A stretch of 64,000 nucleotides of DNA, taken from NCBI RefSeq assembly GCF_013299175.1, contig NZ_JAAFKF010000002.1, positions 5,248 to 69,247 of the forward strand. The letters are read 5' to 3'. Below the pieces are notes generated by a model. The model was given only the letters and a program-made list of their open reading frames with translations. It was not told the origin of the DNA and did no database searches. This stretch comes from Sphaerotilus sp. (lineage in GTDB: Bacteria > Pseudomonadota > Gammaproteobacteria > Burkholderiales > Burkholderiaceae_C). Positions 1 to 64,000 of the stretch are shown here, in pieces (within the stretch, counting starts at the first letter, position 1; each line of letters opens with the position of its first letter). The translations under genes were made by a program, and so were the position numbers.

Positions 1-108
1 GAGGAAACCAACTACATCACCGCCACGCTGAGCATCTACCTCAACCTGTACAACGTGTTCCAGTCGCTGCTGTCGCTGCTGGGCATCTTTGGCGGGCGCG
101 ACGACTGA
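1..108 (+). CDS. Bax inhibitor-1/YccA family membrane protein, C-terminal fragment (runs off window start)
   Basis: Frame 1 reads EETNYITATLSIYLNLYNVFQSLLSLLGIFGGRDD*, the typical BI-1/YccA C-terminus. Confidence 0.85.
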   Translation, partial: EETNYITATLSIYLNLYNVFQSLLSLLGIFGGRDD

Positions 109-131
109 GTTCCGGTTTTTTCGCGGACTCC

Positions 132-158
132 TGCATCCGATCCGGAGCGGCCTGCGTA
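132..158 (+). promoter_or_regulatory. Putative ECF-sigma promoter for the DUF4331 operon
   Basis: TGCATCC-N16-CGTA about 90 nt upstream of the GTG start; resembles CATCC/GATCC -35 and CGTA -10 elements of ECF promoters (inference). Confidence 0.45.
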
Positions 159-246
159 CAGAGGGTCATGGTGGCGCAAACCAGCGCCACCACCGGCGCA
201 CAACCTCCCCGTGCGCTGCCCTCGTCAGGCCCGAAGGAGCATCCGC

Positions 247-1824
247 GTGAACACCCCCAACCGCTTCCCCCGCTTTTCCCGCTTTCACCGCACCCCGCGT
301 TTTCAAGGCGCCCTGGCCGCCATCCCGCTCGCCTTGTGCGCCATGGCGGGCAATGCCGATGCCTCCAGCCACCGCGAGGCCCCGTTCATCACCACCTCGC
401 CCAAGGTGGACGCGAGCGATTTCTACCTCTTCCGCAGCTACGAGACCGGCCGCAGCGACTACGTGACGTTGATCGCCAACTACCAGCCGCTGCAGGACGC
501 CTACGGCGGCCCGAACTACTTCTCGATGGATCCGAATGCGCTCTACGAGATCCACATCGACCACAACGGTGACGCCAAGGAAGACCTGACCTTCCAGTTC
601 CGCTTCAAGAACACGCTGGCCGGCAACGGCGCGGGCGTGAACCTGAACATCGGCGGCAAGGCGGTCGGCATCCCGCTGATCCAGGCCGGCGCGGTGGCGA
701 ACGTGAAGGACGCGAACCTGCAGCTCGGCGAGAGCTACACCGTCAGCGTGCTGCGCGGCGGGCGGCGCGGCGCACAGCCACAGGCCGTGACCAACGCCGC
801 CAACGGCAGCAGCACCTTCGACAAGCCGGTGGACAACATCGGCGTCAAGACGATTCCCGACTACGCCGGCTACGCCGCCAAGCACCTCTACAACGTCAAC
901 ATCCCCGGTTGCAACCAGCCCGGCCGCGTCTTCGTCGGCCAGCGGCAAGACCCGTTCGCCGTCAACCTGGGCACGATCTTCGACCTGGTGAACGCGCCCG
1001 TGTCGGTCATCACCGACCCGGCGCTGATCGGCGCCGTGCCCAACCCGCTGGCCGACAAGAACGTGACGACGCTGGCGATGGAGGTCCACCGGAGCTGCCT
1101 CACCAATGGCGACGACGTGATCGGCGGCTGGACCACCGCCAGCCTGCGCCAGGCCCGGCTGCTCAACGGCCAGCCGTCGTCCGGCCACCACGCCAGCGAG
1201 AAGGCCGGCGGCGCGTGGACACAGGTGTCGCGCCTGGGCATGCCGCTGGTGAACGAGGTCGTGATCGGGCTGAAGGACAAGGACAAGTTCAACGCCTCGA
1301 AGCCCTCGGGGGACGCGCAGTTCGCCGACTACGTGACGCACCCGACCCTGCCGGCGCTGCTGGAGATCGCGCTGGCGCTGCCGGGCACCGCGCCGACCAA
1401 CTTCCCGCGCACCGACCTCGTGACCACCTTCCTCACCGGCATCAAGGGCGTGAACCAGCCGAAGAACGTCGTGGCCTCGGAGATGCTGCGCCTGAACACG
1501 GCCATCGCGCCGGTGGCTTACGCGCAGCAGAACCGGCTGGGCATCGTCGGCAACATCCTCGCCGGGGGCAGCGACAACGCCGGTTTCCCGAACGGGCGCC
1601 GGCCTAAGGACGACGTGGTGGACATCTCGCTGGTGGCGGTGATGGGCGGGCTGTGCATGGCCAATGGCAACAGCGACGCGCTGGGTTTTGGCGCCGCGTG
1701 CAAGCCGTCCGCGGTGCCGCTGGGCGCGACGGCGTTCAAGCTGCACGACGCGGTGGACCAGGCCAAGGTGCCGCTGCTCGCCGGGTTCCCCTACCTCAAC
1801 ACGCCGATCGCTGGCAGCAAGTAA
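247..1824 (+). CDS. DUF4331 family secreted protein
   Basis: Signal peptide followed by ASSHREAP, DxxDFYxFRS, QDxxGGPNYF, QVSRLGMPLVNEV, FPNGRRPxDDVVD motifs; GTG at 247 preceded by AAGGAG (234-239). Confidence 0.85.
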   Translation: MNTPNRFPRFSRFHRTPRFQGALAAIPLALCAMAGNADASSHREAPFITTSPKVDASDFYLFRSYETGRSDYVTLIANYQPLQDAYGGPNYFSMDPNALYEIHIDHNGDAKEDLTFQFRFKNTLAGNGAGVNLNIGGKAVGIPLIQAGAVANVKDANLQLGESYTVSVLRGGRRGAQPQAVTNAANGSSTFDKPVDNIGVKTIPDYAGYAAKHLYNVNIPGCNQPGRVFVGQRQDPFAVNLGTIFDLVNAPVSVITDPALIGAVPNPLADKNVTTLAMEVHRSCLTNGDDVIGGWTTASLRQARLLNGQPSSGHHASEKAGGAWTQVSRLGMPLVNEVVIGLKDKDKFNASKPSGDAQFADYVTHPTLPALLEIALALPGTAPTNFPRTDLVTTFLTGIKGVNQPKNVVASEMLRLNTAIAPVAYAQQNRLGIVGNILAGGSDNAGFPNGRRPKDDVVDISLVAVMGGLCMANGNSDALGFGAACKPSAVPLGATAFKLHDAVDQAKVPLLAGFPYLNTPIAGSK

Positions 1825-1834
1825 GGAGCACGCC

Positions 1835-2095
1835 ATGACCACGAAGCAACTTTTCCTTGTCCTGCTGGTGTGTGCCGGGCTGACCGGTCTGACCGGCTGC
1901 GGCGGCGGTGGCGACGACGCCACCACCAGGCCACCCGTGGCCGACACCTCGGTGCCCGCCAGCGCCACCGTGTCGTCCGAGTCGTTCACCGTCTACGCCG
2001 GGGCAGCGGTCTCGGACGACACCACCGAGCCGCTCAGCCTCGCCGGGATGGAGCCGCCCGTGTCGGAGACGGCCGAGCCGGCCGACGTGAGCTGA
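1835..2095 (+). CDS. Small lipoprotein
   Basis: AAGGAG RBS, ATG 1835, hydrophobic leader with lipobox LTG-C, acidic Ser/Thr/Pro-rich mature part. Confidence 0.7.
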   Translation: MTTKQLFLVLLVCAGLTGLTGCGGGGDDATTRPPVADTSVPASATVSSESFTVYAGAAVSDDTTEPLSLAGMEPPVSETAEPADVS

Positions 2096-2103
2096 GCCAC
2101 GCC

Positions 2104-3300
2104 ATGCGCACCACCACCTCCTGGACGCTGGTCGCCGCGCTGCTGCTGTCCGGGTGGACGACGCTGCCGCAAGCCGCGCCGTTCACCCCGGCGCGTGACG
2201 ACGAGGTGGTGCAGCGGCTGCCGACCCGGCTGGACGCGGCCACCCGCCAGCAGCGCGCCCGGCTGGCCCGCGACCCGCAGCAGTTGCCGCTGGCGCTGGC
2301 CACGGCGCGGGCGGCGATCGAGCGGGCGCGGCGCTTCGGCGACCCGCGTGAGCTTGGGCAGGCACAGGCCGCGCTGGCGCCGTGGTGGGGTCTGGCCGAC
2401 CCACCACCCGCGGTGCGGCTGCTGCGGGCGACGGTGCGGCAGAGCCAGCATGCTTTCGATGCCGCGCTGACCGACCTGGAAGCCCTCGCGGCGGACGGTG
2501 CGGCGCCGCTGGCGGTGCAGGCGCAGGCGGGCTTGACGCGGGCGACGGTGCTGCAGGTGATCGGGCGCTGGACCGAGGCGCGCCGGGTGTGCGAATCATT
2601 GCAGGCGGCGCGGTTCGAGCCGCTCGGGACGGCGTTGTCGAGGCCGGCGCGGGCCTGTGTCGCCGAGTTGCGCAGCCTGCAGGGCGAGCCTCGGCAGGCG
2701 GCGGCGGACCTGGCGGCGCTGGCCCGCGAGGCGCCGCAGGACCGCTGGCTCAGCCTGCTGCGGGCCGAACTGGCGCAGCGCATGGGCGACGACGCCGCCG
2801 CGCAGACCCACTTCCGCGAGGCGGCGGCAGCGGGCGCCGAGGTCTACGCCGTGGCCGCGCAAGCCGACTGGCTGCTCGACCGTGGACAGCACCGCGAGGC
2901 GCTGGCGCTGGTGGACCGTGGCGATACCGATTCCGACGCGTTGCTGCTGCGCCGTGCCATCGCGTTGCACCGGCTGGGGGATGCACGGGCACCTGCTGCG
3001 GTCGCGGCGATGAAGGCCCGGCTGGATGCAGCGCGGTTGCGGGGCGAGGTCCATGCCCGCGAGGAGGCTCGGCTGGCGCTGGACGCATTGAACGAGCCGG
3101 CGCGGGCGCTGACGCTGGCCGGCGAGAACTGGGCACGGCAGAAGGAGCCGGCGGACGCTGTGCTGCTGGCGCGGGCTGCGGTGGCCGCGGGTCAGCCGGA
3201 GGCGGCCGGGCCGGTGCGGGCGCTGGTGCGCGAGGTGGGCTGGTCGGATGTCCGGCTGTCGCCCCTGGTGGCCTCGACTCTGATGAAAGCCCGACCATGA
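2104..3300 (+). CDS. Exported TPR-like protein
   Basis: Signal peptide, APFTPxxDxEV motif, Ala/Leu-rich helical repeats; stop overlaps next ATG. Confidence 0.7.
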   Translation: MRTTTSWTLVAALLLSGWTTLPQAAPFTPARDDEVVQRLPTRLDAATRQQRARLARDPQQLPLALATARAAIERARRFGDPRELGQAQAALAPWWGLADPPPAVRLLRATVRQSQHAFDAALTDLEALAADGAAPLAVQAQAGLTRATVLQVIGRWTEARRVCESLQAARFEPLGTALSRPARACVAELRSLQGEPRQAAADLAALAREAPQDRWLSLLRAELAQRMGDDAAAQTHFREAAAAGAEVYAVAAQADWLLDRGQHREALALVDRGDTDSDALLLRRAIALHRLGDARAPAAVAAMKARLDAARLRGEVHAREEARLALDALNEPARALTLAGENWARQKEPADAVLLARAAVAAGQPEAAGPVRALVREVGWSDVRLSPLVASTLMKARP

Positions 3301-4490
3301 TTTCTTTCGTGATGCTGCGGCTGCCGGCGCTGGCGTCTGCGCTGGTGCTCGGTCTGGCGTGTGCCGGCGCTGCCCAGGCGCACAAGTCCAGCGATGCCTA
3401 CCTGAACTGGCGCGTCGAGGGCCGCACCGTCGAGCAGCGCCTCGACATCGCGCTGCGCGACCTCGACCGCGACCTGGCGCTGGACGCCGACGACGACGGC
3501 CAGTTGACCTGGGGCGAGGTGCGCGGGCGCTGGGCCGACCTCGTGCGCGTCGCGGCCGACGGCGTGCGCTTCACCGCCGACGGGCAACGCTGCACGCCCG
3601 TCGTGCCGACCACACCGAACACCCCAGCCACGCTGCAGCTCGATGAGCACACCGATGGCCGCTACGCCGTGCTGCGGCAGACCTTCGAGTGCCCGGCCCC
3701 GGTGCGCCGGATCGAGGCCGACTACCGCCTCTTCGCCGCGAGCGACCCCACGCACCGCGGCATCGTGCGGATCGTCTCGGCGGATGGCGTGGAGCAGGGC
3801 GCCGTGCTCGTGCCGGGCGCCGGCCCACAGTCCTTCAGCACCGAGCCTGACGCAGGCGCTGCGGGCCGATCGTTCGCCGGCTTCGTGTTCGAGGGCCTGC
3901 ACCACATCGCCATCGGCTTGGACCACCTCCTGTTCCTGGTGACGCTGCTGATGGTGGCGGTCTGGCGGCGCGACGAGGCCGGCACTGGCTGGGTGCCGCG
4001 TCAGACGGCGGCCTCGGCTTGGAAGGAGGCGCTGCGGCTGGTGAGCGCCTTCACGGTGGCGCATTCGCTCACCCTCGGGCTGGCGGCGAGCGGGGTGCTG
4101 GCGCCGCCGTCGCGCTGGGTCGAGTCGCTGATCGCGGCGAGCGTGCTGGTGGCGGCGATCGACAACGTGCGGCCGTTCCTGCGCGGGCCGCGCTGGGTCA
4201 TGGTGTCGGTGTTCGGGCTGGTGCATGGCTTCGGGTTTGCCGGGCCGCTGCAGGATCTGGGACTGCGCCAAGGCGAGCTGGCATGGCCGCTGCTGGGCTT
4301 CAACCTCGGGGTCGAGCTGGGGCAGTTGGGGCTGGTGGCGCTGCTGCTGCCGCTGGCCTGCCTGTGGCGCGACCGGGCGTTCTACCGCGGGGTAGTGCGC
4401 AGCGGCTCGGGGGCGATCGCCGCGCTGGCCAGCGTCTGGATGCTGGAGCGCAGCCTGCAGCTCAGCCTGCTGCCGTTGTCGTTGCCGTGA
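3297..4490 (+). CDS. HupE/UreJ family membrane protein with N-terminal periplasmic domain
   Basis: AHKSSDAYL after signal peptide; GLHHIAIGLDHLLFL, FTVAHSLTL, FGLVHGFGFA, FNLGVELGQ motifs. Confidence 0.85.
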   Translation: MISFVMLRLPALASALVLGLACAGAAQAHKSSDAYLNWRVEGRTVEQRLDIALRDLDRDLALDADDDGQLTWGEVRGRWADLVRVAADGVRFTADGQRCTPVVPTTPNTPATLQLDEHTDGRYAVLRQTFECPAPVRRIEADYRLFAASDPTHRGIVRIVSADGVEQGAVLVPGAGPQSFSTEPDAGAAGRSFAGFVFEGLHHIAIGLDHLLFLVTLLMVAVWRRDEAGTGWVPRQTAASAWKEALRLVSAFTVAHSLTLGLAASGVLAPPSRWVESLIAASVLVAAIDNVRPFLRGPRWVMVSVFGLVHGFGFAGPLQDLGLRQGELAWPLLGFNLGVELGQLGLVALLLPLACLWRDRAFYRGVVRSGSGAIAALASVWMLERSLQLSLLPLSLP

Positions 4491-5067
4491 CCTTGGCCTT
4501 GAGACCGCCCCAGCTTGTCGGGCGGGCCTCGGCCACGCCACTGAGCTGCAGCACCCGCTCCACCGTCTCGTCGATCAGCTCGGCGATGGTCTGCGGCCGG
4601 TGGTAGAAGGCCGGGAGGGGCGGGAAGACGATGCCGCCCATCTCCGTCACCGCCGTCATGTTGCGCAGGTGGGCGAGGTTGAACGGCGTCTCGCGCACCA
4701 TCAGGACCAGCCGGCGGCGTTCCTTCAGCGTCACGTCGGCGGCGCGGGTCAGCAGGTTGTCGCCGAAACCGTGCGCGATGGCCGCCAGCGTCTTCATCGT
4801 GCAGGGCGCCACCACCATCGCGGCGGTGTCGAAGCTGCCGCTGGCGATGCAGGCGCCGATCTCGCCGGGGGCGTGGGCGTGGCTGGCCAAGGCTTCGAGC
4901 TGGCGGCGGTCGAGTCCGCACTCGTGATGCACGTTGAGCACGCCCGACGCCGTCACGACCAAGTGCGTCTCGACGCCGAGGTCACGCGCCCGCTCCAGCA
5001 GCCGGACGCCGTAGGCGGCGCCGGATGCGCCGGTGATGCCGACGACAAGGCGGGCGGTCGTCGTCAA
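4462..5067 (-). CDS. ubiX: Flavin prenyltransferase UbiX
   Basis: VVGITGASGA, IASGSF, VAPCTMKTL, NLLTRAADVTLKERRRLVLMVRETP. Confidence 0.95.
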   Translation of the reverse strand: MTTTARLVVGITGASGAAYGVRLLERARDLGVETHLVVTASGVLNVHHECGLDRRQLEALASHAHAPGEIGACIASGSFDTAAMVVAPCTMKTLAAIAHGFGDNLLTRAADVTLKERRRLVLMVRETPFNLAHLRNMTAVTEMGGIVFPPLPAFYHRPQTIAELIDETVERVLQLSGVAEARPTSWGGLKAKVTATTTAAG

Positions 5068-5071
5068 GATT

Positions 5072-5401
5072 TCAGGACGCCGGCTTGAGCTGGTTGACCA
5101 GTTCCTGCAGCTCGCCCGCCTGGTACATCTCCATCATGATGTCCGAGCCGCCGACGAACTGGCCGCCGATGTAGAGCTGCGGGATGGTGGGCCAGTTGGC
5201 GTAGTCCTTGATGCCCTGGCGGATTTCCGGGTCTTCCAGCACGTTGACCGTGGTGATCTGGCTGACGCCGCAGGCTTTGAGGATCTGGATCGCGCGGCCG
5301 GAGAAACCGCACTGCGGGAACTGGGCGGTGCCCTTCATGAACAGGACAACGGGGTTGCCCTGGACGAGGCTGTCGATTTTCTGGTGCGTGGGTGTGGACA
5401 T
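5072..5401 (-). CDS. grxD: Monothiol glutaredoxin Grx4
   Basis: LFMKGT-x-QFPQCGFS, WPTIPQLYIGGQFVGGSDI. Confidence 0.95.
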   Translation of the reverse strand: MSTPTHQKIDSLVQGNPVVLFMKGTAQFPQCGFSGRAIQILKACGVSQITTVNVLEDPEIRQGIKDYANWPTIPQLYIGGQFVGGSDIMMEMYQAGELQELVNQLKPAS

Positions 5402-5464
5402 GGGCTGTGCGCGGGGCGTTGGGGAAAACAGCCCCGATTTATACGGCAAAACGGCGGCCAGCCG

Positions 5465-5884
5465 TCAGAAGGCGTAGGAAACCCCGAGTTGGAGGTCGCT
5501 GCTGCCCGATGCCTGCACGCCGATGTCGGCCGAGAGGCCCCAGCCACCCCAGCGGTTGGTGCTGGTGCCGCCGGTGCTGTAGCCGAGACTCACGTACGGC
5601 ATGGCACGGCGCTGTGGTGCGCTGCCAAGGCGGACCTGGGTGTCGGTGTCCAGCGGGCCTTGCAGCCCCAGCCCGCCCGTGACCCGCAGGCCGCCCAGGC
5701 TGGGGGCGAAGTAGTGGTCCGCCGCCACGCGCCAGCGCAGCGGGCTGCCGAGGCTGCGCACCATCGCCGCCGGGGGGCGCAGGCCCGGTTGGCGGGCGCT
5801 GTCGGTGGTGTCCGGCTCGGCCGCCATGGCGCTCAGGCAGCACAGGCTCAGGGCCCAGGGCAGGATGCGTGCAGATCGGTCCAT
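5465..5884 (-). CDS. Hypothetical exported protein with outer-membrane beta-strand features
   Basis: Signal peptide (WALSLCCLSAMA-A), alternating aromatic/Gly strands, C-terminal LGVSYAF. Confidence 0.5.
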   Translation of the reverse strand: MDRSARILPWALSLCCLSAMAAEPDTTDSARQPGLRPPAAMVRSLGSPLRWRVAADHYFAPSLGGLRVTGGLGLQGPLDTDTQVRLGSAPQRRAMPYVSLGYSTGGTSTNRWGGWGLSADIGVQASGSSDLQLGVSYAF

Positions 5885-6010
5885 GGTGTGTCCTCCGGTG
5901 CGGTCCATGCTACGCCGCGGGGTACCGGCGTGCTTGCGCGTTCGGGCGCATCGGGTGAGCCTGTGCTGCAAACCGGGGTGGCAGCGGCAAGAGTTGTGAA
6001 ACCTGGAGCG

Positions 6011-6832
6011 TCAGGCGGTGGGCCGCTGTGCGCCGGTGCAACGCCAGTGGCCTGCCAGGTCGTTGCGCTGCACCACCTGGCGCCACCCCGCTTGCCGCAG
6101 CAGTGGTGCCACCGCCGGACCCTGGTCATGGCCATGCTCCAGCAGCAGCCAGCCATCGGGACACAGGTGCGCGGGCGCATCGGCCACGATCTGCCGGATC
6201 GCGTCCAGCCCGTCGGCGCCCGAGGTCAGGGCGAGCATCGGCTCGTGGCGCAAGGCCGGCAGGTGGACATCTCCTGCCGCGATGTAGGGCGGGTTGCTGA
6301 CCACCAGATCGAAGCGTTCTCCGGCCACCGGCGCGAACCATGCCCCCAGCCGCCAGCGCACCGGCAGCCCGAGCCGCTCGCCATTGGCCTGTGCGACCGC
6401 CAGCGCCGCGGGGCTGACATCGACGGCGCTGACCTGTGCATCGGCCTGCCGGTGCCGGATCGCCAGTGCCACCGCGCCGCTGCCCGTGCCCAGATCGACC
6501 ACCGCCGCACCCGGCCGGCGGCCGGCGAGCACCTCCAGCGCCCAGTCCACCAGTGTCTCGGTGTCCGGCCGCGGATCGAGCACGTCAGGCGTGACGTGCA
6601 GCAGCAGGCCATGGAACTCGTGCTGCCCGGTGAGGTAGGCCACCGGCACGCCGTCCACGCGGCGGGCGAGCCAGTCCTGCCAGCGCGTCTGCTGCCCGGC
6701 GTCGAGCGGCGCGTCGTCGTGGGTCAGCAGCCAGGTGCGCGAGCGGTCGAGCAGGACGCCGAGCAGCACGTCGGCATCGACGCGCGGCAGCCCGAGCGTG
6801 CGGGCCAACGCCAGCGCGGCGGCGACGTTCAT
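6011..6832 (-). CDS. prmC: Release factor glutamine methyltransferase
   Basis: [26 protein letters not shown] motifs; directly downstream of prfA. Confidence 0.95.
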
Positions 6833-7911
6833 CCTTGCGCTTCCATCTCGGCCAGCAATTCCGCGGCGCGGGCGGCCTTCAGCGCGGCGACCACCTCGTC
6901 CAGATCGCCCTCGACCACCGCGCCGAGCTTGTAGAGCGTCAGGTTGATGCGGTGGTCTGTGAGGCGGCCCTGGGGGAAGTTGTAGGTGCGGATGCGGTCG
7001 CTGCGGTCGCCGGAGCCGATCAGCCCTTTGCGGGTGGCGGCGTCCTTGGCCTGGCGCTCCAGCCGGTCCTTGTCGCGCAGTCTGGCGCCCAGCACGGCCA
7101 GCGCCTTGGCCTTGTTGCGGTGCTGGCTGCGGTCGTCCTGGCATTCGGCGACGAGTCCGGTCGGCACATGGGTCACGCGCACGGCGGAATCCGTCTTGTT
7201 GATGTGCTGCCCGCCGGCCCCGCTGGCGCGGTAGGTGTCGATGCGCAGGTCGGCCGGGTTGAGCGTCACCTCCTCGGCCTCGTCCGGCTCGGGCAGCACG
7301 GCCACGGTGCAGGCGCTGGTGTGGATGCGCCCTTGCGTTTCGGTGGCCGGCACGCGCTGCACGCGGTGGCCGCCAGATTCGAACTTCAGCGCCTCGTAGA
7401 CCGCTTCGCCCTCGATGCGGACCACGACTTCCTTGTAGCCGCCCAGGTCCGAGTCGCTGGCGGACATGATCTCGGTCTTCCAGCCTTGGCGCTCGGCGTG
7501 GCGCAGGTACATGCGCAGCAGGTCGCCCGCGAACAGCGCGGATTCGTCGCCGCCGGTGCCCGCGCGGATTTCGAGGAAGGCGTTGCGGTCGTCGTCGGCA
7601 TCGCGGGGGAGCAGGGCGGTCTGCAGTTCGGCGTCGATGGCGGCGATGTCGGCTGTTGCGGCGCGGAGTTCATCGCCCGCCATGTCGGCCATCTCGGGGT
7701 CGTCGAGCATCTGCCGGGCTTCGGCCGCGTCCTGTTCGCGCTGCTGCAGTCGGGTCCAGCGGTCGGTGAGGGCCGAGACGCGGGCGTGTTCACGGTTGAG
7801 GGCGCGCAGGCGGTTGAGGTCCGACACGACCTGCGGATCGGCCAGCGCGGCGTCGATTTCGGAGAGGCGGACGAGCTGGCGATCGAGTTGCAGGCGCAGG
7901 AACGGGGTCAT
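6829..7911 (-). CDS. prfA: Peptide chain release factor 1
   Basis: [20 protein letters not shown] (PxT), [20 protein letters not shown]. Confidence 0.98.
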
Positions 7912-9191
7912 CGGGGGGCTTGGTCGCCGCGCAGGAAGAGCCGCGTCACCGCCTCGACCATCTGCGCGCGCTGCTGGGGATCGGCGTTGTGCAGCTCGGC
8001 GAGGGCGCCGTGCAGCATCTTCTGGGTCAGGCTGCGCGCCAGGGCGTCTAGCGCCTCCTCGGGCGAGCTGCCTTTGGCGATGAGCTTGCGGGCACGGGCC
8101 ACTTCGGTCTGGCGCCAGTGGTCAGCCTGGGCGTGAACGGCCTGGATCAGCGGGACTGTTGCGCGCTGGTCCAGCCAGTGGACGAAGTTCTGCACGCCGG
8201 ACTCGATGATCGCCTCGGCCTGCGCGACGGCGGCCTGGCGCTTTTCTCCGGCGGTCTGCACCACGGCCGCCAGGTCATCGACGGTGTAGAGGTACACGTC
8301 GTCGAGCTGCGCCACCTCGGGTTCGATGTCGCGCGGCACGGCCAGATCGACCATGAACATCGGCCGCCGCCGCCGGGCCTTCAGCGCGCGCTCGACCGCG
8401 CCCAGCCCGATCAGCGGCAGCGTGCTGGCGGTGCAGGAGATGACGGCGTCGAACTCGTGCAGCCGCGCCGGCAGGTCCGACAGCCGCATCACCTCGGCGC
8501 CGAACTGGCTCGCCAGCTTCTCGCCGCGCTCCAGCGTGCGGTTGGCGATGGTGATGTGCTTCGGGGCCTTGGCGGCGAAGTGGGTCGCGGCGAGTTCGAT
8601 CATCTCGCCCGCACCGACGAACAGGATGCGGATCTGGCTCAGGTCTTCGAACAACTGCCCGGCCAGCCGCACCGCCGCCGCCGCCATGCTGATCGAGTGC
8701 GCGCCGATCTCGGTGGCGGTGCGGACTTCCTTGGCGACCGAGAACGAGCGTTGAAACAACTGGTGCAGCGTCGTGCCCAGCGTGCCGGCGGTGTCGGCTT
8801 CGCGCACGGCCTGCTTCATCTGGCCGAGGATCTGCGCTTCGCCCAGCACCATCGAGTCCAGCCCGGACGCCACCCGGAACGCATGGCGCGCGGCCTCCTG
8901 GCGCTCCAGCACATGCGTGTGGCGCACCAGTTCATCGGCCGAGACCTTGCCGTGCGCGGCCAGCCATTCGAGCGTGGGACGCACCAGCGCGCGGCTGTCC
9001 CCGAGGCCGCCGGCGATGTACAGCTCGGTGCGGTTGCAGGTGGACAGCAGGGCGGCTTCCGGTGCGGCGCGGTGCAGGCCGTCGCGCAAACCATGCAGGG
9101 CGGCCGGAATCTGCTCCAGCGTGAACGCAAAACGGCCCCGCAGATCGATCGGCGCGGTGTGGTGGTTCAAGCTGAGGGCAAAGACGCTCAT
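7908..9191 (-). CDS. hemA: Glutamyl-tRNA reductase
   Basis: [41 protein letters not shown]. Confidence 0.97.
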
Positions 9192-9273
9192 GGCGCGATT
9201 GTAAGATTCCGCGTTGGCCAGTGCTTTCCTTGGCGCTCCCGCATGCGCCCCGGCATGGGCGCGGATTGAAACC

Positions 9274-9552
9274 ATGGGTCCGCTCGACGCCATCTGGCAT
9301 TTGTTCAACTTCCTGCTCGCGCCGATCGGTCTCGGGCTGATCGCGGCCTCGCTGTGCAAGCTGGCATGGTGGCGTGCGCTGCGGGCCGTGCGCTGGAGCT
9401 GGCTGGCGCTGCCGGCGGCCGGTGTCGCGGTGCTGATCCAGATCCTCTTCCTGGTGTGGCTCGGACGCGACGGACGCATGTCCACCTATGCCGCCCAGGT
9501 GGTCGGGGTGGCACTGGTGCTGTGGTGGACGGCGTTCGGGCTGCGCCGGTGA
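9274..9552 (+). CDS. Small hypothetical membrane protein
   Basis: 92-aa ORF with about three hydrophobic segments, divergent from hemA. Confidence 0.6.
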
Positions 9553-9560
9553 TGCGTTTT

Positions 9561-10535
9561 TCAGCCGAGTGATCTGCTCGGGACAGGTGTCCCGCTGCAG
9601 CGCGGGTGGGTCTGCCAGGGGTCGCGGTCCTCGCCGCCGAAGGTGCGCAGCAGGAAATCCCAGAACACCCGCGTGCGGGCCGGCACAGGCTTGCGTGTGG
9701 GCATCGTCAGCCACAGATCGAAGCGCATCGCATGCCAGCCCGGCAGCACCCGCTCCAGCGTGCCGTCGCGCAGCGCGTCCTCCACCACCAGCGACATCAG
9801 CCCCGCGATGCCCAGCCCGGCCAGCGCCGAGGCATGGAGCGTGTCCGTGTGCGCTGTCGTCAGCAGCGGGCGGTGTGGCGGATGCACGCGGACGGCGGTA
9901 CGGCCATCCTCATGCACGAACGTGACGTCCCGCTGCATCATGGAAGTCGGGGGCAGCAGCATCTGGTGCTGCTCCAGCCCTCGCGGTGTCTCGGGTCGCC
10001 CGGCGTGGTCGAGGTAGGCGGGCGAGGCACACAGGATGACCTCGCTGCGTGCAAGCCGGCGCGCGATGAAGTCGCCTTCGGGGGCTTCGCGCAGCGCCAT
10101 CACGGTGATGTCGTGGAGGTCGTGCAGGTCGTCCGGTCCACTGAACTCGGTGGTGGAGTTCAGCGACAGCGTGACCTGCGGATAGTCGGCGTGGAAGGCG
10201 GGCAGGTGCTTGGCGAGCTGGTGGACCGCGAAGGCCGACGGCACCATCACCCGCAGGTTGCCCTGTGGCGACTCCGAGAGAGACTGGATCTGCGCCGCGG
10301 ACTCGTCCACATCGGCCAGGATGTGGCGCACGCGCTCCAGGTAACGCTCGCCGACGCTGCTCAGCGCCAGACTGCGGGTGGTGCGCTGGATGAGCCGCGC
10401 ACCGAGGTGTTCTTCGAGTTCGGCAATCAGCCGGGTGACGACCGCAGGGGCCAGGTCGAGGGCACGGGCGGCGCCCGCGAAACTCCCCTCGTCGATGACA
10501 CGGGCAAACACCCGCATCGCGCGCAATTGATCCAT
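9561..10535 (-). CDS. LysR family regulator (CrgA/DmlR-like)
   Basis: MDQLRAMRVFARVIDEGSFAGAARAL HTH, LEEHLGARLIQRTTR. Confidence 0.9.
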   Translation of the reverse strand: MDQLRAMRVFARVIDEGSFAGAARALDLAPAVVTRLIAELEEHLGARLIQRTTRSLALSSVGERYLERVRHILADVDESAAQIQSLSESPQGNLRVMVPSAFAVHQLAKHLPAFHADYPQVTLSLNSTTEFSGPDDLHDLHDITVMALREAPEGDFIARRLARSEVILCASPAYLDHAGRPETPRGLEQHQMLLPPTSMMQRDVTFVHEDGRTAVRVHPPHRPLLTTAHTDTLHASALAGLGIAGLMSLVVEDALRDGTLERVLPGWHAMRFDLWLTMPTRKPVPARTRVFWDFLLRTFGGEDRDPWQTHPRCSGTPVPSRSLG

Positions 10536-10544
10536 CGGAACTCC

Positions 10545-11453
10545 CTAGACATCGCAGACCACCTGCCCCTGGAGCCGCAGTGCGCCCGAGGCCAGCAGCT
10601 CGTCGAGCAGGGTCTGGCAACTGGCACGGGGTGCGCCGTGGAATCCGGCCCTTCCCAGGGTGCCAATCACCAGCGGGGTGTTTTCGGCCCAGATCAGCAG
10701 GTCTTCGAGAGCTTGTTGACGCTCTTCCATGGCGTGGTATTTCAACAGAACCTTGGCCGCGTGCCGGGCGTGCTGCGGCGGATTGGAAACAAATTTCGAC
10801 AAACGTAGCCGGGCGCGCTGCAAGGCCGGGCCGACATCGGTGAAGGCGCTGCCGTGGCCGGGGATCACCGTGCGGGCATCCAGCCGCTCGATCAGGTCGA
10901 GCACCTCGGCCACCTGGTCAAAGGCGTCGATGCCATCGAGTTCGGGAAACACGACACCGAAGCCGTTCTGCCAGAGGGCATCGGCCGAGACCAGCACCCC
11001 GTCCTGCGCGTCGAACAGCATCAGCGAGTCGGGGTCGTGTCCGGGTGCCGCCAGCACGTCCCACGCCCGTTCCCCCACGCGCAGCACCTCGCCGGGCCGC
11101 AGCACCGCGTCGTGCCGGAAGCGGTCGCAGCGTTGGCCGGTGACGCGGTAGCTCAGCACGTCCAGATCCCAGCCAGACACGGCGGCGGCCTGGCCGGGAG
11201 CGATCCAGAGGGCGGCGCCGGGGTGGGCCGCCTGCAAGGCCGCGTTGCCGCCGCAGTGGTCGGAGTGGAGGTGGGTGTTGACGATGCGGGTGAGCGGCTC
11301 GCCGGCCAGGGCCTGGGCGACGAGGGCCACGGTCTGCGCGGCGTGGACGCTGTGGCCAGTGTCGATGACGGTGGCACCCTCGCCGGGGGCACCGTGCAGC
11401 ACGACGTTGTTCGAGGAGAGCCAGCCGCGCTCCAGCAGCGTCAGGCCACGCAT
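10545..11453 (-). CDS. MBL-fold metallo-hydrolase
   Basis: THLHSDHCGG, APGH, SADAL, IPGHG. Confidence 0.9.
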   Translation of the reverse strand: MRGLTLLERGWLSSNNVVLHGAPGEGATVIDTGHSVHAAQTVALVAQALAGEPLTRIVNTHLHSDHCGGNAALQAAHPGAALWIAPGQAAAVSGWDLDVLSYRVTGQRCDRFRHDAVLRPGEVLRVGERAWDVLAAPGHDPDSLMLFDAQDGVLVSADALWQNGFGVVFPELDGIDAFDQVAEVLDLIERLDARTVIPGHGSAFTDVGPALQRARLRLSKFVSNPPQHARHAAKVLLKYHAMEERQQALEDLLIWAENTPLVIGTLGRAGFHGAPRASCQTLLDELLASGALRLQGQVVCDV

Positions 11454-11454
11454 C

Positions 11455-12837
11455 TCAGCGCACCACGACTTCGCCCCGCAGCGAGTGCGGCAGTGCGCTC
11501 AGGATGGTCACGTCGAGCATTTCACCGACCAGCCGTGCCGGGTTCGGCCCGCCGGGGAAGTTGACGATGCGGTTGCACTCAGTGCGGCCCATCAGCTCGG
11601 TCGGATCCTTTCGGCTCGGGCCTTCGACGAGGATGCGTTGCACGGTGCCGACCCGGCTGGCACTGATGCGGCGCACGTTCTCCTCGATCGTGGCTTGCAG
11701 GTGCTGCAGGCGCTTCAACTTCACGTCGGCCGGCGTGTCGTCGAGCAACGCGGCGGCGGGTGTGCCGGGGCGCGGGCTGAAGATGAAGCTGAAGCTGGAA
11801 TCGAAGCCGATGTCCTCGATCAGCTTCATCGTGCGGGCGTGGTCGTCGTCGGTCTCGCCGGGGAAGCCGACGATGAAGTCGGTGGACAGGCAGATGTCCG
11901 GCCGCACCGCGCGGATCTTGCGGATCGTGCTCTTGTACTCCAGCGTCGTGTAGCCGCGCTTCATGCCCGAGAGGATGCGGTCGCTGCCGTGCTGCACGGG
12001 CAGGTGCAGGTGGTTCACGAGCTGCGGCACCTTGGCGTAGACATCGACCAGGCGCTGCGTGAACTCGTTCGGGTGGCTGGTGGTGTAGCGGATGCGCTGG
12101 AGTCCGGGGATCTCGGCGACGTACTCGATGAGCATCGCGAAGTCGGCGATCTCGGCCGTGCCACCCATCTTGCCGCGGTACGCGTTGACGTTCTGGCCGA
12201 GCAGCGTGACCTCCTTGACGCCCTGGTCGGCGAGCCCGGCCACCTCGGTCAGCACTTCCTCGAACGGCCGGCTGAACTCCTCGCCGCGCGTGTAGGGCAC
12301 GACGCAGTACGAGCAATACTTCGAGCAGCCTTCCATGATCGAGACGAAGGCGGAGGCGCCGTCCACCCGCGCCGGGGGAAGGTGGTCGAACTTCTCGATC
12401 TCGGGGAAGCTGATGTCCACCTGCTGGCGGCCCAGCGTCTTGCGGCGCTCCAGCAGTTGCGGCAGGCGGTGCAGCGTCTGCGGGCCGAACACCACGTCCA
12501 CGTAGGGCGCGCGCTCGATGATGGCCGCACCTTCCTGGCTGGCGACACAGCCGCCCACGCCGATCATCACGCCCTTGGCCTTCAGGTGGCGCACGCGGCC
12601 GAGGTCGCTGAACACCTTCTCCTGCGCCTTCTCGCGCACCGAGCAGGTGTTGAACAGGATCAGGTCGGCCTCTTCGGGGTCGTTGGTCGGGGTGTAGCCC
12701 TCGGCGGCGTGCATCACATCGGACATCTTGTCCGAGTCGTACTCGTTCATCTGGCAGCCGAAGGTGCGGATGTAGACCTTCTTGCCGGTGGGCGTGGGGG
12801 AGGGGGAGGGGGAGGAGGGCAGGGTGTCGGTGGTCAT
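11455..12837 (-). CDS. miaB: tRNA methylthiotransferase MiaB
   Basis: [20 protein letters not shown], radical [12 protein letters not shown]-terminal TRAM domain. Confidence 0.97.
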
Positions 12838-13271
12838 GGTGTAGATCCAGCGGCCGAAAGGGACGCGATCTTACCGGCTGGACCTGGGGTCGCCTGGGTC
12901 CGCGTGGTACTGCCACAAGTACCGATTCGTTCCGTGAAGGGGTCTTGATGGTACCAATTCGTGTCAAGGCGTAGCAAAAGTGTCGATCAGGCTCAATATG
13001 TGAGCCAGTCAGCGGTAGATTCGCAGTCTGTGCATGTTCAAATCGGGTCTGCATGTGGGATTTGATGCATATTTGAAAAAATCGACCAAGCTGGTCCGAC
13101 AAAGCCCGCAACAGCCTGTGGTATGGGACGGTCGCGTTTTTCGTGCTGCGGTTTCCCTGGTTCATGGGGCACGGCAGCGTGATTGGGCGACGGACAGGCT
13201 GGTCGTCGCTACCATCGGTTACAGGCAGCGGCATCTGCATTCCGCCTGTTCCCGTGCGGTGATCCACCCTC

Positions 13272-13298
13272 TGCAGTCTTGGATGAAGTTGCCGATAT
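13272..13298 (+). promoter_or_regulatory. Putative sigma28 (FliA)-type promoter
   Basis: TGCAGTCT-N11-GCCGATAT versus consensus TAAAGTTT-N11-GCCGATAA (5/8 and 7/8, exact spacing). Confidence 0.5.
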
Positions 13299-13347
13299 GA
13301 ACTGGTCACACAACGCTCAGCAGCAGCCACGATGGGGACACAGCACC

Positions 13348-13737
13348 ATGCGATTCGGCCGTACAAAACAGCGCGGCGACCCCGTGCAGGAACACATCGA
13401 CTGTCTGGTGGGCTGCGGCACGACCGTGACGGGCGATCTGACGTTCGCGGGGGGCTTGCGCATTGATGGCCATGTCGAGGGTGACGTGATCGTCTCGCCG
13501 GCCATTCCGGGGACGCTGGTGATCGGCGACCAGGGCAGTGTGGCCGGGGACGTGCGGGTGTCGCACCTGATCGTGTTCGGCCGGGTGCTGGGCACGGTCT
13601 ACGCCAGCGGACTGGTGGATCTGCGCATCAGCGCCCAGGTGGCGGGTGATGTGCATTACGGTGCAATCGAGATCGAGAAGGGCGCGGTGGTCGAAGGCCA
13701 TCTCGTCAAACACAAGACGGCGGGTACGGTGCAATGA
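13348..13737 (+). CDS. Bactofilin (polymer-forming cytoskeletal protein)
   Basis: IDCLVGxGTTVTGDLTFAGGLRIDGHVEG...LVIGxxGSVxGDV...GRVxG...VxGDVHYGAIEIEKGAVVEG; alternative start 13297. Confidence 0.92.
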   Translation: MRFGRTKQRGDPVQEHIDCLVGCGTTVTGDLTFAGGLRIDGHVEGDVIVSPAIPGTLVIGDQGSVAGDVRVSHLIVFGRVLGTVYASGLVDLRISAQVAGDVHYGAIEIEKGAVVEGHLVKHKTAGTVQ

Positions 13738-14396
13738 GCGGTGTTCAGTCGGTGATCGGGGCGTCGGACCCCATGTTCGTGTTCGCCCGAGCCGGGCGGC
13801 TGGACTGTCCGTCGAGCACGGATGTGCAGGACGCCTGGCGCCATTTTTCCATCCAGGTCGCCCGCGATCCGCTCGACATCGAGGCCCACACGCGCCGCGT
13901 GCTGCTGGCCAGTCGGCCGCCGCTGACCGACCGGGCCTTCGGGGCGCTGGTGGATCTGTTCCTGGCGCTCGGCGACCACGGTCGGGGTCTGCGCCGGCAG
14001 TTGCTGGAGCAGGCGATGCCCTGGCTCGATCCCGACGACGCCCATTTCCTGCGCACGCACCTGGATACACGCCTGTCCCGCGGCGCGCAGTTGCCGACCC
14101 AGCGCTGGTCGGTGCTGGACACGGCCGTCCTGGGTTCGCTGGACATGGTGGGGCTGCAGCGCCGCCAGGTCGCCCAGGAAACACCGTTCCAGCAGGCCAT
14201 GTCGTTACTTGAATATGGCGATCTGGCAGGCGCGCGTGGCATGCTGGAGGTCGCGCTGCTGGAAGAGCCTGACAATGAGGAAGTCAACCGCGAACTGCTG
14301 GCCATCTACCAGCACAGCCGGGACGACGCAGGCAAGGCCGACATGGCCGACAAGCTTGTCGCACGCCACGGCGCGCTGCCTTCGGGTTGGGCTTGA
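13734..14396 (+). CDS. Hypothetical protein with C-terminal TPR-like helices
   Basis: ATGA overlap with bactofilin stop; C-terminal AMSLLEYGDLAGARGMLEVALLEEPDNEEVNRELLAIY is TPR-like. Confidence 0.7.
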   Translation: MSGVQSVIGASDPMFVFARAGRLDCPSSTDVQDAWRHFSIQVARDPLDIEAHTRRVLLASRPPLTDRAFGALVDLFLALGDHGRGLRRQLLEQAMPWLDPDDAHFLRTHLDTRLSRGAQLPTQRWSVLDTAVLGSLDMVGLQRRQVAQETPFQQAMSLLEYGDLAGARGMLEVALLEEPDNEEVNRELLAIYQHSRDDAGKADMADKLVARHGALPSGWA

Positions 14397-14461
14397 GACG
14401 CTGTCCAGCGTTCCGAGCAGACATCCCAGCCGATCGATCTATGACTTTGAGCCTGTAGTCA

Positions 14462-16199
14462 GTGGAAGCCACCAAGCTGCAAACCCGATTGAAGGTCGTC
14501 CTTCTGTCACTGCCCCCACGCACCCAGGCGGTGCTGGATTTCTTCTTTTCGAGCACAGGACGCAGCAGTTTTGCGCCGTCGAGCGAAGAGGCTGCCGACG
14601 TGGCCATCTTCGACTTCGATACGCTGGAGTCGCGCCAGCACTGGGAACGCTGGCATGGACGGCGCGGCGGCCCTGGCATCGCCCTGTCCACCCAGTCCCA
14701 GGACGTGGACTCGGCGATCTGGGTGCAAAAGCCGGTGACGCCGGCGGCCTTGCTCGCGGCGGCCGCGGAGCTGCGCACGCGGCGCTGGAGCGGCGGTGTT
14801 GCGGTGTCTGCACCGGCGGCTCCTGCGGTGGTGCCGGCCCCGGCGCCGGTGCCTGCGCTCCCGCCAATCGCTGAACTGTCGACATGGACGGAGAGTCCTG
14901 CTCCTGCAACTGCGCCCGCTGCCGTGGTGCGGCCGGTCGCGCCACGGCCGGTGGTGGCCTCGCCTGCGCCTGCACCAAGTGGCGGATTGGGGGGGCTGTT
15001 TCGCCGGATCTTCAACAAGTCCGCACCCGTTGCGGCGCCCGTTGCCGCACCTGCTCCGACGCTGGCTCCGGCGCCTGTGCCGCCCCCATTGCCGGTTACT
15101 GCGCCGGTTACTGCGCCGGTTACTGCGCCGGTTACTGCGCCACAAGTCCGCACCCGTTGCGGCGCCCGTTGCCGCACCTGCTCCGACGCTGGCTCCGGCG
15201 CCTGTGCCGCCCCCATTGCCGGTTACTGCGCCGGTTACTGCGCCGGTTACTGCGCCGGTTACTGCGCCGGTTACTGCGCCTGCGCCTGCGCGCACACCGA
15301 TCCCCGTGCCCCCGGCGGTCCCCGCAGCACCAGTGGTCAAGCCTGCGCCCATACCGCCCCCGCCTCCGCCGAAACCTGCACCGCTGCCAGCCCCCACGCC
15401 AGCACCTGCTCCGGTGCTGGCCCCGCCGGCCCCTGTGCCTGCACCCGCCGCCGTGGCCGCACCCGTCCACGATGCCCATGGCCACCGCCGCCCGCGCCCC
15501 GAGGAACTGGTCGAGGAATCCCGCTACTGCGGCCAGCGTGCCGATGTGGCCGATGCCGCCCAACTGGCCGATGGCAGCCTGCGCTACGACCCGGCCCAGC
15601 ACCTCGTGGGCGTGCTCAAGGATGCTTACCTGGTCAGTTGCAAGTGGCAAGTGCCGACCCACCTCGACAGCACCGCCGGCCGCATCACCGTCGATGGCAC
15701 CACCAACCTCATCTACTGCGAGTTCAACGCCGAGCAGCTCGCTGCGCTGGTGGGCAAACCCCTCGACAAGCGGCCCAAGACGCGCGCATTCAGCCGCCAG
15801 GAGTTCGCCGATCTGCAGGGCACGCTGGAGAAGAAAGCCTTGGTGCAGCGGCTCGACCATGTGCTGTGGCAGACCGCGCTGGAGACCTCGGCAGGCCGGC
15901 TGCCGGTTGGCGTGGACCCGGTCGCTCCGGTCTACCTCAAGCACTGGCCCAATCTGACCCGTCTGCACCGCACGCCGCACGCTTTGCGCATTGCGGCCTT
16001 GTGGACCACCAGGGGCGCAGGGTTGCTGGAGACGGCCCTGACGCTCAAGATCGCCCAGCGCCACGTGTTCGCGTTCTACAACGCGGCACTGGCCCTGGAT
16101 CTGATCACTGAAGACGGCGCGCAGGTCCGCAGGGCACAGCGCAAGACCAAGAACAACCGCGGTCTGCTGACCCGCTTGTTCGGCTGGCTGAACAAATAA
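14462..16199 (+). pseudogene. Atypical receiver domain - Pro/Ala linker - conserved C-terminal domain protein, frameshifted by a 127-bp duplication (possibly artefact)
   Basis: N-part in frame of 14462 (LKVVLLS, ADVAIFDFD, GIALS, VQKP); C-part in frame ending at 16199. Removing 15015-15141 leaves 1611 nt = one intact 536-aa ORF. Confidence 0.75.
15015..15280 (+). repeat. 127-bp direct tandem duplication containing 12-bp VNTR GCCGGTTACTGC (4 copies, then 5 copies)
   Basis: ACAAGTCCGCACCCGTTGCGG... starts at 15015 and again at 15142; 12-mer arrays at 15091-15138 and 15218-15277 encode PVTA repeats. Confidence 0.95.
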
Positions 16200-16204
16200 G
16201 CAAC

Positions 16205-16741
16205 ATGGCCCAAACCGATCACAAAATCATCTTCACCGGCCCTGTCGGTGCAGGCAAGACCACGGCCATCGCCTCGATCAGCGACATCGAGCCGATCCGC
16301 ACCGACGAACATGCGTCGGACATGACCCAGAAGCGCAAGTCCGCCACCACCGTGGCCATGGACTACGGAATGATCCGTCTGGGCCCGAAGGAGAAGGTCC
16401 ACCTGTACGGCACGCCCGGCCAGGAACGCTTCGACTTCATGTGGGACATCCTGACCAAGGGCGGGATCGGACTGGTGCTGTTGCTCGACAACACGCGCCC
16501 GACGCCGTTCGAGGACATGCGCTTCTACATCAAGGCGTTCAAGGAGTTCATCGATGGCACCCGGCTCGTGATCGGCGTGACGCAGATGGACGCCCGTCCG
16601 ACGCCCACCATCGACGAGTACGTGCGCCAGCTGGCCGAGCTGGACGTGTCCGCGCCCGTCTTCGAGGTGGACGCCCGCCAGCGCACCGATGTCTCGACGC
16701 TGATCGAGGCCCTGCTGCTCCAGATCGACCCGACCCTCTGA
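16205..16741 (+). CDS. MglA/CvnD-like small GTPase
   Basis: G1 GPVGAGKTT, G2 TTVAMDYG, G3 LYGTPGQERF, G4 VTQMD, G5 DAR. Confidence 0.92.
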   Translation: MAQTDHKIIFTGPVGAGKTTAIASISDIEPIRTDEHASDMTQKRKSATTVAMDYGMIRLGPKEKVHLYGTPGQERFDFMWDILTKGGIGLVLLLDNTRPTPFEDMRFYIKAFKEFIDGTRLVIGVTQMDARPTPTIDEYVRQLAELDVSAPVFEVDARQRTDVSTLIEALLLQIDPTL

Positions 16742-16763
16742 CCCGGTAACTTCCGCGCCACCC

Positions 16764-17405
16764 ATGGACCATTACACCCTCACTGGCGAGTTCTACCTCC
16801 ACCCGACGCCGGCGGGTGCCTACTACGCCGCCAGCCGGCCCACCCGTGATCCAGCACGGCTGTTCCTGCAGCGGCTGCTGCGCGAATCCGAGACGCCACG
16901 CCTGACCGCCGACCTGGTGCAGGACTGGATGTCGATGGGGCAGCAGGACGCGCTGGAGTTCATCTACCGCCTGCAGTCCTCGGGCTTCGTGCAAGGGCTG
17001 CCGATGCACGTCGAGGTGCCGCCCGACTCGATCGAGGCGATGCTGCCGCCGTTGCTGGCGCAGTTGTCCGACGAGGGCAAGGCGATCCTGGCCGACAAGC
17101 GCGGTCTGTACCTGGGCACCGCCGGCTTTGCGCATGAGACGGCCGAAGAACTCGCCGCACTCGGCGGTGACCTGGCCAGCGTCCACGAGCGCCACGCGCG
17201 GCTGCTGCACGGCAACATGCGCCTGCGCAGCGACGGCTGGGGCATGGTGAACGCCGCGGGCTACTGCGAAGTCGGTTTCTGGCCGCTGTACTTCGGCGAC
17301 GACTACTTCATCCTGATCGTCAATGGCATGCCACGGTTCAACCAGGAAGCCTTCACCACGCTGGTGTGGACCCTGGGTGTGCGCTACGGCAACACGGCCT
17401 TCTGA
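16764..17405 (+). CDS. Hypothetical protein; probable N-terminal helical/wHTH region plus roadblock/longin-like C-terminal domain
   Basis: C-half (AILADKRGLYLGTAGF...EELAALGGDL...VGFWPLYFGDDYFILIV) follows the roadblock strand/helix pattern; sits between the GTPase and MglB. Confidence 0.6.
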   Translation: MDHYTLTGEFYLHPTPAGAYYAASRPTRDPARLFLQRLLRESETPRLTADLVQDWMSMGQQDALEFIYRLQSSGFVQGLPMHVEVPPDSIEAMLPPLLAQLSDEGKAILADKRGLYLGTAGFAHETAEELAALGGDLASVHERHARLLHGNMRLRSDGWGMVNAAGYCEVGFWPLYFGDDYFILIVNGMPRFNQEAFTTLVWTLGVRYGNTAF

Positions 17406-17456
17406 TGTCCATTTCCCTCCCCCGATCTCCCTTTTTTCTCTCGAAGGAACTGCCCC

Positions 17457-17819
17457 ATGCGTGAAGACCTGCTGAACTCGATCCTGAGCGAACTCAACGG
17501 ATCCACCGCCGACATCGAAGCCTCGGCCGTGTTGTCCACCGACGGCCTGATGATGGCCTCGATGCTGCCGGCCGGCATGGACGAGGACCGCGTGGGTGCC
17601 ATGAGCGCCGCCATGCTGTCGCTGGGCGACCGCACTTCGCGCGAACTCGCCCGCGGCGAGCTGGAGCAGGTGCTGGTCAAGGGCGCCAAGGGTTATGTGC
17701 TGATGACGTACGCGGGCAAGGACTCGGTGCTGACGGCGCTGTGCAAACCGAATTCGCGTCTGGGCCTGATCTTCCTCGACGTGAAGCGCGCCGCCGACGC
17801 CATCAGCAAGGTCATCTGA
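17457..17819 (+). CDS. Roadblock/LC7 (MglB-like) protein
   Basis: ASAVLSTDGLMMAS, DRVGAMSAAMLSLG, LEQVLVKGAKGYVLM, LGLIFLDVKRAA. Confidence 0.93.
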   Translation: MREDLLNSILSELNGSTADIEASAVLSTDGLMMASMLPAGMDEDRVGAMSAAMLSLGDRTSRELARGELEQVLVKGAKGYVLMTYAGKDSVLTALCKPNSRLGLIFLDVKRAADAISKVI

Positions 17820-17846
17820 TCGGTCGGTCGAGATCGAGGGAAATCG

Positions 17847-18344
17847 ATGATGACCGATATGAGTGAGGCGGATCTGGTCCCCGCAGCGCCGCACCGTGCG
17901 CTGACGTTGAGCTACCACGATGGGCGTACCCGTCGTGTGCTGGTCAACGACCAGGAGGTGCCGTACCCGGATGGCATGCTGATCGTCTCGCGCACCGACT
18001 CGGCGGGCATCATCACGCACGCCAACCAGGCGTTCGTGGACATGTCGGGCTATGCACGCGACGAGCTGATCGGCGAGAGCCACTGCATCCTGCGCCACCC
18101 GGACATGCCGACGGCCGCGTTCCATGACCTGTGGGACACGGTCAAGCGTGGTGCCAAGTGGCAGGGCTACGTGAAGAATCTGCGCAAGGATGGCGCGCAT
18201 TACTGGGTCTTCGCCACCGCGATCCCCAATGTGCGCGAGGGCCGCGTCGTGGGCTACACGTCGGTGCGCCGCAAGCCTTCGCGCGCCAAGGTCAACGACT
18301 GCATCGCGCACTATGCGCGGCTGCGCAGCGAGGAGCTGAAGTGA
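17847..18344 (+). CDS. Stand-alone Aer-type PAS domain protein
   Basis: IVSRTD...ITHANQAFVDMSGY...ELIG..HCILRHPDMPxAAFxDLW...WxGYVKNLRKDGxHYWV, close to the FAD-binding PAS of E. coli Aer; no transmembrane or MCP domain. Confidence 0.9.
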   Translation: MMTDMSEADLVPAAPHRALTLSYHDGRTRRVLVNDQEVPYPDGMLIVSRTDSAGIITHANQAFVDMSGYARDELIGESHCILRHPDMPTAAFHDLWDTVKRGAKWQGYVKNLRKDGAHYWVFATAIPNVREGRVVGYTSVRRKPSRAKVNDCIAHYARLRSEELK

Positions 18345-19090
18345 CCCTGGAACTGACCGTCAGCCCGGACTTCTCGCCCGAGCACATCGCCGGCTGGTAC
18401 GTGTTCAACACCTGGCTGCAGCGCAAGCTTGGCGTGCGGATCCACCTGGAGCTGTACGAGGATTTTTCTACCCAGCGCCAGGCGATCGCGGCAGATCGGG
18501 TAGACCTGATCTACGCCAATCCCTACGACGCGGCCGTGCTGGTGCGCGAGAAAGGGTTCGTGGCCATCGCCGCGCCGCAGGGCAAGGCCGACGAGGTGGT
18601 GATCGCCGTGCCGGCCAGCTCGCCTGCGCAGACCGTGGAAGACCTGCAGCCGGGGTTGCGCCTGGCCATGACCCACGACCCGGATGTGAACCTGATCGGC
18701 ATGATCCTGCTGGAATCGGCCGACCTGACCCGCGACAACACGCAGGCACAGCAGGTTTCGACCTACGTCGTGCTCGCCCGCGCCCTGCTGCAAGGCAAGG
18801 CGGACTGTGGTTTCTTCCTTCAGGAAGCGTTCGATGACCTGAGCGCCCCGATCCGCCGCCAGTTGCGCCCGCTGATGACCAGCCAGATCAGTCTGGTTCA
18901 CCATGTGCTGCTGGTCGGGCCGCGGTGCGCAGCGCTGCGCGAGCCGCTGCAGGCGCTCTTGCTGGGCATGTCGGCGCCGGGCTCGGATGGCCGCGCCACG
19001 CTGCAAGCCCTTGGCCTGCGTGGCTGGGACAAGCAGGATCAGGAAGACACCGAATTCATGATCGACCTGATGGACACCTTGATGGTGTGA
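18341..19090 (+). CDS. PhnD/SsuA-like (PBP type 2) solute-binding protein lacking a signal peptide
   Basis: GTG overlaps PAS stop; DLIYANPYDA, SSPAQTVEDL, LLQGKADCG motifs; N-terminus not hydrophobic. Confidence 0.8.
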   Translation: MTLELTVSPDFSPEHIAGWYVFNTWLQRKLGVRIHLELYEDFSTQRQAIAADRVDLIYANPYDAAVLVREKGFVAIAAPQGKADEVVIAVPASSPAQTVEDLQPGLRLAMTHDPDVNLIGMILLESADLTRDNTQAQQVSTYVVLARALLQGKADCGFFLQEAFDDLSAPIRRQLRPLMTSQISLVHHVLLVGPRCAALREPLQALLLGMSAPGSDGRATLQALGLRGWDKQDQEDTEFMIDLMDTLMV

Positions 19091-19098
19091 AAACGGAC

Positions 19099-20163
19099 AT
19101 GTTGCGACCCCCCCTGAAGCGTCACCTCCTCCCCCTTGCGCTGGCCCTGTCGGCCGGACCTGTTCTGGCCCAGACTTCGTCGGCCGGCGCACCCGCGCCG
19201 ACGCAGCGCACGACGGTGGAGCAGGACAACCTCTGGGACATCGCCGGCCAGCTTGCCCCGGCCATGGGTGCCACGCGCCAGCAGGTCATGGTGGCGGTGC
19301 TGCGCCGCAACCCGGACGCCTTCGTCAAGGGCAACATCCACCGCCTGCGCCGCGGCGTGCCGCTGGTGCTGCCTGGGCAGAGCGAGGTGCTGGCCGAGGA
19401 CCGTGCGGGTTCGGTGGCGCTGGTTGCCGACCACTTGAAGGCGCTGCGGGGCGGGGCTGTGCTGACGCCGCTGGTTCCGCGTGCAGCGACCGAAACGCCC
19501 GCGCCACCGGTTGCTCCGTCGCCACCCCCCCCGCCTCCCGCACCGGTGGCGCCACCGCCCGCACCGGCTTCTGTCCCCACTCCGGTCGAGAAACCCGCGT
19601 CGGCGGTGGAGCCTGCGGCACCGGTCGCATCGGCTGCACCACCCATCCCGGCCGAGCCGGTCGCCTCCGCGCCCGTGGCGGTGGCGGCTGCATCCGAGGT
19701 GGCCAGTGCCGCGGTCGGTGGCGGTTCGGCGTCGCGGGTGTTGCCGTGGTTGCTGGGGCTGGGCGCGTTGACTGGTGGCGTGATCCTGTGGCGCCGTCGG
19801 CGGGCCGGATTCCAGCCGGATGGGCCGGCACCGGACTTCACGAACACGCTGAGTGCCACGCGCACTGGCGGCCCGCGGGTGTTCGACATCTCGAATGCGG
19901 CCGCCGAGATGGCCCGCTCGGTGGAAACCTCGCAAGCCGCGACCCAACTGGTGCGCAGCAACGCCAGCGCCGGTGCCGACGTTGGGGATGAGGTGGATGT
20001 GTCCCGCTTGGCGGAGCAAGCCGCCATCAAGCTCGACATCGCCCGCGCCAGCCTGGAGCTTGGCCGCACGGACAGTGCGCGGGCGCTGCTGCTGGCGGTG
20101 GTGCGCGAAGGCTCCGGGCGCCATGCGGCGGAGGCCGCCGAGATTCTCGCGCGCATGGGCTGA
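19099..20163 (+). CDS. Compact FimV/HubP-like polar landmark protein
   Basis: Signal peptide; FimV N-domain NLWDIA...QQVMVAVLRRNPDAFVKGNIHRLRRG; Pro/Ala linker; TM LPWLLGLGALTGGVILWRRRR; FimV C-domain KLDIARASLELG...ARALL..VVREG. Confidence 0.82.
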   Translation: MLRPPLKRHLLPLALALSAGPVLAQTSSAGAPAPTQRTTVEQDNLWDIAGQLAPAMGATRQQVMVAVLRRNPDAFVKGNIHRLRRGVPLVLPGQSEVLAEDRAGSVALVADHLKALRGGAVLTPLVPRAATETPAPPVAPSPPPPPPAPVAPPPAPASVPTPVEKPASAVEPAAPVASAAPPIPAEPVASAPVAVAAASEVASAAVGGGSASRVLPWLLGLGALTGGVILWRRRRAGFQPDGPAPDFTNTLSATRTGGPRVFDISNAAAEMARSVETSQAATQLVRSNASAGADVGDEVDVSRLAEQAAIKLDIARASLELGRTDSARALLLAVVREGSGRHAAEAAEILARMG

Positions 20164-20167
20164 GGGC

Positions 20168-20188
20168 GAGAGACCGGCCCGGTCTCTC
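20168..20188. terminator. Hairpin between convergent operons
   Basis: GAGAGACCGG / CCGGTCTCTC inverted repeat just after the FimV-like stop; no clear U-tract. Confidence 0.45.
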
Positions 20189-20211
20189 GGGCCGTTTCAG
20201 CCCAGCTCAGC

Positions 20212-20982
20212 TCAGATCAGTTTACGTGGCGAGAACTGGCGGGCCGCCGGGATCTGCTCCGCTGACCGCACCGCGCGGGTCAGCACCTGGTCCGCATCGA
20301 TCGGGCCCAGTGCCTCGCACAGCGCCACATAGAACTGGTGGACAAGCTGCGAGAGTTCGGCCGGCGTGCCGTCGATCACCCAGGACACCTGCATCGGCTG
20401 TGCCCAGGCATCGCGCACCTGCTTGCGCACGGGCTGCGAAAGGCGGCCCTGGTCGAGCTGCTCCAGCGCGCTGCTGCGCAAGTCGGTCAGCGAACCCGCG
20501 TGAAAGCGTTGCACCTCGGTGAGCGCATTGCGCAGCAGTTCGGCGCAGACCACCCGGTCCGGTGATGCGGGTGGTGCGGCCGGGGCGGGGGGCAGGGCTG
20601 TCACCATCGGCTGCGAGGTGCCCGCTGCCGATGCCGCTGGATCGAAGGGTGTGGCTGCGGCACTGGCCGGCATGGGCGCTGGAGCGGGGGTGGGTGCAGC
20701 GGGGGTGCCGATCTGCATCAGCGGCCAGGGGTCCATCGGCAGCTCGCTTTCAGGCTGCTTCAGGGCCTTGAAGTACGCCTCGTAGAGCTTCTTGCGGCTG
20801 GCGGCGTCGATGTGGTTGCGCGCGGCCACCTGGTCGATGTAGCCGATGATGTCGGACACCGAATCGCCACGCATCGACTGGTGCTGCATCCGCAGCGCAT
20901 CGAGCAGGGCGTCCTCCTCCAGCAGCGGCGACAGCACGGCGTAGGCGGCGCGGCGCCGCTGGGACAGGGCTTGGGTGGCCAT
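20212..20982 (-). CDS. Hypothetical cytoplasmic helical protein, two domains joined by a Pro/Ala linker
   Basis: 256-aa ORF, AAGGA RBS inside the amt 3' end, ATG 4 nt after amt stop. Confidence 0.75.
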   Translation of the reverse strand: MATQALSQRRRAAYAVLSPLLEEDALLDALRMQHQSMRGDSVSDIIGYIDQVAARNHIDAASRKKLYEAYFKALKQPESELPMDPWPLMQIGTPAAPTPAPAPMPASAAATPFDPAASAAGTSQPMVTALPPAPAAPPASPDRVVCAELLRNALTEVQRFHAGSLTDLRSSALEQLDQGRLSQPVRKQVRDAWAQPMQVSWVIDGTPAELSQLVHQFYVALCEALGPIDADQVLTRAVRSAEQIPAARQFSPRKLI

Positions 20983-20986
20983 CGCG

Positions 20987-22201
<1,215 letters not shown>

Positions 22202-22278
22202 CGCTTCGAGCACCCGCAGAATTGGACTTGGACATCGGACTACAGCCGTCTGGAGCCGGATTCTGGCCGAATTTGCAG

Positions 22279-22295
22279 GGCAAAGACGATGCCAA
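22279..22295 (-). promoter_or_regulatory. Sigma54 -24/-12 promoter of amt
   Basis: Minus strand TTGGCATCGTCTTTGCC = GG-N10-GC, matches TGGCAC-N5-TTGC consensus. Confidence 0.75.
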
Positions 22296-22298
22296 TTG

Positions 22299-22311
22299 AA
22301 TCAAAGGCTTA
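22299..22311 (+). promoter_or_regulatory. IHF binding site
   Basis: AATCAAAGGCTTA = WATCAA-N4-TTR, directly upstream of the sigma54 element. Confidence 0.65.
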
Positions 22312-22316
22312 CAGCA

Positions 22317-22347
22317 CCCTAAAGTGAAAAAATCACACACTTTAGGG
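22317..22347. promoter_or_regulatory. Perfect 10-bp inverted repeat, candidate activator site
   Basis: CCCTAAAGTG-N11-CACTTTAGGG. Confidence 0.5.
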
Positions 22348-22451
22348 GCTGCTGGCTGTGCTGTATTCCATCGGAATCTGGCGCCAAATCTCAATGGACT
22401 CTGCGGAAATTTGGCGGTGGCGCGCTCGAAAAAATGGCAGAAACGCCGTGT

Positions 22452-23357
22452 TCAGGCTGGAAACACGCCCGTGGAGAGGTAGCGGTCGCCGCGGTCGCAG
22501 ACGATGAAGACAATCGTGGCACCGCGCACCTGCTGCGAGAGCTGCAGCGCAGCCCAGCAAGCACCCGCCGCCGAGATGCCCGCGAACAGCCCTTCCTCGC
22601 GGGCCATGCGGCGGGCCATGTCTTCGGCGTCGGCCTGGCTGACCAGCACCAGCTCGTCCACGCGGCGCGGCTCGTAGATCTTCGGCAGGTAGGCTTCCGG
22701 CCATTTGCGGATGCCGGGGATGCGCGAGCCTTCGGACGGCTGCGCACCGATGATGCGCACGGCCGGGTTCCGCTCCTTCAGGTAGCGCGAAGTGCCGGTG
22801 ATGGTGCCGGTGGTGCCCATGGCGCTGACGAAGTGGGTGATCTGGCCGTCGGTGTCCTGCCAGAGTTCGGGGCCGGTGGTCTCGTAGTGGATGCGCGGGT
22901 TGTCGGCGTTGGCGAACTGGTCGAGCACGCGGCCCTTGCCGTCGCGCGCCATCTGCTCGGCGAGGTCGCGGGCGTATTCCATGCCGCCGGCCTTGGGCGT
23001 GAGGACCAGTTCGGCACCGAACGCCTTCATCGTCTGGGCGCGTTCGATGGAGAGATCCTCCGGCATGATCAGCACCATCCGGTAGCCGCGCACGGCCGCC
23101 GCCATGGCCAGCGCGATGCCGGTGTTGCCCGAGGTGGCTTCGATCAGGGTGTCGCCGGGCTGGATCTCGCCGCGCTCCTCGGCCCGGCGGATCATGCTGA
23201 TGGCCGGGCGGTCTTTCACCGAGCCGGCCGGGTTGTTGCCTTCGAGCTTGGCCAGGAGGACGTTGCCACGCTCGGTGGCGTCGGCGCCGGGCAGCCGCTG
23301 CAGGCGCACAAGCGGGGTGCGGCCGATCACGTCTTCGATGGTCTGGTAGGCGGGCAT
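22452..23357 (-). CDS. cysM: Cysteine synthase B
   Basis: GRTPLVRL, KLEGNNPAGSVKDR, EATSGNTGI, SAMGTTGT, CDRGDRYLSTG. Confidence 0.95.
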   Translation of the reverse strand: MPAYQTIEDVIGRTPLVRLQRLPGADATERGNVLLAKLEGNNPAGSVKDRPAISMIRRAEERGEIQPGDTLIEATSGNTGIALAMAAAVRGYRMVLIMPEDLSIERAQTMKAFGAELVLTPKAGGMEYARDLAEQMARDGKGRVLDQFANADNPRIHYETTGPELWQDTDGQITHFVSAMGTTGTITGTSRYLKERNPAVRIIGAQPSEGSRIPGIRKWPEAYLPKIYEPRRVDELVLVSQADAEDMARRMAREEGLFAGISAAGACWAALQLSQQVRGATIVFIVCDRGDRYLSTGVFPA

Positions 23358-23497
23358 GGGGGTGGTCTCCGGAGGTGGCGCAGCGCCGATGTGGCACATT
23401 TTGGCAGCATGGCCGCGGGCGCGCTGCCGTTGATCGAAGCGGCGTTTGTCCATGCCATAATCGCGGCTTCGCGCCGTACGCAGCGCGACACCCACCT

Positions 23498-23585
23498 GCC
23501 GGAGTGGCGAAATCGGTAGACGCAGCGGATTCAAAATCCGCCGCCCTCAACAGGCGTGCCGGTTCGAGTCCGGCCTCCGGCACCA
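23498..23585 (+). tRNA. tRNA-Leu (anticodon CAA)
   Basis: GCCGGAGTGGCGAAATCGGTAGACGCA, anticodon stem GCGGA-TTCAAAA-TCCGC, long variable arm, GGTTCGAGTCC, 3' CCA. Confidence 0.97.
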
Positions 23586-23655
23586 GTGCTTCAACCGCTG
23601 AAGACACTGCAGGTACTGCATACACTTCTCTCTCCCTCTGTCAGAGAGTCTTCCC

Positions 23656-24261
23656 ATGCCCCAGCTCCCCCCCGTCACCAAAGCATTGATGCTGATCTGC
23701 ACGGCGATGTACTGCCTGCAGATGCTCGCGGGGTACTGGGTCGAAACGCTGTTCGCGCTGTGGCCGCTGGGCAGCGGGCCGTTCATGCCGTGGCAGTTGA
23801 TCACCTATGCCTTCCTGCACGGCAGCATGGGCCACCTGTTCTTCAACATGCTGGGCCTGTGGATGTTCGGTGCCGAGCTGGAGTCGGTCTGGGGCCGCCA
23901 GCGTTACCTGCAGTTCCTCGCGGCCAGCGCACTGGCGGGCGGCGTGGTGCAGTTGCTGGTGGTCAGCCTGGGTGTCACTGGGGGCGGTCCGACGCTGGGT
24001 GCATCGGGCGCTCTGTATGGGCTGCTGATGGCCTTCGGGATGATGTTCCCCGACCGCACGATCATGCCGCTGTTCCCGCCCATCCCGATGAAGGCCAAGG
24101 TCTTCGTGCTGGTGTTCGGCGGGATGGAGCTGCTGTTCGGTCTGGCGGGTGCGGGTGGCGTGGCCCATTTCGCACACCTCGGCGGCATGCTGGGTGGCTG
24201 GCTGACGCTGCGCTTCTGGCGTGGTCTGCCGCCGTTTCCCCCGAAGCAGCGCCGCCGCTGA
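23656..24261 (+). CDS. Rhomboid family intramembrane serine protease
   Basis: WQLITYAFLH, HLFFNM, GASGA, AHFAHLGG. Confidence 0.93.
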   Translation: MPQLPPVTKALMLICTAMYCLQMLAGYWVETLFALWPLGSGPFMPWQLITYAFLHGSMGHLFFNMLGLWMFGAELESVWGRQRYLQFLAASALAGGVVQLLVVSLGVTGGGPTLGASGALYGLLMAFGMMFPDRTIMPLFPPIPMKAKVFVLVFGGMELLFGLAGAGGVAHFAHLGGMLGGWLTLRFWRGLPPFPPKQRRR

Positions 24262-25203
24262 TCAGGCGAGCAGGCCGGCGCTGACCTCCGGGTAGCGCAG
24301 CACGGTCCGCAACTCCCGCTTCATCCGCTGGTTGTCCAGCCGGCGCGATTCGCCCATGAAACTGAGCAGCATCGGGCTGAGTTGCGTGCGGGCTTCTTCG
24401 CGCGAGATGCGCCGTGGCAGCGGCAGCCCGCAGAGCCGGGCGGCCAGGTCGAAGTAATCCCCCATCTTCAGTTCGGTGTCGTCGCAGGCGTGCCAGATGC
24501 GCTGCGGCCGGCCGCGCAGCAGCGCCGCGACACACAGCCGCGCCAGATCGTTGGCGTGGATGTGGTTGGTGTAGACATCGTCTTCGTGGCGGAGCACGGG
24601 GGTGCCGCGCGCCAGCCGCTCGCGGGGATGGCCGCCGGGCCGATCGCCGGCGTAGATGCCGGGAATCCGCAGGATCGACGCCGTCACGCCGTGGACCAGT
24701 GCCCAGCCCCGCAGGGTGGATTCGGCCGCGACCCGGCGCCGCGCCCGCGCATTGGCCGGCGCGACGGGGCGGGTTTCATCGAAGCGGGCGCCGCCGGTGT
24801 CGCCGTAGACGCCAGTGGTGCTGCCGTAGACGAGGCGCTGGCAGACGGTGTGGCGCCCGAGGGCCTGCAGGAGGTGGCGGGTGCGTGGGTCGTCGTCGCC
24901 TGTGGTCGGCGGGGGCGCCAGATGCAGCACACGCGGGGCGAGCGCGCCCAGCCGGCGCAGCGTGGCTGGTGCGTCCAGGTTGCCGATGAGCGGGGTGATG
25001 CCGCGTTGGCGCAGGTCGGCAGCGCGCTCGGGCTGGGAAGTCAGCGCCCGCACTGTCCAGCGGCCACCGAGTGCTTGCACGGCGCGCTGGCCGACATCCC
25101 CGCAGCCGATGACCAGCAGGCGCGGGCGCCGCATCGGGCGCAGCGGCCGCAATCGAGGGGCTGCGGCGGCATGGTGGGAGCGCAGGCGGGCAGGGTGGGG
25201 CAT
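24262..25203 (-). CDS. NAD-dependent epimerase/dehydratase (extended SDR)
   Basis: VIGCGDVG, YGSTTGVYG, LRIPGIY, TNHIHxxDL; alternative start 25134. Confidence 0.85.
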   Translation of the reverse strand: MPHPARLRSHHAAAAPRLRPLRPMRRPRLLVIGCGDVGQRAVQALGGRWTVRALTSQPERAADLRQRGITPLIGNLDAPATLRRLGALAPRVLHLAPPPTTGDDDPRTRHLLQALGRHTVCQRLVYGSTTGVYGDTGGARFDETRPVAPANARARRRVAAESTLRGWALVHGVTASILRIPGIYAGDRPGGHPRERLARGTPVLRHEDDVYTNHIHANDLARLCVAALLRGRPQRIWHACDDTELKMGDYFDLAARLCGLPLPRRISREEARTQLSPMLLSFMGESRRLDNQRMKRELRTVLRYPEVSAGLLA

Positions 25204-25300
25204 GGGTCGGGTTCTTTCGGATCGGTGCGGCACAATCTCGCGCGCGGCGACATGGCCGTGGACCACGGACAGCGCCAGGACGGCCCAGAGGATACGAGCA

Positions 25301-26326
25301 ATGACTTTCACGGTGACAGTGCAGCCCGCGGGCCGCAGCTTCGAGGTGGCGCGCGACGAGGCGATGCTGCCGGCGGCCATCCGCCAGGGCATCGGTTTGC
25401 CCTATGGCTGCAAGGACGGGGCTTGCGGGTCGTGCAAGAGCCGGCTGCTGGAGGGGCGCGTGCTGCACGGCGCCCACCAGACCAAGGCGCTCAGCGAAGC
25501 GGAAGAGGCGGCCGGTCTGATCCTCACCTGCTGCGCCACGCCGCAGACGGATTGCGTGGTCGAGTCGCGGCAGGTGACATCAGTGGGGCAGTTCCCGGTC
25601 CTGAAGATGCCGGTGCGGGTGACGACGATCGAGCGCCGCGCGCCGGACGTGGCGGTACTGACGCTGCAACTGCCGGGCAACCAGGTGTTCCAGTACCACG
25701 CGGGCCAGTACATCGAATTCATCCTGCGCGACGGTGCCCGGCGCAGCTATTCGATGGCGAGCGCGCCGGAGACGGCGCAGGGCCAGATGGAACTCCACAT
25801 CCGCCACATGCCCGGCGGGCGCTTCACCGACCACGTCTTCGGCGCGATGAAGGAGCGGGAGATCCTGCGTGTGGAGGGGCCGTTCGGCAGTTTCTTCCTG
25901 CGCGAGGACAGCACGAAGCCGGTGGTGCTGCTGGCGTCCGGCACGGGTTTTGCCCCGATCAAGGCGCTGATCGAGCACATGCAGGCGCGTGGCATGACCC
26001 GCGAGGCGGTGCTGTACTGGGGCTGTCGCAGCGAGGCCGATCTCTACCTGCACGACTGGGCGCTGGAGATGGCGCGCACGCTGCCCTGGCTGCGTTATGA
26101 GCCGGTTCTGTCGGAGGCTGGGGCGGGCTGGCAGGGGCGCACGGGGTTCGTCCACCGGGCGGTGATGGCGGATCTGCCGGATCTGTCCGGGTACCAGGTC
26201 TACGCTTGCGGGGCGCCGGTGATGGTGGCGTCAGCCCAGCGGGATCTGGTGGCGCAGTGCGCGCTGCCGGAAGAGGAGTTCTACGCCGATGCGTTCACCA
26301 GCGAGGCGGACAAGCACGGGGGCTGA
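25301..26326 (+). CDS. 2Fe-2S ferredoxin-FAD/NAD(P)H oxidoreductase (AscD-like)
   Basis: LPYGCKDGACGSCK, LTCC, RRSYSMAS, LLASGTGFAP, YACG. Confidence 0.88.
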   Translation: MTFTVTVQPAGRSFEVARDEAMLPAAIRQGIGLPYGCKDGACGSCKSRLLEGRVLHGAHQTKALSEAEEAAGLILTCCATPQTDCVVESRQVTSVGQFPVLKMPVRVTTIERRAPDVAVLTLQLPGNQVFQYHAGQYIEFILRDGARRSYSMASAPETAQGQMELHIRHMPGGRFTDHVFGAMKEREILRVEGPFGSFFLREDSTKPVVLLASGTGFAPIKALIEHMQARGMTREAVLYWGCRSEADLYLHDWALEMARTLPWLRYEPVLSEAGAGWQGRTGFVHRAVMADLPDLSGYQVYACGAPVMVASAQRDLVAQCALPEEEFYADAFTSEADKHGG

Positions 26327-26348
26327 CCGCACGGGGCTGAACAATGCG

Positions 26349-26372
26349 AAAGGCCCGCCAGAGCGGGCCTTT
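26349..26372. terminator. Bidirectional rho-independent terminator
   Basis: AAAGGCCCGC-CAGA-GCGGGCCTTT between convergent oxidoreductase and rpsT. Confidence 0.8.
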
Positions 26373-26397
26373 GCGATCGATCCACCCGGATCAGTCT

Positions 26398-26706
26398 TCA
26401 GGCAGCGGCAGCAACCGCCAGGGCCTTGACCTTGGCAGACAGGCGGCTCTTGATGCGGGCGGCCTTGTTCTTGTGGAAGATGCCCTTGTCGGCGATCGAG
26501 TCGATCACGGCCTGGGCAGACTTGAACGTGTCGCCAGCCTTGACCTTGTCGCCCGTGGCAACAGCCTTCAGCACGCCCTTGACGGCGGTACGGAACTTCG
26601 AGCGCAGCGAGGTGTTCGCGGCATTCAGCTTGACGTCCTGGCGGACGCGCTTGAGGCCCGAGGCAATGCGGACGGTCTTCTTCTTGGCTTTGGAAGCGGT
26701 GGCCAT
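26398..26706 (-). CDS. rpsT: 30S ribosomal protein S20
   Basis: [39 protein letters not shown]. Confidence 0.96.
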
Positions 26707-26791
26707 AAATGTGTCTCGTGTTCCGGGTGGAGGAAAGCCTAGCACTATAGCATGGATAATCACAGGCTTTGCGACCGAGTCCCCCCTGCCC

Positions 26792-28351
26792 ATGAGCCTG
26801 CTTCGATCTGCCTCTGTCGTGTCCGCCCTCACGCTGGCCTCCCGGATCACCGGACTCGTGCGCGAGCAGCTCATCGCGGCGGCCTTCGGGGCGAGCAGTG
26901 CGACCGATGCGTTCCAGGTCGCGTTCCGCATTCCGAACCTGCTGCGCCGCCTGTTTGCCGAGGGCGCGTTCTCGCAGGCGTTCGTGCCGATCCTGGCCGC
27001 ATCGCGCACGACCCACGGCGACGCCGCCACGCAAACGCTGATCGATGCCGTGGCCACCGTGCTGCTGTGGACGCTGACGGCGGTGTGCGTGCTCGGGGTG
27101 GTCGGCTCGCCGGTGCTGGTGTGGGTGATGGCGTCGGGGCTGCCGGCCGATGCGCAGGATTCGGCCACGGTGATGACCCGCCTGATGTTTCCCTACATCG
27201 GCTGCATGTCGCTGGTGGCGCTGTCGGCGGGGATCCTGAATTCGTGGAAGCGGTTCGCGGTGCCGGCCGTCACGCCCGTGCTGCTGAACCTGAGCGTGAT
27301 CGCCGCCGCATGGTGGCTGACGCCGCAGTTCGCGCGCTGGGCGATTCCGCCGGTGTACGCGCTGGCGGTCGGCGTGATGGTGGGCGGGGTGCTGCAGCTC
27401 GGAGTGCAGTTGCCCGCGCTGCGCCATGTCGGGGTGATGCCGAAGCTGGGGTTCACGGTGGCCGCATTCCGCCAAGCCTGGGCGCACGAGGGCGTTCACC
27501 GCATCCTGAAACAGATGGCACCGGCGCTGCTCGGGGTGTCGGTGGCGCAGTTGTCGCTGCTGGTGAACACGCAGATCGCCTCGCACCTGGCCGCAGGTTC
27601 GGTGTCGTGGCTGACTTACGCCGACCGGCTGATGGAGTTTCCGACCGCGCTGCTGGGGGTGGCGATGGGCGTGGTGCTGCTGCCACAGTTGTCGGCGGCG
27701 CAGGCCAAGGGCGACATGGACGCCTACTCGGCGCTGCTCGACTGGGGCCTGCGGCTGGTGGTGCTGCTGGCGCTGCCGTGCGCACTGGCGCTGCTGGTGT
27801 TTCCGCAGCCACTGGTCGCGGTGCTTTACCACTACGGCGCGTTCACGGCAGAGGATGTGCGCCAGACCGTGATCGCGCTGATGGGCTACGGCGCCGGGCT
27901 GATGGGGCTGGTGGCGATCAAGGTGCTGGCGCCGGGGTTCTACGCCCGGCAGGACATCCGCACCCCGGTGCGGATCGCCATCACCGTGCTGGTGCTGACG
28001 CAGGTGCTGAACGCGGTGTTCGTGCCGCGGCTGGGCCACGCGGGGCTGGCGCTGTCGATCGGGCTGGCGGCACTGGTCAATGCGACCTGGTTGCTGATCG
28101 GCCTGCGCCAGCGGGGCAGCTACCGGCCGTCGCCGGGCTGGCTGGGGTTCGGTCTGCGCGTGGCGGCGGGCTGCGCGGTGATGGCGGCCGGGCTGGCCTG
28201 GGCGGCACACGCGATCGACTGGCTCGGGATGCGGGCACAGCCGGGGCTGCGGGTCGCGGTGCTGGCGGGCGTGCTGGCGGCGGCGGCGGCGGTGTACTTT
28301 GGTGTGCTGCGGCTGGTGGGGGTGAACTTGCGGCAATTTGCACGCCGTTGA
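26792..28351 (+). CDS. murJ: Lipid II flippase MurJ
   Basis: [44 protein letters not shown]. Confidence 0.97.
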
Positions 28352-28385
28352 GGGCCTGCAGGCGCTGACCGATACACTTTGGGCC

Positions 28386-29150
28386 ATGGAGTGCCCCTCG
28401 CCATCCCCGCTGGACTATTTCGCTGCCCTGGTGCGCGACGACGACAGCCTGTCGCTCACCGAAGCGGCTGGCGCGATTGCGCTGGCGACGCATCCCACGC
28501 TGGATCTCGCCGCCCTGCAGACCGAGCTGGACACGCTGGCCCAGCGTTTGCGCCAGCGTCTGCCCTCCGACGCGGGGGCGTTGCAGCGGGTGCGGGGGCT
28601 GCACCAGTTCTTCTACCGCGATCTCGGCTTTGGCGGCAATGTCAACGACGTGCGCGATCCCGACAACAGCCACCTCCACGCCGTGCTGCAGCGTCGGCGC
28701 GGCCTGCCGATCGCGCTGGCCGTGCTCTACCTCGAACTCGCCGGACAGCTCGGGCTGCAGGCGGATGGCGTGTCCTTCCCCGGCCATTTCCTGCTCAAGC
28801 TGCACCTGCCGCTGGGCGAGGCGGTGATCGACCCGGTGGACGGCCGCTCGCTGACGCGGGCCGAGCTGGAGGAGCGGCTCACCCCCTTCCTCGACCACGG
28901 TGGACACCTCGATCCTGCCGCCGGTCTGGACCTGGGCGCCTGGCTGGGCGAATACCTGCAACCGGCGTCGGCGCGCGAGATCCTCGCCCGCATGCTGCGC
29001 AATCTGGCGGTGCTGTACCGGGAGGATGGCGATCTGCCGCGCCTGCTGCAGATCCAGCAGCGCCAGGTCGTCCTGGAACCCGCGGATGTGGCGCTGCGCC
29101 GCGCGCTCGACCGCACCCGCGCGGCGCTGGGCCAACCGGAAGGCGATTGA
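28386..29150 (+). CDS. SirB1-like / transglutaminase-like protein
   Basis: LGFGGN...DPDNSHLHAVLQRRRGLPIAL, GVSFPGHFL, ILARMLRNL. Confidence 0.85.
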   Translation: MECPSPSPLDYFAALVRDDDSLSLTEAAGAIALATHPTLDLAALQTELDTLAQRLRQRLPSDAGALQRVRGLHQFFYRDLGFGGNVNDVRDPDNSHLHAVLQRRRGLPIALAVLYLELAGQLGLQADGVSFPGHFLLKLHLPLGEAVIDPVDGRSLTRAELEERLTPFLDHGGHLDPAAGLDLGAWLGEYLQPASAREILARMLRNLAVLYREDGDLPRLLQIQQRQVVLEPADVALRRALDRTRAALGQPEGD

Positions 29151-29166
29151 ACCGCATGAGGACCGC

Positions 29167-30225
29167 ATGAAACTGTCCCTGACCCAACGGCTGATGCTCG
29201 CCTGGCTGGCGCTGGCGCTGGTGTCGGTGCTGCTGGTGCGCTTGCTGGCGCCGGTGCTGACGCCGTTCCTGACGGCGGCGGTGCTGGCCTATGTGCTGCA
29301 GCCGGCGGTCGATCGGCTGTCGCGGCACCTGCCACGGGCGCTGGCGGCGGTGCTGGTCGAGCTGGCGGCGATCGCGGCGGCGCTGGGAGTGGCGCTGCTG
29401 ATCGTGCCCATCATCTCGCGCGAGCTGCCGGTGCTGCGCGACCAGATCCCCGTGCTGGCGGTGCGGCTCAATGACCATGTGGCGCCGTGGCTGACCGAGC
29501 ACGGCTTCGCGGTCAAGCTCGACACCGAGAGCATCAAGGCGTTTGTCGTCAAGTATTTCGATGCCAACGGCGATGGCTGGCTGTCCGCGCTGCTCAGCTC
29601 GGCGCGCATTGGCGGCAGTTTCTTGCTGGCGATCATCGGCAATGCGGTGCTGGTGCCGGTGGTGACGTTCTACCTGCTGCTCGACTGGCACGACCTGCAG
29701 CGCCGCCTGTGCCGCATGGTGCCGCCGCGGTATCTGGAGGCGGTGCTCGACTTCGCGCAGGAGTGCGATGCGGTGCTCGGACAGTACCTGCGCGGGCAGT
29801 TGATGGTGATGCTGATCCTGGCGGCCTACTACACGGTGGCGCTGGCGCTGGGGCGCTTCGATCTGGCCTTGCCCGTCGGCATCTTCACGGGGCTGGCGAT
29901 CTTCGTCCCCTACCTGGGCTTCGGCATCGGCGCGGCGCTGGCCTTGCTGGCGGGTGTGTTGCAATACGCGAATCTGTACGGCGTGGGGGTGGTGGCGGTG
30001 GTGTATGGCGCAGGCCAGGTGATCGAGAGCTTTTTCCTCACGCCACGGCTGGTCGGCGAGCGCATCGGCCTGCACCCGCTGGCCGTGATCTTCGTGCTGC
30101 TGGCCTTCGGGCACCTGTTCGGCTTTGTCGGCGTGCTGCTGGCGCTGCCGGCCGGGGCGCTGGTGCTGGTGGCGCTGCGGCGCTTGCGCACGGGTTATGT
30201 GGCCAGTCGGCTCTACCAAGGATGA
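29167..30225 (+). CDS. AI-2E (PerM) family transporter
   Basis: PFLTAAVLAYVLQP, YLRGQL, FVPYLG, LTPRLVGERIGLHP. Confidence 0.9.
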   Translation: MKLSLTQRLMLAWLALALVSVLLVRLLAPVLTPFLTAAVLAYVLQPAVDRLSRHLPRALAAVLVELAAIAAALGVALLIVPIISRELPVLRDQIPVLAVRLNDHVAPWLTEHGFAVKLDTESIKAFVVKYFDANGDGWLSALLSSARIGGSFLLAIIGNAVLVPVVTFYLLLDWHDLQRRLCRMVPPRYLEAVLDFAQECDAVLGQYLRGQLMVMLILAAYYTVALALGRFDLALPVGIFTGLAIFVPYLGFGIGAALALLAGVLQYANLYGVGVVAVVYGAGQVIESFFLTPRLVGERIGLHPLAVIFVLLAFGHLFGFVGVLLALPAGALVLVALRRLRTGYVASRLYQG

Positions 30226-30273
30226 ACCTCTCGAATGTCTCGTGGAATGCCTCGTGACCGGACACCACCGCTG

Positions 30274-30957
30274 ATGCGGCAGGTGCCGCTCGCCTTCGGG
30301 CCGGAGCCGGTGCTGCGCTTCGACACCTTCCTGCCCGGCGGCAATGCGCAGTGGGAGCAGGTGCTGATGGCGCTGCTGTCGCCGAGTCCGTCGATGCCGC
30401 TGTACCTGTGGGGCCCGCCCGGCAGCGGCAAATCCCACCTGCTGCACGCCGCACGCACGCAGGCGCAGTCTTTCGGGCTGCACGCACTGAGCTTCGACCT
30501 GGCCTCGCCCACGCCCTGGGAGTACGACGAGGATGCGCGCCTGCTGCTGCTCGACGACTGCGACCGCTACGACGCCGAGCGCCAGCACGAAGCCTTCCGC
30601 ATGTTCATCGAGGCGACGATCGCCGGCGTGCCCATCATCGCGGGCGGACGGCTGCCGCCCGTGGACCTGCCCGTGCGCGACGACCTGCGCACGCGGCTGG
30701 CGTGGGGGCTGGTGTACCGGCTGGTGCCGCCGACCGACGAGCAGGTCTGCGCGCTGCTGCACCGCGAGGCACAGCGGCGTGGCATCCCCCTGAGCGACGA
30801 AGTGCTGGCCTACCTGCTCAGCCACAGCGAGCGTGACCTGACCCACCTGATGGAGCTGCTGGGCCAGCTCGACCGCTACGCCCTGGCGACCAAGCGACCG
30901 GTGACGCTGCCCCTGCTGCGGCAGATGCTGGCCGAGCCGGACCTGCACACGCTCTGA
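30274..30957 (+). CDS. hda: DnaA regulatory inactivator Hda
   Basis: N-terminal QVPLAF clamp-binding motif, LWGPPGSGKSHLL, DLRTRLAWGL. Confidence 0.9.
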   Translation: MRQVPLAFGPEPVLRFDTFLPGGNAQWEQVLMALLSPSPSMPLYLWGPPGSGKSHLLHAARTQAQSFGLHALSFDLASPTPWEYDEDARLLLLDDCDRYDAERQHEAFRMFIEATIAGVPIIAGGRLPPVDLPVRDDLRTRLAWGLVYRLVPPTDEQVCALLHREAQRRGIPLSDEVLAYLLSHSERDLTHLMELLGQLDRYALATKRPVTLPLLRQMLAEPDLHTL

Positions 30958-30994
30958 TCTGCGTTCCCTGACTCCCCGAAATCTTGTCCCTCCG

Positions 30995-31684
30995 ATGCCC
31001 CAGAATGCACGCCATCTCTGCCTGTTCGACCTCGACGGCACCCTGATCCCCATCGACTCCGACCACGCTTTTGGTGAATTCATGGTCGCGATCGGCTGGG
31101 CCGACGGCGAGACCTTCCGCCAGCGCAACGACGCTTTTTACACCGATTACCAGGCCGGCACGCTCGACCTGCCGGCCTACATCGCCTTCACCACCGCGGC
31201 ATGGCGCGACCGCCCGCTGCCCGAATCGGCCGCGGCGCACCAGCGTTTCATGGCCGAGGTGCTGCGCCCGAACGTGCAGCCGCAGGCGCTGGATCTGGTG
31301 CGCTTCCACCAGCAGCGCGGTGATCTGGTGGCCATCGTCACGGCGACCAACGAATTCGTCACCACCCCGATCGCCGCCGAGTTCGGCGTCGATCACCTGC
31401 TGGCCGTCCAGCTCGAACGCCAGCCCGAGCCCGACGGGCGCTGGGCGGGTACCATCCGCGGCACGCCCACCTTCCGCGAAGGCAAGGTCGGCCGGGTCCA
31501 CGACTGGCTCGCCGGTCTGGGCCACCGCCTGAGCGACTTCTCCGGCATCAGCGTCTACAGCGACTCGCCCAACGACCTGCCGCTGCTGGAATTGGCCACC
31601 GAACCGGTGGCGACCAACCCGAGTCCCGCACTCGAAGCCACCGCCCGCGAGCGCGGCTGGCGCATCCTGCGGCTCTTCCCATGA
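30995..31684 (+). CDS. HAD-IB family hydrolase
   Basis: FDLDGTL, IVTATN, GK, YSDSPNDLPLL. Confidence 0.9.
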   Translation: MPQNARHLCLFDLDGTLIPIDSDHAFGEFMVAIGWADGETFRQRNDAFYTDYQAGTLDLPAYIAFTTAAWRDRPLPESAAAHQRFMAEVLRPNVQPQALDLVRFHQQRGDLVAIVTATNEFVTTPIAAEFGVDHLLAVQLERQPEPDGRWAGTIRGTPTFREGKVGRVHDWLAGLGHRLSDFSGISVYSDSPNDLPLLELATEPVATNPSPALEATARERGWRILRLFP

Positions 31685-33282
31685 TCAAGAAATTCATCGA
31701 CAAACTGCTGGGCAAATCGGCCAGCCCCGTGACCGGCAAGGCCAGCGCGGTCCCGCCCACCCCCGCCACCGCTGCCGAGGTGCCCGCCTTGGCTGGCCCG
31801 GTGATCGGCGTGCGCGTGGAGGTGCCCGTGTCCGAACACGGCATCAACCCGGCGCTGCTCGACGAACGCGCCATCAAGGTGGTCACGACGCTGCAGGACG
31901 CTGGCTACGAGGCGTATGTCGTCGGCGGCGCGGTGCGCGACCTGCTGCTCGGCCACCGCCCCAAGGACTTCGACGTGGCCACCAGCGCGACGCCGGAGCA
32001 GGTGAAATCGCTGTTCCGCCGCGCCTTCATCATCGGCCGGCGCTTCCGCATCGTCCACGTCGTGCATGGCCGTGGCCGCGAGCACGAGGTGGTCGAGGTG
32101 TCCACCTTCCGCGCCTACCTCGACGCCAGTGCTGCCGAGCAGGTGGCGGGCAACGAGAAGACCTCGAAATCCGAACTCGCCGGCAAGAGCCACGTCGTGG
32201 ACGCCAGCGGCCGGGTGCTGCGCGACAACGTCTGGGGTCCGCAGGACGAGGACGCGGCGCGGCGCGATTTCACCGTCAACGCGCTCTACTACGACCCGCG
32301 CCGCCAGATCGTCGTGGACTACCACCACGGTCTCGCCGATGCCAAGAAGCGCCTGCTGCGCATGATCGGTGACCCGGTGACGCGCTACCGCGAAGACCCG
32401 GTGCGGATCATCCGCGTCGTGCGCTTCGCGGCCAAGCTCGGTTTCGAGATCGAACCGGGCACGCGCAAGCCGATCCGCGCCTGCGCCGACCTGCTCGCCA
32501 ACGTGCCGGCCAGCCGCTTGTTCGACGAGATGATCAAGCTGCTGCAGACGGGGCATTCGCTCGCCAGCCTCGAAGAGCTGCGCAAGCAGGGGCTGCACAA
32601 GGGCATCTTCCCGATCCTCGACGCGGTGCTCGACGACGCGCACCAGCACGACGGCCGCGAGCAGTTCATCCAGCGTGCGCTGGCGGACACCGATCGCCGC
32701 GTCGGCGAGGGCAAGCCGGTGGCGCCGAGCTACATGCTGGCGTGCATGCTGTGGCACGACGTGCAGCGCCGCGCCGCGCAACTGCGCAAGCAGGGCGAGA
32801 CCCCGACGCCTGCGATGCAGCAGGCCACCGACGCCGTGTTCGACGCCCGCGTCGGTGACATCTCCGGCCGCGGCAAGCTGGCCGCCGACATGCGCGAAAT
32901 CTGGCTGATGCAGCCGCGTTTCGAGCGCCGCACGCCGTCGTCCGCCTTGTCGCTGGTCGAGCAGCCGCGCTTCCGGGCGGGTTTCGACTTCCTGCGCCTG
33001 CGGGCCGAATCGGGCGAGGCCGAGCTGGAGCTGGCCCGCTGGTGGGAGACCTTCTCCACCGCCAACGACGCCACCCGCGAGGAGTTGCTGACCGAAGCCC
33101 GGGTGCAGGACCAGGCCCGCCGCGCGGCGGGGGGCGCTGCGGCGGCTGCGCGGGGTCCGGCAGCGGAGAGCGACGCCGTCGCCGCAGGCGTGCCGGCGCC
33201 GGCTGCGCGCAAGCGCCGTCGCCGCCGCAAGCCCGCGGGCGAGCGTGGCGCCGCACCGGCTGTGGATGACAGCGCAGGCTGA
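31681..33282 (+). CDS. pcnB: Poly(A) polymerase
   Basis: VGGAVRDLLLG..PKDFDVAT, IIGRRFRIVH, RRDFTVNALYY, EDPVRIIR. Confidence 0.95.
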   Translation: MIKKFIDKLLGKSASPVTGKASAVPPTPATAAEVPALAGPVIGVRVEVPVSEHGINPALLDERAIKVVTTLQDAGYEAYVVGGAVRDLLLGHRPKDFDVATSATPEQVKSLFRRAFIIGRRFRIVHVVHGRGREHEVVEVSTFRAYLDASAAEQVAGNEKTSKSELAGKSHVVDASGRVLRDNVWGPQDEDAARRDFTVNALYYDPRRQIVVDYHHGLADAKKRLLRMIGDPVTRYREDPVRIIRVVRFAAKLGFEIEPGTRKPIRACADLLANVPASRLFDEMIKLLQTGHSLASLEELRKQGLHKGIFPILDAVLDDAHQHDGREQFIQRALADTDRRVGEGKPVAPSYMLACMLWHDVQRRAAQLRKQGETPTPAMQQATDAVFDARVGDISGRGKLAADMREIWLMQPRFERRTPSSALSLVEQPRFRAGFDFLRLRAESGEAELELARWWETFSTANDATREELLTEARVQDQARRAAGGAAAAARGPAAESDAVAAGVPAPAARKRRRRRKPAGERGAAPAVDDSAG

Positions 33283-33799
33283 TTCCACGGCGCCCACCGC
33301 GCGGCTGGCCTGCATTGGCCTGGGGGCCAACCTCGGCGATGCGGCGGCGGCGCTGGACGCGGCGTGTGCCGCCCTGGCCGCGCTGCCCGATACCGAGTGG
33401 ATCATGGCGTCCGGCCGCTGGCGCAGCCGACCCGTGGCGTCGAGCGGGCCGGACTACCTCAACGCCGTCGCCTGTGTCCGCACCTGCTTGTCGCCAGAAG
33501 CCTTGCTGGAGGCACTGCTGGCGATCGAGCTGGACCACGGCCGCGAGCGCCCTTACCGCAACGCCCCGCGCACGCTCGACCTGGACTTGCTGCTCCACGG
33601 CGATCTGCAGCGCCAGACTGCGCGGCTCACCCTGCCACATCCGCGCATGGCCGAGCGGGCGTTCGTGCTGCTGCCGCTGCTGCAGGTGTGCGCTGCACTG
33701 CCAGGACAAGTCCACCTGCCGGACCACCTCGCGGGCGGTGAAACCTGGGCCGCACGGGCACAGCGCCTCGCCACCGCACAGGGCATCGCGCCGGCCTGA
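33266..33799 (+). CDS. folK: HPPK (folate biosynthesis)
   Basis: IGLGANLG, YLNAV, IELDHGRER, PRTLDLDLL, LPHPRMAERAFVL. Confidence 0.95.
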   Translation: MTAQADSTAPTARLACIGLGANLGDAAAALDAACAALAALPDTEWIMASGRWRSRPVASSGPDYLNAVACVRTCLSPEALLEALLAIELDHGRERPYRNAPRTLDLDLLLHGDLQRQTARLTLPHPRMAERAFVLLPLLQVCAALPGQVHLPDHLAGGETWAARAQRLATAQGIAPA

Positions 33800-33914
33800 A
33801 CTGCCCAGAATCGTTCGGGTTACGCAGGGCGTGAATTCCTGACGCCTGCGGCTAAACTCGCCCCGTCTGGCCCCGCCCTGATCTTTTCCCTGAAGTTCCC
33901 CTGGAGTCCCCACC

Positions 33915-34562
33915 ATGTTGTTCGGCAAGCTGCTGCCGCGCGAAGGCAATTTCTTCGAGCTTTTCAACACGCATGGCGAAGCCATCGTCACCGGTGCCCG
34001 CGCCTTCCTGGCCATGGTCCAGAACTATGGTGACGCGGCATTGCGCGAAAAATACGCGGCGGAAGTCGATGACGCCGAACATGCCGCCGACAAGGTCACG
34101 GCCGAGGTCAACCGCCTGCTGCACAAGACCTTCATCACGCCGATCGACCGCGAGCAGATCCACGGCCTGATCAACGCGATGGACGACATCCTTGACTTGC
34201 TGCAGGACACTTCCGAGACGATGTCGCTCTACGACGTGCGCCACATGACCGAGGACGTGCTGCGCCTGAGCGAGCTGTCGGCCAAGTGCTGCGAGCGGGT
34301 GGCGCACGCGGTGACGCTGCTGTCCAAGCTGAGCCAGAGCAGCGTGGCGGAGGCGACCATCAAGACCTGCGAGGAAATCGACCGGCTGGAGTCCGATGCC
34401 GACCGGGTGATGCGCTCGGCGATGTCCAAGCTGTTCCGGGAGGAGCAGGACATCCGCGAGCTGATCAAGCTCAAGGCGATCTACGAGCTGCTGGAGTCGA
34501 TCTCCGACAAGTGCGAGGACGTGGCCAACCTGATCGAGGGCATCGTCCTCGAAAACTCCTGA
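33915..34562 (+). CDS. DUF47 (PhoU-like) phosphate transport regulator
   Basis: EHAAD, FITPIDREQI, LESDADRV, ISDKCEDVAN; upstream of PiT. Confidence 0.9.
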   Translation: MLFGKLLPREGNFFELFNTHGEAIVTGARAFLAMVQNYGDAALREKYAAEVDDAEHAADKVTAEVNRLLHKTFITPIDREQIHGLINAMDDILDLLQDTSETMSLYDVRHMTEDVLRLSELSAKCCERVAHAVTLLSKLSQSSVAEATIKTCEEIDRLESDADRVMRSAMSKLFREEQDIRELIKLKAIYELLESISDKCEDVANLIEGIVLENS

Positions 34563-34581
34563 GCGCGCGGAGTCTGTTCAC

Positions 34582-35592
34582 ATGAATGGTGTACAGGTCG
34601 GTTTCTGGGTGATTGCCTTGCTGGTGGTGCTGGCGATCGCGTTCGATTTCATGAACGGTTTCCACGACGCGGCGAACTCGATCGCCACCGTGGTGTCCAC
34701 GGGCGTGCTCAAGCCGCAGCAGGCGGTGCTGTTCGCGGCGTTCTTCAATGTGATCGCGATCTCGATCTTCCAGCTCAAGGTGGCCGCCACGGTCGGCAAG
34801 GGCATCGTCGAGCCGGGCATCGTGGACCACTACGTCGTGTTCGGCGCGCTCATCGGGGCGATCACCTGGAACGTGGTGACCTGGCTCTACGGCATCCCGT
34901 CCAGCTCGTCGCACGCACTGATCGGTGGCATCGTCGGCTCGGTGATCGCCAAGGCAGGTGTCACGGCGCTGATCGGCACGGGCGTGTGGAAGACGGTGGC
35001 GTTCATCTTCGTGTCGCCGCTGCTGGGCTTCCTGCTGGGGTCGTTGATGATGGTGCTGGTGGCGTGGCTGTGCCGGCGCACGCCGCCGCTGCGGGTGGAC
35101 AAGTGGTTCCGGCGGCTGCAACTGGTCTCGGCAGGGCTGTACAGCCTGGGCCACGGCGGCAACGACGCGCAGAAGACCATCGGCATCATCTGGATGCTGC
35201 TGATCGCCACCGGCTACACCCAGGCTGGCGACAAGATGCCCCCGAGCTGGGTCATCTGGTGCTGCTACATCGCGATCGGCCTGGGCACGATGTTCGGCGG
35301 CTGGCGCATCGTGAAGACGATGGGCCAGAAGATCACCAAGCTCAAGCCAGTGGGTGGTTTCTGCGCCGAGACGGGCGGGGCGATCACGCTGTTCCTGGCG
35401 ACGGCGCTGGGCGTGCCGGTCTCGACGACGCACACCATCACCGGGGCCATCGTCGGTGTCGGCTCGGTGCAGCGGGCCTCCGCCGTGCGCTGGGGCGTGG
35501 CGGGCAACATCGTGTGGGCGTGGATCTTCACGATTCCCGCGTCCGCCACGGTGGCCGCCATCGCCTACTACGCGGGCACCCGGCTGTTCTGA
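34582..35592 (+). CDS. Inorganic phosphate transporter (PiT family)
   Basis: NGFHDAANSIAT, GIPSSSSH, GHGGNDAQK, PVSTTH. Confidence 0.93.
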   Translation: MNGVQVGFWVIALLVVLAIAFDFMNGFHDAANSIATVVSTGVLKPQQAVLFAAFFNVIAISIFQLKVAATVGKGIVEPGIVDHYVVFGALIGAITWNVVTWLYGIPSSSSHALIGGIVGSVIAKAGVTALIGTGVWKTVAFIFVSPLLGFLLGSLMMVLVAWLCRRTPPLRVDKWFRRLQLVSAGLYSLGHGGNDAQKTIGIIWMLLIATGYTQAGDKMPPSWVIWCCYIAIGLGTMFGGWRIVKTMGQKITKLKPVGGFCAETGGAITLFLATALGVPVSTTHTITGAIVGVGSVQRASAVRWGVAGNIVWAWIFTIPASATVAAIAYYAGTRLF

Positions 35593-35623
35593 TCTGAGCC
35601 AGCGCCGCCGGGCCGCCTGCGGC

Positions 35624-36079
35624 TCAGCGGCTGATCTGGTGCGCGGCTTCGACCTGCGCTTCGAAGTAGCGTTGCAGCGTGAAGGTGATCGACGACAGCA
35701 GCATCGTCGCCCCCAGCAGCAGTGCTGCGACCACGCCGAGCACCGTGCCCCAGCCCGCCGCCGGCGAACCCTGGCCAGCGGCGGCGCCGGGGTTGTAGCG
35801 GGCATCCCAACGCTCGTCGCTGGTCAGCCCGCAGAGGATGGCGGCGAGCATCCCCGCCGTGATCGACAACCCGCCCAGCGGCAGCAGCCACGGCGCGGCG
35901 GTGTCGTCCAGCCCGAAGGCGGCCATGCGCTGCACCCCGGCCATGCCCAGCAGCGTCAGCGGCACATGCACCCAGCCCCACACGTCGCGCAGGCCGTGCA
36001 GATAGAACCGGTGCAGCCCGAAGCCGCCTCCCACCACGGCGAGCCAGGTCGCCAGCGTTTTCGATTTCACGGCGCTCAT
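35624..36079 (-). CDS. TM2/NINE domain membrane protein
   Basis: KSKTLATWLAVVGGGFGLHRFYL. Confidence 0.8.
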   Translation of the reverse strand: MSAVKSKTLATWLAVVGGGFGLHRFYLHGLRDVWGWVHVPLTLLGMAGVQRMAAFGLDDTAAPWLLPLGGLSITAGMLAAILCGLTSDERWDARYNPGAAAGQGSPAAGWGTVLGVVAALLLGATMLLSSITFTLQRYFEAQVEAAHQISR

Positions 36080-36648
36080 GTCGAGGCTCCAGCGTGTCCA
36101 GGGAGGGCGATGGTGGGGGCAAGTGTGTCCCCTGCGCCCAGCGAGCGTTGCATCATCACAACATCCAGCCAGCGGTCGAACTTCCAGCCCACCGAGCGCA
36201 TCACGCCCAGCGTCTCGAATCCGCAGGCGCGGTGGACGCCGATGGATCCGTGGTTGTCCGAGTCGCCGATCACCGCGAGCAACTGCCGTGCCCCGAGCGC
36301 GGTGCAGCGTGCCACCAGCTCCGCCAGCAGCAACCGGCCCAGCCCCAGCCGGTGGGCGCGTGGCGAGAGGTAGATCGAATCCTCCAGGGCGTAGCGCCAC
36401 GCGGGGCGGGCGCGGAAGTGGTTGGCATAGGCGTAGCCAAGCACCTCGGGGCCGTGGCCGAGGTCGTGCTCGACGACGATCCAGGGCAGCCCCTTGCCGA
36501 GCACATCGGCGCGGCGGCGGGTCATCTCGGCGAGGTCGGGCGGGTCGATCTCGAAGGTGCCTGTACCGTGTGCGACGTTGGCGGCGTAGACCGCGGTGAT
36601 GGCCGGCAGGTCGGCTTCCTCGCTGGGGCGGATCATGGGAGCGTTCAT
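36076..36648 (-). CDS. GNAT N-acetyltransferase (Pat/YncA-like)
   Basis: GTGTFE, YRxALEDSIYL, GLGRLLL, N..SIGVHRACGF, GWKFDRWLDV. Confidence 0.88.
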   Translation of the reverse strand: MNAPMIRPSEEADLPAITAVYAANVAHGTGTFEIDPPDLAEMTRRRADVLGKGLPWIVVEHDLGHGPEVLGYAYANHFRARPAWRYALEDSIYLSPRAHRLGLGRLLLAELVARCTALGARQLLAVIGDSDNHGSIGVHRACGFETLGVMRSVGWKFDRWLDVVMMQRSLGAGDTLAPTIALPGHAGAST

Positions 36649-36869
36649 GGAAGTCCGGGAGAGTTTATAATCTTGGGTTTTCCGACGACGGCTGACCGGC
36701 ACCATGCCACGCAGCGCGATCTAACGGGGTCGGGAAGAATGGGGTTGTCGCGTGAAGCTCGCATGAAGTTGCGGTCTGCATGCGGCATTGTCTGATCTGC
36801 TGGCCTGAGTGTCTCCTGGTCGCGTGGGTCTCTGGTTTTGCCTTCTATACCTTTGATCAAGGAAACATC

Positions 36870-37142
36870 ATGGTCGTGATTCGTCTTTCCCGTGGCGGCG
36901 CCAAGAAGCGCCCGTTCTACAACCTGGTCGTGGCCCACAGCCAGAACCGCCGTGACGGCCGCTTCATCGAGCGCGTCGGTTTCTACAACCCGGTGGCCTC
37001 CGGTCAAGCCGAAGCCCTGCGCGTCGCCTTCGACCGCGTGGACTACTGGACCAGCGTCGGTGCGCAACTGTCGCCCACCGTCGAGCGCCTGATCAAGCAA
37101 GCCAAGTCCACGGTCGCTGCGCCCGTCGCCGTCGCTGCCTGA
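36870..37142 (+). CDS. rpsP: 30S ribosomal protein S16
   Basis: [32 protein letters not shown]. Confidence 0.98.
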
Positions 37143-37186
37143 TTGCACTTGCTGTTCCTGCCCTGACCGCCCCGAGCGCCCCCACC

Positions 37187-37780
37187 ATGACCGTGACCAC
37201 TCCCGATGACGCCGTGGCCTGGCCCGATGACGCCATCGAGGTCGCGCGGGTGGCCGACGCCTGGGGCATCAAGGGCTGGCTGCGGATCCAGCCCTACGCG
37301 GCGGATCCGCAAGTCGTGCGCAAGGCACGGCACTGGTTCCTGCAGCCACCCGCCGGCAAGCCGCGCGCCAAGGATGCCCCGGCGCTGCCCAAGGTGCTGA
37401 ACGTCACGCTGGTCAAGGAGCACAGCGATGGCATGGTGGCCTCCGTGCGCGAAGTCGCCGACCGCAATGGCGCCGAAGCGCTGCGCGGCGCCCGCATCTT
37501 CGTGTCGCGTTCGATCTTCCCGAAGACGGACGACGGCGAGTTCTACTGGATCGACCTGATCGGCCTGAACGTCGTCAACCGCGACGGCGCAGTGCTCGGT
37601 ACGGTCGCCGAAATGCTCGACACCGGTGCCCACAGCGTGATGCGCCTGACCGCCGAGAGCGTCGATGCAGCGGGCGTGCCCGGTACCGTCGAATGCCTGA
37701 TCCCCTTCGTCGCCGCCTACATCGACGATGTCAGCCTGACCGAGCGGCGCATCGTCGCCGACTGGGGCCTGGACTACTGA
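37187..37780 (+). CDS. rimM: Ribosome maturation factor RimM
   Basis: AWGIKGW, DRNGAEALRG, EFYWIDLIG, LIPFV. Confidence 0.95.
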   Translation: MTVTTPDDAVAWPDDAIEVARVADAWGIKGWLRIQPYAADPQVVRKARHWFLQPPAGKPRAKDAPALPKVLNVTLVKEHSDGMVASVREVADRNGAEALRGARIFVSRSIFPKTDDGEFYWIDLIGLNVVNRDGAVLGTVAEMLDTGAHSVMRLTAESVDAAGVPGTVECLIPFVAAYIDDVSLTERRIVADWGLDY

Positions 37781-37805
37781 CGCTGCCGCGCCTGCTGCAC
37801 CCGCT

Positions 37806-38552
37806 GTGCGCTTCGACATCGTCACCCTGTTTCCCGAGCTGTTCGACCCGTTCCTGAAGGTCGGCGTGACGCGCCGCGCCTACTCGACCGGGCAGGTGGA
37901 CGTGCGCCTGTGGCCGCTGCGCGACCACGCCGACAACACCTACCGCCGCATCGACGACCGCGCCTACGGCGGCGGTCCCGGCATGGTGATGCTGGTCGAG
38001 CCGCTGGAGCGTGCGCTCGCGGCTATCCGCCAGGACCGTGCCGAAGCGGCAGGCGCACCCGTCCTCCTCTTCAGCCCCGCGGGCGCCACGCTGACCCAGT
38101 CGCGGGTGCAGGCGCTGGCGGCCAGCTCCGGCGCGATCCTGGTCTGTGGCCGCTACGAGGGCCTGGACCAACGCTTCATCGACCGCCATGTGGACGAAGA
38201 GGTGAGCCTGGGCGACTTCGTGTTGTCCGGCGGCGAGCTGCCCGCGCTGACGCTGCTGGACGCCGTGACCCGCCTGCAGCCCGGTGTCCTGAACGCCGCC
38301 GCCTCGCACGAGCAGGACAGCTTCTCGGACGGGCTGCTCGACTGCCCGCACTACAGCCGCCCCGAAACGCTGGGCGAGGACGCCGTGCCGCCGGTGTTGC
38401 TGTCGGGCCACCACGCCCACATCGCCCGCTGGCGCCGCGAGCGTCAGCTGGAGCTGACGGCCCGCCGCCGACCCGACCTGATCACGGCGGCACGCCAGGC
38501 CGGCCGCCTGAGTCGGGCCGACGAGCAGTACCTCTCCAACATCCGGCTATAA
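37806..38552 (+). CDS. trmD: tRNA (m1G37) methyltransferase
   Basis: IVTLFPE, DDRAYGGGPGMV, CGRYEGLDQR, SLGDFVLSGGE, HYSRP. Confidence 0.97.
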   Translation: MRFDIVTLFPELFDPFLKVGVTRRAYSTGQVDVRLWPLRDHADNTYRRIDDRAYGGGPGMVMLVEPLERALAAIRQDRAEAAGAPVLLFSPAGATLTQSRVQALAASSGAILVCGRYEGLDQRFIDRHVDEEVSLGDFVLSGGELPALTLLDAVTRLQPGVLNAAASHEQDSFSDGLLDCPHYSRPETLGEDAVPPVLLSGHHAHIARWRRERQLELTARRRPDLITAARQAGRLSRADEQYLSNIRL

Positions 38553-38637
38553 TCGCGGGCTTTGATCCTCTGCCTGAAGGAAGTCCGGTGTTCGGCATGA
38601 ACGCTGGCCCTTGCCGGCACGATCGCCTGGAGTCCCC

Positions 38638-38991
38638 ATGAACCTGATCCTCGAACTTGAGCAAGAAGAAATCGCTCGACTCAACAAGACCATCCCCGTC
38701 TTCGCCCCCGGCGACACGGTGATCGTCAGCGTCAACGTCGTCGAAGGCACCCGCAAGCGCGTGCAGGCTTACGAAGGCGTCGTGATTGCCCGCCGCAACC
38801 GTGGCCTGAACAGCAACTTCATCGTCCGCAAGATCTCCAGCGGCGAAGGCGTGGAACGCACGTTCCAGCTCTACAGCCCGCTGATCGCCAACATCGAAGT
38901 CAAGCGCCGTGGCGATGTCCGCCGCGCCAAGCTGTACTACCTGCGCCAGCGCAGCGGCAAGTCGGCACGCATCAAGGAAAAGCTGGCCTGA
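38638..38991 (+). CDS. rplS: 50S ribosomal protein L19
   Basis: [41 protein letters not shown]. Confidence 0.98.
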
Positions 38992-39045
38992 TCGCTGGCT
39001 CACCCGCCGACCCAGGCATCCTGCACGCGGGATGCCTCGATCACC

Positions 39046-39074
39046 AAGCCGCCTCCGGGCGGCTTTGTCGTTTT
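39046..39074 (+). terminator. Rho-independent terminator after rplS
   Basis: AAGCCGCC-TCCG-GGCGGCTT followed by TGTCGTTTT; second hairpin at 39014-39037. Confidence 0.75.
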
Positions 39075-39092
39075 CGGCCTATCCTGAAACCC

Positions 39093-39797
39093 ATGTCCCG
39101 ACGCCCGACCCTCATCCGCGATCCACGCGCTGTGCCGGTGGCCAGTGCCGACCACCACCTGCCCGCGCTGACCAGCGATCGCCTCACGCCGGCACAGATC
39201 AAGGCCCGCTTTGCCGCGCCGCCCGACTGGCAGCCGGAGTTCCGCGGCGATGGGGGTGGCCCGCTGGCCGAGCGCGTGCCTGCCGCGGCGGCGGTGCTGG
39301 TGGCACTGGTGGCACGCGAGGACGGCCTGCATGTCCTGCTGACGCGCCGCACCGACCACCTGCGCGACCACGCCGGGCAGATCAGCTTTCCCGGTGGGCG
39401 GGTCGATCCGGGGGAAGTCGACCCCGTGGTGACGGCGTTGCGCGAAGCCCGCGAGGAGATCGGCCTGGCCGCCCGGCACATCGAGGTCATCGGTGCGCTG
39501 CCCACCTACACCACCGTCACGTCCTACGTCGTGACACCGGTCGTGGCGCTGGTGCATCCGCCGTTTGCGCTGGAGATCGAGGGCGGGGAGGTGGCCGAGG
39601 CGTTCGAGGTGCCGCTGGCCTTCCTGATGGCGCCTGCTCACCACCAGGTCCACGTGTTCGACACGCCCGACGAGCGCCGCCAGTTCCTGTCGATGCCCTG
39701 GCGTGGCCCGTCGGCCGACGGAGACGAGCGCGACTACTTCATCTGGGGTGCCACGGCGGCGATGCTGCGCAACCTCTACCGCTTTCTGGCGGCCTGA
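39093..39797 (+). CDS. CoA pyrophosphatase (Nudix)
   Basis: LLTRR..HLRDHAGQISFPGGR, ALREAREEIG, IWGATA. Confidence 0.92.
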   Translation: MSRRPTLIRDPRAVPVASADHHLPALTSDRLTPAQIKARFAAPPDWQPEFRGDGGGPLAERVPAAAAVLVALVAREDGLHVLLTRRTDHLRDHAGQISFPGGRVDPGEVDPVVTALREAREEIGLAARHIEVIGALPTYTTVTSYVVTPVVALVHPPFALEIEGGEVAEAFEVPLAFLMAPAHHQVHVFDTPDERRQFLSMPWRGPSADGDERDYFIWGATAAMLRNLYRFLAA

Positions 39798-39856
39798 TTG
39801 TTCATGCGGGTGAAGGCTGATGCCGTGTCGTTGTTCACGCCGTTATCATTGAGAGC

Positions 39857-40846
39857 ATGAGTTTCCTCGCCGTCCTGTTGGCTTTGATCGTCGAACAACT
39901 GCGGCCCCTGCCGCAGGGCAATCCCGTCCATGAAGCCCTGATCGACTGGGCACGCTGGACCGCGCGCAACTTCGACGCCGGCCGCGAGCACCACGCCTGG
40001 GTGGTCTGGGCCGTCACGGTCTTCACGCCGGCCTTGCTGGCCTGGGGCGCCTTCGCGCTGCTGCACCAGCAAAGTCTGCTGCTGGCACTCGGCTTCAACC
40101 TGCTGATCCTCTACCTGACGCTCGGTTTCCGCCAGTTCAGCCACTACTTCACCGACATCCGCGACGCGCTGGAGCAGGGTGACGAGGACCGCGCCCGCCG
40201 CGTGCTGCAGGAGTGGCGCCACCTCGACGCCAGCGAACTGCCGCGCACCGAGCTGCTGCGCCACGTCATCGAGCACGCACTGCTGGCCGCCCACCGGCAT
40301 GTGTTCGGCGTGTTCTTCTGGTTCGTGCTGGGGTCGGCGCTGGGGCTGGGGCCGGTGGGGGCGGTGGTCTACCGGATGTCCGAGTTCTGCGCCCGCTACT
40401 GGGCCTTCAAGATCCGCGCCCAGACGGCACCCGTCAACGGTGCCCTGATGCTGCGCTCGCAGGCGGCGTTTTCGGTGCTCGACCATGTGCCGGCGCGGCT
40501 GACGGCGGCGGGCTTCGCGGTGGTCGGCAATTTCGAGGAGGCGGTGGACTGCTGGCGGCAGTGCGCGGGCCTGTGGAAGCAGTCGAACGACGGCATCCTG
40601 CTGTCCGCGGCGGCCGGTGCCTGCGGTGTCTCGCTGGGTGGGGCCGATGCGCCGACGCTGGGGTCCGGTGCGGCGGGCTACGCCGTGGCCTTGCCCGGCG
40701 AGTTGCCCGTGGATGGCCAGGGCAGCACCCCCGGCGCGCCGCCCGCCCTGTCCCACCTGCGCACGGTCGTGGGGCTGGTGTGGCGCTCGATGGTGCTGTG
40801 GATGATGTTGCTGGCGCTGCTGTCGCTGGCGAACCGGTTGGGTTGA
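39857..40846 (+). CDS. CobD/CbiB/AmpE family membrane protein
   Basis: LGFRQFSH, VFGVFFWF, LDHVPARLTA, FAVVGNFE. Confidence 0.8.
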   Translation: MSFLAVLLALIVEQLRPLPQGNPVHEALIDWARWTARNFDAGREHHAWVVWAVTVFTPALLAWGAFALLHQQSLLLALGFNLLILYLTLGFRQFSHYFTDIRDALEQGDEDRARRVLQEWRHLDASELPRTELLRHVIEHALLAAHRHVFGVFFWFVLGSALGLGPVGAVVYRMSEFCARYWAFKIRAQTAPVNGALMLRSQAAFSVLDHVPARLTAAGFAVVGNFEEAVDCWRQCAGLWKQSNDGILLSAAAGACGVSLGGADAPTLGSGAAGYAVALPGELPVDGQGSTPGAPPALSHLRTVVGLVWRSMVLWMMLLALLSLANRLG

Positions 40847-41467
40847 TCAGCCCTTCAGGGTCTGCAGCGTCAACCCGCCCGCCAGCCCGATCATCATCAC
40901 CGCCACTCCGGCGTCGAAGACGCGCCAGGTGTGCGGCCGGCGAAACAGCGGCGCCAGCCGGCCCGCCATCCACGCCAGCCCCGTGAACCACAGCAGGCTC
41001 GCCGTCATCGCCCCAGCCGCGAAGCTCCAGCGAGCGTCCCCTTGCGCATTGGCCAGCGAACCCAGCAGCACCGTGGTGTCGAGCCACGCATGGGGATTGA
41101 GCCAACTGAACGCCGCCGCCTGCACCAGCGCGGCCGACAACGCCAGCGGCGTGCCTCCTTGCGCGTCGAGTCCTGGCCCCGCAGGGTGCCACGCCCGCCG
41201 CGCCGCCCGCAGGCCGTAGACCGACAGGAACAGGATGCCCGCCACCGTCAGCAGCGCAATCGCCAGCGGAAAGCGCGTGGACACCGCCCCGATGCCCGCG
41301 GTGCCCAGTGCGATCAGCGCCGCATCCGACAAGGCGCACACGGCGACCACCGCCGCCACATGCTCGCGCCGAATGCCCTGGCGCAGGACAAACGCGTTCT
41401 GGGCGCCGATGGCCATGATCAGACCGGCGCTGGCGGCCATGCCGAGGAAGTAGGTGGACGTGTTCAT
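40847..41467 (-). CDS. LysE/ArgO amino acid exporter
   Basis: IMAIGAQNAFVLRQG, SWLNPHAWLDT. Confidence 0.92.
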   Translation of the reverse strand: MNTSTYFLGMAASAGLIMAIGAQNAFVLRQGIRREHVAAVVAVCALSDAALIALGTAGIGAVSTRFPLAIALLTVAGILFLSVYGLRAARRAWHPAGPGLDAQGGTPLALSAALVQAAAFSWLNPHAWLDTTVLLGSLANAQGDARWSFAAGAMTASLLWFTGLAWMAGRLAPLFRRPHTWRVFDAGVAVMMIGLAGGLTLQTLKG

Positions 41468-41497
41468 GCCGTGCAGCGTAGGGGGCGCTCGGTGTGC

Positions 41498-41535
41498 AGT
41501 ACAGCTAAACTTCCTAATCATGATTAAGCTGTACT
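41498..41535. promoter_or_regulatory. LysR (ArgP/LysG-type) operator in divergent promoter
   Basis: AGTACAGCT...AGCTGTACT inverted repeat enclosing palindrome TAATCATGATTA. Confidence 0.55.
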
Positions 41536-41542
41536 TCACCCC

Positions 41543-42448
41543 ATGATCGACCTCGTCGCGCTGCGTGCGCTGTCCACCGTGCTGCGGCTGGGCAGCTTCG
41601 AGCGTGCGGCGCGGGAGCTGCACGTCACGCCGTCCGCGGTGTCGCAGCGGGTGAAGGCGCTGGAGGAGCGGCTGGGCTGCGTGCTGCTGGTCCGCTCGGC
41701 GCCCGTCACGGCCACGCCGGAAGGCGCGCGCCTGTACCGCCACTACCTGCAGATCGAGATGCTGGAAGCGGATCTGCAGAACGATTTGCAGCCGCTCGCC
41801 GAGGCAGGCACCCCTGGTAGCCGCTCGCGCAGCATCCCCGTGGCCGTCAACGCCGACAGTCTGGCGACCTGGTTCATCCCGGCGATGGTCGATTTCCACA
41901 CCCGCAGCGGTGACACGCTGGCGCTGCACGTCGATGACCAGGACCACACCCGCGAGTGGCTGAAAAACGGCACAGTGTTCGGGGCGGTCACGGCGGCGGC
42001 CGAGCCGGTGGGCGGCTGCCGGGTCGATGCGCTGGGGGTGATGCGCTACGTCGCGGCGGTCAGCCCGGCGTTTGCACAGCGGTATTTCTCGGGCGTGACG
42101 CTGGCGGAGGGTTTCCGGCGGGCGCCGATGCTGGTCTACAACCAGAAAGACCAGATGCAGCACCGCTTCCTGTCGCAGGTGATCGGCGAGGACTGCACGC
42201 CGCCGCAGTGGTGGGTGCCGTCGGCGCAGGGGTTTCTGGACGCGGCCATCGCCGGGCTGGGCTGGGGGCTGCACCCGGTGCCGCTGGCCGCCGCGGCGTT
42301 GAAGGCGGGCACGCTGGCGGACCTGTGTCCGGGGCACAGCATTTCGGTGGCGCTGTATTGGCAGAGCTGGCGGCTGGACTCGGCCAGTGTGCGCACGCTG
42401 CGGGACTGCGTCTGGCGGGCGGCGTCGGCGGTGCTGGAGCCGGCCTGA
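41543..42448 (+). CDS. ArgP/LysG-type LysR regulator
   Basis: GSFERAARELHVTPSAVSQRVKALEE, AVNADSLATWF, VDDQDHT, LYWQSW; divergent from LysE. Confidence 0.9.
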   Translation: MIDLVALRALSTVLRLGSFERAARELHVTPSAVSQRVKALEERLGCVLLVRSAPVTATPEGARLYRHYLQIEMLEADLQNDLQPLAEAGTPGSRSRSIPVAVNADSLATWFIPAMVDFHTRSGDTLALHVDDQDHTREWLKNGTVFGAVTAAAEPVGGCRVDALGVMRYVAAVSPAFAQRYFSGVTLAEGFRRAPMLVYNQKDQMQHRFLSQVIGEDCTPPQWWVPSAQGFLDAAIAGLGWGLHPVPLAAAALKAGTLADLCPGHSISVALYWQSWRLDSASVRTLRDCVWRAASAVLEPA

Positions 42449-42450
42449 CT

Positions 42451-43386
42451 TCACGCCGCATCGATCAGGCTTTCCACCCCGTGCCGAGAGCGCCCCATTT
42501 CATGTCGCAGCCAGTCCAGGAACAGCATGCGCCGCGTGTCGCCCCTGAACGGGGTCGGTGACAGCAAGACGTATTCAGAACCATCCGGCAGGAAGCCGAA
42601 CGGCGCGACCAGACGTTCATCGCGCAGATCCTCTTCCACCATGTAAGCCGACCCGATCGTCATGCCCAGGCCCGCCCCCGCCGCCTGCAAGCTCAGATAA
42701 AAATGCTCGAAATGCTCTGATCCGGCCGCCTCTGGACTGTGACCACCCACGTCAAACCACCGCTGCCATGCGCTTGGTCGTGTGCGCGAGTGCAGCAACT
42801 TGTGTTTGCGGGACGCTGGCAGGTCGGACGCCATGGCCAATGCCACGCTGGGTGTGCAGACCGGCCCCGTCAATTCGGGTGCCACAGGTTCGGCATGGCA
42901 GTGCGTGCCCCAGTTGAAATCGTTGCGCCGCAAGGCGAGGTCCACCCGGTCGCGGGCGAAGTCCACCGGTCCCCCGGCCGTCAGCAGGTGGATCTGGTGT
43001 TGCGGAAAGCGTTCACGGAACGCTGGCAACCGGGGGATCAGCCAGCGCATGGCGATGGTTGGCTCGCACGACAAGACCAAGGGCAATTCCACGGTGGGCG
43101 CCTTCACCTGACGCAGGGCTTCCGTCAGCCGCTCCATGGCTTGCGTACACGCTTCCAGCAGGATCTTTCCCCGAGGGGTCAGGAAGACGGCCCGGTTGCG
43201 CCGATCGAAGAGATCCACTCCCAGCGACTCTTCCAACTGCTTGATCTGGCGGCTGACCGCCCCGTGTGTCACATGCAACTCGTCCGCCGCCCGCACGAAG
43301 CTCTCGTGACGGGCCGCCGCCTCGAACACGCGTAAGCTGTTCATCGGCGGGATGCGGCTGTCGAAAGGTGATTTTTTCTCACTCAT
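42451..43386 (-). CDS. LysR family regulator (GcvA-like)
   Basis: PPMNSLRVFEAAARHESFVRAADELHVTHGAVSRQI, WLIPRL, FEHFYLSLQAA. Confidence 0.92.
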   Translation of the reverse strand: MSEKKSPFDSRIPPMNSLRVFEAAARHESFVRAADELHVTHGAVSRQIKQLEESLGVDLFDRRNRAVFLTPRGKILLEACTQAMERLTEALRQVKAPTVELPLVLSCEPTIAMRWLIPRLPAFRERFPQHQIHLLTAGGPVDFARDRVDLALRRNDFNWGTHCHAEPVAPELTGPVCTPSVALAMASDLPASRKHKLLHSRTRPSAWQRWFDVGGHSPEAAGSEHFEHFYLSLQAAGAGLGMTIGSAYMVEEDLRDERLVAPFGFLPDGSEYVLLSPTPFRGDTRRMLFLDWLRHEMGRSRHGVESLIDAA

Positions 43387-43490
43387 GGGCGTGAGTATAA
43401 ATCGATTATCAATTTCAAATTCGTCATGGAGAATATTGACTTGACTTGGTCTTCACCCGGACCAGTTACCACCAAAATATACCCGATGCC

Positions 43491-44096
43491 ATGATCGAAC
43501 TTGCTGCCGTAGCGACCATTACTATTTTGGCTGTCATCAGTCCGGGTGCAGATTTTGCGATGGTGACACGCAACAGCCTTATTCATGGCCGGTCGGCCGG
43601 ACTGCTGGCTTCGCTGGGCATTGCGCTCGGCGTTCAGTTGCATGTGCTGTACACCATGCTGGGTGTCGGTCTTGTGCTTCAGAATTCCCCGGGGCTTTTT
43701 TCGACTGTCAAATTGCTTGGTGCCGTCTATCTGGTCTACGTAGGCTACAAGACCTTTTTTACCCCTCTGCCGTCGAGCAGCAGCGCGACACCACTCAAGA
43801 AGCTTGGTGCGTTCGACGCATTGCGCACAGGTTTTTTCACCAATGCACTGAACCCTAAAACCACCCTTTTTGTAGTCAGTGTCTATACGCAAATCATTCA
43901 ACCAGAAACATCCATTGCCGTGCAAGTGGGGTATGGATTATTCATGTCACTGGCGCACTGGATATGGTTCAGCCTTGTGACGGTGTTTTTTTCGGAGGAG
44001 CACCTGCGTTCAAAGATGGTGCATCACCAGCGCGTACTGAATCGCATGATCGGCATCATTCTGGCAGGGCTTGGTTTCTGGCTTGCGTTGACATGA
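43491..44096 (+). CDS. LysE/RhtB family translocator (low GC)
   Basis: ISPGADFAMV, LLGAVYLVYVG, GFFTNALNPK. Confidence 0.9.
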   Translation: MIELAAVATITILAVISPGADFAMVTRNSLIHGRSAGLLASLGIALGVQLHVLYTMLGVGLVLQNSPGLFSTVKLLGAVYLVYVGYKTFFTPLPSSSSATPLKKLGAFDALRTGFFTNALNPKTTLFVVSVYTQIIQPETSIAVQVGYGLFMSLAHWIWFSLVTVFFSEEHLRSKMVHHQRVLNRMIGIILAGLGFWLALT

Positions 44097-44114
44097 ATTG
44101 CAGGTGGCGCTGAT

Positions 44115-45029
44115 TCAGTAATGCGTGCGCCCCAGCTCGTCCCGCACTTCCAGGTAGATCCGATGCCGCGACGGCGCGATGTCCCCGCGCCCCAGCGCCG
44201 CCAGCACCGCGCAGCCCGGCTCGTGGTCGTGGCTGCAGTTGGCGAAGCGGCACTGGCCGAGGTAGCGCGACAGGTCAGGCATCCACGCGGCGAGGTCTTC
44301 CACCGGGATGTGGCGCAGGCCGAACTCCTGGAAGCCCGGCGAGTCGATCAGCGCGCCTTTGTGCGCATCGTCGAGCCAGTACCAGCGCGTGTGCGTCGTC
44401 GTGTGGCGGCCGGAGTTCAGCGCCACCGAGATTTCCCGCACGGGTGCCGCCGCGTCCAGCCCGAGCAGGTTCACCAGCGTGCTCTTGCCGGTGCCGGACG
44501 GGCCGAGCACCAGCGTCGAGCCTGTCGCCAGCAGGTCGGTCAGGCGGGCGCGGGTCTCGTCCGGCTGCGCCTTGATGGCCACCTCGATCACGTCGTAGCC
44601 CATCTTCACGTAAGGGGCCAGCCGATCGCGGGCGAGTTGCGCCGACTCGATCAGGTCGATCTTGTTCAGGAGGATGCTGACCTTGATCCGCGCCTGTTCC
44701 GCCGCGACCAGCGCACGGGCGAGCTGGCTCTCGCTGAACACCGGCTCGGCGGCGACGAGGATCAGCAGCCGGTCCAGGTTGGCGGCAAACGACTTGGTTT
44801 TCCACTCGTCCTGGCGGTAGAGCAGGTTGTCGCGTGGCTCCAGCGACTCGATCACGCCCTCGTTGCCCAGCGTGTCGGTGGGCTGCCAGCGCACGCGGTC
44901 GCCGACGACGCACTGGCTTTTCTTGCCGCGGGTGCTGCACTTGATCTCGCGGCCCTCCGGTGTCTCGACGATGTAGTGGCGGCCGTGGCCGGCGATGACG
45001 AGGCCGATGTCGAGTTCAGGTGTGGGCAT
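44115..45029 (-). CDS. rsgA: Ribosome small subunit-dependent GTPase
   Basis: VVGDRV, ANLD, LNKID, GPSGTGKSTL, GRHTTT, IDSPG, CRFANC.H..EPGC. Confidence 0.96.
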   Translation of the reverse strand: MPTPELDIGLVIAGHGRHYIVETPEGREIKCSTRGKKSQCVVGDRVRWQPTDTLGNEGVIESLEPRDNLLYRQDEWKTKSFAANLDRLLILVAAEPVFSESQLARALVAAEQARIKVSILLNKIDLIESAQLARDRLAPYVKMGYDVIEVAIKAQPDETRARLTDLLATGSTLVLGPSGTGKSTLVNLLGLDAAAPVREISVALNSGRHTTTHTRWYWLDDAHKGALIDSPGFQEFGLRHIPVEDLAAWMPDLSRYLGQCRFANCSHDHEPGCAVLAALGRGDIAPSRHRIYLEVRDELGRTHY

Positions 45030-46284
45030 GGAGGGCGGCAAGGCGTTCGGACGCGGGGGGGTGGGAGTAGTGGAAACGCACGTACAGCGGATCGGGCGTC
45101 AGCGTGCTGGCGTTGTCCTCGAACAGCTTGAGCAGTGCGGAGGTCAGGTCGGCGGCGCGGGCCTGCACGCTGGCGTAGGCATCGGCCTCGAACTCGTGGC
45201 GGCGCGACGTGGCGGCCATGAGCGGCGTGACGAAGAAGCTGAACACCGGCCCGGCCAGCGTCAGCAGCAGCAGCGCGAGGCCATGGTTCGGCGCCATCAG
45301 GTTCGGCTGCACCCCGAGTCCCGTGTAGAACGCCGGTTGGTTCATCAGCCAGCCCAGCAGCGCCAGCCCCGCCAGCCACACGCCCATCACCGTGGCCATG
45401 CGCTTGGGCACATGGCGGTGGTGGAAGTGGCCGAGTTCGTGGGCGAGCACGGCCTCGATCTCCTCGGGGGACAGCCGGGCCAGCAGCGTGTCGAAGAAGA
45501 CCACGCGCTTGCTGCTGCCGAAGCCGGTGAAGTAGGCGTTGGCGTGCGCCGACCGCTTGGAGCCGTCCATCACGTACAGCCCCTGCGCCTTGAAACCGCA
45601 GCGTTGCATCAGCGCCTGCACGCGGCCTTTCAGCGCCTCGTCGGCCAGCGGGTGGAACTTGTTGAACAGCGGCGCGATGACCGTCGGGTAGAGCACCTGC
45701 ATCAGCAGCGTGAACCCCGCCAGCACCGCGAACGCCCACAGCCACCACAGCGCCCCCGCCGCCGCCATCAGCCACAGCACCAGCGCCAGCAGCGGCACGC
45801 CGACCGCGACGCCCACGACCGTGCCGACCAGCGCATCCTTGAGCCACAGCGCCCAGGTCATGCGGTTGAAGCCGAACTGCTGCTCGATGCGGAAGGTGCG
45901 CCACAGGTCGAAGGGCAGGTCGATCACGCTGCCGATCAGGCTCACGACCATCAGCAAGGCGACTTGGTAGCCGAGTTCACCCCAGCGCGGCAACGCCCAG
46001 TCGCGCACGACGACGTTCACCGCGTCCAGCCCGCCCAGCAGCGTCCAGCCCAGCAGCATCACGCCGCCCCACGCGGTGGTGAGCAGCTCGAAACGCTGGC
46101 GGGCGATGGTGTAGTCGGCGGCTTTCTGGTGGGCCTCCAGCGACACCACATCGGCGAACGCTGGGGGCACGGCGGCGCGGTGCTGCGCGACATGGCGGAT
46201 CTGGCGGCTGATGAGCCACAGGCGGGTGCCGAGCATCGCCACGAGGGCGGCGGCAAAGGCGAACGTCACGGCGAGCGAATGCAT
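45016..46284 (-). CDS. M48 family (Ste24-like) zinc metallopeptidase
   Basis: [37 protein letters not shown]. Confidence 0.93.
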
Positions 46285-46340
46285 GCGCCGATTCTCGCCG
46301 ATGGCGCGTGGGAAAATCCCGGCTTCTCCTGGAGCCCCTG

Positions 46341-46925
46341 ATGACCGAGCCGACTGCCGCCGCTGCCCTTGCCCCCGTCCTTGCCCGCCACGACCAGAAC
46401 CTCGTCTGGGTGGACATGGAAATGACCGGACTCGACCCGGCGACCGACCGCATCATCGAGATCGCCGTCGTCGTCACCGACCCGCAACTCACCGTGCGCA
46501 TCGAAGGCCCGGTGATCGCCATCCACCAGTCCGACGCGGTGCTCAACGGCATGGACGCCTGGAACAAGGGCACGCACGGCAAGAGCGGCCTGATCGACCG
46601 CGTGAAAGCGTCCACCGTGACCGAGGACGAAGCGGCGCAGCAGGTGATCGCCTTCCTGAAGCAGCACGTCGGCGCCAAGCTCTCCCCGATGTGCGGCAAC
46701 ACCATCTGCCAGGACCGGCGCTTCATGGCGAACTACATGAAGAAGCTCGAAGCCTTCTTCCACTACCGCAACGTCGATGTCTCCACGCTGAAGGAGCTGG
46801 CGCGGCGCTGGCAGCCGGGGCTGGTCGAAGGCTTCAAGAAACACCAGAAGCACACGGCGCTGGCGGACATCCACGAGTCGATCGACGAGTTGCTGTACTA
46901 CCGGGCGCACATCCTCAAGGTGTGA
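46341..46925 (+). CDS. orn: Oligoribonuclease
   Basis: [37 protein letters not shown]. Confidence 0.97.
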
Positions 46926-46969
46926 GGTGTGAGGTGTGAGGTGCGCCGGTCGATGGCGTGCGCTGCTGG

Positions 46970-47872
46970 CTACTTGCGCGCCAGATAGACGCCCGCCATC
47001 GCGATCACCATCCCCCCCATCGCCACCGGGCTGAGCGCCTCGCCGAACAGCGCCCACGCCACCACCGCCGTGCAGGGCGGCACCATGTAGAACAGGCTGG
47101 CGACGTTCACCGCGCTGCCCGAGCGGATCAGCAGGTTCAGCAGCCCGACCGCCCCCAGCGACAGCACCAGCACCAGCCACCCCAGCGCGAAGACGAACGG
47201 TCCCGAGGACCAGTCGATGGCGCGGTCCTCGGTGGTCCAGGCGAGCACGCCGGTGACCAGCAGGCACGGCACGAACTGCGCCACCGCCCCGGTGCGGACA
47301 TCGAAGCGCGGGCAGAACCGCTTCTGGTAGAGCGTGCCGGCCGTGATGCCGAGCAGGGCGATCAGCGCCGCCGGCAGGCCGGGCAGGTGGGCGAGCTGGC
47401 CGAGCGTGTGCAGATCCAGCCCCGCGCCTGCCAGCCGCGACGACAGCACCAGCACCACGCCCACCAGCCCGAGCACCAGCCCCAGCCACTGCTTCGGCCG
47501 CACCGCTTCCCCGAGCACCCAGCCCGCGCCCACCGCCGTCAGCAGCGGCTGCAGCCCCACGACCAGACTCGACACGCCGGCAGGCAGCCCCTGCGAGATG
47601 CCGGTGAACACGCCACCGAGGTAGACCGCATGGACCAGCAGCCCGGCCACTGCGAGGTGTCCCCACGCGCGCATTCCCTGCGGCCAGGGGGCACGCACCC
47701 ACACCGCAGCCACCGCCATCAGCGCCACGACCAGCGCGTAACGTGCCGTCAGAAAGCCCAGTGGCGGCGCGTGGGGCAGGCCCAGCTTGGCGCCGATGAA
47801 GCCCGTGCTCCACAGCAGGACGAAGAGCAGCGGGGCGTGGCGGGTCCAGCCGGTGGTCGGGGGTGTGGTCAT
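46970..47872 (-). CDS. DMT/EamA family transporter
   Basis: FVLLWSTGFI, GLQPLLT, GTLYQKR, LFYMVP; about ten TM segments. Confidence 0.9.
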   Translation of the reverse strand: MTTPPTTGWTRHAPLLFVLLWSTGFIGAKLGLPHAPPLGFLTARYALVVALMAVAAVWVRAPWPQGMRAWGHLAVAGLLVHAVYLGGVFTGISQGLPAGVSSLVVGLQPLLTAVGAGWVLGEAVRPKQWLGLVLGLVGVVLVLSSRLAGAGLDLHTLGQLAHLPGLPAALIALLGITAGTLYQKRFCPRFDVRTGAVAQFVPCLLVTGVLAWTTEDRAIDWSSGPFVFALGWLVLVLSLGAVGLLNLLIRSGSAVNVASLFYMVPPCTAVVAWALFGEALSPVAMGGMVIAMAGVYLARK

Positions 47873-47930
47873 CGGAGCAGGGGATCGGGGCGCAGGCGCG
47901 GTGGACGCCAGTATCGCCGGATCGCCTGCG

Positions 47931-48863
47931 TCAGGGCGTTTCCAGCAGCCGCACCAGTTCGTCCCAGTACGGGGGTGGTCCGCCCCAGGTGTTTTCGTCG
48001 GCCTGCCACTGCCCGCCCGTGTTGGTCACGCTGAGCCAGGTGACATCGGCCTGGCGGGCGCGGGCCACGACGGACTGCAGTGCCGCCGCGGTCGTGGTGG
48101 TGTGGACCAGGTGCCACGGCTGCAGACCACGCTGGCGGGCCTGGCGCGTCACCTCGCCCAGCACGGTCTCGCGTTCGGCGTGGCTGGCGGCCGTGCCCTC
48201 GAAGACGACCACCGCTTCACCCGCTTGCAACCCGTCGAGCACGCAGGCGTCCGCGATGCCGGGGTTGAACGCCAGCCGCAGGGCCGGGCTGCCATCGCGG
48301 CGGTGTCGGGCCACGAGGGCGCGCAGCCGGGCGTATTCGGCGGCAAAGACGCTGCAGTCCCAGACGGTCGGGGCCATCTCGTCGAAGAACAGGCCGTCGA
48401 GCTGGGGCATCTGCGTCAGGTAGGTCGCCACTTGCGCCTCGATGCGTGCCCAGGTCTGGCACTGGCCGGTGAGGTCGCAGTCGTGGCGGAAGTAGCCGGT
48501 GGGCACGTAGCCGAGGTGGAACACGCCGCGCCCGCGCAGTTCGGCCGAGCGGAGCTGCCAGGTGGGCAGGGCGGCGATGGGGGTGTTCACCGTGCCGGCG
48601 GCGAGGATGCCCACGTCGGGGTTCAGCACCGCCAGACTGGCGGCGGGCAGCAGCCGGTAGGCATCGGCGCTGCTGCCCCAGTAGCTGATGGCCCCGAGTC
48701 CTGGCCGGAGAGCGGCCGTCTGTGCTGGGAGGGTGGTTGTCGCCGCAGCCACGGCCGTGTTGGTGGCGTCAGTGCCACCACAGCCGCACAGCAGCCAGGT
48801 GGTGGTCAAGAGCACGATGGCCTGCCGCCGCGCCGGCTGCAGGTGTCGCCAAGTGGTGTTCAT
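47931..48863 (-). CDS. Spherulation-specific family 4 (GH135-like) lipoprotein
   Basis: Lipobox LCG-C; VLNP..G, GYVPTGY, DGLFFDE, FNPG, VVFEG, WHLVH, PPYW. Confidence 0.75.
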   Translation of the reverse strand: MNTTWRHLQPARRQAIVLLTTTWLLCGCGGTDATNTAVAAATTTLPAQTAALRPGLGAISYWGSSADAYRLLPAASLAVLNPDVGILAAGTVNTPIAALPTWQLRSAELRGRGVFHLGYVPTGYFRHDCDLTGQCQTWARIEAQVATYLTQMPQLDGLFFDEMAPTVWDCSVFAAEYARLRALVARHRRDGSPALRLAFNPGIADACVLDGLQAGEAVVVFEGTAASHAERETVLGEVTRQARQRGLQPWHLVHTTTTAAALQSVVARARQADVTWLSVTNTGGQWQADENTWGGPPPYWDELVRLLETP

Positions 48864-48892
48864 CGTGCCAGCCCTCGGAAGGTGCAAGGAAA

Positions 48893-48917
48893 GTGATAGA
48901 AATGAAAAATCTATCGC
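48893..48917. promoter_or_regulatory. Inverted repeat, candidate operator for the GH135-like gene
   Basis: GTGATAGA-AATGAAAAA-TCTATCGC, 30-55 nt upstream of the ATG. Confidence 0.35.
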
Positions 48918-49005
48918 ATCCTAGCGACCGAGGCTGAGCGGTGGCTTGGCAATCGACGGGCAAAGCTTGTTGGCAGCTTTGCTACAGAGTGTCAGTGGAG
49001 GGGGG

Positions 49006-49473
49006 TCAGCGCGCGGCGGGCAGGTGCCGCGCCACCTTGTCGAGCAGCTCGATCAGCATGGCCCGCTCGGCCCGGCTCAGGCAGCCGTCGAGTTCCGCTT
49101 CCATCGCGGGCGTCTTCGCCGCGATGTCGTCGGCGAGCGTGCGGCCGGCGTCGGTCAGCAGGACGTGCTGCGAGCGGCGATCGACCTCGCTGCGCACCCG
49201 CTGCAGCAGCCCGCGCACCTGCATCCGGTCGAGCAGGATCGTGAGGTTCGGGGCGGACAGGGCCAGCGACTGGGCGAGCTGCTTGGGCGTGAGCTGCGCG
49301 TTGGCCAGCAGCAGCATCAGCAAGGAGTATTCGACCGGGCGCAGGTCAAGCGGCTGGCCGATGTGGGTGATGAACGTGACATGGGTGGTCACGCGCGCGC
49401 AGGCCAGGTGGTGGCCGACGACGTTGTCTAGCACGCCTTGTGCCTGCCCCTGCTTCTTGTTGCTGCTGCCCAT
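49006..49473 (-). CDS. MarR family regulator (CouR/HcaR-like)
   Basis: LRPVEYSLL, ILLDRMQVRGLLQRVRSEVDRRSQHVLLTDAG; TGATG overlap with the acyl-CoA dehydrogenase. Confidence 0.88.
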   Translation of the reverse strand: MGSSNKKQGQAQGVLDNVVGHHLACARVTTHVTFITHIGQPLDLRPVEYSLLMLLLANAQLTPKQLAQSLALSAPNLTILLDRMQVRGLLQRVRSEVDRRSQHVLLTDAGRTLADDIAAKTPAMEAELDGCLSRAERAMLIELLDKVARHLPAAR

Positions 49474-51269
49474 CACGCTGGTATCCAGCCCAGCGCCAGT
49501 GTCGCGTCCGCCACCCGCTGCCAGCGCCAGCGCGCCGCGGGCAGCAGCCAGGTGCGGCCGTGCTCGGTGACGGTGTGGAGCCAGTCGCGGCGGGCGGTGT
49601 CGGTGTCGTTCAGGGCCGCCCGCGCCAGCCGCGCCCAGCTCCACGCCAGCAGGCTGTGGCCGAGCGCGTGCAGGTAGTCGTCGGCGACGAGGAAGGGCCG
49701 ATCCGGCGCCGCGGCCCGGCTGGCTTGCAGCGCGGCGGTCGCGGTGGTGATGGTCTCGACCTCGTCGGCCAGCGTCTCGGCCCAGGTGCGCAGCGTGCCG
49801 GTGGCGCCGTCCGGCGTGGCCCGCAGCGTCTCGATCTCGCCGCGGAACACGTCCAGCAGCGCCTCCAGCCGCTGCGGCCGGTCCAGCACCTTGCGCATCA
49901 GCAGGTCGATCGCCTGGATCTCGTTGGTGCCCTCGTAGATCAGCGCGATGCGGCTGTCGCGCACATGCTGCTCGATGCCCCAGTCATGCACGTAGCCGTG
50001 GCCGCCGAGCACGCCGAGGGCTTCGTTGGCGCCGTGGTGGCCGAGGTGGGTCAGGAATGCCTTGAGGATCGGGGTGAGCAGGGCGACGAGTTCGTGCCGT
50101 TCCTTGCGCACCGTGGCGTCGGGGTGGTGTTCCGATTCGTCGAGCAGGATCGCGGTCCAGTACGCCATCACGCGGGCACCTTCGCACTGCGCGTGCAGGT
50201 CCAGCAGCGTGCGGCGCATCGCGGGGTGCCAGGCGATCGGGTCTGGTCCCTTGTGGGCCGGATCAGCGTCGGCGGGTCGGGCCGGGGCGCGCAGTTGCAG
50301 CCGTTCGCGGGCGTAGCCGGTGGCGATCTGGCAAGCGGCCTCCAGGTGGCCGAGGCCCTGCATCCCGACGTGCAGCCGCGCCGAGTTCATCATCAGGAAC
50401 ATCGCGGCCAGGCCGGCGTTCGGTTCGCCCAGGATCCAGCCCTCGGCACGGTCGAAGCGCATCTGGGCGGTGGCGCTGCCCTTGATGCCCATCTTCTTCT
50501 CGATGCCGTCGCACCACGCAGCGTTGCGGCGACCGTCCGGCATGAACTTCGGCACCAGCACCAGCGTGAGGCCCTTCGTCCCCGCAGGCGCGCCGGGCAG
50601 GCGGGCGAGCACGAGGTGGACGATGTTGTCCGTCATGTCCTGGTCGCCGCCGGAGATGAAGATCTTGTTGCCCGTGACCGTGACTGCCGCGCCGTTGACT
50701 ACCGGTGCGTCGGCGTCCACCGGCTCGCAGCGGGTGCGCGTCAGGCCCAGGTCGCTGCCGGCCTGCGGCTCGGTCAGGTTCATCGTCGAGAGCCACTCGC
50801 CGCTGACGACCTTCGGCAAATAACGCGCGCGCAACTCGGGCACGGCGTGGTGGCGGATCGCTTCATACGCGCCGTGCAGCAGGCCGGGGTACATCGTCCA
50901 GGCATGGTTGGCCGAGACGAGCATCTCGTAGAGCGCGGCGTTGAGCAGGCTGGGCAGGCCCTGGCCGCCGTCCTCGGGCGCGCAGGGCAGCGAGGGCCAG
51001 CCGCCCTCGACGAAGGCTTTCCATGCCGCGGGATAGCCGGCGGGCGTCGTCACGGCATTGGCCTGCCAGCGACAGCCCTCGGTGTCGCCAGAGCCGTTGA
51101 TCGGCGCGATCACCTCGTGGGCGAAGCGGCCCGCCTGCTCCAGCACCTCGCGGGCGGTGTCGGCGTCGAGGTCGGCGAAGTCGGGCTGTTCGCGCCACGA
51201 AGCGGGCGCGTCCAGCACCTGCTCGATGACGAACTGCATGCGTTGCAGGGGTGGGGTCCAGGTGCTCAT
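49473..51269 (-). CDS. Acyl-CoA dehydrogenase
   Basis: TMNLTEPQAGSDL, GNKIFISGG, EKKMGIKGSAT, MMNSARL, GGHGY, IYEGTNEIQA. Confidence 0.93.
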   Translation of the reverse strand: MSTWTPPLQRMQFVIEQVLDAPASWREQPDFADLDADTAREVLEQAGRFAHEVIAPINGSGDTEGCRWQANAVTTPAGYPAAWKAFVEGGWPSLPCAPEDGGQGLPSLLNAALYEMLVSANHAWTMYPGLLHGAYEAIRHHAVPELRARYLPKVVSGEWLSTMNLTEPQAGSDLGLTRTRCEPVDADAPVVNGAAVTVTGNKIFISGGDQDMTDNIVHLVLARLPGAPAGTKGLTLVLVPKFMPDGRRNAAWCDGIEKKMGIKGSATAQMRFDRAEGWILGEPNAGLAAMFLMMNSARLHVGMQGLGHLEAACQIATGYARERLQLRAPARPADADPAHKGPDPIAWHPAMRRTLLDLHAQCEGARVMAYWTAILLDESEHHPDATVRKERHELVALLTPILKAFLTHLGHHGANEALGVLGGHGYVHDWGIEQHVRDSRIALIYEGTNEIQAIDLLMRKVLDRPQRLEALLDVFRGEIETLRATPDGATGTLRTWAETLADEVETITTATAALQASRAAAPDRPFLVADDYLHALGHSLLAWSWARLARAALNDTDTARRDWLHTVTEHGRTWLLPAARWRWQRVADATLALGWIPA

Positions 51270-51288
51270 GGGGATTGGTTTCGACGGA

Positions 51289-52029
51289 TTACTTCTTCTG
51301 CGCGCCCAGATAGGTCTCGATCACGCGGGCGTCCCCGGCGAGCTGGCTGGCCGGCCCTTCCAGCGCGATGGCACCGGTCTCCAGCACGTAGCCGTAGTCG
51401 GCGACTTCGAGCGCAGCGCGGGCGTTCTGCTCGATCAGCAGGATGCTCACGCCCGTCTCGCGCAGCTTGGTGATGGTGCGGAAGATGTCGCGCACGATCA
51501 GCGGCGCCAGTCCCAGGCTCGGCTCGTCGAGCATCAGCACCTTCGGCTGGCTCATCAGCGCCCGCCCGACAGCCAGCATCTGCCGCTCGCCGCCGGACAT
51601 CGTGCCGGCGTGCTGGTCGCGGCGCTCCTTCAGGCGCGGGAACAGGTCGTAGACCACCGCGAGCTGGTCGCGCCACTGGCCGTTGCCGCCGCGCATCTGG
51701 CGCCAGCCGCCAAGCACGAGGTTGTCTTCGACCGTCATGGTCGAGAACAGCTCGCGCTTCTCCGGCACCAGCGCGAGGCCGGCCATCACGCGGTCTTCCA
51801 GCGTGACGTTGGCGAGATCCTGGCCGTCGAAGAGCACCTTGCCGGTGGACGGCAGCACGCCCATCAGCGCGTTCAGCGTCGTGGACTTGCCGGCGCCGTT
51901 CGGGCCGATCACGGTGACGACGCTGCCGCGGGGCAGCGTCAGGTTCAGGCCCGAGAGCACCTCGGCCTTGCCGTAGCCGGCGTGCAGGCCGGTGACGGAC
52001 AGCAGGGGAGTGGGGGTAGTCGTCGTCAT
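51289..52029 (-). CDS. ABC ATP-binding protein (LivF-like)
   Basis: GPNGAGKST, LVPEKRELF, MSGGERQML, LDEPSLGL. Confidence 0.93.
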   Translation of the reverse strand: MTTTTPTPLLSVTGLHAGYGKAEVLSGLNLTLPRGSVVTVIGPNGAGKSTTLNALMGVLPSTGKVLFDGQDLANVTLEDRVMAGLALVPEKRELFSTMTVEDNLVLGGWRQMRGGNGQWRDQLAVVYDLFPRLKERRDQHAGTMSGGERQMLAVGRALMSQPKVLMLDEPSLGLAPLIVRDIFRTITKLRETGVSILLIEQNARAALEVADYGYVLETGAIALEGPASQLAGDARVIETYLGAQKK

Positions 52030-52033
52030 GGTG

Positions 52034-53812
52034 TCAGTGCTCCGTGCCGAGGTAGGCGGCGCGCACGACCGGGCTGGCCTGCACTTCGGCGGGGGTGCCC
52101 TCGATCAGCTTGGTGCCGAACTCCATCACCACGATGCGGTCGGTCAGGTTCATCACGAAGTCCATGTCGTGCTCGACCAGCAGCAGGCTCATCCCTTCGG
52201 CCTTCAACTGGCGCAGCACGTCGGCCAGCGCCTGCTTTTCCTTGTGGCGCAGGCCGGCGGCGGGTTCGTCCAGCAGCAGCAGCGCCGGGTCGGTACACAG
52301 CGCGCGGGCGATTTCCATCATCCGCGCCGGGCCGAGCGCGAGGTTGCCGGCGAGTTCGTGCATCTGCGCCTGCATGCCGATGCGCGTCAGTTGGCGCTCG
52401 GCTTCGCGGAAGAGCTGGCGCTCCTCGGCGCGGTCGAGCCGCAGCATCGCCTTGACCGTGCCCGACGAGCTGCGCAGGTAGCCGCCGAGGGCCACGTTCT
52501 CCAGCACCGTCATGTCCGGCAGCATCTTGACGTGCTGGAAGGTGCGCGACAGGCCGCGCTCGGCGATCTCGCGGGACGACAGCCCCGAGACATCCTGCCC
52601 GCGGAACTGCACCCGCCCCGAAGTCTTGCCCAGCACGCCCGAGACGAGGTTGAACGTCGTGGACTTGCCCGCCCCGTTCGGCCCGATCAGCCCGACGATG
52701 TCGCCGGTGCGGATCTGGAAGCTCACGTCGTTCACCGCCACCAGCCCGCCGAACTGCTTGCGCACCTTGTCCACGTCGAGCAGCAGCTCGCCCGCGGCCG
52801 GCTTGCTGCGCTCGGGCAGCGGCGCGGCGTCCGCCCAGTCGCGGACCCGTTGGCGCGAGGGCAGGAAGCGGTCGAACAGCTTCTCCAGGTGCGGCCAGAG
52901 TCCTTCGGGCGCGTACTTGAGCACGACCACCAGCACCACGCCGAAGACGATGCTTTCGTAGTTGCCGCTGGAGCCGATCAGGCGCGGCAGCCACTCCTGC
53001 AACTGCTCCTCGATGACCTTGACCAGCGCCGCACCCGCGAAGGCCCCCCAGACGTTGCCCACACCGCCGAGCACGGCCATGAACAGGTACTCGATGCCCT
53101 TGCCGAGTGCAAACGGCGACGGGTTCACCGTGCGCTGGAAGTGCGCGAACAGCCAGCCCGAGACGGAAGCCAGCATCGCCGCCAGCACGAAGGCCAGCAC
53201 CTTGTAGCGGTAGGTCGAGATGCCCATGGCCTCGGCCATCGTCACGCCGCCCTTGAGGGCGCGGATGGCGCGGCCGGTGCGCGAATCCAGCAGGTGGATC
53301 ACGCCCACCGCCGCCAGCAGCGCCACGACCCAGATCACGTAGAAGTAGCTGCGCCCCGACGCCAGACTCGTGCCGAACAGCGTCATCGCTGGCACGCCCA
53401 GGATGCCGTCGTACTTGCCCAGCCACTCCATGTTGGACATGGTGTAGTAGAGCGACAGCCCCCAGGCCATGGTCGCCAGCGGCAGGTAGTGGCCGGACAT
53501 CTTCAGCGTCACGGCGGCCAGGACGAGCGCCACGACCACCGTGATGGCCAGACCGATGAACACCGTCAGCCACGGCGACATGCCATGGTTGACCGACAGG
53601 TAAGCCGCCGTGTAGGCGCCGACGCCGACGAATGCCGCCTGCCCGAAGGAGGTCAGGCCGGCCACCCCGGTGAGCAGCACGAGGCCGAGCGAGACGGTGG
53701 CGTACAGGCCGATGTAGTTGAGCTGGGTGATCCAGAATTCCGGCACCGGCAGTGCGGGCAGCAGGGCCAGCAGCGCGGCGAAGAACAGGAACCAGCGAGT
53801 GCGTGCCGCCAC
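52034..53812 (-). CDS. Fused LivM permease / LivG ATPase
   Basis: N-terminal LivM-like membrane domain (SFGQAAFVGVGAY) fused to GPNGAGKST and LDEPAAG ATPase. Confidence 0.92.
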   Translation of the reverse strand: MAARTRWFLFFAALLALLPALPVPEFWITQLNYIGLYATVSLGLVLLTGVAGLTSFGQAAFVGVGAYTAAYLSVNHGMSPWLTVFIGLAITVVVALVLAAVTLKMSGHYLPLATMAWGLSLYYTMSNMEWLGKYDGILGVPAMTLFGTSLASGRSYFYVIWVVALLAAVGVIHLLDSRTGRAIRALKGGVTMAEAMGISTYRYKVLAFVLAAMLASVSGWLFAHFQRTVNPSPFALGKGIEYLFMAVLGGVGNVWGAFAGAALVKVIEEQLQEWLPRLIGSSGNYESIVFGVVLVVVLKYAPEGLWPHLEKLFDRFLPSRQRVRDWADAAPLPERSKPAAGELLLDVDKVRKQFGGLVAVNDVSFQIRTGDIVGLIGPNGAGKSTTFNLVSGVLGKTSGRVQFRGQDVSGLSSREIAERGLSRTFQHVKMLPDMTVLENVALGGYLRSSSGTVKAMLRLDRAEERQLFREAERQLTRIGMQAQMHELAGNLALGPARMMEIARALCTDPALLLLDEPAAGLRHKEKQALADVLRQLKAEGMSLLLVEHDMDFVMNLTDRIVVMEFGTKLIEGTPAEVQASPVVRAAYLGTEH

Positions 53813-53815
53813 GGG

Positions 53816-54853
53816 TCAATCCTCCTCAGTATGCGGGTCACGCAGCGAACGCCACAGGAGCACCGGCAGGATGGAGGTGAACACGATCACCTCCTTGAAC
53901 GAGCTGGCCCAGAACGAGCCGAACGATTCCAGCAACCCGACCCCGAGGGCACCGACCAGTGCCAGCGGGTAGCTCGCCAGCCCGCCGAACACGGCGGCGA
54001 CGAAGCCCTTCAGGCCGATCAGGAACCCGGAGTCGTAGAAGACGGTGGTGGTCGGGCCGATCAGCAGGCCCGACAGCGCGCCGATGAAGGCGGCCATCGT
54101 GAAGCTGAGGCGGCCGGCCTGCACCGTCGAGATGCCCATCAGCCGCGCACCGAGGCGGTTCACGGCGGTGGCGCGCAAGGCTTTGCCGTACAGCGACCGC
54201 TCGAAGAACAGCCACAGCAGCACGATGAGCGCCGTCGAGGCCAGGAAGATGATGATGGTCTGGCCCGTCAGCATCAGCGGCCCGGCGTTGAACCGCTCGT
54301 CCCAGAAGCTCGGATTGCGGTAGCCCTCGGCGCCGAAGAACAGCAGCCCCACCCCCGTGAGCGCGAAATGCACCCCCACCGACACGATCAGCAGCACCAG
54401 CACAGTCGCGTCCGCCAGCGACTCGTAGGCGAGCCGGTAGGTCAGCCCGCCCAGCGGCGTGACGATGGCCAGCGTCAGCAGCGCCTGCATGACCAGCGGC
54501 AGGTTCATCGGCGCGGCCACCATGGCGACCGTGGCGATGGCCAGCGGTGCGGCCAGCGTCAGCACCGCGCCCTTGGCCACCAGCCCGACCGGCCGGCGCT
54601 GGCGCCATCCGTGGACCGCCTCGACCACCGCCGCCACCGCCGCCATGATCAGCAGCAGCCACACCGTGCCCGGCACCTTGCCGGTCTGCAGCACGGCCAG
54701 CGTCAGCGCCCCGTAGGCGACGAATTCGCCCTGCGGGATGAAGATCACCCGCGTGACGGCGAACAGCAGCACGGTCGCCGTGGCCAGCAGCGCGTAGACC
54801 GCGCCGTTGGTCACGCCGTCGAGCGCCAGGATGCTTGCAATCGAGAAGTCCAT
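53816..54853 (-). CDS. ABC permease (LivH-like)
   Basis: [37 protein letters not shown]. Confidence 0.92.
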
Positions 54854-54910
54854 CGGAGGGGATTCCGGTTCAGGGGAGGGCGGCGCAGCCAGTGCCGCGC
54901 CGCAGCGGGC

Positions 54911-56044
54911 TTATTCGACCTTCCAGTCGCCGTTGACCACCTTCAGGATCACGCCCGTCTCGGTCGTGTAGCCCCAGTGGTTGTCCTTCGAGTAGGTCAG
55001 AACGCCGTGGGAGACGACGGTGCGGCCCATCGTTTCGGTGGCTTCCTTCAGCGCGGTGCGGAACTCCGGGGTGCCCGGCTTGGCCTTCTTCAGCGCCATC
55101 GGGATGATCTTTTCCAGCACCAGCGCGGCGTCATAGGCATGGCCGGCGAACTGGTTGCGCGAGCCGGCGCCGTTGGCCTTCTCGAACTTCTGCACGAAGT
55201 CGATGGCGATCTTCTTGGACGGGTGGTCGTCGGGCAGTTGCTCGGCGATCACGCAGGGACCGGAGACGACGTAGGCGCCCTCGACATCCTTGCCGCCGAT
55301 GCGCATCAGGTCGCGCGTGGCGGCGGCGTGGGTCTGGTAGACCTTGCCCTTGAAGCCGCGCTCGATGATGGCCTTGTGCGGCATCGCTGCACCTGAACCC
55401 GAGGCGACGATCAGCATCGCGTCCGGGTTCGCGGCCGTCAGCTTCAGCGCCTGGGCGGTCACGGCGGTGTCGGTGCGGGCGAAACGCTCGGTGGCGACGA
55501 TCTTGATCGCCAGACCCATCGCGGCGGCTTCGGCCTGGAAGTCCTTGAGCCAGCTTTCGCCGTAGGCGTCCGAGTAGCCGAGGAAGCCGACCGTCTTCAC
55601 GCCCAGCTTGGCCATGTGCTTGAGCACGGCGTGGGACATCACCGCGTTCGACTGCGGCAGGCGGAAGGCCCAGGTGTCCTTGCCGGCTTGCAGCACGGCG
55701 GGCGAGAACATGAACTGCGGCGTGGCGGCTTCCGCGACCGTGTCGGACATGGCGATGGCCACCGGCGTCGCGGCCGAACCCATCACGATGTCCATCTTGT
55801 CGGTGACGAACCGCTTGGCGTTCTGCACCCCCTTGGTCGGGTCGGAACCGTCGTCGAGCACGACGACGTTGAGCTTCTCGCCGCCGATGCTGGTCGGCCA
55901 CAGCTTGATGCCGTTCTGCATCGGGATGCCCAGGCCGTTGGCCGGGCCGGTCAGCGGCAGGCTGATGCCGATGTTGATGTCGGCCTGCGCGGCGCCAGCG
56001 GCCCACAGGGCGGCCAGGGCGAGGAGGGTCTTGGTCAGCTTCAT
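54911..56044 (-). CDS. ABC substrate-binding protein (type 1 PBP, aromatic-acid type)
   Basis: Signal peptide, IGISLPLTGP, LDDGSDPT, DAYGE. Confidence 0.9.
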   Translation of the reverse strand: MKLTKTLLALAALWAAGAAQADINIGISLPLTGPANGLGIPMQNGIKLWPTSIGGEKLNVVVLDDGSDPTKGVQNAKRFVTDKMDIVMGSAATPVAIAMSDTVAEAATPQFMFSPAVLQAGKDTWAFRLPQSNAVMSHAVLKHMAKLGVKTVGFLGYSDAYGESWLKDFQAEAAAMGLAIKIVATERFARTDTAVTAQALKLTAANPDAMLIVASGSGAAMPHKAIIERGFKGKVYQTHAAATRDLMRIGGKDVEGAYVVSGPCVIAEQLPDDHPSKKIAIDFVQKFEKANGAGSRNQFAGHAYDAALVLEKIIPMALKKAKPGTPEFRTALKEATETMGRTVVSHGVLTYSKDNHWGYTTETGVILKVVNGDWKVE

Positions 56045-56101
56045 GGGGTTTGTCTCCGTGGGTGTAGGAAAGAACGCAAGGGTTTGAGCGTGGCAGATCG
56101 G

Positions 56102-56872
56102 TCAGCGCGGCGCCATCCGCAATGCCCCGTCCAGCCGGATCACCTCGCCATTGAGGTGGCCGTTCTGGACGATGTGGGCGGCGAGTGCGGCGAACTCGTC
56201 GGGCTGGCCGAGGCGCTTCGGGAAGGGGATCGATGCCGCCAGCGACTGCTGCACCGCCTCGGGCAGCTCGTTCATCAGCGGCGTGGCGAACAGGCCCGGC
56301 GCGATGGTGCAGACGCGGATGCCCCACTGCGCCAGATCGCGTGCCAGCGGCAGCGTCATGCCGACCACGCCGCCCTTGGACGCCGAATACGCTTCTTGCC
56401 CGACCTGCCCGTCGAAGGCGGCGACCGAGGCGGTGTTGACGACCACGCCACGCTCGCCCGACGTGCCTTCCAGTGCGTCAGCCTTCGCCAGACGGGCGGC
56501 GGCGAGGCGGACCACGTTGTAGGTGCCGATCAGGTTCACGCGCACGACCCGCTCGAAATCCTCCAGCGGCGCGGGCGAGCCGTCGCGCTGGATGACGCGC
56601 TTGGCGCTGCCGATGCCGGCGATGTTCATGACGATGCGCGCCGTGCCGTGGGCGGCCTCGGCAGCGTCGAGCGCGGCGGTGACGCTGGCGCTGTCGGTGA
56701 TGTCGCAGCGCAGCGCGAGTCCGCCGATGTCCGCCGCGACGCGCTCGGCGCCGGTCTGGTTCACGTCGAGTACCGCGACCTTGGCGCCCAGCCGGGCGAG
56801 TTCGCGGGCGACCGCCTCGCCGAGGCCCGAGCCGCCGCCGGTGACGATCGCGGCGTGTCCTTGGATCTGCAT
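56102..56872 (-). CDS. SDR 3-hydroxyacyl-CoA dehydrogenase-like
   Basis: TGGGSGLG, NTASVAAFDGQVGQEAYSASKGG, IAPGLFATP. Confidence 0.92.
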   Translation of the reverse strand: MQIQGHAAIVTGGGSGLGEAVARELARLGAKVAVLDVNQTGAERVAADIGGLALRCDITDSASVTAALDAAEAAHGTARIVMNIAGIGSAKRVIQRDGSPAPLEDFERVVRVNLIGTYNVVRLAAARLAKADALEGTSGERGVVVNTASVAAFDGQVGQEAYSASKGGVVGMTLPLARDLAQWGIRVCTIAPGLFATPLMNELPEAVQQSLAASIPFPKRLGQPDEFAALAAHIVQNGHLNGEVIRLDGALRMAPR

Positions 56873-56909
56873 GGTGTTGTCCTTCGTGCGTTCAGGGCGT
56901 CTGGGGTGT

Positions 56910-58766
56910 TCAGGCTTTGCGCGGCAGGACCACGAACGGGTCACCGTCGCGGCTGTCGTGGAGCTGCTCGACCAGGGCGGCGCGGTGCAGCAGCACGGCG
57001 CGCTGGTTGATCGAACCTTTGTCGGTGACCTCGCCCTTGTCGATCGACGGCGGCTCGGTCAGCACATGCAGCCGTGCCGGGCGGTTGGCGCTGCCGGTGC
57101 CGGCACGCCAGAGGTGGTCGGCCAGCGCCTGAAAAAACGCCTGCACCGCTTCAGGCCCGTCCCGCTCGGCGAGCTTCTTGCACTCGTCCGGCCGGGCAAA
57201 GATCAGCAGGCCGATCTCGTCGCGGTTCAACCCGGTGACGACCACATCCTGCACGCAAGGATCGCCCGCCAGGATGACCTTGGCGCGCAGCGGGCCGACG
57301 CTGACGAAGGTGCCGGTCGAGAGCTTGAAGTCCTCGGCGGTGCGGCCATCGAACAGCAGGCCGCGGGTCGGGTGCGCCGGGTCGATGAACTTCACGGCGT
57401 CGCCGGTGCGGTAGAAACCGTCCTCGTCGAAGGCGTCCAAGGTCTGCTCGGGGGCGCGCCAGTAGCCGGGCATGACGTTCGGGCCACGGAAGCGGATCTC
57501 GGTCTTGGCTGTGTCGCCCTCGCCATCCGGCACCAGCTTGATCTCCACGCCGGGCACCGGCAGCCCGATGTGGCCCGAGCGCACGTCGGTGCCCACCGCG
57601 AAGGTGCAGGACGGTGCCGTTTCGGTCATACCCAGCCCGGTGATGATCCGCACGCGCTCGCCGGTTTCTGCTTCACCATGTGCGTCGAGCTTGTCCCACA
57701 CCGCCTGCGACAACCCGGCCCCAGCGAACATGAACGCCTGCGCCCGGGCGAACAGCGAGCGGCGCAGCACCGGGTCCGTGTCCATGGCAAAGGCGATTTC
57801 CTCGAAGCCCTTGGGCACGTTGAAGTAGATCGTCGGCGAAATCTCGCGCAGGTTGCGCAGCGTCTCGGCCATGCCCTTCGGCGTCGGCTTGCCTTCGTCG
57901 ATGTAGAGCGTGCCGCCGTTGTAGAGCACCAAGCCGACGTTGTGGTTGCCGCCGAAGGTGTGGTTCCACGGCAGCCAGTCCACCAGCACCGGCGGCTCTT
58001 CCTCCAGGAACGCTAGACATTGCCGCAGCATCTGCTGGTTGGCACAGAGCATCCGCTGCGTGTTGATGACCGCCTTGGGCAGCTTGGTCGAGCCGGAGGT
58101 GAACAGGAACTTGACGATGGTGTCCGGGCCGACCTGCGCGTGGGCGGCGTCACCCGTGGCGCTCGGTTCGGTGGCGAGCAGCGCGTCGAAGGGCGTGACA
58201 GGGCGACCCTCCATGGCGCCCTCGGTCAGCACCACTTCCACGTCCGCGCCGAACACCGCCGCAATCGCCTTGCCGTAGGTGGGCGAGGCGGCGAACACCA
58301 GCCCCGGCGTGACCGTCTCGGCGATGTGGCGCAGCTTGCCGTAGTCCTGCGAAATCAGCGAATACGCCGACGAGACCGGCGTCACCGGCACCCCGGCCCA
58401 CATCGCGCCGAGCACCAGCGTGAGGTGTTCGAGGTCGTTGTCCGACAGGATGGCGACCGGGCGGTCGGCGGACAGGCCACGGTCGGTCAGCGCCTGGCCC
58501 ACGGCGCGGGCGCGCTGCAGCATCTCGGCATAGGAGATGCGCCGCCAGTCGCCGCCCTGGCTCGCAGGCAGGCGCTTGGCGACGAAGGTGCGCTCCGGCG
58601 CCTCGGCGGCCCAGCGTTCGAGGGCGTCGGTCAGCCGCGGCGGGTAGTCGCCCAGCGGTTCGGTCGAGCGCAGCACCTGCAGGCCATCGGCGCGGGTGTC
58701 GAGCACGGCGTCGGTGCAGCCGCCGACGCGGATGTCACGGTAGCGGGGTTGGAGGGCGCCGCTCAT
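56910..58766 (-). CDS. fcs: Feruloyl/hydroxycinnamoyl-CoA synthetase
   Basis: FLFTSGSTKLPKAVINT, DWLPWNHTFGGNHN, GLGMTET, FYRTGD, GRTAEDFKLSTGT. Confidence 0.88.
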   Translation of the reverse strand: MSGALQPRYRDIRVGGCTDAVLDTRADGLQVLRSTEPLGDYPPRLTDALERWAAEAPERTFVAKRLPASQGGDWRRISYAEMLQRARAVGQALTDRGLSADRPVAILSDNDLEHLTLVLGAMWAGVPVTPVSSAYSLISQDYGKLRHIAETVTPGLVFAASPTYGKAIAAVFGADVEVVLTEGAMEGRPVTPFDALLATEPSATGDAAHAQVGPDTIVKFLFTSGSTKLPKAVINTQRMLCANQQMLRQCLAFLEEEPPVLVDWLPWNHTFGGNHNVGLVLYNGGTLYIDEGKPTPKGMAETLRNLREISPTIYFNVPKGFEEIAFAMDTDPVLRRSLFARAQAFMFAGAGLSQAVWDKLDAHGEAETGERVRIITGLGMTETAPSCTFAVGTDVRSGHIGLPVPGVEIKLVPDGEGDTAKTEIRFRGPNVMPGYWRAPEQTLDAFDEDGFYRTGDAVKFIDPAHPTRGLLFDGRTAEDFKLSTGTFVSVGPLRAKVILAGDPCVQDVVVTGLNRDEIGLLIFARPDECKKLAERDGPEAVQAFFQALADHLWRAGTGSANRPARLHVLTEPPSIDKGEVTDKGSINQRAVLLHRAALVEQLHDSRDGDPFVVLPRKA

Positions 58767-59590
58767 GGCTGCTTGACCACCTTGCCGGCCCGCCCTTCGA
58801 GGAAGGCGCGCAGACGGTCCTGGGCTTCCGGCGTGTTGCTGGCTGCCGCCGCCATCAGCGACTCGGTGAACAGTCCCTCGGCCGGACTCATCTCGACGAT
58901 GCGCGGCAGCGCGTGCATCACGGCGAAGGCGGTCATCGGTGCGTTGCCGGCGATCTTGCGGGCCAGCTCGATGCCCTTGGCCAGCCCGGCGCCATCCACG
59001 GTGCGGTAGTTGACGACGCCGTAGCGTTCGCCCTGGTCGGCGTCGAACACACGGCCGGTCAGCATCATGTCGGTCATGCGCGCCATGCCCATCAGCCGGG
59101 GAATGCGCACCGAGCCACCACCGCCGACGAAGATGCCGCGCTGACCTTCCGGCAGACCGAAGTACGCGGAATCCTCGGCCACGCGGATCTGGCACGACGC
59201 CGCCAGTTCCAGCCCGCCGCCGACCACCGCGCCGTGCAGCACCGCGATCACCGGCACCTTGCCGAACTGCACCGCGTCAAACGCCGCGTGCCAGCCGCGC
59301 GAGTGCAGGATGGCGCCGTGGATGTCGCGCTCGACCAGCTCCGACAGGTCCAGCCCGGCGCAGAAGTGGTTGCCCGCGCCGCTGACCACGACGGCGCGCG
59401 TGTCCGCCGGCAAGTTGACGAAGGCGGTGTGGAGCTGGGCCACCAGGGTGTCGTTGATGGCGTTGCGCTTGGCCGGGCGGTTCAGGCGGATGTGGACGAC
59501 TGGGCCGGATTGCTCGATCTGCAGCAGGTCCAGTCCGGCCAGCAAGCCGGAGACGGGTGCGAAGGGGGAGTCGGAGGCGGGAGTGGTCAT
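58763..59590 (-). CDS. Crotonase / enoyl-CoA hydratase
   Basis: LNRPAKRNAI, FCAGLDL, VVGGGLELA, LPEGQRGIFVGGG. Confidence 0.92.
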   Translation of the reverse strand: MTTPASDSPFAPVSGLLAGLDLLQIEQSGPVVHIRLNRPAKRNAINDTLVAQLHTAFVNLPADTRAVVVSGAGNHFCAGLDLSELVERDIHGAILHSRGWHAAFDAVQFGKVPVIAVLHGAVVGGGLELAASCQIRVAEDSAYFGLPEGQRGIFVGGGGSVRIPRLMGMARMTDMMLTGRVFDADQGERYGVVNYRTVDGAGLAKGIELARKIAGNAPMTAFAVMHALPRIVEMSPAEGLFTESLMAAAASNTPEAQDRLRAFLEGRAGKVVKQP

Positions 59591-59784
59591 GGCGTGGTGG
59601 GCAGCAGGAGCAACCGACGGGAATTTGATTCATAAATATAAGTATTAAGACCTTGCGGTGACCCCCATGAAAACCCTTTGTTGCGCCGCAGCACGGCTTA
59701 AATCACTTTAATTTTGCGGGTAAACCCTAAACTGTGATGCCTGAATTGATTACAAAATTTAAGCAACTCATCCGGGCACTTACC

Positions 59785-60648
59785 ATGAACACCAACGACC
59801 TCATCGCCATCGACATCCACACCCACGCCGAGGTGTCCTGCCGCAATCCCTTCGACAGCTACGGCGAGGAGTACGACCGCGCCGCCGACAAGTACTTCGG
59901 CTCCAACCGCCGCCCGACGATTGCCGAGACCGTCGCCTATTACCGCGAGCGCAAGATCGGTTTGGTGATGTTCACGGTGGACAGCGAGGCGCAGCTCGGC
60001 CGCCGCCGCATCCCCAACGAGGAGATCTGCGACGCGGCCCGCGAGAACAGCGACATGATGGTGGCCTTCGCCTCGATCGATCCGCACAAAGGCAAGATGG
60101 GCGCCCGCGAAGCGCGGCGGCTGATCGAGGAGCACGGCGTCAAGGGCTTCAAGTTCCATCCGACCGTGCAGGGCTTCCTGCCGTATGACCGGATGGCGTG
60201 GCCGCTGTACGAGGTGATCGCCGAGTACAAGCTGCCGGCCATCTTCCACAGCGGGCATTCGGGCATCGGCTCGGGGATGCGCTGCGGCGGCGGCCTGCGG
60301 CTGCAGAACTCGAACCCGATGCTGCTGGAGGACGTGGCGATCGACTTCCCCGACATCCAGATCGTCATCGCGCACCCGAGCTGGCCGTGGCAGGACGAGG
60401 CGCTGTCGCTGGCGCTGCACAAGCCGAACGTGTGGATCGACCTGTCGGGCTGGAGTCCCAAATACTTCCCGGCGCAACTGGTCCAGTACGCCAACACGCT
60501 GCTGAAGGACCGGATGCTGTTCGGCTCCGACTACCCGCTCATCACGCCCGAACGCTGGATGAAGGACTTCGACGAGGCCGGCTTCAAGGACAAGGTCAAG
60601 CCGCTGATCCTCAAGGAAAACGCCAAGCGGCTGCTGGGCTTCGCCTGA
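59785..60648 (+). CDS. Amidohydrolase_2 family, 4-hydroxyphenyl-beta-ketoacyl-CoA hydrolase-like (CouO-like)
   Basis: DIHTHAE, GFKFHP, FHSGHSGIG, AHPSWPW, DLSGWSPKYF, FGSDYP; divergent from the fcs operon. Confidence 0.85.
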   Translation: MNTNDLIAIDIHTHAEVSCRNPFDSYGEEYDRAADKYFGSNRRPTIAETVAYYRERKIGLVMFTVDSEAQLGRRRIPNEEICDAARENSDMMVAFASIDPHKGKMGAREARRLIEEHGVKGFKFHPTVQGFLPYDRMAWPLYEVIAEYKLPAIFHSGHSGIGSGMRCGGGLRLQNSNPMLLEDVAIDFPDIQIVIAHPSWPWQDEALSLALHKPNVWIDLSGWSPKYFPAQLVQYANTLLKDRMLFGSDYPLITPERWMKDFDEAGFKDKVKPLILKENAKRLLGFA

Positions 60649-60863
60649 GCACGTCTGAGCGGGTGCGCTCCACCGCACAGCGTTCGGTGTCCCGGCCTTG
60701 CGCAGGGTGGCCGACCGGTGCGGCGGGTTGTGCCAAGGTGGACGGCCGGTGTGCGGGTTAACACTGGTCCGCGGCGTCGGTGGGCGGCCCGTTGACGACG
60801 GGGCACGGCCTTTGCAAGACTAGGCCGCTTTTTCCACCTGCCTGACCCCAACGAGGAGACTCC

Positions 60864-61169
60864 ATGCAAGTTCTGCTGCCCGTTCTGGCCGCTGCCACCC
60901 TGACCCTGTCCGCCGGCCTGTCCCAGGCGGCGGAAGGCAAGGACGTTTACAACCAGGCGTGTGCCATGTGCCATGTGCCGGGACTGGCGAATGCGCCCAA
61001 GTTCGGCGACAAGGAGGCGTGGGCGCCGCGGGTCAAGACGGGTCGGGAGGCGCTGCTGAACGCCGTGTTGAAGGGCAAGGGCGCGATGCCGGCCAAGGGC
61101 GGCAACCCCAAGCTGAGCGACGAGGATGTCGGCGCGGCGCTGGATTTCATGCTCGCTGCCGCAAAATAA
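60864..61169 (+). CDS. Cytochrome c5 family
   Basis: Signal peptide, CAMCH heme motif, APKFGD..AW, GAMPAKGG. Confidence 0.92.
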   Translation: MQVLLPVLAAATLTLSAGLSQAAEGKDVYNQACAMCHVPGLANAPKFGDKEAWAPRVKTGREALLNAVLKGKGAMPAKGGNPKLSDEDVGAALDFMLAAAK

Positions 61170-61193
61170 GGCAATCTAGGGAAATCCGTTTTA

Positions 61194-61258
61194 AATCAAG
61201 GACTTGAACGGTTAGTTCTCAACTAATCCCCAGGGTTATCCACAGCCTCTGTGGAATC
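61194..61258. promoter_or_regulatory. IHF site plus DnaA-box cluster
   Basis: AATCAAGGACTTG (IHF, 61194-61206); TAATCCCCA (61224-61232), perfect TTATCCACA (61236-61244), inverted TGTGGAATC (61250-61258). Confidence 0.55.
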
Positions 61259-61279
61259 GACCGTGGTGACATGATCAAA

Positions 61280-61305
61280 AAAACGCGACCCTCGGGTCGC
61301 GTTTT
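61280..61305. terminator. Bidirectional terminator
   Basis: AAAACGCGACCC-TC-GGGTCGCGTTTT between convergent cytochrome c5 and fpr. Confidence 0.8.
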
Positions 61306-61330
61306 GCATTTCACATGGCGGCTGCCGAAA

Positions 61331-62101
61331 TCACTGCTCGGCGAAGGCCCGCTCGATCACGAAGTCACCTGGCGTCGTGGTGTTGCCTTCGGCGAAACCA
61401 CGCTCTTCCAGCATCTTCTTCAAGTCGCGCAGCATGGCCGGGCTGCCGCAGATCATGGCGCGGTCTTCCGTCGGATTCAGCGCGGGCAGGCCGAAGTCGC
61501 TCCACATGCGGCCGTCCTCGATCAGGTCGGTGATGCGGCCCTGGCGCTCGAAGGGTTCGCGGGTCACGGTCGGGCAGTAGACCAGCTTGTCGCCGATCAC
61601 CTCACCCAGGAACTCGTGGTTCGGCAGGCCCTTGAAGAGATCCTGGTAGGCCAGTTCGTTCACTTGGCGGCAGCCGTGGACGACGATGACCTTCTCGAAA
61701 CGCTCGTAGGTCTCGGGGTCTTGAATGATCGACAGCCACGGGGCCAGCCCGGTGCCGGTGCCCAGCAGGTACAGGCGCTTGCCGGGGTTCAGGTAATCGA
61801 CCAGCAGCGTGCCGGTGGGCTTGCGACCGACGATGACCTTGTCGCCGACCTGCAGGTGCTGCAGGCGCGAGGTCAGCGGGCCGTCCGGCACTTTGATCGA
61901 GAAGAAGTGCAGGCTTTCTTCCCAGTTCGGGCTGGCGATCGAATACGCCCGCAGCAGCGGCTTGCCGTTGACGGGCAGGCCGATCATCACGAAGTGGCCG
62001 CTCGAAAACCGGAAGGCCGGGTCGCGCGTGGTGGTGAAGCTGAACAACCGGTCGGTCCAGTGGTGGACCGAGGTGACGGTTTCTTCGTTGAAGGCTTTCA
62101 T
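61331..62101 (-). CDS. fpr: Ferredoxin-NADP+ reductase
   Basis: LLRAYSIAS, KVPDGPLTSRL, TGTGLAP, MICGSPAM, VIERAF. Confidence 0.95.
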   Translation of the reverse strand: MKAFNEETVTSVHHWTDRLFSFTTTRDPAFRFSSGHFVMIGLPVNGKPLLRAYSIASPNWEESLHFFSIKVPDGPLTSRLQHLQVGDKVIVGRKPTGTLLVDYLNPGKRLYLLGTGTGLAPWLSIIQDPETYERFEKVIVVHGCRQVNELAYQDLFKGLPNHEFLGEVIGDKLVYCPTVTREPFERQGRITDLIEDGRMWSDFGLPALNPTEDRAMICGSPAMLRDLKKMLEERGFAEGNTTTPGDFVIERAFAEQ

Positions 62102-62192
62102 GGCAGTCGCAGGCAGGAGCAGAGGCAGAGGCAAATGGCCAGCGCGGAGGGATCGCGCGCGAAGGTCGAGGATACCCGATGGCGGCAGCAAG

Positions 62193-63475
<1,283 letters not shown>

Positions 63476-63479
<4 letters not shown>

Positions 63480-63649
63480 CGTGCGGGTGTCGAAGCGGAG
63501 GCGGCCACGGCCGCAGGAGGGGGAGGGGGGGTGTCCGGCGTGGGCAGCGTCAGCGGACCCTTCTGGCCGCAGGCCGACAGCAGCAGCGCGCAGGCCACGG
63601 TGGCCCGCGGCGCTAAACTCGTTTTCAGCCAGTCTTGGACTTTGAACAT
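63476..63649 (-). CDS. lptM: LptM/YifL-type small lipoprotein (below ORF-track cutoff)
   Basis: 57 aa [36 protein letters not shown]...; lipobox and CGQKGPL motif; stop overlaps lysA ATG. Confidence 0.8.
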
Positions 63650-63667
63650 CGACGGATTCTAGCGACC

Positions 63668-64000
63668 ATGCACCACACCACAGCCCCGACCCCCCCGGCC
63701 CCGACGACCCCGTCCGGCCTGACCGATGCGGAGTACACCCGCCGGGCACACGCGGCACTGGCCACGGTCGAAGCGACCACCGACCGCTGGCTCGACGACG
63801 ACGTGATCGACATCGACACCCACCGCACCGGCGGCCTGCTGGAGCTGAGCTTCCCGGGCGGCAGCAAGATCATCCTCAACACCCAGCCGCCGCTGCAGGA
63901 GGTCTGGATGGCCGCCCGTGCTGGCGGGTTCCACTACCGCTGGATGGAAGGCGCCTGGCGCGATACCCGCAGCGGGGACGAGTTCTTTGCCGCACTGTCC
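63668..64000 (+). CDS. cyaY: Frataxin-like iron donor CyaY (runs off window end)
   Basis: [40 protein letters not shown]; divergent from lptM-lysA. Confidence 0.93.

Follow-up and report, generated by a model that had tools for sequence, protein, structure and literature searches.

A compact run of nine genes in a Sphaerotilus sp. draft genome raises the question of whether a bactofilin, a small GTPase with Roadblock-type partners, two sensor-like proteins, and a FimV-like protein form a single system. It also raises the questions of whether such a system is new and whether it extends to the ammonium transporter gene on which the run converges, as a first-pass annotation of the window (i.e., the 64,000-nucleotide stretch of DNA that was analyzed) had proposed. 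We found that the locus is a real and widely conserved nine-gene operon organized around an MglA-type small-GTPase switch. We consider it probable (roughly 0.7) that this operon is a Group 3 MglA small-GTPase system, as known from beta- and gammaproteobacteria, in an extended form with added sensors, a TPR protein, a bactofilin, and a mini-FimV, that amt and the adjacent gene unk256 are mere neighbors, and that an apparent frameshift in the operon is artefactual.

The nine genes are tightly packed on the forward strand (window positions 13297-20163), with neighboring genes overlapping by up to 4 nt or separated by up to 65 nt; together with a convergent gene pair, they are bordered by miaB and cysM. 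The identities initially proposed for all nine genes were confirmed by domain, profile, and structure matches, and their close or overlapping spacing, their location between miaB and cysM, and their convergence on amt and an unknown gene were confirmed as well. The span originally assigned to the module (13272-22347) contains the whole operon and also takes in amt and unk256, which lie outside the conserved unit, and the AT-richer flanks ascribed to the block reduce to two intergenic regions with a GC content of ~0.60. The reported absence of a kinase or MCP was borne out; Pfam and NCBIfam domain searches yielded no HATPase, HisKA, or DUF742 match in any operon protein.

The central gene encodes a 178-aa small GTPase (16205..16741, forward strand; PF03029/PF00071, ATP_bind_1/Ras), for which Thermus MglA (3t12) scored best among PDB structures. 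According to the motif definitions that we took from PMC4316618, Group 3 GTPases combine a G4 motif without the conserved Lys with DAR as G5; in the Sphaerotilus protein these motifs read GVTQMD and FEVDAR, and the G1 (GPVGAGKTT), G3 (LYGTPGQ), G4 (TQMD), and G5 (VDAR) motifs are conserved in 81 orthologs. Group 1, by contrast, is characterized by [NT]KxD as G4 and a Thr at the position of the G3 Asp, whereas the protein studied here has TQMD and, within GTPGQ, a Gly rather than a Thr. As G4 lacks the guanine-specifying Lys, GTP is no more than the putative nucleotide of Group 3 GTPases. The gene neighborhood shows the further features of Group 3 systems, i.e., an adjacent protein with a receiver-like domain, a variable linker, and a conserved C-terminal region without a Pfam match, as well as one or two genes for MglB/Roadblock proteins that follow the GTPase gene immediately (here two, a 120-aa protein recognized by PF03259 and a 213-aa protein recognized by fold). 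The GTPase is 85% identical to a 178-aa protein of L. cholodnii SP-6 (P0063), which we equate, by organism and length rather than by accession, with Lcho_0655 (178 aa); the latter has been tabulated as MglA Group 3 with the gene order DUF>MglA>MglB>MglB, and NMB0476, Metme_1347, and MEALZ_2464 are among the other listed members (Wuichet & Sogaard-Andersen, Genome Biol Evol 2014/2015, PMC4316618). Judged by these sequence features, the four-gene core (receiver-like protein, GTPase, and two Roadblock proteins) is a Group 3 MglA system of the kind catalogued in 2014. The gene identities and co-occurrence claimed in the first-pass annotation thus stand, while its description of the locus as undescribed was too strong, since a Leptothrix ortholog of the core had already been listed by locus tag (PMC4316618), and its inclusion of Amt did not hold. 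The likeness to published Group 3 systems covers the GTPase family with its non-canonical G4 and DAR G5, the upstream "DUF", the one or two downstream MglB/Roadblock genes, and the taxonomic range; the published description, however, ends at three or four genes (PMC4316618), and the TPR-like gene, PAS, binding protein, bactofilin, and FimV are unmentioned in that paper, in the text of which "PAS" occurs 0 times. What is new is a fixed accessory set that consists of a FimV-type TPR protein, a free-standing Aer-type PAS protein, and a signal-less PhnD-fold binding protein, for which we found no earlier description; literature searches also yielded no experimental study of a full-type cluster or any of its members.

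With regard to the two Roadblock proteins, the 120-aa protein (17457..17819, forward strand; PF03259, 1.4e-16) is a canonical, MglB-like Roadblock/LC7 protein, conserved better than any other in the cluster (70-98% identity across orders), with PDB matches to 7f8m (1e-24), to cvnB5 (3leq, 4e-10), and, by profile, to MglB (1e-3). The 213-aa long Roadblock protein (16764..17405, forward strand) was identified from an AF2 model (pLDDT 90.8) for which the top Foldseek matches are Roadblock 3kye and MglB 6hjm; in this model, an ~80-aa N-terminal helical module that appears wHTH-like precedes a predicted C-terminal Roadblock/MglB fold. The long Roadblock family comprises 258 representative clusters; 16 of 25 orthologs weakly match Robl_LC7 and five match LAMTOR5.

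The gene for the receiver-like protein (14462..16199, forward strand), which corresponds to the "DUF" of Group 3 systems and combines a receiver-like domain, a Pro/Ala-rich linker, and a C-domain, is broken into two frames in the assembly by an exact 127-bp tandem duplication (15015..15268, with 15015-15141 identical to 15142-15268; TRF period 127, 2.0 copies, 100% identity). Genome-wide, there are 14 exact tandem duplications with a 127-bp period, spread over 13 contigs and, apart from this one, located in ordinary unique sequence (13 duplications), and the whole assembly contains none of any other period between 68 and 400 bp; this restriction to a single period points to an assembly artefact. 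The gene is a single intact ORF of 525-680 aa in all relatives, and on this comparative evidence the frameshift is an assembler artefact; without the artefactual extra copy, the protein has ~536 aa. In an AF2 model of an intact ortholog (L002), residues 10-106 adopt a receiver fold, residues 112-300 are disordered, and residues 310-543 are folded, and Foldseek matches to the model of the N-domain are receiver domains. In the family alignment, the DxD and KP motifs never vary, and the Sphaerotilus lineage lacks the acidic pair that follows beta1. The protein belongs to no Pfam family and has no Response_reg match in Pfam or NCBIfam; searches with its C-domain gave no significant match in Pfam or the PDB. 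All orthologs end in a basic amphipathic tail that resembles the MinD membrane-targeting helix. Comparison with RomR by description led us to reject the receiver-like protein as a RomR homolog, given that it has neither a Response_reg match nor the acidic pair and that its C-terminus consists of a folded domain of 230 aa and the basic amphipathic tail, whereas RomR has a bona fide response-regulator receiver and a Glu-rich C-terminal tail.

Wuichet and Sogaard-Andersen suggested a transcriptional output for Group 3 systems (PMC4316618); applied to this operon, the receiver-like protein would bind DNA through a wHTH-like element in its C-domain and the GTPase, Roadblock proteins, and sensors would control gene expression rather than polarity. 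This proposal is supported by the wHTH-like element that Phyre2 predicted in the C-region (PMC4316618), by stray HTH_29, HTH_23, or MarR_2 matches in single orthologs (E 0.03-0.07), by the predicted wHTH-like module at the N-terminus of the long Roadblock protein, and by the fact that the operon encodes no kinase or other output domain. We nevertheless regard a DNA-binding role as unlikely, as the universal MinD-like tail would be unusual in a DNA-binding regulator, the C-domain resembles no Pfam family or PDB structure significantly, and the conserved partners of the cluster (FimV-like, bactofilin, SPOR, and OmpA proteins) are associated with the envelope or the pole and are not regulon genes.

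Neighborhood comparison, which the first-pass annotation had suggested as a check, showed that the components of the nine-gene operon recur across genomes. The order of the genes for the TPR-like protein, receiver-like protein, GTPase, long Roadblock, and Roadblock was kept in 80/80 related loci with enough flank, which represent Burkholderiales, Rhodocyclaceae, Thiotrichales, Methylococcales, Halothiobacillaceae, and Methylophaga, and junctions are tight or overlapping across taxa; a GTPase homolog was found in 60 of the 401 genomes sampled from the class. The genes for the PAS and binding proteins come next in most of these 80 loci and are absent from Leucothrix-type loci. In Sphaerotilaceae, Rhodocyclaceae, and Thiotrichales, the cluster has a bactofilin gene and a FimV-like gene at its borders, and loci with both neighbors form one group in the GTPase tree (support of the joining node, no more than 88/93); the bactofilin and the small FimV paralog thus appear to be additions in one subclade common to Sphaerotilaceae/Rhodocyclaceae and Thiotrichales. 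Since Methylococcales keep the cluster without either gene, bactofilin and FimV are not obligatory; in other taxa, a SPOR or OmpA-family gene lies beside the cluster.

These absences (of bactofilin and FimV in Methylococcales, and of the PAS and binding proteins in Leucothrix-type loci), together with the fact that descent alone can preserve gene order within one family, could be taken to mean that chance or synteny alone has placed the genes for the bactofilin, the sensors, and the FimV-like protein, each of them independent, next to a Group 3 core. Such a juxtaposition is highly improbable, however, as several orders share the same partners, with start and stop codons that overlap, orthologs of the binding protein are found almost exclusively beside the GTPase, and the bactofilin remains adjacent even though it is encoded on the same strand in Burkholderiales and divergently in Thiotrichales. 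Moreover, the TPR-like protein is fused to the long Roadblock in two proteins (P0197 and P0207; hhalign 99.7%) and the receiver-like protein is fused to the GTPase in one genome (L106); along with the conserved overlapping junctions, these natural fusions support a single machine.

Among the accessory proteins, the bactofilin (146 aa; 13297..13737, forward strand; PF04519, 1.3e-24) has the beta-helical domain, matching profile positions 2-97 of 98 with 86.8 bits (cut-off 27.9). Its start is the ATG at 13297, as orthologs of 139-160 aa begin at the equivalent ATG; a longer frame from a TTG at 13183 is therefore unlikely. Its stop overlaps the start of the TPR-like gene by 4 nt. The genome encodes a second bactofilin on contig C200, to which the bactofilin in the window is as near (38%) as to Thiothrix bactofilins, and the sequences give no sign of orthology between the Burkholderiales and Thiotrichales bactofilins. 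The helical TPR-like protein (220 aa; 13734..14396, forward strand), which is encoded by the first gene of the full-type cluster, has no Pfam family; its C-terminal motif resembles the FimV C-terminal TPR (profile match to PDB 4mal, E 1.4e-3), and its HMM cross-matches the genome's own canonical 920-aa FimV, encoded on contig C64. The mini-FimV (354 aa; 19099..20163, forward strand) consists of a signal peptide, a LysM-like FimV core (TIGR03505, 3e-17, 62.2 bits, cut-off 43.45), a Pro/Ala linker, one TM helix (read from the sequence as VLPWLLGLGALTGGVILW, followed by RRRR), and a short cytoplasmic part that ends in the FimV C-terminal TPR (TIGR03504, 1.6e-8, 34.4 bits, cut-off 30.65); the genes at the corresponding position in Thiothrix, Leucothrix, and Rhodocyclaceae loci encode both domains as well, so that the combination is seen in three orders. 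The mini-FimV thus shares the LysM-like core, TM helix, and C-terminal TPR of FimV/HubP, and the TPR-like protein has the same type of TPR; unlike FimV/HubP, the mini-FimV is a short paralog that coexists with the 920-aa FimV and has only ~95 residues from the TM segment to the C-terminus, with no long acidic cytoplasmic region.

The two sensor candidates, an Aer-type PAS protein and a binding protein without a signal peptide, were both as first described. The PAS protein (165 aa; 17847..18344, forward strand; PAS_3, 7.9e-16) matches the E. coli Aer PAS structure 8dik at 5.6e-36 over 111 residues, including the conserved RHPDMP motif and HYWV, and is probably FAD-binding. In contrast to Aer, it ends after the PAS domain (orthologs, 153-170 aa) and has no membrane anchor, HAMP, or MCP signaling domain, which precludes signaling through CheA. 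The PhnD-fold binding protein (249 aa; 18341..19090, forward strand; PF12974, 1.1e-42) is predicted to be cytoplasmic; it has no hydrophobic leader or signal peptide, is 246-256 aa long in nearly all of 63 orthologs, and has PtxB as its nearest solved structure at just 2e-4. No transporter permease or ATPase genes were present at any locus examined, and the protein does not qualify as an ABC substrate-binding protein. Its start overlaps the PAS stop in Sphaerotilus, and the gap between the two genes has a median of 3 nt, with overlap in 22 of 63 pairs. Orthologs with at least 45% identity occurred in 16 genomes of the class sample, in 12 of which they lie within 2.5 kb of the GTPase gene.

Downstream of the operon, unk256 (256 aa; 20212..20982) and amt (20987..22213; PF00909, 6e-109; TIGR00836), a second ammonium transporter gene, are located on the reverse strand. 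In favor of an integrated nitrogen-sensing module, the wider reading of the first-pass annotation, in which Amt and unk256 would pass information on ammonium to the GTPase, are the direct, convergent proximity of the pair, which is kept in ~15 loci of the Sphaerotilus/Leptothrix lineage, and the confirmed absence of an adjacent glnK. The distribution of the pair has already largely refuted such a module, leaving it a very slim chance. Amt and unk256 occur beside the cluster only in this one lineage, as expected from simple inherited synteny, and are missing from a Burkholderiaceae locus (L014, where FimV is directly followed by cysM), a Rhodocyclaceae locus (L020), and all gammaproteobacterial loci. 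In addition, the convergent orientation implies transcripts separate from the operon, a canonical glnK-amtB pair on contig C172 and a second PII gene are encoded elsewhere in the genome, and an unk256 paralog is found on a contig without an Amt match (C160).

For the extended Group 3 system that we favor, the GTPase would act as the switch and the two Roadblock proteins as a heterodimeric GAP and/or GEF, on which the TPR-like protein may dock, as its fusions to the long Roadblock elsewhere suggest. The receiver-like protein, fused to the GTPase in one genome, may act directly with it and be held at the membrane via its MinD-like tail, while the PAS protein (flavin; redox or oxygen) and the binding protein (small anion) could act as a pair of sensors, coupled in translation, through which the nucleotide state is biased. 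The mini-FimV, presumably anchored to peptidoglycan, and the bactofilin would provide a fixed, probably polar, address, and these two partners make a role in polarity or motility plausible. The system would most likely serve to control a polar surface structure (e.g., type IV pili) spatially; pilT/pilU are present in the Sphaerotilus genome. Taxa listed with Group 3 systems include Neisseria, Acinetobacter, and Dichelobacter, which are not known to have flagella but do have type IV pili. The only phenotype that we found for Group 3 systems concerns Snodgrassella, where mutation of an orphan mglB in a Group 3-bearing strain altered colony-edge flares and where mglB genes help colonization (PMC11112851).

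The Myxococcus xanthus MglA/MglB/RomR-RomX/MglC module shares with the Sphaerotilus operon a Ras-like GTPase without the G3 Asp, Roadblock regulators that include a second divergent paralog (like MglC), a protein with a receiver and a Pro-rich linker, an association of a bactofilin with a small GTPase (BacP-SofG), and a tie to polar type IV pili, which for Sphaerotilus is putative. By contrast, Myxococcus MglA belongs to Group 1 with a canonical NKxD motif, its partners are scattered in the genome rather than encoded in one operon, and its input is a Frz-type chemosensory system, in the place of which Sphaerotilus has the PAS and binding proteins. The actinobacterial conservons/Mfp systems (Group 2 MglA; CvnA-D, MfpA-E) likewise combine, in one operon, a GTPase with a non-canonical G4 and a DAR G5, a Roadblock protein (hence the cvnB5 match above), and a helical accessory protein; the Sphaerotilus operon differs in having no CvnA histidine kinase or DUF742/CvnC, with the PAS and binding proteins as predicted soluble sensors. 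Finally, the arrangement may be likened to Ragulator-Rag, the nutrient-sensing machinery of eukaryotes, where a small GTPase at a membrane scaffold is controlled by heteromers of Roadblock-fold proteins and metabolite sensors provide the input; this is a purely functional analogy, with homology seen only in the Roadblock and GTPase folds, and the LAMTOR5 matches of the five long Roadblock orthologs are weak.

The draft genome that holds the window comprises 4.0 Mb in 201 contigs, with the window on contig C112, and its nearest relatives in a species-level genome collection are Sphaerotilus MAGs and isolates. A gene map built by GC3-guided ORF picking and family scans places miaB (11455-12837, - strand) ahead of a + strand block that encodes a bactofilin (B, 13297-13737), a 220-aa protein with a TPR motif (T, 13734-14396), a receiver-like, Pro-rich protein (R, 14462-16199), a small GTPase (G, 16205-16741), a 213-aa long Roadblock protein (L, 16764-17405), a short Roadblock protein (M, 17457-17819), a PAS protein (P, 17847-18344), a PhnD-fold binding protein (S, 18341-19090), and a FimV-like protein (F, 19099-20163); a 256-aa gene (unk256, 20212-20982), amt (20987-22213), and cysM (22452-23534) follow on the - strand and a rhomboid gene (23656-24261) on the + strand. 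Junctions in the block range from a 4-nt overlap to a 65-nt gap, so the first-pass annotation was correct in describing nine tightly packed genes, and family scans, with structure comparison for L, bear out the bactofilin, GTPase, Roadblock, PAS, binding protein, and FimV-like identities it had proposed. Its AT-richer flanks hold for the intergenic flanks and not beyond them; a genomic island is ruled out, as AT-richness is confined to these flanks and the position is syntenic within the Sphaerotilaceae. While the observation itself was thus confirmed, the overall interpretation of the block as a self-contained sensing and polarity module was only partly supported.

Wuichet and Sogaard-Andersen (PMC4316618) defined Group 3 MglA systems in beta- and gamma-proteobacteria by a conserved protein in which a variable linker connects a receiver-like N-region to a wHTH-like C-region, by an MglA homolog in which G4 lacks the Lys and G5 reads DAR, and by one or two MglB homologs per system. 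The window GTPase carries the motifs G1 GPVGAGKTT, G3 LYGTPGQ, G4 TQMD, and G5 VDAR, which are conserved over 81 orthologs, and is 85% identical to a 178-aa protein of Leptothrix cholodnii SP-6; Table S2 of PMC4316618 lists L. cholodnii Lcho_0655 (178 aa) as 'Group 3, DUF>MglA>MglB>MglB', and the same 1:2 layout was reported for Neisseria meningitidis, Methylomonas, Methylomicrobium, Acidithiobacillus, and Teredinibacter. The core of the locus is hence already catalogued as Group 3, which qualifies the earlier claim that no system of this composition has been characterized; the part of that claim that stands is that our literature search found no relevant functional study of the gene set or of its locus tags, with one exception, a Snodgrassella evolution experiment in which an orphan mglB mutation in a Group 3-bearing strain altered colony-edge flares and host colonization (PMC11112851). 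A protein homology search returned close relatives and no named distant members. The text of PMC4316618 makes no mention of PAS, binding protein, bactofilin, or FimV, and the extended composition appears to be new relative to the catalogued core, with functions that are predicted. Also new here are the subclade with bactofilin and mini-FimV, two kinds of natural fusion, a MinD-like tail on R, and the recognition of a 127-bp duplication artefact.

This artefact concerns the R gene, which is split over two frames in the window by an exact 127-bp tandem duplication (15015-15141 = 15142-15268) and is a single intact ORF of 525 to 680 aa in every relative. A scan of the whole assembly for exact tandem duplications with periods of 25 to 400 bp identified 14 with period 127 on 13 contigs (C1:72580, C2:46042, C13:20347, C13:45857, C24:14667, C28:4875, C112:20262, which is window position 15015, C118:27619, C126:36172, C149:3796, C152:11653, C161:8986, C180:57710, and C188:10723); no other period between 68 and 400 bp was represented. 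A genuine frameshift or a phase-variable repeat in R was rejected, given that the remaining 13 period-127 duplications sit in ordinary non-repetitive sequence. The usual largest k-mer in de Bruijn assemblers is 127, and the duplications resemble k=127 overlaps that escaped trimming where contigs had been joined; R is therefore best read as intact, at ~536 aa, and its apparent frameshift as an assembly artefact. In practical terms, as 127 is not divisible by 3, any gene that crosses one of these 14 artefactual duplications appears frameshifted.

In an AF2 model of the intact R ortholog from a close relative (L002), residues 10-106 form a receiver fold (Foldseek matches to 2rdm, ArcA, CheY, and others), followed by a disordered linker of ~190 residues and a confidently folded C-domain of ~230 aa. 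Receiver domains filled the Foldseek list for the full-length model, and for the C-domain a profile search found no PDB relative and no Pfam family matched. The DxD ending beta3 and the KP of beta5 are invariant in the alignment; this lineage lacks the acidic pair that follows beta1. In the window (16150-16199) and in all orthologs, R ends in a basic amphipathic tail, G-[LF]-[FL]-x-[RK]-[LI]-[LF]-x-[RK]-L (NRGLLTRLFGWLNK in the window, RGLFSRLLKRLLGGG in Thiothrix), that resembles the membrane-targeting helix of MinD (the window genome's own MinD ends PGFFKRLFG) and suggests peripheral membrane binding by R.

For L, the AF2 model is confident (pLDDT 90.8), and Foldseek matches its C-terminal ~125 residues to structures of Roadblock and MglB proteins; an additional N-terminal helical module of ~80 aa precedes them. 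Weak Pfam matches were obtained for Robl_LC7 in 16 of 25 L orthologs and for LAMTOR5 in 5 of 25, and alignment of the L and M families by hhalign was not significant; the relationship between L and M is thus visible only through structure and weak per-member Pfam matches. T is helical and carries a conserved C-terminal motif, LEYGQLxxARxxLExALL, that matches the FimV C-terminal TPR (4mal, profile E 1.4e-3); its HMM also cross-matches the canonical 920-aa FimV of the window genome. P matches the PAS structure of E. coli Aer at 5.6e-36 and stops directly after the PAS domain, and S has neither a leader nor transporter partner genes, its nearest solved relative being the phosphite-binding PtxB, a remote one (2e-4). 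F exceeds the cut-offs of both the FimV core and FimV C-terminal models in a layout of a signal peptide, one TM helix, and only ~95 cytoplasmic residues.

The species-level collection contains more than 536 relatives of the window GTPase, and gene orders were read with HMMs built from the best 80 of these loci. The order is B-T-R-G-L-M-P-S-F in the Sphaerotilaceae and one Rhodocyclaceae MAG, B'-T-R-G-L-M-P-S-F, with a divergent bactofilin (B'), in Thiothrix and Thiolinea, B'-T-R-G-L-M-F in Leucothrix and Cocleimonas, T-R-G-L-M-P-S in Methylococcales, T-R-G-L-S-M-P-S in Halothiobacillaceae, and T-L-S-M-P-S … R-G in Methylophaga; co-occurrence of the operon components is thus found among these 80 loci over several lineages. 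In an even sample of the class, a GTPase homolog was present in 60 of 401 genomes and 54 of 321 genera, with minimal R-G-M loci below ~54% GTPase identity and full-type loci above it. Among the 16 sampled genomes with an S ortholog at 45% identity or more, 12 carry it on the contig of the GTPase and no more than 2.5 kb away (in two more, contig ends probably separate the pair, and two are ambiguous), which marks S as a dedicated part. Median gaps across taxa are 1 nt from G to L and 3 nt from P to S, and P and S overlap in 22 of 63 pairs. Two representative proteins of ~470 aa each, P0197 and P0207, join T to L (hhalign 99.7%, E 5.8e-26), and at locus L106 (G160:C33:21000-40000; 8137-9675) one 513-aa frame comprises the receiver-like N-domain, the C-domain without the linker, and the GTPase. 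By Rosetta-stone logic, these fusions are indications that T may partner the Roadblock pair and R the GTPase.

An extra divergent PBP-like gene lies between the long and the short Roadblock gene in loci of the Halothiobacillaceae type (L013:11723-12894, L046, L054, L068, L074, L079, and L080), and L013 also carries a second short Roadblock copy, so the sensor set is expandable. In a Methylococcaceae MAG, further GTPase paralog matches (54% identity) lie immediately ahead of the cluster, on the strand opposite to it (L045:7505-7900, - strand). Directly downstream of the PBP gene in M. buryatense (L122:13468-18653) are two tandem Uma2-family copies and then an AAA-ATPase_like/PDDEXK_9 gene, probably a mobile or defence-type pair that has been duplicated and has no relation to the GTPase system.

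Bactofilin sequences are too short for pairwise identity to establish kinship across orders, and the GTPase tree was used instead. In this tree, a Sphaerotilaceae and Rhodocyclaceae clade (100/96) is sister (88/93) to a Thiotrichaceae/Thiolinaceae clade (99/95); the joint clade contains exactly the loci with bactofilin and FimV-like neighbours and is nested among gammaproteobacterial groups. A sample of 150 genera from the window's own family contained a close GTPase ortholog only in the same genus, and 14 other genera carry only paralog types at 42-49%. The simplest reading would be that the whole cluster, including bactofilin and FimV, was transferred between Sphaerotilaceae/Rhodocyclaceae and Thiotrichales lineages. 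The downstream genes equivalent to F in Thiothrix, Leucothrix, and Rhodocyclaceae have FimV core and C-terminal domains. Upstream of T, M. buryatense has a 564-aa SPOR-domain gene (L122:5609-7303), and downstream of F, Thiothrix lacustris has an OmpA-family gene (L124:14148-14897); these neighbours are further envelope-anchoring proteins where FimV-like genes are absent or additional.

The first-pass annotation had also included Amt in the module, which our data do not support. Among the best 80 loci, amt and unk256 occur only in those of the Sphaerotilus/Leptothrix type, convergent with the operon, and are absent from the Burkholderiaceae locus L014 (F, then cysM) and from all other lineages. 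A canonical glnK-amtB pair lies on contig C172 (1918-4051), a second PII gene is also present, and the window Amt, a second, divergent transporter, is ~31% identical to that AmtB. Unk256, which has no Pfam or NCBIfam match, has a strong paralog at C160:6110-6940, a contig with no Amt match. We regard both genes as neighbours, not components.

Of the bacterial polarity switches, MglA-type GTPases are understood best, though this holds only for Myxococcus and a few of its relatives; which inputs reach them other than through the Frz pathway is an open question. We propose that G would cycle between nucleotide states under a heteromeric Roadblock regulator (GAP and/or GEF) formed by L and M, on which T would dock, and that R would bind G and tether it to the membrane by its tail. 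P (flavin, redox or oxygen) and S (an unspecified small-anion ligand) may form a coupled sensor pair modulating the GTPase cycle, peptidoglycan-anchored F and bactofilin would supply a fixed, probably polar site, and the FimV-type TPR that T and F have in common may dock by one and the same principle. Our best guess for the output is type IV pili, because several genera listed with Group 3 systems are piliated and lack flagella, because the Snodgrassella study gives a colony-edge phenotype, and because the window genome carries pilT/pilU; a transcriptional output via the wHTH-like element of R remains a rival reading.

Taken further, and at a probability of about 15%, the subclade with bactofilin and mini-FimV may represent a polarity device that filamentous bacteria with a sheath or holdfast share through horizontal transfer (Sphaerotilus/Leptothrix on the beta-proteobacterial side, Thiothrix/Thiolinea/Leucothrix on the gamma-proteobacterial side). 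In this reading, a redox signal sensed by the flavin PAS and a cytoplasmic metabolite sensed by the PhnD-fold protein would determine which nucleotide state the MglA-type GTPase adopts, a bactofilin patch and a mini-FimV bound to peptidoglycan would fix this GTPase at the pole, and the switch would govern the site and timing at which polar structures are built, be it type IV pili, a holdfast, or the machinery of motile swarmers and gonidia. If true, no earlier MglA-family switch would have had dedicated chemical inputs identified, and the device would be, by analogy, the bacterial equivalent of Ragulator-Rag logic. About 15% of the sampled gamma- and beta-proteobacterial genomes carry Group 3 systems, with Neisseria, Acinetobacter, Xanthomonas, and industrial methanotrophs among the carriers, and a fixed set of candidate partners is seen at this locus and at related loci, namely PAS (flavin) and a cytoplasmic ligand-binding protein as inputs, a FimV-type TPR protein, fused to Roadblock elsewhere, as adaptor, and mini-FimV and bactofilin as addresses, so that the catalogued gene trio becomes a signalling model that can be tested in genetically tractable hosts.

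With regard to transcription of the operon, a sigma-70 scan found no promoter-like site, and terminator-like matches numbered only two, fewer than in shuffles, neither of them between the mini-FimV gene and unk256. A sigma-28-like GCCGATAT at 13290-13297, overlapping the bactofilin ATG, is retained by the closest relatives (L002-L006) alone. Finally, a -10-like box (TACCAT, TAACAT, or TACAAT within GCTACCATCG-type sequence) lies at 13190-13230 in the window and at equivalent sites in L002-L019, ~75-100 nt upstream of the bactofilin start, and is conserved across Sphaerotilaceae loci.

What the first reader, a model, noticed from the sequence alone, without database searches (positions are those of the whole stretch)
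17847..18344. Free-standing Aer-type PAS domain with no receptor body
Seen: near-complete Aer PAS motifs (HAN..F..SGY, RHPDMP, W.G.VKN.RK.G.HYWV), ending right after the PAS with no TM, HAMP or MCP domain. Established: Aer PAS binds FAD and senses redox/energy state for aerotaxis. Inference: a soluble redox sensor signalling to the GTPase module instead of CheA.
Basis: partly seen in the sequence, partly recalled or inferred. Interest (0 to 1): 0.6.

Follow-up and report, generated by a model that had tools for sequence, protein, structure and literature searches.

The report
Stand-alone Aer-type PAS sensor protein
This is a real 165-residue protein that is essentially the flavin-binding oxygen/energy sensor domain of the Aer chemoreceptor; it always comes with a cytoplasmic binding-protein partner and nearly always beside a Ras-like GTPase/Roadblock switch, so it probably feeds redox state into that switch, not into chemotaxis.

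Summary
ORF 17847-18344 (+) encodes a 165-aa protein. Its core matches the E. coli Aer PAS domain (PDB 8DIK, E 6e-36; model rmsd 1.0 Å). The Aer flavin contacts H53, R57, W70, N85 and R115 are kept and invariant in the family. It has no membrane segment, HAMP or chemoreceptor (MCP) domain.

It is not a gene fragment. It belongs to a tightly conserved family (58-90% identity) of 150-167-aa proteins with a family-specific N-terminal beta-hairpin.

- **Partner:** its stop overlaps the start of a signal-less PhnD/PtxB-fold protein (PBP, a periplasmic-binding-protein fold). That gene follows in 75 of 76 loci and in 14 of 14 sampled genomes.
- **Module:** a Roadblock gene sits directly upstream in 59 of 75 loci. 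The small GTPase lies within 9 kb in 45 of 54. This is the "Group 3 MglA system" of Wuichet & Søgaard-Andersen 2014, whose neighbourhood entries for it list neither the PAS nor the PBP.
- **Not CetB-like:** no locus has an adjacent chemoreceptor gene, whereas 7 of 10 other stand-alone Aer-like PAS genes do.

Best reading: a flavin PAS plus PBP sensor pair acting on the MglB/MglA switch. The scan noted the same module earlier on other DNA.

The parts
17847..18344 (+). Stand-alone Aer-type (FAD-type) PAS protein, 165 aa. It has an N-terminal beta-hairpin (residues 17-33), a PAS core (46-142) and a C-terminal helix (146-164).
   Evidence: The equivalents of the Aer FAD contacts are H79, R83, L95, W96, N111 and R141. 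All but L95 are invariant in 44 orthologs, and L95 is invariant in the 14-sequence alignment.
18341..19090 (+). Cytoplasmic PhnD/PtxB-fold protein (PBP), 249 aa, with no signal peptide. Its GTG start overlaps the PAS stop (GTGA). It is the obligate partner gene.
   Evidence: Pfam PF12974 at 1.1e-42. The model has pLDDT 95.2 with beta-strand 1 starting at residue 3. Foldseek gives PtxB 5o2j at TM 0.83, then PhnD, ArrX, AioX and XAC2383. It is adjacent to the PAS gene in 75/76 loci and 14/14 sampled genomes.
17457..17819 (+). Roadblock/LC7 (MglB-type) protein, 120 aa, ending 27 nt before the PAS start.
   Evidence: Pfam PF03259 at 1.4e-16. It lies directly upstream of the PAS gene in 59/75 loci. 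An ortholog is present in 14/14 PAS-positive genomes.
16764..17405 (+). 213-aa protein with no Pfam match. It is the first 'MglB' of the Group 3 layout DUF>MglA>MglB>MglB.
   Evidence: One search gives no family. The Leptothrix ortholog (212 aa) is listed as MglB in the entry for Lcho_0655 in the supplement of PMC4316618. It lies within 9 kb of the PAS gene in 44/54 loci.
16205..16741 (+). Small Ras-like GTPase, 178 aa, a Group 3 MglA.
   Evidence: Pfam ATP_bind_1 at 2.7e-13 and Ras at 2.3e-07. Orthologous to the Group 3 MglA of the Leptothrix locus entered as Lcho_0655 (178 aa). Within 9 kb in 45/54 loci. Found in 13/14 PAS-positive genomes.
14462..16199 (+). The Group 3 'DUF' protein: a receiver-like N-terminal part, a Pro/Ala repeat linker and a C-terminal domain. 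Its frame is broken in this assembly.
   Evidence: Two ORFs in different frames. The description of the family is in PMC4316618. RNA-library contigs from three studies skip 163 nt here, which would rejoin the two frames.
13734..14396 (+). 220-aa conserved upstream protein, weakly TPR/PilW-like.
   Evidence: One search gives a weak hit. tblastn finds relatives upstream in many loci.
19099..20163 (+). Short FimV/HubP-like protein. As a neighbour it is specific to this lineage (Sphaerotilus/Leptothrix group).
   Evidence: NCBIfam FimV_core at 3.9e-17 and FimV_Cterm at 2e-08. Present mainly in the close relatives.

Best explanation
The gene encodes a soluble flavoprotein sensor. An Aer-type PAS domain most likely holds FAD and changes conformation with the redox or energy state of the cell. 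It is made together with a cytoplasmic PhnD-fold protein, by translational coupling, and probably works as a two-protein sensor with it. This pair serves as an accessory input to a proteobacterial 'Group 3 MglA' small-GTPase system.

The likeliest route is binding to the MglB-type Roadblock protein or proteins, which would change how they control the nucleotide state of the GTPase. In this organism the output is probably cell polarity or motility, because a bactofilin gene and a FimV-like gene flank the cluster.

Shown here: the fold, the conserved flavin-contact residues, the free-standing form, the gene coupling, and the co-occurrence and synteny.

Inferred: FAD binding, the PAS-PBP contact, the contact with Roadblock, and the output.
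For: 1. **Aer-type PAS.** 8dik at E 5.6e-36. The model superposes at rmsd 1.0 Å. The published Aer FAD contacts H53, R57, W70, N85 and R115 map without gaps to H79, R83, W96, N111 and R141, all invariant in 44 orthologs. M69 maps to L95, invariant in the 14-sequence alignment. Aer S28, whose change to Gly stabilised the isolated domain, is Gly54 here.
2. **A distinct family.** In 299 evenly drawn genomes of the class, 14 have an ortholog (193-237 bits, 58-67% identity, open frames of 157-188 aa). All other hits score 144 bits or less, start at about residue 30 and mostly lie in 500-1200-aa proteins.
3. **PBP partner.** It is adjacent in 75/76 loci, mostly with a 4-nt overlap, and in 14/14 sampled genomes.
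4. **Module link.** Roadblock is directly upstream in 59/75 loci. The GTPase is within 9 kb in 45/54. Roadblock orthologs occur in 14/14 and the GTPase in 13/14 PAS-positive genomes, against 14 of the 285 genomes without the PAS for Roadblock. Where the pair stands alone (Leucothrix and one other genome), the GTPase, the gap where the 213-aa gene sits, and the Roadblock gene lie together elsewhere. Gene order is permuted in Vandammella and Bacteroidota, yet the set is kept.
5. **Identity of the module.** The Leptothrix ortholog, entered as Lcho_0655, is listed as Group 3 'DUF>MglA>MglB>MglB'.
6. **Precedent.** Stand-alone GAF and P450 accessory proteins act as sensory inputs of actinobacterial G-protein systems.
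7. **Other hints.** Rare natural fusions of receiver, PATAN and this PAS type exist. RNA-library contigs cover the gene and both of its junctions.
Against:
- About a fifth of the loci carry only the PAS-PBP pair.
- Two genomes with Roadblock-PAS-PBP show no MglA-type GTPase with either a protein query or a family query.
- Half of the genomes with the Roadblock ortholog lack PAS-PBP, so the pair is optional for the module.
- The isolated Aer PAS domain binds FAD weakly.
- This genome has no full-length Aer but does have a sensor-less TM-HAMP-MCP, so a chemotaxis role is not excluded.
- The output of Group 3 systems is unknown.
Confidence: 0.6

Rival explanations
1. CetB-like reading. The PAS protein is the detached sensor half of a bipartite energy-taxis receptor. 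It docks on a sensor-less TM-HAMP-MCP encoded elsewhere and signals through CheA.
For: - Free-standing Aer-like PAS proteins with this role are known, for example CetB/CetA and CetB2/CetA2.
- This genome has no full-length Aer.
- It has one 450-aa MCP with only a short N-terminus, a HAMP and a signalling domain, at L007:1548-2900.
Against: - None of 80 loci has an adjacent MCP gene, and only one has an MCP within 10 kb, in 1.2 Mb of flanks.
- Seven of 10 other stand-alone Aer-like PAS genes from the same class have an MCP gene within about 1 kb on the same strand.
- Those CetB-like proteins lack the N-terminal hairpin and form a separate branch (SH-aLRT 99, quick tree).
- The N-terminal half of the sensor-less MCP has no detectable relative in any PAS-positive genome.
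Confidence: 0.08
2. Autonomous pair. PAS and PBP form a self-contained redox/ligand sensor whose real target lies outside the GTPase module, such as an enzyme, a transporter or a transcription factor. The linkage to the module would then reflect shared regulation only.
For: - The pair stands alone in Leucothrix, Anaerolineales, Aquificaceae and others.
- It is kept where no MglA-type GTPase was found.
- PhnD-fold proteins serve as sensory partners of other signalling proteins; AioX, ArrX and XAC2383 are among the best structural matches.
Against: - All 14 PAS-positive genomes of the class sample carry the specific Roadblock ortholog.
- Roadblock is the immediate upstream gene in 59/75 loci.
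- The gene set survives permutation of gene order.
- No other conserved neighbour was seen.
Confidence: 0.2
3. Not a sensor. The flavin PAS acts as a small redox enzyme, or as an assembly factor for the PBP-like protein.
For: It has no output domain and is co-translated with a single partner.
Against: - Every close relative of known function (Aer, NifL, MmoS) is a redox sensor.
- The residues thought to carry the signal in Aer (H53, N85, R115) are invariant here.
Confidence: 0.05

Closest known systems
[quoted passage not shown]
   Same: About 55% identical over 111 residues with no gaps, by my count from the alignment. The fold is the same, including the C-terminal helix (rmsd 1.0 Å). All five polar or aromatic FAD contacts (H53, R57, W70, N85, R115) are kept.
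   Different: There is no F1 linker, membrane hairpin, HAMP or MCP signalling domain. There is an extra conserved N-terminal beta-hairpin. Gly occupies the Aer S28 position. The gene is coupled to a PBP gene, not fused to a transducer.
CetB of the bipartite CetA/CetB energy-taxis receptors (Campylobacter jejuni; CetB2/CetA2 of Magnetospirillum; PMC2628428, PMC12442639)
   Same: A free-standing Aer-like PAS protein of about 160 aa, with FAD shown for CetB2.
   Different: CetB genes sit next to their MCP partner. This family does so in none of 80 loci. CetB-like proteins from the same class branch apart and lack the hairpin. Campylobacter CetB itself was not in my tree.
Group 3 MglA systems (Wuichet & Søgaard-Andersen 2014, PMC4316618)
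   Same: The upstream genes are exactly this layout (DUF>MglA>MglB>MglB). The Leptothrix ortholog, entered as Lcho_0655, is listed there.
   Different: The text and neighbourhood entries I read in that paper list no PAS or PBP gene for these systems. The pair is an optional addition, found in about half of the genomes that carry the Roadblock ortholog.
CvnF (GAF) and CvnE (P450) accessory proteins of actinobacterial G-protein systems / conservons (PMC13343842)
   Same: Stand-alone sensor-type proteins encoded inside a small-GTPase/Roadblock operon and proposed as its sensory input.
   Different: Different folds and a different phylum. CvnF acts on the histidine kinase CvnA, and Group 3 systems have no kinase, so the receiving protein must differ.
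PhnD-fold sensor partners AioX, ArrX and XAC2383 (PDB 6eu7, 6x8w, 5ub3)
   Same: The downstream partner has this fold (TM 0.79-0.84). These proteins act as ligand sensors for signalling proteins, not for transporters (my knowledge, not checked here).
   Different: Those proteins are periplasmic. This one has no signal peptide. The PtxB phosphite-binding STS-H motif does not appear to be kept, although that part of the HMMER alignment is uncertain.

Membership tests
Aer-type aerotaxis receptor | N-terminal PAS domain with the FAD-contact residues H53, R57, W70, N85 and R115 | tested here: met
   An ungapped alignment to 8dik maps these to H79, R83, W96, N111 and R141. All are invariant in 44 orthologs.
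Aer-type aerotaxis receptor | The same polypeptide continues into a membrane hairpin, a HAMP domain and an MCP signalling domain | tested here: not met
   The stop is at 18342-18344. Only PAS families match. The next gene is in another frame and encodes a PBP.
Aer-type aerotaxis receptor | Binds FAD non-covalently | not testable with these tools
   Only residue conservation and the modelled fold are available.
CetB (bipartite CetA/CetB receptors) | Free-standing Aer-like PAS protein of about 160 aa | tested here: met
   165 aa here. The orthologs are 146-167 aa, apart from two mis-modelled ORFs.
CetB (bipartite CetA/CetB receptors) | A cognate TM-HAMP-MCP gene (CetA) next to it | tested here: not met
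   No MCP gene is adjacent in 80 loci, and one lies 7.3 kb away. Seven of 10 other stand-alone PAS genes have an adjacent MCP.
CetB (bipartite CetA/CetB receptors) | Groups with CetB-type PAS sequences | tested here: not met
   In the quick ML tree the MCP-adjacent stand-alone PAS proteins form their own branch (SH-aLRT 99), apart from the branch holding Aer-type PAS domains and this family. Campylobacter CetB itself was not included, and the careful tree search did not finish.
Group 3 MglA system (as an accessory component) | Encoded with DUF>MglA>MglB>MglB | tested here: met
   The window layout matches the Leptothrix locus entered as Lcho_0655.
Group 3 MglA system (as an accessory component) | Physical or functional interaction with MglA or MglB | not testable with these tools

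The most novel reading that the evidence does not exclude
A flavin PAS protein and a cytoplasmic binding-protein-fold partner form the dedicated redox/metabolite input of proteobacterial Group 3 MglA/MglB switches. This would be a widespread and so far undescribed route from cellular redox state to a Ras-like GTPase in bacteria. It would parallel, but be independent of, Aer-to-CheA signalling and the actinobacterial CvnF-to-CvnA input.
Probability: 0.45. Interest if true: 0.75.

Novelty: new variant of a known kind. Interest (0 to 1): 0.62.

Why it matters
Small Ras-like GTPases with Roadblock partners control polarity and motility in Myxococcus, and development in Streptomyces. The proteobacterial Group 3 systems, found in genera that include Neisseria, Xanthomonas and Stenotrophomonas, have no known input or output.

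A strongly conserved pair of sensor-type proteins attached to about half of the sampled systems gives a concrete, testable input: redox state through FAD, plus an unknown ligand. It also shows that the Aer sensor domain has been reused outside chemotaxis. In addition, the pair offers a naturally soluble Aer-type PAS domain, which could be easier to study than the unstable isolated Aer domain.

Tried and rejected
- **Apparent PAS-PBP fusions** in L086 and L087 were artefacts of my ORF tagging. Translation shows a different frame in L086 and an in-frame stop in L087. No fusion with the PBP was seen among the 'longer' hits either.
- **The exhaustive representative search** was swamped by multi-PAS proteins and added little beyond a few cluster representatives.
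- **A sensor-less MCP in this genome** was examined as a possible CetA. Its N-terminal half finds nothing in PAS-positive genomes. TM/HAMP regions diverge fast, so this is weak evidence.
- **The promoter and terminator scan** of 13000-20500 found nothing between the genes. This fits one operon but is uninformative.
- **RNA-library contigs** from four studies cover the PAS gene and bridge both junctions. Contigs cannot prove a single transcript, and DNA carry-over is possible.
- **Literature searches** for this PAS/PBP/Roadblock combination found no description. Only open-access text was searched.
- **Ligand of the PBP:** the HMMER alignment to PtxB puts TxDPD where the STS motif lies, Tyr where His155 lies, and Asp84 and Phe42 where two ligand tyrosines lie. 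The alignment confidence there is low and I could not read model coordinates, so I only say that a phosph(on)ate ligand is doubtful.

Full report
**Observation**

The ORF at 17847-18344 (+) is real and gives 165 aa. A GAGGG ribosome-binding site lies 6 nt before the ATG. Pfam finds only PAS families, with PAS_3 at 7.9e-16.

Against all solved structures the best match is the E. coli Aer PAS domain (8dik, E 5.6e-36), aligned without gaps over residues 36-146. The FAD-binding PAS domains of MmoS and NifL follow. An AlphaFold model built on 44 orthologs has pLDDT 94.7. It superposes on 8dik_A at TM 0.96 (normalised to the target) and rmsd 1.0 Å.

The published Aer structure names the FAD contacts H53, N85, R115, R57, W70 and M69. 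With the constant offset of 26 these are H79, N111, R141, R83, W96 and L95. All but L95 are invariant in 44 orthologs, and L95 is invariant in the 14-sequence alignment. Aer S28, whose change to Gly helped stabilise the isolated domain, is Gly54 here. The protein stops after one C-terminal helix. No membrane, HAMP or MCP part exists.

**Is it a fragment?**

No. A word-indexed search found more than 3,500 proteins of similar length. The top 120 are 137-174 aa long and 64-99% identical. They come from Sphaerotilus, Leptothrix, Rubrivivax, Thiothrix, Leucothrix and Competibacteraceae.

A scan of species-representative genomes found 591 stretches matching family-signature peptides. I examined the best 80. 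They include Burkholderiales, Rhodocyclaceae, Thiotrichales, Methylococcales, Xanthomonadales, Oceanospirillales, Anaerolineales, Bacteroidota and Aquificaceae.

In an even sample of 299 other genomes of the class the hits are bimodal:
- 14 genomes have an ortholog, at 193-237 bits and 58-67% identity, in open frames of 157-188 aa that cover the protein from near its start.
- Every other hit scores 144 bits or less, starts at about residue 30 and mostly lies in a 500-1200-aa protein.

The extra N-terminal 35 residues form a confident beta-hairpin. Aer-type MCPs and CetB-like proteins lack this hairpin.

**Surroundings**

The TGA stop overlaps the GTG start of a 249-aa Phosphonate-bd protein. 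That protein begins directly with beta-strand 1 and so has no signal peptide. Its model (pLDDT 95.2) matches ligand-bound PtxB, PhnD, ArrX, AioX and XAC2383 at TM about 0.8.

Upstream, on the same strand, lie these genes:
- a Roadblock/LC7 protein, ending 27 nt before the PAS start;
- a 213-aa protein with no family match;
- a 178-aa Ras-like GTPase;
- a Pro-rich protein;
- a 220-aa protein.

A short FimV-like gene follows the PBP gene.

**Conservation of the neighbourhood**

Across the 80 loci:

| Neighbour of the PAS gene | Loci with it / loci with room on the contig |
|---|---|
| PBP gene directly downstream, mostly with a 4-nt overlap | 75 / 76 |
| Roadblock gene directly upstream | 59 / 75 (5 more nearby) |
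| GTPase within 9 kb | 45 / 54 |
| 213-aa protein within 9 kb | 44 / 54 |

In the class sample the figures are as follows:
- All 14 PAS-positive genomes have the PBP ortholog on the same contig, next to the PAS gene in every case I checked.
- All 14 have the Roadblock ortholog.
- 13 of the 14 have the GTPase.
- The same Roadblock ortholog occurs in only 14 of the 285 genomes without the PAS.

Where the pair stands alone, as in Leucothrix pacifica and one other genome, the GTPase and Roadblock genes lie together elsewhere, separated by a gap of the size of the 213-aa gene.

Gene order is permuted in Vandammella (Roadblock-PAS-PBP-DUF-GTPase-213aa) and in a Bacteroidota MAG. The MAG has two PAS copies, a stand-alone CZB sensor domain and a canonical receiver. 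The gene set is kept in both.

Marinobacterium stanieri and one sampled genome keep 213aa-Roadblock-PAS-PBP, but no MglA-type GTPase was found with either a protein or a family query.

The order of attachment is therefore PAS-PBP (almost never apart), then Roadblock, then the 213-aa protein, then the GTPase.

**What the module is**

Wuichet & Søgaard-Andersen (2014) defined Group 3 MglA systems of beta- and gamma-proteobacteria. [quoted passage not shown] The unknown protein has a receiver-like N-terminus, a variable linker and a winged-helix-like C-terminus. Their supplement enters the Leptothrix cholodnii locus as Lcho_0655, 'DUF>MglA>MglB>MglB', with a 178-aa MglA. That locus is the ortholog of this cluster. 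The text and neighbourhood entries I read there list no PAS or PBP gene, and my literature searches found no description of them.

A close conceptual precedent appeared in 2026. Stand-alone GAF (CvnF) and P450 (CvnE) proteins are proposed as sensory inputs of actinobacterial G-protein systems.

**The CetB alternative**

Free-standing Aer-like PAS proteins are known as CetB, the partner of the MCP CetA. I tested this in four ways.
1. Only 1 of 80 loci has any MCP signalling domain within 10 kb, and none has one adjacent.
2. Of 10 other stand-alone Aer-like PAS ORFs from the same class sample, 7 have an MCP gene within about 1 kb on the same strand. None of the 10 has a PBP or Roadblock neighbour.
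3. In a quick ML tree those proteins form their own branch (SH-aLRT 99). This family clusters (SH-aLRT 87) next to the N-terminal PAS domains of true Aer-type MCPs. The careful search did not finish, and Campylobacter CetB was not included.
4. This genome has no full-length Aer and has one sensor-less TM-HAMP-MCP. The N-terminal half of that MCP has no relative in any PAS-positive genome.

The CetB reading is unlikely but not excluded.

**Other hints**
- Two metagenomic proteins fuse a receiver, a PATAN (PatA_N) domain and a PAS that nests inside this family. PATAN proteins have been linked to MglA/MglB neighbourhoods.
- Contigs from four freshwater metatranscriptome studies cover the PAS gene and bridge the Roadblock/PAS and PAS/PBP junctions. 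This fits expression as part of the operon but cannot prove it.
- No promoter- or terminator-like site lies between the genes.

**Mechanism proposed**

FAD in the PAS pocket reports redox or energy state, as in Aer, NifL and MmoS. The PAS protein and the co-translated PBP-fold protein form a cytoplasmic sensor pair. The pair acts on the MglB-type Roadblock proteins and thereby on the GTPase switch. The hairpin and the family-specific basic stretch after R141 are candidate docking elements; this is speculation.

The PBP may add a second, small-molecule input. Its ligand is probably not a phosph(on)ate, because the PtxB binding motif does not seem to be kept, but that part of the alignment is uncertain.

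Fold, residues, coupling and co-occurrence are shown here. Cofactor, contacts and output are inferred.

**Verdict**

It missed that the PBP is the constant partner and that Roadblock, not the GTPase, is the nearest module component.

This is a new variant of known kinds: a CetB-like free PAS, and a CvnF-like accessory sensor of a prokaryotic G-protein system. I found no description of the combination.

The same module was noted earlier by this scan on other genomes. One follow-up there reached the same Group 3 MglA assignment, which I had reached independently from the literature.

Noticed in passing
window 14462-16199 (repeat region about 15090-15254): The Group 3 'DUF' gene is split between two reading frames in this assembly. 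RNA-library contigs from three studies skip 163 nt inside the Pro/Ala repeat, and 163 mod 3 = 1, which would rejoin the frames. The break is therefore probably a repeat expansion or an assembly artefact rather than a dead gene.
   Followed up: partly
L042:7362-15457 (Bacteroidota MAG): A variant cluster reads: TPR protein, Roadblock, stand-alone CZB (chemoreceptor zinc-binding) domain, two tandem PAS paralogs, PBP, a 118-aa protein, a canonical receiver protein, Roadblock, a 278-aa protein, GTPase, HD protein. A second MCP-type sensor domain has been recruited as a free protein into the same kind of module.
   Followed up: partly
P0123, P0124 (metagenomic proteins, 490 and 505 aa): Natural fusions of Response_reg, PatA_N (PATAN, DUF4388) and a PAS that nests within this family in the quick tree. 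The next gene overlaps by 4 nt, and its product (at least 386 aa, cut by the contig end) could not be read because no DNA was served.
   Followed up: partly
L053 (Marinobacterium stanieri) and G175:C67: These clusters keep the 213-aa protein, Roadblock, PAS and PBP. No MglA-type GTPase was found anywhere in the genome with either the protein or the PF03029 family query.
   Followed up: partly
window 18341-19090: The PBP-fold partner seems to carry acidic or aromatic residues (D84, E85, T111-x-D-P-D, Y142) where PtxB has its phosphite-binding Tyr, STS and His residues. The pocket may therefore be acidic and not made for an oxyanion. The alignment is uncertain in that region.
   Followed up: partly
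whole genome G000: The stand-alone protein is the only Aer-type PAS in this 94.8%-complete genome. The genome has eight MCPs over the Pfam cut-off but no full-length Aer.
   Followed up: yes
G158:C485:1095-1808: One sampled genome has a PBP ortholog (45% identity) interrupted by two stop codons and no PAS ortholog. This looks like a decaying remnant of the pair.
   Followed up: no
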